Part shown: piece after piece, positions 1 to 13,793 of the stretch
How positions within the stretch are numbered: position 1 is the stretch's first letter
How the letters are laid out: each line of letters begins with the position of its first letter
Origin: Vitrella brassicaformis CCMP3155
Lineage: Eukaryota > Protista > Chromerida
Length of the DNA: 13,793 nt
Reading direction: 5' to 3'
Assembly (NCBI GenBank): GCA_001179505.1
Contig: CDMY01000874.1
Span: forward strand, 1-13,793
The notes under the pieces: model-generated
The model's input: only the letters and a program-made list of their open reading frames with translations
What the model was told of the DNA's origin: nothing
Database searches by the model: none
Position numbers and translations under genes: made by a program

Positions 1-252
1 CTGTGTGTGTGTGTGTGTTCGTTTTACCGTCCTTATAGCTAATTGATGGCGTGCGTCGGCATGGCTAGCGTGACACAAGACGCACACACTCATCGGCATT
101 CTCTGATTGATTTTGAAAAGAGGTGTACATGTATTGTGTGGCGTGCCAAACTCTCTCTCTCCGGGTCTGTCTGTCTGTCTGCCCCTCCCCATGCCACAGC
201 GACTACGAAGAGAGGCAGGGAGAGAGATCAAAAGGCATGTTCGCTGCTGCAG

Positions 253-626
253 ATGTGTTTGCAACAACTTACTTGTCTCGTGTGAGACAGAAGTTCGTGG
301 AGTCAGAAGACGCCGATCCCCACCGCGAGTTTCAGGGCGGCGACCTCATGTCAACTGAGACGGTGAAGCCTTGGTCCACCAAGACCACCAAGACCATCAA
401 TTCTTTTCCTGGGCACGAGAGCTGGTGGAAGAACAGAGGTGAGTCAGACTCTGGGACAGACAGACAGACAGATAAGAATACCTGCCGAATTCGACCCGAA
501 TTCGACCCCCCCGCCCGCCGTTTGCATTTTAACCTACTTGATCGCTACTTACACACATGCATGCATGGATGTGTGTCTTCAGAGGATGCCAGGAAAGAAG
601 AAGGAAAGATCGACTTCGACTTCTGA
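253..626 (+). CDS. Last two exons of an unidentified protein (5' part not resolved): ...DVFATTYLSRVRQKFVESEDADPHREFQGGDLMSTETVKPWSTKTTKTINSFPGHESWWKNR|EDARKEEGKIDFDF*
   Basis: Acceptor gctgcag at 252; exon 253-438; donor GTGAGT at 439; 144-bp intron containing a (GACA)n tract; acceptor tcttcag at 582; exon 583-626 ending in TGA. Splice phases agree (phase 1 to phase 1). Family not recognised. Confidence 0.6.
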
Positions 627-838
627 CGACGACGAGGACTGACTGAGTGAGTGAGTGGACAGAGCTGGACTGGCTGCTATTTCTTTTCAACGACTGCGTG
701 GGAAAGGAGGATCGATCAAGAAGGATCACACCGAGACAGACAGACAAACTCAGAGAGCCGGGGTCAGTGAGTGCATGACAGACCTCCTACACGTTTTCGT
801 TGAACGAGCGGACCAAACAAGTCGGGCAGTCGGCCTCA

Positions 839-1370
839 CCGTATGGACATTCCACACCCATACACGTACAGCTGTGTGTGCCTGTCGGCCACAGATCGAC
901 ATACACAGAGAGATTCCCAACGGATTGACCGCATTGTCATCGCAGACAGGCCAGCCAGGTGCCGCGCTCAAACAGGCAGGTGCCCAAACACTCAGTGTCC
1001 CACACCCGTCTGCACGCCGCCTGCAACCACAGCAGTCTGGCTATCTGCCGCGCATCGCCGAAAAACGACGAATCGCTCTCCGTTTATCCATCCGTCCATC
1101 CATCCATCCATGTGTTGTGTCTCCGCCCGTCTCGACGTCCCCGTCAGGAGAGCACCAAACGCAAATGCACAATATCCATTGATTCACCTTGTATCTTGTT
1201 TGGGAGCCGGGACCACATCAATGGAGAGAAGACTCTCTTCCACAGGGAACGTATTGAGAGAGGAGTCCGACATCTTTCCTTCATATATCGGTCTGCCACT
1301 CTCTGTTACCGCATGCCAACTGGGCACCTTGCAACTGAGTGCGGCGTTGGCCGTCTTGTTGGCCTGCTGC
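839..1370 (-). CDS. Possible exons of an unidentified minus-strand gene (...KVPSWHAVTESGRPIYEGKMSDSSLNTFPVEESLLSIDVVPAPKQDT|...HTQLYVYGCGMSIR|)
   Basis: Microsatellite-free stretch at about 1188-1370 ending at donor AAG|GTGAAT (1187). A small candidate exon at about 839-881 is bounded by gacag and G|GTGAGG and is phase-compatible. Start, stop and the 5' acceptor are not determinable, and no family was recognised. Confidence 0.25.
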
Positions 1371-1928
1371 ACAGCAGACAGCTGACCATGCTTGTGCCGA
1401 TGCACTTATGCAGTCCTCCCACTTGTCTGCTTTGTTGCCACACACGTGAAGGAAAGGAGACGAGGGAGGGTGGGAGGGAGGGAGAAAGAGAGACACGAGT
1501 GGCCTGCGACATGACGCCACACAACACAAGACACCGCCACATGGCAGCGTTGGGGTGTCTCGTGTGTGTGTGGTTAGACCTGCGTGAACTAGGGAGATGG
1601 ACGGATGGCATCGATTATTTGATGGTCGCGACTGTGTGTGCTGGCGTGCGTTGACGTTGACGGATGCAGCGAAGTTCGGGCAAACATACGAACGAACGAC
1701 TCCTCAACCTCAGCAAGTTTTGAGATTAGACATAAATGTCCCTCTGTCTCGGTCCATCCATCCATCCATGGGTGGCGCTGGTTGGCAGAGAGACAGGCAG
1801 GGCAACGCAGGGCAACGCAGGGCGAGGCGAGAAAAGTGGATTGAGACAGAGGAGAGCGGCGAGTAGGTGGGGGAGGGACGGTGGGTGGCCTCTGTCAGGC
1901 CGCGTGCATCGCATCGCAGCACATGTGT

Positions 1929-1957
1929 GCAGGCAGGCAGGCAGGCAGGCAGGCAGG
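1929..1957. repeat. (GCAG)n microsatellite, representative of many (GGCA)n, (GACA)n, (CCAT)n, (CAGT)n and (CA)n tracts in introns and intergenic DNA
   Basis: Directly visible. Other examples: (CA)n at 3367-3391, (GACA)n at 10023-10050, (AC)n at 13386-13406. Confidence 0.95.
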
Positions 1958-2180
1958 TATCGACCAACTGCATCCTATCCATCAAGGAACCAAGGAAGGA
2001 GGCAACTCATCAATCAATCCATCAATCAGTAAAGGCAGGCAGGCAGGCAGGAAGGCAAGAAGGCGATAAAACGGAGGAGCGAGGAAAAAGGACTGTATAT
2101 AGTAAGCAATTGTTAGGTCAAACGTCAAACGGGTCGAGGTCGGTGGGCGCGGGGCGCATACATGCCAGTGCACTGCCCCC

Positions 2181-2480
2181 NNNNNNNNNNNNNNNNNNNN
2201 NNNNNNNNNNNNNNNNNNNNNNNNNNNNNNNNNNNNNNNNNNNNNNNNNNNNNNNNNNNNNNNNNNNNNNNNNNNNNNNNNNNNNNNNNNNNNNNNNNNN
2301 NNNNNNNNNNNNNNNNNNNNNNNNNNNNNNNNNNNNNNNNNNNNNNNNNNNNNNNNNNNNNNNNNNNNNNNNNNNNNNNNNNNNNNNNNNNNNNNNNNNN
2401 NNNNNNNNNNNNNNNNNNNNNNNNNNNNNNNNNNNNNNNNNNNNNNNNNNNNNNNNNNNNNNNNNNNNNNNNNNNNNNNN
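2181..2480. other. Assembly gap (300 N)
   Basis: Run of N directly visible. ORFs spanning it are artefacts. Confidence 1.
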
Positions 2481-4006
2481 CCACACACACACTCATAGGC
2501 AGGCAGGCAGGCAGGCAAAAAACACATGACCACACACACATACACAGTCCACGCATCCACGTGCAGACAAAATTCGGCAAGTACATCTCTCATGCCCCCA
2601 GCCCTCGATCCATCCATCCATCCAGCCGTGCAATCAGTGTCTGTGAGGGATTCACTCACCAGCCAGCCAGCCATCACTTGCAAGGAAGGCAAACCGCCCA
2701 TCCATCCCATCCCCCCCGTCTCCGAAAAACACCGCCACTCGCGCGAGAGACACTCACTCACTCGTTGCGGCATGGCCATGCCATTCGCAGCACGGCATCA
2801 AGACGTACAGACGTACGGACGGCTAGGCAACGTTCGTTCGTACGCGGATGGTGCGTGTTGGCGTGGTGTCTGGCAGCGACCAGCAAAGGGAGGGAACCAG
2901 CCAGCCGACACAAGCAAGATACACAGGGAACCAGGCCGCCACGTGGGCGGGAGCCTGTCTGATTACATGCGATAGATAGATAGCAACCAGACAGAGAGAA
3001 AGGGAAGAGCGTCATCCATCCATCCATCCCTATCTCTCAATGAATGAGTGCAAATGAGCATCAAATCGGTCGGCCACACCTACCTTACCTGCATACACAC
3101 CACACACACAACACTCACGCCAATTGATTACCGCTGTAGCACAAGACAGACAGACAGACAGACAGGGGGACAGACAGATAACAGAGGCTTAGACAGGATT
3201 GGTATGCAAGTACGCACCAAAAACCCCACAGAAGAAGAAGCAGCAGAAGGAGAGGCAGAGGGACAGGGGGGGAGAGGCAGGCACAGAGAGACAGAGAGAG
3301 AGAGAGACGGACGCTCGAGAGCTATCGCACACATGGCACCACGCCGCACGCGCCATGCAGCCAACTACACACACACACACACACACACACAGAGCACTGC
3401 ACCGCCCGCACACGTCTGTATGTCTGTCTGATCTTGTCTACCTACGCTCTAGACAATCAAATCACTTGCTACGCCTACGTCTGTCTGTCTGTCTGTCTCT
3501 CTGTCTGTCTGTCCGAGTTTCTCGCTCGGCGTCCACATACACACATCCCTGCCCCGACCCCACAAATAACCCAGTGGCATCTTGCTCTTACAAAAGCGCC
3601 AAAAAAACGCCCTCAGTCCCTTCCGCGTACGTGCGCACAAATGCTCAGCAAGAAAGGAGGGAGGGAAGGAAGGAAGAAGGCAAGCAGTCGACCAAGCAGG
3701 CAGGCAGGCAGGAAAGGAGGTAACCAGGAGAGAGGGGAAAACACGCCATCGGTCAATCCCCCCACCCCCCACACACATGCACGAAACCTCATCCATCCAT
3801 ACCAAACAAGGTGCGATAAGTACGCAAACACCCAGCCGGCCGCCACCCTCACAAATGCAACGAACTTGGCCCCCAACCCCCCCACCATGGACCGCCACAC
3901 AGCCAGCCGCCATGACAACAGAACCGTAGTGGCCCGCATAATCACAAGGGAGCAAAACACGGTCCCAGATCCACCCACCAGCCCATCCATCCCTCCAGGT
4001 ATTATG

Positions 4007-7000
4007 CTAGACCTGGACCGAGACGGGTGGCGAGACAGCTGAGGACCCTCCGCTGCCCCCCGAGGACCCGCCGCTGCCACTGCCGCCCGAGCCACTGCCG
4101 CCCGGCCCGCCCATTCTGCCCCCACTCCTCAGCTCGACCGGCGAACTTTCGATCGGCTTCCGTGCTCGATAGTGATCCACCTGACGGTCCTGGGAAAGCG
4201 CAGAGAAGAGACAGACAGACAGACAGACAGTGTGTGACGGTGTGGTGTGAGTGAGTATACGATGTGTACCTGGTTGATGGCAGCGGCCCGTTTTTGATGC
4301 CCGTGGTTGGGCCTGTGTCTTGGGGTGAGGACGGCCGATCCGGTGTCGTCATAGTCGTCGTCATCGAACAACTCACCCTCCTGGCCATGGTGCGGGTCGT
4401 GGTCCTCCTCCTCCACACACGGCTGCGGACACGGGCCGTTGCCGTTGGCGTATGGGTGCGTCCGGCCTCCAGCCACAGTGCCGTGAGACGTGGGCATGAC
4501 GGTAGAAGAGCCCTCGGCCGTCTCGTTGTCGCTCCCGTCCGTGTGCTCCCTCTCTGCCTCGGCAGCGGCCTGCGCAGCCGCCTCCTGACTGATCTTGGTG
4601 GCGGGCGCCGTCCTGTGTCTGCGCCTGTAGGGGGATCCCTTCTTGCGCTGGCTTGGGTGCTGGTTGTCTTGGGGCTGATCAGGGGTGACTGTGCGTGGGG
4701 ACGGGGCGAGGGTGACCCGGCGGGTGAGGGGGGCGCCTGTGGAGTCCTTGAGCTGCAGACCAGGGCAGTTGTGCTCGCCGTGGTCCTCCAGGATGGCCTT
4801 CATGAGCTCGCTGCTGATGTTGCGAGCTCGCTTGGCGGGATCGGTCTTGTGGCTGCAGCCATACATAAATGATGACAAACAACACACTTGAGGCCTCGTG
4901 TAGTTACGGGTCTCTCACTGACTGACCGTCTGTTTCTCCTCTGCCCAGCCATGGCAGCCGCCAGCACATTTGGGTCTCTAGCGGGCATCCCGCCGTCCTC
5001 TCCCTCCGCCGCCTTGCCGTCAATCTCGTTCTCGTTCCCATTACTGTTGTCGCCATTGGTCACCTCCCACTCGCCGCGGTTGCCGTTCATCAAATCCAGC
5101 ACCGTCAGCTGCCGCCGCCGTGGCTCGTGGGGGCGGGGCGGGTCGACGTACTGCACCGAGTCGTCAAACTGCAGCTTGTTGGTGACGGATGCGCGTCGGC
5201 GACCGTTGGACGGCGTGAGGATGGGTGGGGCGGGGGGGCGGGGGGCTGCACTCACGCGGAAATACGCCGACGTACGAAGCCCTGCATTCATCCACGCATG
5301 GACAGAGAGCGAGAGAGAATGGGGAGTTGTTGCATGTTGTCGTGTGTGGGTCTCTCGTCACCCACCTGTGTAAGGCGTCCTGTCCTCGAGTTTGGTGCCT
5401 GCGTCTCTTCTGAAGTTGCGGTGCTTTTTCATGATGGTGACGCCGGTGTCCTGGTCGATCTGGCGGTTGGCCGGTGGGTCCCGCCAGTCGAGCTTGAGGT
5501 ACTTGACGCCCGTCTCCGGGTCGATGATTCCCTCGGTGGCCAGCCGCTGACGCACCGCCCCGATTGACGCGTACACGGAGACGGACGTGTGCAGCTGCTG
5601 CAACATGTAGTTGGCCTGCGCCCTCAGACCTGCAGACAGACACAATAAACATCCATCCATCCATCTATCTGGTGTTCTGTCTTACGTTGGTCCTCATCCG
5701 ACTGTTCGCTGCCCGGCCTCTCCTCCCCATCGTCGCACATGGTGACCCCCGCCGGCGGCTGAGACCTCTTCACCTCTTGTTCCCGCCTGTCTGCCTCCTT
5801 CCGCCCATAGCTGCGGTTGAGCGGCGTGCGCGGCGGCTCGCGGCCCCTCTGCTTGACGACCATATTCCTGGGGGTGGGGAACGGGGGCGGCAGCCGCGAG
5901 CGGGAGGAACATGCGCTGTGTGACGACGACATGGACGACGACCCGCTCGGCGTCAGTGTCAGCTGCTGCTTGTCCCTGTTTGTTGTGTCGCCAGCTGACG
6001 GTTGGAAGCTCACTGCGTAGGGGTAGGGGTAGGCGTAGGCGTTGGTGTATGCGCTGTTGTATGTGTGTGGGGGGTTGCGGGTGGGGTTGGGGGGCTGCGT
6101 GAAGGGCGTCATGCCCGACCAGCCGTCGCTCTCGTCGCAGATCTCCATGACGCTCGGCGGCTCGTTGTCGAAGTCGACAATGGGCTGGCTCGGCTGCTCG
6201 CTCGACAGGCTGATCTCGCCACCTGCAGTGGTGGGCATGAAGGGCGGAGGAAGGTGCGGCAGGTCGGTCGAGCGGAACCACAGGTGGTCCAAAGCCAGGT
6301 CTGCAGACGCTCGCGTGTCGGGATCCCTGCACGAGCGACACGTGTGCAAACATTTTGGCTGGGTGGGCTGAGTGCGCCGCGGATGCGTACCGTTTGAGCA
6401 TCCAGTGGAGCAGGTCCAGCGCCTGGGGCGACACCCCAGGAAAACGAGACGCACTCAGGTCAACCTCACACCTGTTGAAAACAAACACATACGCACGCAC
6501 ACATGGAAGGTGATCCGATCCATGAGGTGGATTGTATGCACACACATCCCACCCAAGTCATCTGTGGTTGATCGATCGACTGCCTGGCCTGGCTCTTGCC
6601 TTTGATTGATTGAGCGCACCTCGATCATCTCACCTGAGGTTTTGCTGGAGTATCTCCCTGGCTTCGTCGTCGCGCGAGGGCTCCACCCCGCCGGGCCGTC
6701 TGCGGCTGGCGAATGGCGGGGAGCCCTTGAGCATGATGTAGAATATAACCCCCGCACTGAAAATGTCAACCTTGGTCGTGTACGCCCGGTTCTCGAGGAT
6801 CTCGGGCGCTGACAAACACATGCACGCAGCAGCAGGCACACAGAAGGGGATGAGCGTGGGTTTTTCTGTGCGTCTGTTTGTTTGTGAGGTGCCTACCAAC
6901 GTATCCCGGCGACCCGCATCTCATGTTCATTTTGTTGTGGTTGTTCGTGTGGCAGGCCAGGCCGAAGTCGATGACCTTGACGCTCGAGCCGTCGCACTCA

Positions 7001-8533
7001 TCCTCCAAGATCAAATTCTCAGTCTACGCAAACAAATAAGCCAGCGATCGAATGAATGATATGGGCGCGCCCTCTGTGTGTTACCTTGAGGTCTCTGTGG
7101 ACGATGTTGAGCGAGTGGAGGCACTTGAGGGCCAGGAGGATCCGCCAGATGGCGACTCGCGCAACGTGTTCGGGGTAGGCGCCCCGCTCCTGGATGAAGT
7201 CGTACACCTCCCCGCCACGCAAATACTCCATCACCAGACACACATAGTTCTCTGACATCCACACACAGAGAGAGAGAGAGAGAGATGCGGGACAGTGACC
7301 TCTTCTTGTGTGCACGTGCACACCTTGTTCGTAAGCGCCGTATAGTTTGGCGATGTAGGGGTGGTCGATGCGCGAGAGTATGTTGATCTCGGCCTGGATA
7401 TTGGAGCTATCCACATCCTTGGTCGGCACCGCCTTGACGATCTTCTCGTCCTCGGACGAGATCTCCTTGGCAACGTACACCTGCCAGTCGCACGCCCACA
7501 CGCCCACACGCCCATGCATGCACACTCCTCCAACCAACCGATGAGAACAGAGCTCACCTTGCCGAATGAGCCTTCCCCGATATACTCGGTGAGCGAGTAG
7601 AGGTCCGTGAAGATCAGCTCGCGGCAGCCCGCCTTGACGAGGATGGCGTTCCACAGGTTGCGGTAGTCGTGGCGCTGAGCAGAAAACTCATAGATGCCGC
7701 CACGCGCATCCAAATTGAAGCAGGGCCTGCACACAGCAAAGGACAGACAGAGAGGCAGAACCGATCGTTTGTGAGGGTTTAGCGTGGATGCTGTCTGTCT
7801 GTCTGTCTGTCTGTCTGTTGGTTGTCTGTGCCCACCCTCTTTCTGTGAGGTTGTTGACGAAGCGCACGCCACACAGAGGGATGACAAACGACGGCTGGTC
7901 GTTCCTCTCAGACATCATGGTCACGTCATTGTCCTGCCTCTCACCCTCCCCACCACCACCAGCCGTCACACCACCCCGATAGCCGAAGAGCCCCCTCTGG
8001 AAAGCCCCTGCCGCCCCCTTGCTGGTGCCGCCTGACTGTCTGCTTCTCAGCAAGCTGTTGCTGTGCGGGTGTGCAAAGCAGAGCAGCGAGTACATGACCG
8101 AGTTGGGTTCCCGGTAGTCGGCCAGCGTTGCCTGGCTCCTCCGCAGCGTGTAGCCGTCATGCTCCTCGTAGTAGGCAAGCGCCACGTAGCGGGTCATCTC
8201 GGTCGACAGGGGCAGGTAGTAGCGGTAGCCACTCTCCACCATGCGAGGCAGGTTGCAGCCCTTGACGCTCCGCCACTCGGTCGACGAGCCGTCCAACCCC
8301 AGCCACGTGAGCAGGTCGGGCGCCAGCTGCAGCGGCTGCACGGGCTGCTGGGAGAGGCTTGAGATAGCCGGGGTGGCAGGGCCTGTGGTTATCTCGGGGT
8401 TGACATGGTGGGAGGGTGGAATGGGTCGGCCATTGTTGGGGTGGTGACGCACCTGTTGTGGGTGCCGCTGGTGGGCAGGGGGAGGACAACCAGCAGCCAG
8501 CTGCCGCTGATGCTGCTGGTGGCCGACGCGCAT
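4007..8533 (-). CDS. PH-domain-containing CAMK-group Ser/Thr protein kinase with long low-complexity C-terminal tail (about 1199 aa from ATG 8533; true 5' end may lie further upstream)
   Basis: Exons 8533-7836, 7726-7558, 7480-7324, 7251-7085, 7023-6897, 6808-6634, 6471-6391, 6326-5686, 5629-5366, 5281-4927, 4852-4270, 4189-4007. All introns are GT-AG and phase-consistent, and exons sum to 3600 nt. Kinase motifs: IGEGSFGKVY, KIVK (beta3 Lys), AEINILSRIDHPYI, VMEYLRGGEV, HRDLKTEN, IDFGL, CGSPGYVAPE, KVDIFSAGV, DPDTRAS, HLWF. Directly upstream is a PH-like C-terminal half: LLCF...PSFVIPLCGV...CFNL...GIYEFSA...LWNAILVK. Confidence 0.92.
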
Positions 8534-8662
8534 GGGATCTTTGCCTGGCTCTGTCTGTGCTGGCACAGTGGAAGGTGTAGATGGCCTGCAGGGTCTCTAA
8601 GCTCGCAAGCTCGCGGTGGGGGCGTCTCCGACTCGGAGAGGAACTTTCAAGGAAGGCCTGCA

Positions 8663-9260
8663 ATGGCGTTGAAAGCTTCGATTATCATTTTCTGTGCTCG
8701 TCGTGGCCACCATCTCCGTTTGCGTCACGGCGGCCCGCTTCAAGAAAGACGCCAATCCGCTCGCAGGCAAGCCAAGCACCAGACCCGATTGCCAAATCAT
8801 GTGCATGCTGATCAATGCAGACGGCAGCCTCACCAGCACGTCGGGCGCTCCGAAGACCTGGGACCCCTGCAGCTCGCCGTTTGCGGACGGTCAGTGTCGT
8901 TTTGAGAAACCTTGCGGCTATGCCGTCACGAGAAGCCGTGTGCGGTACGCATGCAAATGCACCGCCGAAACGGGCATTGCCAAATGCGAGTCGCCGGTAC
9001 ACAAGCACACTTGATACCTGATGCATGCTCGCTGAATCTCCGCGCATGCATCTGTCCACATATAGGAGCCCTACAAGAGCCAGCAACAGGAGGCTTACGA
9101 GAAGTGCCAGGCAGCATACAACGCCAATCAGAAGTGCTCGCCCTACACTTCGTGGATGAATCCCAAACCTACAACGATCGCTGGCGTCTTCACCAGCTGT
9201 GCGGAGGGATGCATCTGCAGGCAAATCGGCATGGACAGGGTGTGCGCGCCCAACGTTTGA
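8663..9260 (+). CDS. Small, probably secreted cysteine-rich protein (about 175 aa, 14 Cys in the mature part); 1-nt frameshift in the signal peptide (recent pseudogene or sequence error)
   Basis: ATG 8663 in good context (gcaATGG) gives MALKASIII. Removing one T from the T4 run at 8688-8691 continues into SVLVVATISVCVTAA-RFKKD...CKCTAETGIAKCESP. Phase-0 intron 8997-9065 (GTACAC...catatag). Exon 9066-9260 reads EPYKSQQQEAYEKCQAAYNANQKCSPYTSWMNPKPTTIAGVFTSCAEGCICRQIGMDRVCAPNV*. Confidence 0.78.
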
Positions 9261-9789
9261 GAGGCGCATCGAGCCTGGGGAAGACTGAGACAGACCCAAA
9301 TTTCAATCGACCAGCAGACAGCAAAGAGAGAGAGATGATGTGCGATTTTTAGTGGGACAAGGAAGTTCCTGACACGCATCGACTCGACGGGCAGACCAGT
9401 AGCGGAATGAATGCGTGTGTGTGTCTGTCTTCTTTGGTCTGGCTTCGGCGTTTCTTTCTGTCTGCCTGCGGTGTCTGTCGTCTCGTCTCTGCCTGACATG
9501 TCAAGGTTCCTTTTGTCCGATAGAGGAAGGAAACGATGCATGCAAAGAATCAACGAAAGACGCGCAGATCCGGCACATGAAAAGATAAGGATAAGCCACG
9601 CTGCAAGACACTAACGAGACAGCAGGCAATGGTTAAACGGTATCAATTGGCTCTCTGCCAAAAGCGATGGAGAGGTCTCATCATTCTAGACACAAAGGAT
9701 GTCGCTCTCGCTCGCAACCTATCACCCCTGCCTACTTATCCATCGCTGCCTACATCCCACGGCCCCGTCTATCGAGCCACCTCCCTCAC

Positions 9790-9979
9790 CCGCTAGGTGT
9801 GCTGGCGGCACCGCCCACTTCTCAGGGCACTTGTGAATCGGCGTGACACCGCCAGCCCCATGGCCGTGAGCAACAGCTTCATCACTGGGAAGTTCGAGAC
9901 TATGTTGATGGGGCAGGGGGGGGTCAGCTCCTCTGTGCTCATGTTGCTGCCGTCAATCAACTATCGTGGGCTTCGTCAG
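9790..9979 (-). other. Orphan exon (UTR exon or upstream kinase exon) containing a 49-codon ORF at 9942-9793
   Basis: Acceptor ttcctttgtggccgcag at 9980 preceded by a (TCTG)n tract, and donor G|GTGAGG at 9789. ATG 9942 (AACATGA) opens MSTEELTPPC...RQHT*, which stops 3 nt before the donor. Confidence 0.4.
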
Positions 9980-10183
9980 CTGCGGCCACAAAGGAAGACA
10001 CACTCACTGCAGTGACACACACGACAGACAGACAGACAGACAGACAGACAGAGAGAGAGACGGACACAGGAAGAAAGAAAACAACCGACCCACTGGTAGA
10101 CGCAATTAAGTGTCTCGCACTCGTGCGTTGATTGCACTTGCCGCATATATATTGCACCCTCCCTCCGTCCCTCCGGTGGCACA

Positions 10184-11717
10184 TCAGGGGCGAAGGGAGG
10201 GCCAGGGCATGGATGCAGGGCGGCCAGGAGGGGGGCCGAGTGGGGGCGGCTGGGGAGGGGGGCCGCTTTGTTGCTCCTCTTCGCCCTCGAACGGCCTGGA
10301 CATACATAGAACCAAAGAAAGAAAAGGACAGACCCACATGAATGAAGATGATCCTCACTGACTCACTGACTCACTCACTCACTCACAGGATTGTCAAAAG
10401 CTTGAACTCCATGAAGCCATCTTGGACACGGCTCATGCAGGTATCCAAGAGCGGCGCGGGCACGATGACTCGCCGCGTCTCATGTGAAGTCGCATGTCCA
10501 TCAGGACCTCCCTCAGCCACGCGGTTGACACATGCTCATGGCTCCACGGCCCCCACACCCACCCGTACGTGTACAGGTCACGTAAATGACGCCTCACTCT
10601 GGTGCACTCGTCGACTTTGTCGGTCCCGTTAAAGCCATCATTCCAATGCGCAGCGGCAAATTCGACGTGCCGGTCCCACGTCGGTTTTTCCCCAGTGCCA
10701 TTGTGCACGACTGGCTGATATACGCCGGATGGATAGAGAATGAAGCCCTCATGGGTTTCCCTGTAAGACCACCATGTCAAAAAGTAACACACCAAGTGAA
10801 CAGAAAGGCTCATCCTGCCCGAGAGACCGACCGCTCAGAACCGTCCGGCAATCGCTTACTTACCGGGTGGCCACTAGCTTCATCTCGGCGAAATGCCCCA
10901 CTCCTCCGCAGCGACTCGATCCCGACCTCACAGCGACATTTCGCACCTCATTGACCCGCATGTCAGTCAACATCTCTTGGACCCACTGAGGCAGAGTGGC
11001 CACACAAACATACTCCCCACGCCGGTCGACTATCTTGGTGCGGTTGCCCTCCGAGTCATAACACCACTCGATGTAGTCGTGAACGGTCGTCTGGTCTGGC
11101 GTGGGTTTTGGCCCTGATCCCTTCTCTAGCACTTGATAGAACGTTCCAGAAGGCGACCGAATGAACACATTGCTGGCGTTGTGGCCGTCGGCGCCTGTCA
11201 CCTTGGCAGCAGCTGCTCCTGTGTGTGGCCCGTGAGACCCCGCAGATGACCTGACAACGCAGCGCAGCCAACCACGTGGAGAACGAAAAAATGCATTGGT
11301 CGGTCGTCTGTGTGTCCTCGGGTCTGCCACAAACCTACCCGTGATCGCGGTACAACATGACGGCCGCGGCATCCTCTCTCCGCACAGGCCGCAGCTCACC
11401 GTCAATCTTGACTGCATATCCACCATGGCCGTCGGCATATACGTCCAGCCAACCGACTGGACGGTCCTTCGTGTATGGGGCCCTGCACACACGCACGCAG
11501 ACACACACGCACGTGCATCCCACTGTTCGGCTCGTGGGGTCCTCACCGAGTGCGGACGAGATCTGTCGCCGTTTCCGTTCTGTCTGTCCGCTCCCTCGTT
11601 GGAGCTGCTCTCAGCCTCTCTGTGTGTCTGTGGGCACCCTGCCAAGGCGCATGTGGCGCCAGGAAGGCTCCACCAGCGGCCCACGGCACCAACAGGATAA
11701 CAAACAGCCACGGACAT
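10184..11717 (-). pseudogene. Protein with bipartite (signal + transit-like) leader, two tandem degenerate FKBP-like domains and a Pro-rich tail; two frameshifts (pseudogene or assembly errors)
   Basis: Exons about 11717-11547, 11482-11339, 11250-10864, 10760-10387, 10295-10184, all joined by phase-2 GT-AG introns. Domain 1: SPSGTFYQVLEKGSGPKPTPDQTTVHDY...IVD...LPQWVQEMLTDMRVNEVR...FAEMKLVAT. Domain 2: YPSGVYQPVVHNGTGEKPTWDRHVEF...WLREVLMDMRL[+CA at 10486-10485]HETRRVIVP...FMEFKLLTI. Tail: PFEGEEEQQSGPPPQPPPLGPPPG...*. The leader WLFVILLVPWAAGGA-FLAP is 1 nt out of frame with ATG 11717 (and with ATG 11732). Confidence 0.75.
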
Positions 11718-11799
11718 ATCTCAACAGGGCATGTTGATGAACCAGGGCTCGCCGCTATACGGTTTCTTCTTTCTTTTCCGTTTCTCCTTTTCCTTCGTT

Positions 11800-12834
11800 T
11801 CTATTCTCTTCATCCGGCTACGACCGAGGTCGCCTTATCACACACCTATCTGCAGGCAGGCAGGCAGGCAGGCACACCGACACAGCACGGAAAATGAATG
11901 AACGAGTGGAATGGATGGCGTGTGCGAACCTAGCAGCGTCTTGTGTAAGTACGCTATGATCTTCCTGTCTGGCTTATTCTCATCTCCATGTACGTCTTGG
12001 TACCTGTTTGCTTGCGTGTGTCGATGCATTGCATGGCTGGTGTGCAGCAGTGTGGCTTAACGAGGGCCTGCATACCATCAGCACACACACACAGGTCGAT
12101 TGCCTTTCCGCCTCTCCTTGTGAGTGATGTGTCGAGGTCTCTGCGTACCTGTGGATGGTGGTGTGACGCCCTTGTCGCCCTTGACGCCTGCCCTTGTGGT
12201 GATGTCAGCTCGCAGATCGACATGAGCGAAAACGCCGGTGAGGACCTTTCCTGTAGTTAGCTGAATAGAGGATCTGCTGGGCGGTAAGTCCCAGAGTAAG
12301 AGTGCTTTTACCTTAGTAAGCCCGATGGACTGGCCAGTCAGTCAAAGTTGTTTCTGTCCATGTATGGCATCATGAAGGGTGGTCAACACAGATCTCACTT
12401 CGGTGATGGCTGATAAGTTCGTGTCTCCTCAGAATGCTTTCCTTCTCTTTCCTTATCTTCTCCTCTTCCACCTCTCTCTCTCCGTTACACAGCAATCTAC
12501 CCTAGCTTACAAGCTCGCAGTGGTTCGTCTTGCCAAGCTGGCAATCCTGACACGACATCGCCGCATTACCTCACTTGCCGAGCGTGTCCCCTTGCCGGTT
12601 GAAGCCGATCTTTGGCTTCGGACGCACGTGAAACGAACGAGGAGCTGACCGTTGGTGTGTCGTTTCCTCCAGGCCTCCAATCCTGTCGGATTGTGTTATC
12701 TTTCTGCTGGACCATCCCTGCCGACTCTTGTGTCATCTTTCTGCTGGACCATCCCTGCCGACTCACGAGTGCAGCGCTCCATGACCTTTACGCTCGCTGT
12801 TGGTGCTCCCCTCTCTCAGATCTTCAGAAGCGGC
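11800..12834. promoter_or_regulatory. Probable bidirectional promoter / 5'-UTR region between the divergent FKBP-like and NTPase genes
   Basis: Inferred from the head-to-head gene arrangement, lack of convincing coding sequence, pyrimidine-rich tracts, and probable 5'-UTR acceptors (cctgcag at about 11850 on -, ctctcag at about 12819 on +). No specific core elements identified. Confidence 0.4.
12691..12764 (+). repeat. Tandem duplication, 2 x 37 bp (ttgtgtYatctttctgctggaccatccctgccgactc)
   Basis: Copies at 12691-12727 and 12728-12764 differ by one base and have no spacer. Confidence 0.95.
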
Positions 12835-13770
12835 ATGATGATTTCGGCATCGTCTCTGCTGCTTGCGTGCTTCCTGATGGTCCAGATGGCCACCGGCTCT
12901 TTGGTTGCTTTTCATACTCATCGAGCCCATGCGGCAAAGGCGCAGGCTAGGGCGATGCCTGGGTGGGCACGGCGGCGATCTCGGCTCTCTTCTCACATGA
13001 GGATGAGTCAAGAGGGTGAGTGAGCGACCAAGGGGGAAGAGCAGACGAGCGGCATTGCCCCTCACACACCGCTGTGTGTTGTCTGCGCATGTGTGTGTCA
13101 AATGCAGGTAGGCTGCGTGTGACGCCTGACGGCTTGGTGCCCCTCAAAGACCTCAACGAGCTGTCGCTCAGAGAACAGTCGCTCAGAGAACAGTCACCGT
13201 CGCCGTCGTCGGAGGAGCTCGTGCCTTCCATCAATCTCGTTAGCATCGATCCCGCTTACTTCATTGGTGACAAGGATCTCAGCGAAGTGGTCAGCGACAT
13301 CATGCGGTGGTACAAGGATTCCGACAGCTCTCTTGGGTCATCAGATCGGATTCCACTCATGTCGTAAGCACTCAAAAGTGCCAAAACACACACACACACA
13401 CACACATGCACACACGCCTCTTCTCTCTCCTGTTGCAATGCTGCATGTGCTTGCAGTCTTACCCGCCACCCCCGCGGAGGCAAGACCCGGTTTCTGAAGG
13501 AGATTGGGCGCCGGCTCCGCGACAAGGAGAAAGTGCCCTCCATCAGAATCACTTTCAACGATCGGACTTCGTACCAGAGAGTGGAGAAGACCCTATCGCT
13601 GGAACAGCGGCTGCTCAAGCGAATCGGCTGGTCGGTGGCCACCGATGAGACGCGCCGTCTTGTGGGCAACGACTTCGAGCGATGGATGGAGACGGTGGAC
13701 GTGCCGGACAAGACGATAAAGGAGTGGCTGGGTGACGGCGGCTGTGTGCTCCTCATCGATGAGATGAACA
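12835..13770 (+). CDS. 5' part of a P-loop NTPase (Crinkler/CR-effector-like NTPase signature) with N-terminal signal peptide plus transit-peptide-like leader; runs off the window
   Basis: Exons 12835-13015, 13108-13363, 13457-13770. Donors G|GTGAGT, TC|GTAAGC and A|GTAAGT and acceptors aatgcag and cttgcag; phases 1 and 2 are consistent. Translation: MMISASSLLLACFLMVQMATGSLVA-FHTHRAH...MRMSQEG...IPLMSLTRHPRGGKTRFLKEIG...IRITFND...KEWLGDGGCVLLIDEMN. Walker A variant RxxRGGKT and Walker B hhhhDE. Confidence 0.82.
13163..13192 (+). repeat. In-frame 15-bp coding tandem duplication (SLREQ x2)
   Basis: gtcgctcagagaaca occurs twice consecutively inside exon 2 of the NTPase gene. Confidence 0.95.
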
Positions 13771-13793
13771 GTAAGTGGGTGGGTGACACCATG

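Follow-up and report, generated by a model that had tools for sequence, protein, structure and literature searches.

A Crinkler/CR-type ATPase and putative nuclease with a predicted plastid-type leader in the chromerid Vitrella brassicaformis

The window analyzed in this study, a 13,793-nucleotide stretch of Vitrella brassicaformis DNA that runs to the end of contig C874, carries the first part of a nuclear gene at its downstream end. Sequence analysis revealed that this gene has five exons and is divided between C874 and a second contig, C1059 (Table 1). The preliminary description of the window proposed extending the contig toward the C-terminus, and we were indeed able to follow the gene onto C1059, where exons 4 and 5 were found. 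C1059 is the continuation, with 50 identical bases overlapping the end of C874, and a paralogue on contig C372 is colinear across both the C874 and the C1059 parts. In addition, a spliced transcript contig from the RNA-type run X1 runs from positions 13735-13770 straight into the opening 30 bases of exon 4; this exon 3/4 contig matches C1059 exactly and differs from the paralogue. The predicted protein is about 740 aa long, provided that its tail is unspliced. The exon coordinates, splice joins, Walker A, ITFND strand, and Walker B read in the sequence as they had been described from the window.

Table 1. Exons, introns, and protein features of the gene divided between contigs C874 and C1059 (window positions unless L009 is indicated)
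Feature	Position	Strand	Remarks
Exon 1	12835-13015	+	ATG start; bipartite leader (predicted); ends in phase 1
Predicted ER signal peptide	12835-12909	+	25 aa, ends ...GSLVA
Transit-peptide-like region, Phe at +1	12910-13015	+	From composition, matrix score, and paralogue exons
Intron 1	13016-13107	+	GTGAGT donor at 13016; CAG acceptor ending at 13107; in-frame join
Exon 2	13108-13363	+	Family linker ahead of the ATPase (R-x-x-V...DL-x-P-L, ...YFIG..., ...DRIPLM); aligns with paralogues
Intron 2	13364-13456	+	GTAAGC donor at 13364; CAG ending at 13456; (CA)n run inside
Exon 3	13457-13770	+	First half of AAA+-type P-loop NTPase
Walker A, RHPRGGKT	13464-13487	+	Invariant family columns
Strand ITFND	13548-13562	+	Exon 3 translation
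Walker B, LLIDEMN	13749-13769	+	Invariant family columns
Start of intron 3 (GTAAGT)	13771-13793	+	Contig C874 ends inside
Exon 4	L009 (C1059) 4624-3849	-	Remaining ATPase, helical region, SGKEWE helix
Exon 5	L009 (C1059) 3766 to about 3074	-	KYD...YGYQCK putative nuclease core

Judging from the sequence, the exons on C874 belong to a real gene and a chance ORF is excluded, since the same exons recur in the C372 copy at about 90% identity, the spliced transcript joins exons 3 and 4, and the family motif R-x-P-x-M-x3-R-x3-GGKT spans the exon 2/3 junction and acquires its exact spacing only once intron 2 is spliced. The C874/C1059 gene is intact and is transcribed at least over the exon 3/4 junction, where the RNA evidence consists of assembled contigs and not of expression levels or transcript ends. 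A word search returned closer Vitrella paralogues, and a transcript of the C874 gene itself was absent from its results.

The exon 1/2 junction of the C874 copy is predicted from splice signals, reading frame, and paralogues. We considered whether the leader encoded by exon 1 might not be part of the protein at all. Exon 1 could represent a relic, a separate ORF upstream, or an exon joined in error; the start of translation would then lie further downstream, and the product would be a cytosolic or nuclear NTPase-nuclease. Such a view could draw on the RNA-type runs X1 and X7, in which no contig covers positions 12600-13700 (i.e., exons 1-3 of this copy), and on the frame break that the closely related C372 copy has further downstream, which means that some copies may be decaying. 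Nevertheless, we regard it as very unlikely. The GT-AG sites are canonical and in the right phase, the reading frame of exon 1 closes at 13021-13023, just past the intron 1 donor, and the start of exon 2 is without an in-frame ATG. Moreover, the leader-intron-body layout recurs in at least 7 paralogues, with an intron at the same place as intron 1, and a complete MMETSP transcript (P0002) confirms it for the C651 copy by joining a leader of this type to the module. Indels in the leader between the two closest copies, C874 and C372, are also multiples of three.

The Walker A motif of the ATPase has a family-specific form, R-x3-GGKT-R. As introns split the domains in the C874 gene, three uninterrupted paralogues (L054, P0001, and P0005) served as proxies. 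An AF2 model of the closest uninterrupted paralogue matched ORC, RFC, MuB, and the archaeal ATPase 2qen with a Foldseek probability of 0.99, and on the basis of this model, the ATPase core has an AAA+ fold. Given that ORC, Cdc6, and RFC subunits head the structural matches, and that weak Pfam matches are to ATPase_2, AAA, and AAA_16, one could suppose an ordinary housekeeping AAA+ protein, a relative of replication initiators or clamp loaders, that is imported into the plastid. However, the fold matches, ORC/Cdc6 included, have E-values of only about 1e-3 at 12-16% identity, and Pfam searches with each exon and the three uninterrupted paralogues yielded only sub-threshold AAA-type matches, the best of which scored 12.9-15.3 bits against cutoffs of 21-33. 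None of the NCBIfam and PADLOC models reached its cutoff and none was relevant, while a sequence search of PDB chains gave no match. The profile searches thus did not assign the domain to a housekeeping ATPase family, an outcome that had been raised from the window. These sub-cutoff scores, together with a fused nuclease-like domain, dozens of divergent paralogues with variable headers, and relatives that carry a Crinkler header (see below), led us to reject the housekeeping reading, to which we attach hardly any probability.

The preliminary description predicted a restriction-endonuclease-fold domain downstream of the ATPase, and a putative one is present on C1059. This C-terminal domain carries an E...D...QxK motif of the restriction-endonuclease type. 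In a paralogue model (pTM 0.85), the invariant D and Q-x-K and a near-invariant W-E fall on alpha-beta-beta-beta elements, with the Glu on helix 1, the Asp before strand 2, and the Q-x-K on strand 3; a Q stands in place of the usual acidic residue of (D/E)xK. The C874/C1059 gene retains every residue that is invariant in the family. Between the ATPase and this domain lies a helical region that contains WPPCYL and is only partly within the two models. Solved structures lend the nuclease fold weak support, as Foldseek found nothing in the PDB at E<=0.001 with the C-terminal domain. With VIA, about 20 of the best 50 structural matches were restriction-type nucleases (best Z, 4.3), interleaved with CE-clan peptidases. 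Weak Foldseek rows for Lem17, YopJ-type, and Ulp1-type proteins suggested a CE-peptidase reading, which we rejected, as neither a Cys nor a His is invariant in the family. The ESM Atlas structural neighbors of the domain comprise a Crinkler-N cluster (TM 0.49), DUF4143, PDDEXK_2, and NotI. Collectively, the models suggest that the C-terminal domain is PD-(D/E)xK-like and may act as a nuclease.

Crinkler-class proteins are known chiefly as secreted cell-death effectors of oomycetes and fungi, and are thought to be nucleic acid-targeting toxins in conflicts between organisms. The family to which the C874 gene belongs occupies at least 35 loci in the Vitrella genome, five of them clustered on contig C345. 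In public data clustered at 50% identity, 1356 representatives match it at E<=0.001, of which 514 do so at E<=1e-30, and they come from diatoms, dinoflagellates, Chromera, and an aphelid. Of the 52 representatives that were scanned, 3 carry PF20147, the Ubl-type domain found at the N-terminus of Crinklers. In the Nitzschia protein P0074, for example, the PF20147 header (E=1.3e-6; 29.6 bits against a cutoff of 24.6) precedes a module that matches at E=1.8e-123. The occurrence of PF20147 on these representatives therefore supports a Crinkler/CR-type module in the C874 protein, known from the shared family and not from a direct alignment to oomycete CRNs, sequences of which were absent among the best 150 of the 1356 representatives. 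The ESM Atlas feature neighbors also include Crinkler clusters, at 0.94. The CR-NTPase class proposed from the window finds its support in the PF20147-bearing family members and in these neighbors, and not in the RxxRGGKT signature that had been put forward in its favor. The C874 protein itself lacks the Crinkler Ubl/LxLFLAK header, and neither exon 1 nor exon 2 has a Pfam match.

A signal peptide followed by a basic transit peptide that begins with Phe is the targeting code for complex plastids derived from red algae. In the C874 protein, the predicted signal-peptide region has a 14-residue hydrophobic core (Kyte-Doolittle 2.38 in a 12-residue window), with Leu at -3 and Ala at -1, and is without a basic n-region. 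The residues after the predicted cleavage site begin FHTH, and the first 35 residues from the Phe include 8 K/R, 4 H, 7 A, 5 S/T, and a single acidic residue, the terminal Glu. The predicted signal peptide, the Phe at +1, and the basic tail of the leader read as they were first described, the tail being nearly devoid of acidic residues. Using the published V. brassicaformis matrix, we obtained an ASAFind-type score of 5.06 (a hand sum over positions -5 to +20; threshold, 1), of which 2.74 come from the Ala at -1 and only 0.80 from the Phe; an Ala at -1 is possible in any well-cleaved secretory protein, a point against the plastid reading. Reported scores for the matrix reach about 6 (Fussy et al. 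2019, PMC6668581), and 5.06 lies close to the upper end of that range. The authors of the matrix warn that secretory negative controls were lacking. Phe at +1 is documented in plastid proteins of both chromerids, with lower conservation in Vitrella than in Chromera (PMC6668581).

A survey of paralogues for the same leader, another step proposed at the outset, uncovered at least 7 Vitrella paralogues with a similar leader exon and a Phe directly past the predicted cleavage site. An equivalent (A/S)|F exon is found on contigs C372, C40, C651, C86, C794, and C356, and the residues after the cleavage site read F-x-H in the paralogues. The (A/S)|F is kept in seven clear paralogue leaders and possibly in three more, while the hydrophobic cores have diverged. 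Since these leaders are homologous, the retained Phe does not amount to ten independent observations. A genome search with the 60-aa leader matched the C372 copy only; the other leaders came to light when ORFs upstream of the modules and proteins from annotation or transcripts were inspected. The plastid-like bipartite character first attributed to the leader is consistent with the Ala at -1, the Phe at +1, the basic tail, the Vitrella matrix score, and the conservation of the exon in paralogues.

Other copies carry other headers. Those seen in the family are the leader, an NLS-type header, a Coilin_N-like header with an Arg-rich stretch, SAM, BRCT, UCH, and the Crinkler header, and these types are interspersed on the family tree. 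Proteins with an NLS-type header (P0007, P0076, P0176, and P0004) lie nested within sets of copies that bear the leader. The header type was determined for about 16 of the at least 35 Vitrella loci.

Signal-peptide-bearing forms also exist among oomycete Crinklers, which raises an alternative destination. The C874 protein might be a secreted effector, or one directed to a vacuole or extrusome, with a pro-peptide or an uptake motif as its basic stretch, and the nuclease would act on a competitor, grazer, host, or virus, not on plastid DNA. Vitrella is a free-living or coral-associated phototroph for which we know of no effector delivery, a point against this alternative. The dominance of the cleavage-site Ala in the ASAFind-type score speaks for secretion, as does a non-Vitrella relative (P0169) that has a plain signal peptide without the Phe or the basic tail. 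The best-known members of the Crinkler class are, furthermore, secreted effectors (PMC5289972), and HECTAR called most of the plastid controls of the matrix authors 'secretory' as well. On the other hand, no leader-bearing paralogue has lost the Phe past the predicted cleavage site, even though the signal peptide otherwise drifts, and this counts against secretion because import into red-derived plastids requires the Phe and ordinary secretion does not. The composition of the tail is that of a transit peptide, and the nuclear signals on sister copies fit an enzyme that acts on the DNA-containing compartments of its own cell. We consequently hold secretion to be unlikely, albeit with enough weight to be kept in view.

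The surroundings of the gene point to a further possibility. A high-copy repeat lies at 12300-12553 on one side of the gene, an inverted copy of it and a copia-type gag ORF are found on the C1059 side, and the gene itself sits at assembly breaks. In addition, there are many paralogues, including the five-copy cluster on C345, and, according to PMC5289972, the CR class goes back to transposon proteins. The family could thus have expanded by riding on, or deriving from, mobile elements, like the retrotransposon hot-spot proteins (RHSP) of trypanosomes, with copies that serve the element and have no plastid function for the host. We consider this improbable, seeing that the paralogues are old, share just 30-55% identity, contain introns, and have lost none of their catalytic-type residues. 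Furthermore, a kinase and other ordinary genes of the host lie in the upstream flank in the window, the module has no transposase attached to it, and neither the exons nor the three full-length paralogues matched a Pfam RHSP model at E<=1. Selfish cargo and a plastid leader are, in any case, mutually compatible and do not exclude one another.

On balance, we favor by a modest degree of belief the explanation that the C874 gene encodes a Crinkler/CR-type ATPase-nuclease module with a bipartite leader, that it is directed to the plastid, and that its header has been exchanged by exon. Gene structure, family membership, leader conservation, the AAA+ fold, the motif pattern, and the tie to Crinkler headers come directly out of the analysis, whereas a signal-peptide function, a plastid destination, a nuclease activity, and a biological role are what we infer. 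Given the predicted signal peptide and the basic, transit-like peptide that begins with Phe, the plastid is the probable destination of this DNA-targeting conflict enzyme, with secretion as the other option. In the working model that we consider likely, the first exon serves as an exchangeable address label, such that the same module bears either the leader or a short header of the nuclear-localization type. The leader would take the protein to the ER and on to the plastid via the Phe-dependent route of red-derived complex plastids. Inside the plastid, the ATPase might control DNA binding or oligomerization, by which, as we propose, nuclease activity on DNA would be controlled. In the literature, we found no description of a Crinkler-class module with a plastid-style leader.

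A broader but doubtful possibility is a compartment-addressed conflict system, in which swaps of the first exon re-address one module to the nucleus or to the plastid, and the plastid copies act on plastid or foreign DNA. The plastid-directed copies might then serve, for example, in surveillance of the organelle genome, in control of its copy number, or in its degradation during the life cycle. If such a system exists, the Crinkler effector class would gain its first member that is directed to an organelle. More specifically, a real plastid address would mean that Crinkler-class enzymes also work inside the cell that encodes them, on organelle DNA, and that a single effector module can be sent to different compartments through exchange of exon 1. 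Secretion of the protein would, in turn, be evidence that a phototrophic alveolate engages in effector-like warfare. Chromerids are the closest phototrophic relatives of Apicomplexa; the about ten leaders with an invariant Phe provide a test set for the rules of chromerid plastid import, which bear on apicoplast targeting in the parasitic relatives.

Comparison with known systems places the family next to the CR effectors, which, in the part of the account of Zhang et al. (2016) that is relayed in PMC5289972 and PMC11064341, have an NTPase, an HTH, and a REase C-terminus. As far as that account goes, the Vitrella family shares with them the order of P-loop NTPase, helical region, and (putative in Vitrella) restriction-endonuclease-fold domain, as well as the polymorphic architecture that serves as a criterion for CR effectors, i.e., a constant module behind N-terminal headers that vary, and expansions in particular lineages. 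Among CR headers, a hydrophobic region has been reported in only one, from Angomonas (PMC5289972). The header in Vitrella differs, in that it is a predicted signal peptide with a Phe-initiated transit-like peptide and neither a Ubl/LxLFLAK domain nor a plain signal peptide, and so does the host, a phototroph with a complex plastid. The trypanosomatid RHSP proteins, placed with Crinklers in the CR class (PMC5289972), likewise form a large multigene family with a P-loop NTPase, and both families are associated with repeats and retroelements; their headers differ, however, and retroelement insertions are absent inside the Vitrella copies seen.

Prokaryotic proteins that combine an ATPase with a PD-(D/E)xK domain (AAA_14 with DUF4143; ATPase_2 with Hjc or Mrr_cat) likewise place a small restriction-endonuclease-fold domain, putative in the Vitrella family, after an AAA+-type ATPase and occur among the feature and structural neighbors of the family, and the archaeal ATPase 2qen is one of the fold matches. 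In contrast to them, the Vitrella family is eukaryotic and has introns and targeting headers, and a significant sequence match is absent. With ORC/Cdc6 and the clamp-loader AAA+ proteins, it has in common the core fold, Walker A and B, a sensor-1-like strand (FTSH), and a conserved Arg, whereas an Arg replaces the first Gly of Walker A, the family is multi-copy, and a nuclease-like domain is attached. Finally, the leader resembles the bipartite plastid signals of chromerids (PMC6668581) in its predicted signal peptide, its Ala at -1, its Phe at +1, and its tail, in which A/R/S abound and D/E are scarce. It differs in an unusual frequency of His past the Phe, in the C874 gene and its paralogues, and in its cargo, a putative ATPase-nuclease of the conflict type in place of a photosynthetic or metabolic enzyme.

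Our analysis of the genome (72.7 Mb, 1064 contigs, with the window being the whole of contig C874) revealed that the final 50 bases of the window recur unchanged at an end of contig C1059 (4755 bases). A protein search gives the organism as Vitrella brassicaformis CCMP3155. A paralogue on contig C372 is colinear across C874 and then C1059, with 90% and then 81% identity, and a 546-base contig from the RNA-type run X1 joins window positions 13735-13770 directly to 30 bases of C1059 (an exact match running down from 4624) at which the paralogue has a different sequence. Although the assignment of X1 to RNA is a guess as to the kind of run, its 546-base contig lacks the intron. Together, these data show that C874 and C1059 are neighbours, intron 3 is removed in the transcript, and the transcribed copy is this gene rather than the C372 paralogue. 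The predicted product of the five-exon gene is about 740 residues long, and its true C-terminus is uncertain because the last ~80 residues are of low complexity and absent from the paralogue.

Features of the gene and its surroundings (window coordinates unless C1059 is named)
Feature	Position	Strand	Remarks
Exon 1	12835-13015	+	ATG at 12835; 60 codons
Intron 1	13016-13107	+	splice signals: GTGAGT donor at 13016, acceptor end at 13107
Exon 2	13108-13363	+	opened by the acceptor ending at 13107
Intron 2	13364-13456	+	GT-AG
Exon 3	13457-13770	+	RHPRGGKT, ITFND, LLIDEMN
Exon 4	C1059 4624-3849	-	258 codons
Exon 5	C1059 3766 to about 3074	-	about 231 codons
(CA)n/(GT)n runs	13380-13412; C1059 4690-4628		within introns
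Dispersed repeat	12300-12553		sharp edge at 12552/12553
Inverted repeat copy	C1059 around 964-1131
Copia-type gag frame	C1059 1-789	-	PF14223, E=3e-10
Protein kinase exon(s)	7022-7654	-	PF00069, E=1.7e-21
Run of N (assembly gap)	about 2180-2480		within low-GC stretch (GC 0.40 at 1500-3000)

The exons and motifs of the preliminary description were borne out on rereading the sequence. No contig of the two RNA-type runs spans 12600-13700, so that for this copy the joins of exon 1 to 2 and of exon 2 to 3 are predictions. The 2/3 junction is supported by the family motif R-x-P-x-M-x3-R-x3-GGKT, whose exact spacing appears only once intron 2 is spliced out. The frame of exon 1 meets a stop two codons past its donor. 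In the 90% identical C372 paralogue, the frame shifts within the exon 4 equivalent (about 4340-4360 of that locus), reflecting either a frameshift in a decaying copy or an additional small intron. (CA)n/(GT)n runs also lie at many other places in introns, both of this gene and of its paralogues, and (GACA)n-type runs are dispersed across the window.

The exons of this gene were searched singly, and uninterrupted paralogues served for both intron-split domains. No model of Pfam, NCBIfam, or PADLOC reached its cutoff, and the only sub-cutoff matches were ATPase_2, AAA, and AAA_16 (13-15 bits). An AlphaFold model of this region in the copy on C562, the closest uninterrupted paralogue, has a core pLDDT of 84-92 and resembles ORC, Cdc6, RFC, MuB, and the archaeal Walker ATPase 2qen (Foldseek probabilities up to 0.99, with E only ~1e-3); the ATPase is of the AAA+ type. 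For the C-terminal domain, paralogue P0005 was modelled (pTM 0.85), with W-E on the long first helix, an Asp right before strand 2, and Q-x-K on strand 3, which in the model is the layout of a PD-(D/E)xK nuclease.

Foldseek comparison of the C-terminal domain with solved structures gave no convincing match. An exhaustive structural aligner placed ~20 restriction-type nucleases in the best 50 (SgrAI, BspD6I, McrBC, Can2, MspJI, FokI, NgoMIV, and others), all at Z<=4.3 and with CE-clan peptidases interspersed; the lack of an invariant Cys or His in the family speaks against a peptidase reading. Neighbours among ESM Atlas models were eukaryotic hypothetical proteins from Mucoromycota (TM 0.57), a cluster with a Crinkler N-terminal domain in 88% of its members (TM 0.49), and the DUF4143, PDDEXK_2, and NotI families. 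A putative restriction-endonuclease-fold domain, as anticipated downstream, lies in exons 4 and 5, which carry the E/D/Q-x-K layout; a nuclease fold is likely, although not proven.

Genome searches with exons 3, 4, and 5 matched 36, 42, and 25 places, respectively, giving at least 35 loci, several with open frames of 650-780 codons; five paralogues form a local cluster on both strands of one contig (C345, 28-84 kb, ~56 kb). A profile built from 18 members and run against 1.84 billion proteins retrieved 1356 representatives (50%-identity clusters) with E<=0.001, of which 514 reach E<=1e-30, including members from Nitzschia, a second diatom (transcriptome 'Amphip...'), Symbiodinium, Chromera, and the aphelid Amoeboaphelidium. 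This gene has all the invariant or near-invariant columns of the family alignment, namely R-x3-GGKT-R, hhhhDELN, R-[YF]-hh-F-S-S-H, then further along an Arg and L-P, W-x-P, SG-x-x-W-E, F-x3-D, G-Y-Q-x-K, and two Gly.

Crinkler/RHS-type (CR) effectors join variable headers to toxin modules at the C-terminus, most commonly NTPase + HTH + REase, and are present in free-living eukaryotes as well (PMC5289972, on Zhang et al. 2016). The Crinkler N-terminal domain PF20147 was found in 3 of the 52 family representatives scanned. The deciding observation is its co-occurrence with the same module, as in Nitzschia P0074 (header 29.6 bits, cutoff 24.6; module against the family profile, E=1.8e-123), and in a language-model search the closest neighbours included Crinkler clusters (0.94). 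These data uphold the proposed CR placement, for which RxxRGGKT is presumably a signature, and the module is very probably a CR-type ATPase-nuclease. The window's protein itself has no Ubl header; other family members carry SAM, BRCT, UCH, or SAP domains.

Headers are exchangeable across the family. The copies on C562 and C477, which are this gene's closest uninterrupted relatives, have a short basic exon of nuclear-localisation type in place of the leader, as does P0007, and Vitrella P0004 begins with a Coilin_N-like domain (PF15862), possibly a Ubl-type header, and an Arg-rich stretch. A maximum-likelihood tree built on the exon-4 region unites the Vitrella copies in a single group adjoined by the Chromera protein; all three Vitrella subgroups contain leader-bearing copies, and nuclear-type copies are nested among them. 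The tree demands at least 4 switches of header type, their direction being left aside because it is unrooted and headers are known for about 16 loci only.

Exon 1 encodes a hydrophobic N-terminal segment of 25 residues whose end reads GSLVA, followed by Phe and 34 residues rich in Arg, His, and Ala, of which only the last is acidic. Inspection of the sequence upstream of the ATPase at 16 paralogous loci, and of annotated or transcript-derived proteins, uncovered leaders of this type, in which (A/S)|F follows a hydrophobic core, in six other contigs' copies, on C372, C40 (P0001), C651 (P0002), C86, C794, and C356 (P0091), and candidates on C265, C688, and C630. In every case, the leader is its own first exon directly ahead of the conserved body start, and the complete MMETSP transcript P0002 demonstrates the leader-body junction of the C651 paralogue. 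The hydrophobic cores differ near-wholly among subfamilies, and the Phe is kept throughout, often as F-x-H. Of the 49 family representatives whose N-terminus is complete, those from Vitrella alone showed such leaders. The leader very probably belongs to this protein. Several of the leaders of this gene, C372, C356, and C86 share F-x-H past the cleavage site and an M-S-Q end before the intron, which could mark a processing site.

Plastid proteins of both chromerids have Phe directly after the point where the signal peptide is cleaved, with less strictness in Vitrella, for which an ASAFind matrix is available (threshold 1, scores to about 6; Fussy et al. 2019, PMC6668581). A hand sum of this matrix from -5 to +20 comes to 5.06 for the present gene and to 5.53 for P0002. 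This supports a plastid signal and is not decisive, since Ala at -1 contributes 2.74 and Phe only 0.80 of the 5.06, and the matrix authors caution that secretory negative controls were few (Fussy et al. 2019, PMC6668581). The main rival is secretion of the protein; onward passage to the plastid is favoured by the Phe exposed after cleavage and the basic tail almost devoid of acidic residues. We regard the plastid as a destination with even chances, and any specific biological role more tentatively still. A selfish-element origin of the family would be compatible with plastid import or secretion alike.

The gene is flanked on both sides by inverted copies of a high-copy dispersed repeat (word depth ~26000 in DNA runs versus ~20 over the gene), which also occurs at the end of C946. 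The copia-type retrotransposon gag frame lies ~2.3 kb downstream of the gene and runs past the contig end. The kinase exon(s) indicate that the upstream flank in the window holds ordinary host genes; minus-strand ORFs around them had no Pfam match.

In the likeliest mechanism, the first exon acts as an address label: the leader would carry the protein into the ER, and the exposed Phe with its basic tail would direct it onward into the plastid, presumably the sole DNA-containing compartment on this route, while sister copies would go to the nucleus. No paper that connects Crinklers to Vitrella came up in full-text searches, and papers naming both Crinklers and plastid transit peptides concern other topics, judging by title and abstract. 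According to the review PMC5289972, one CR header only showed a hydrophobic region. The AAA+ part probably controls the nuclease by coupling ATP binding with oligomerisation or the binding of DNA, as has been proposed for CR modules (PMC5289972).
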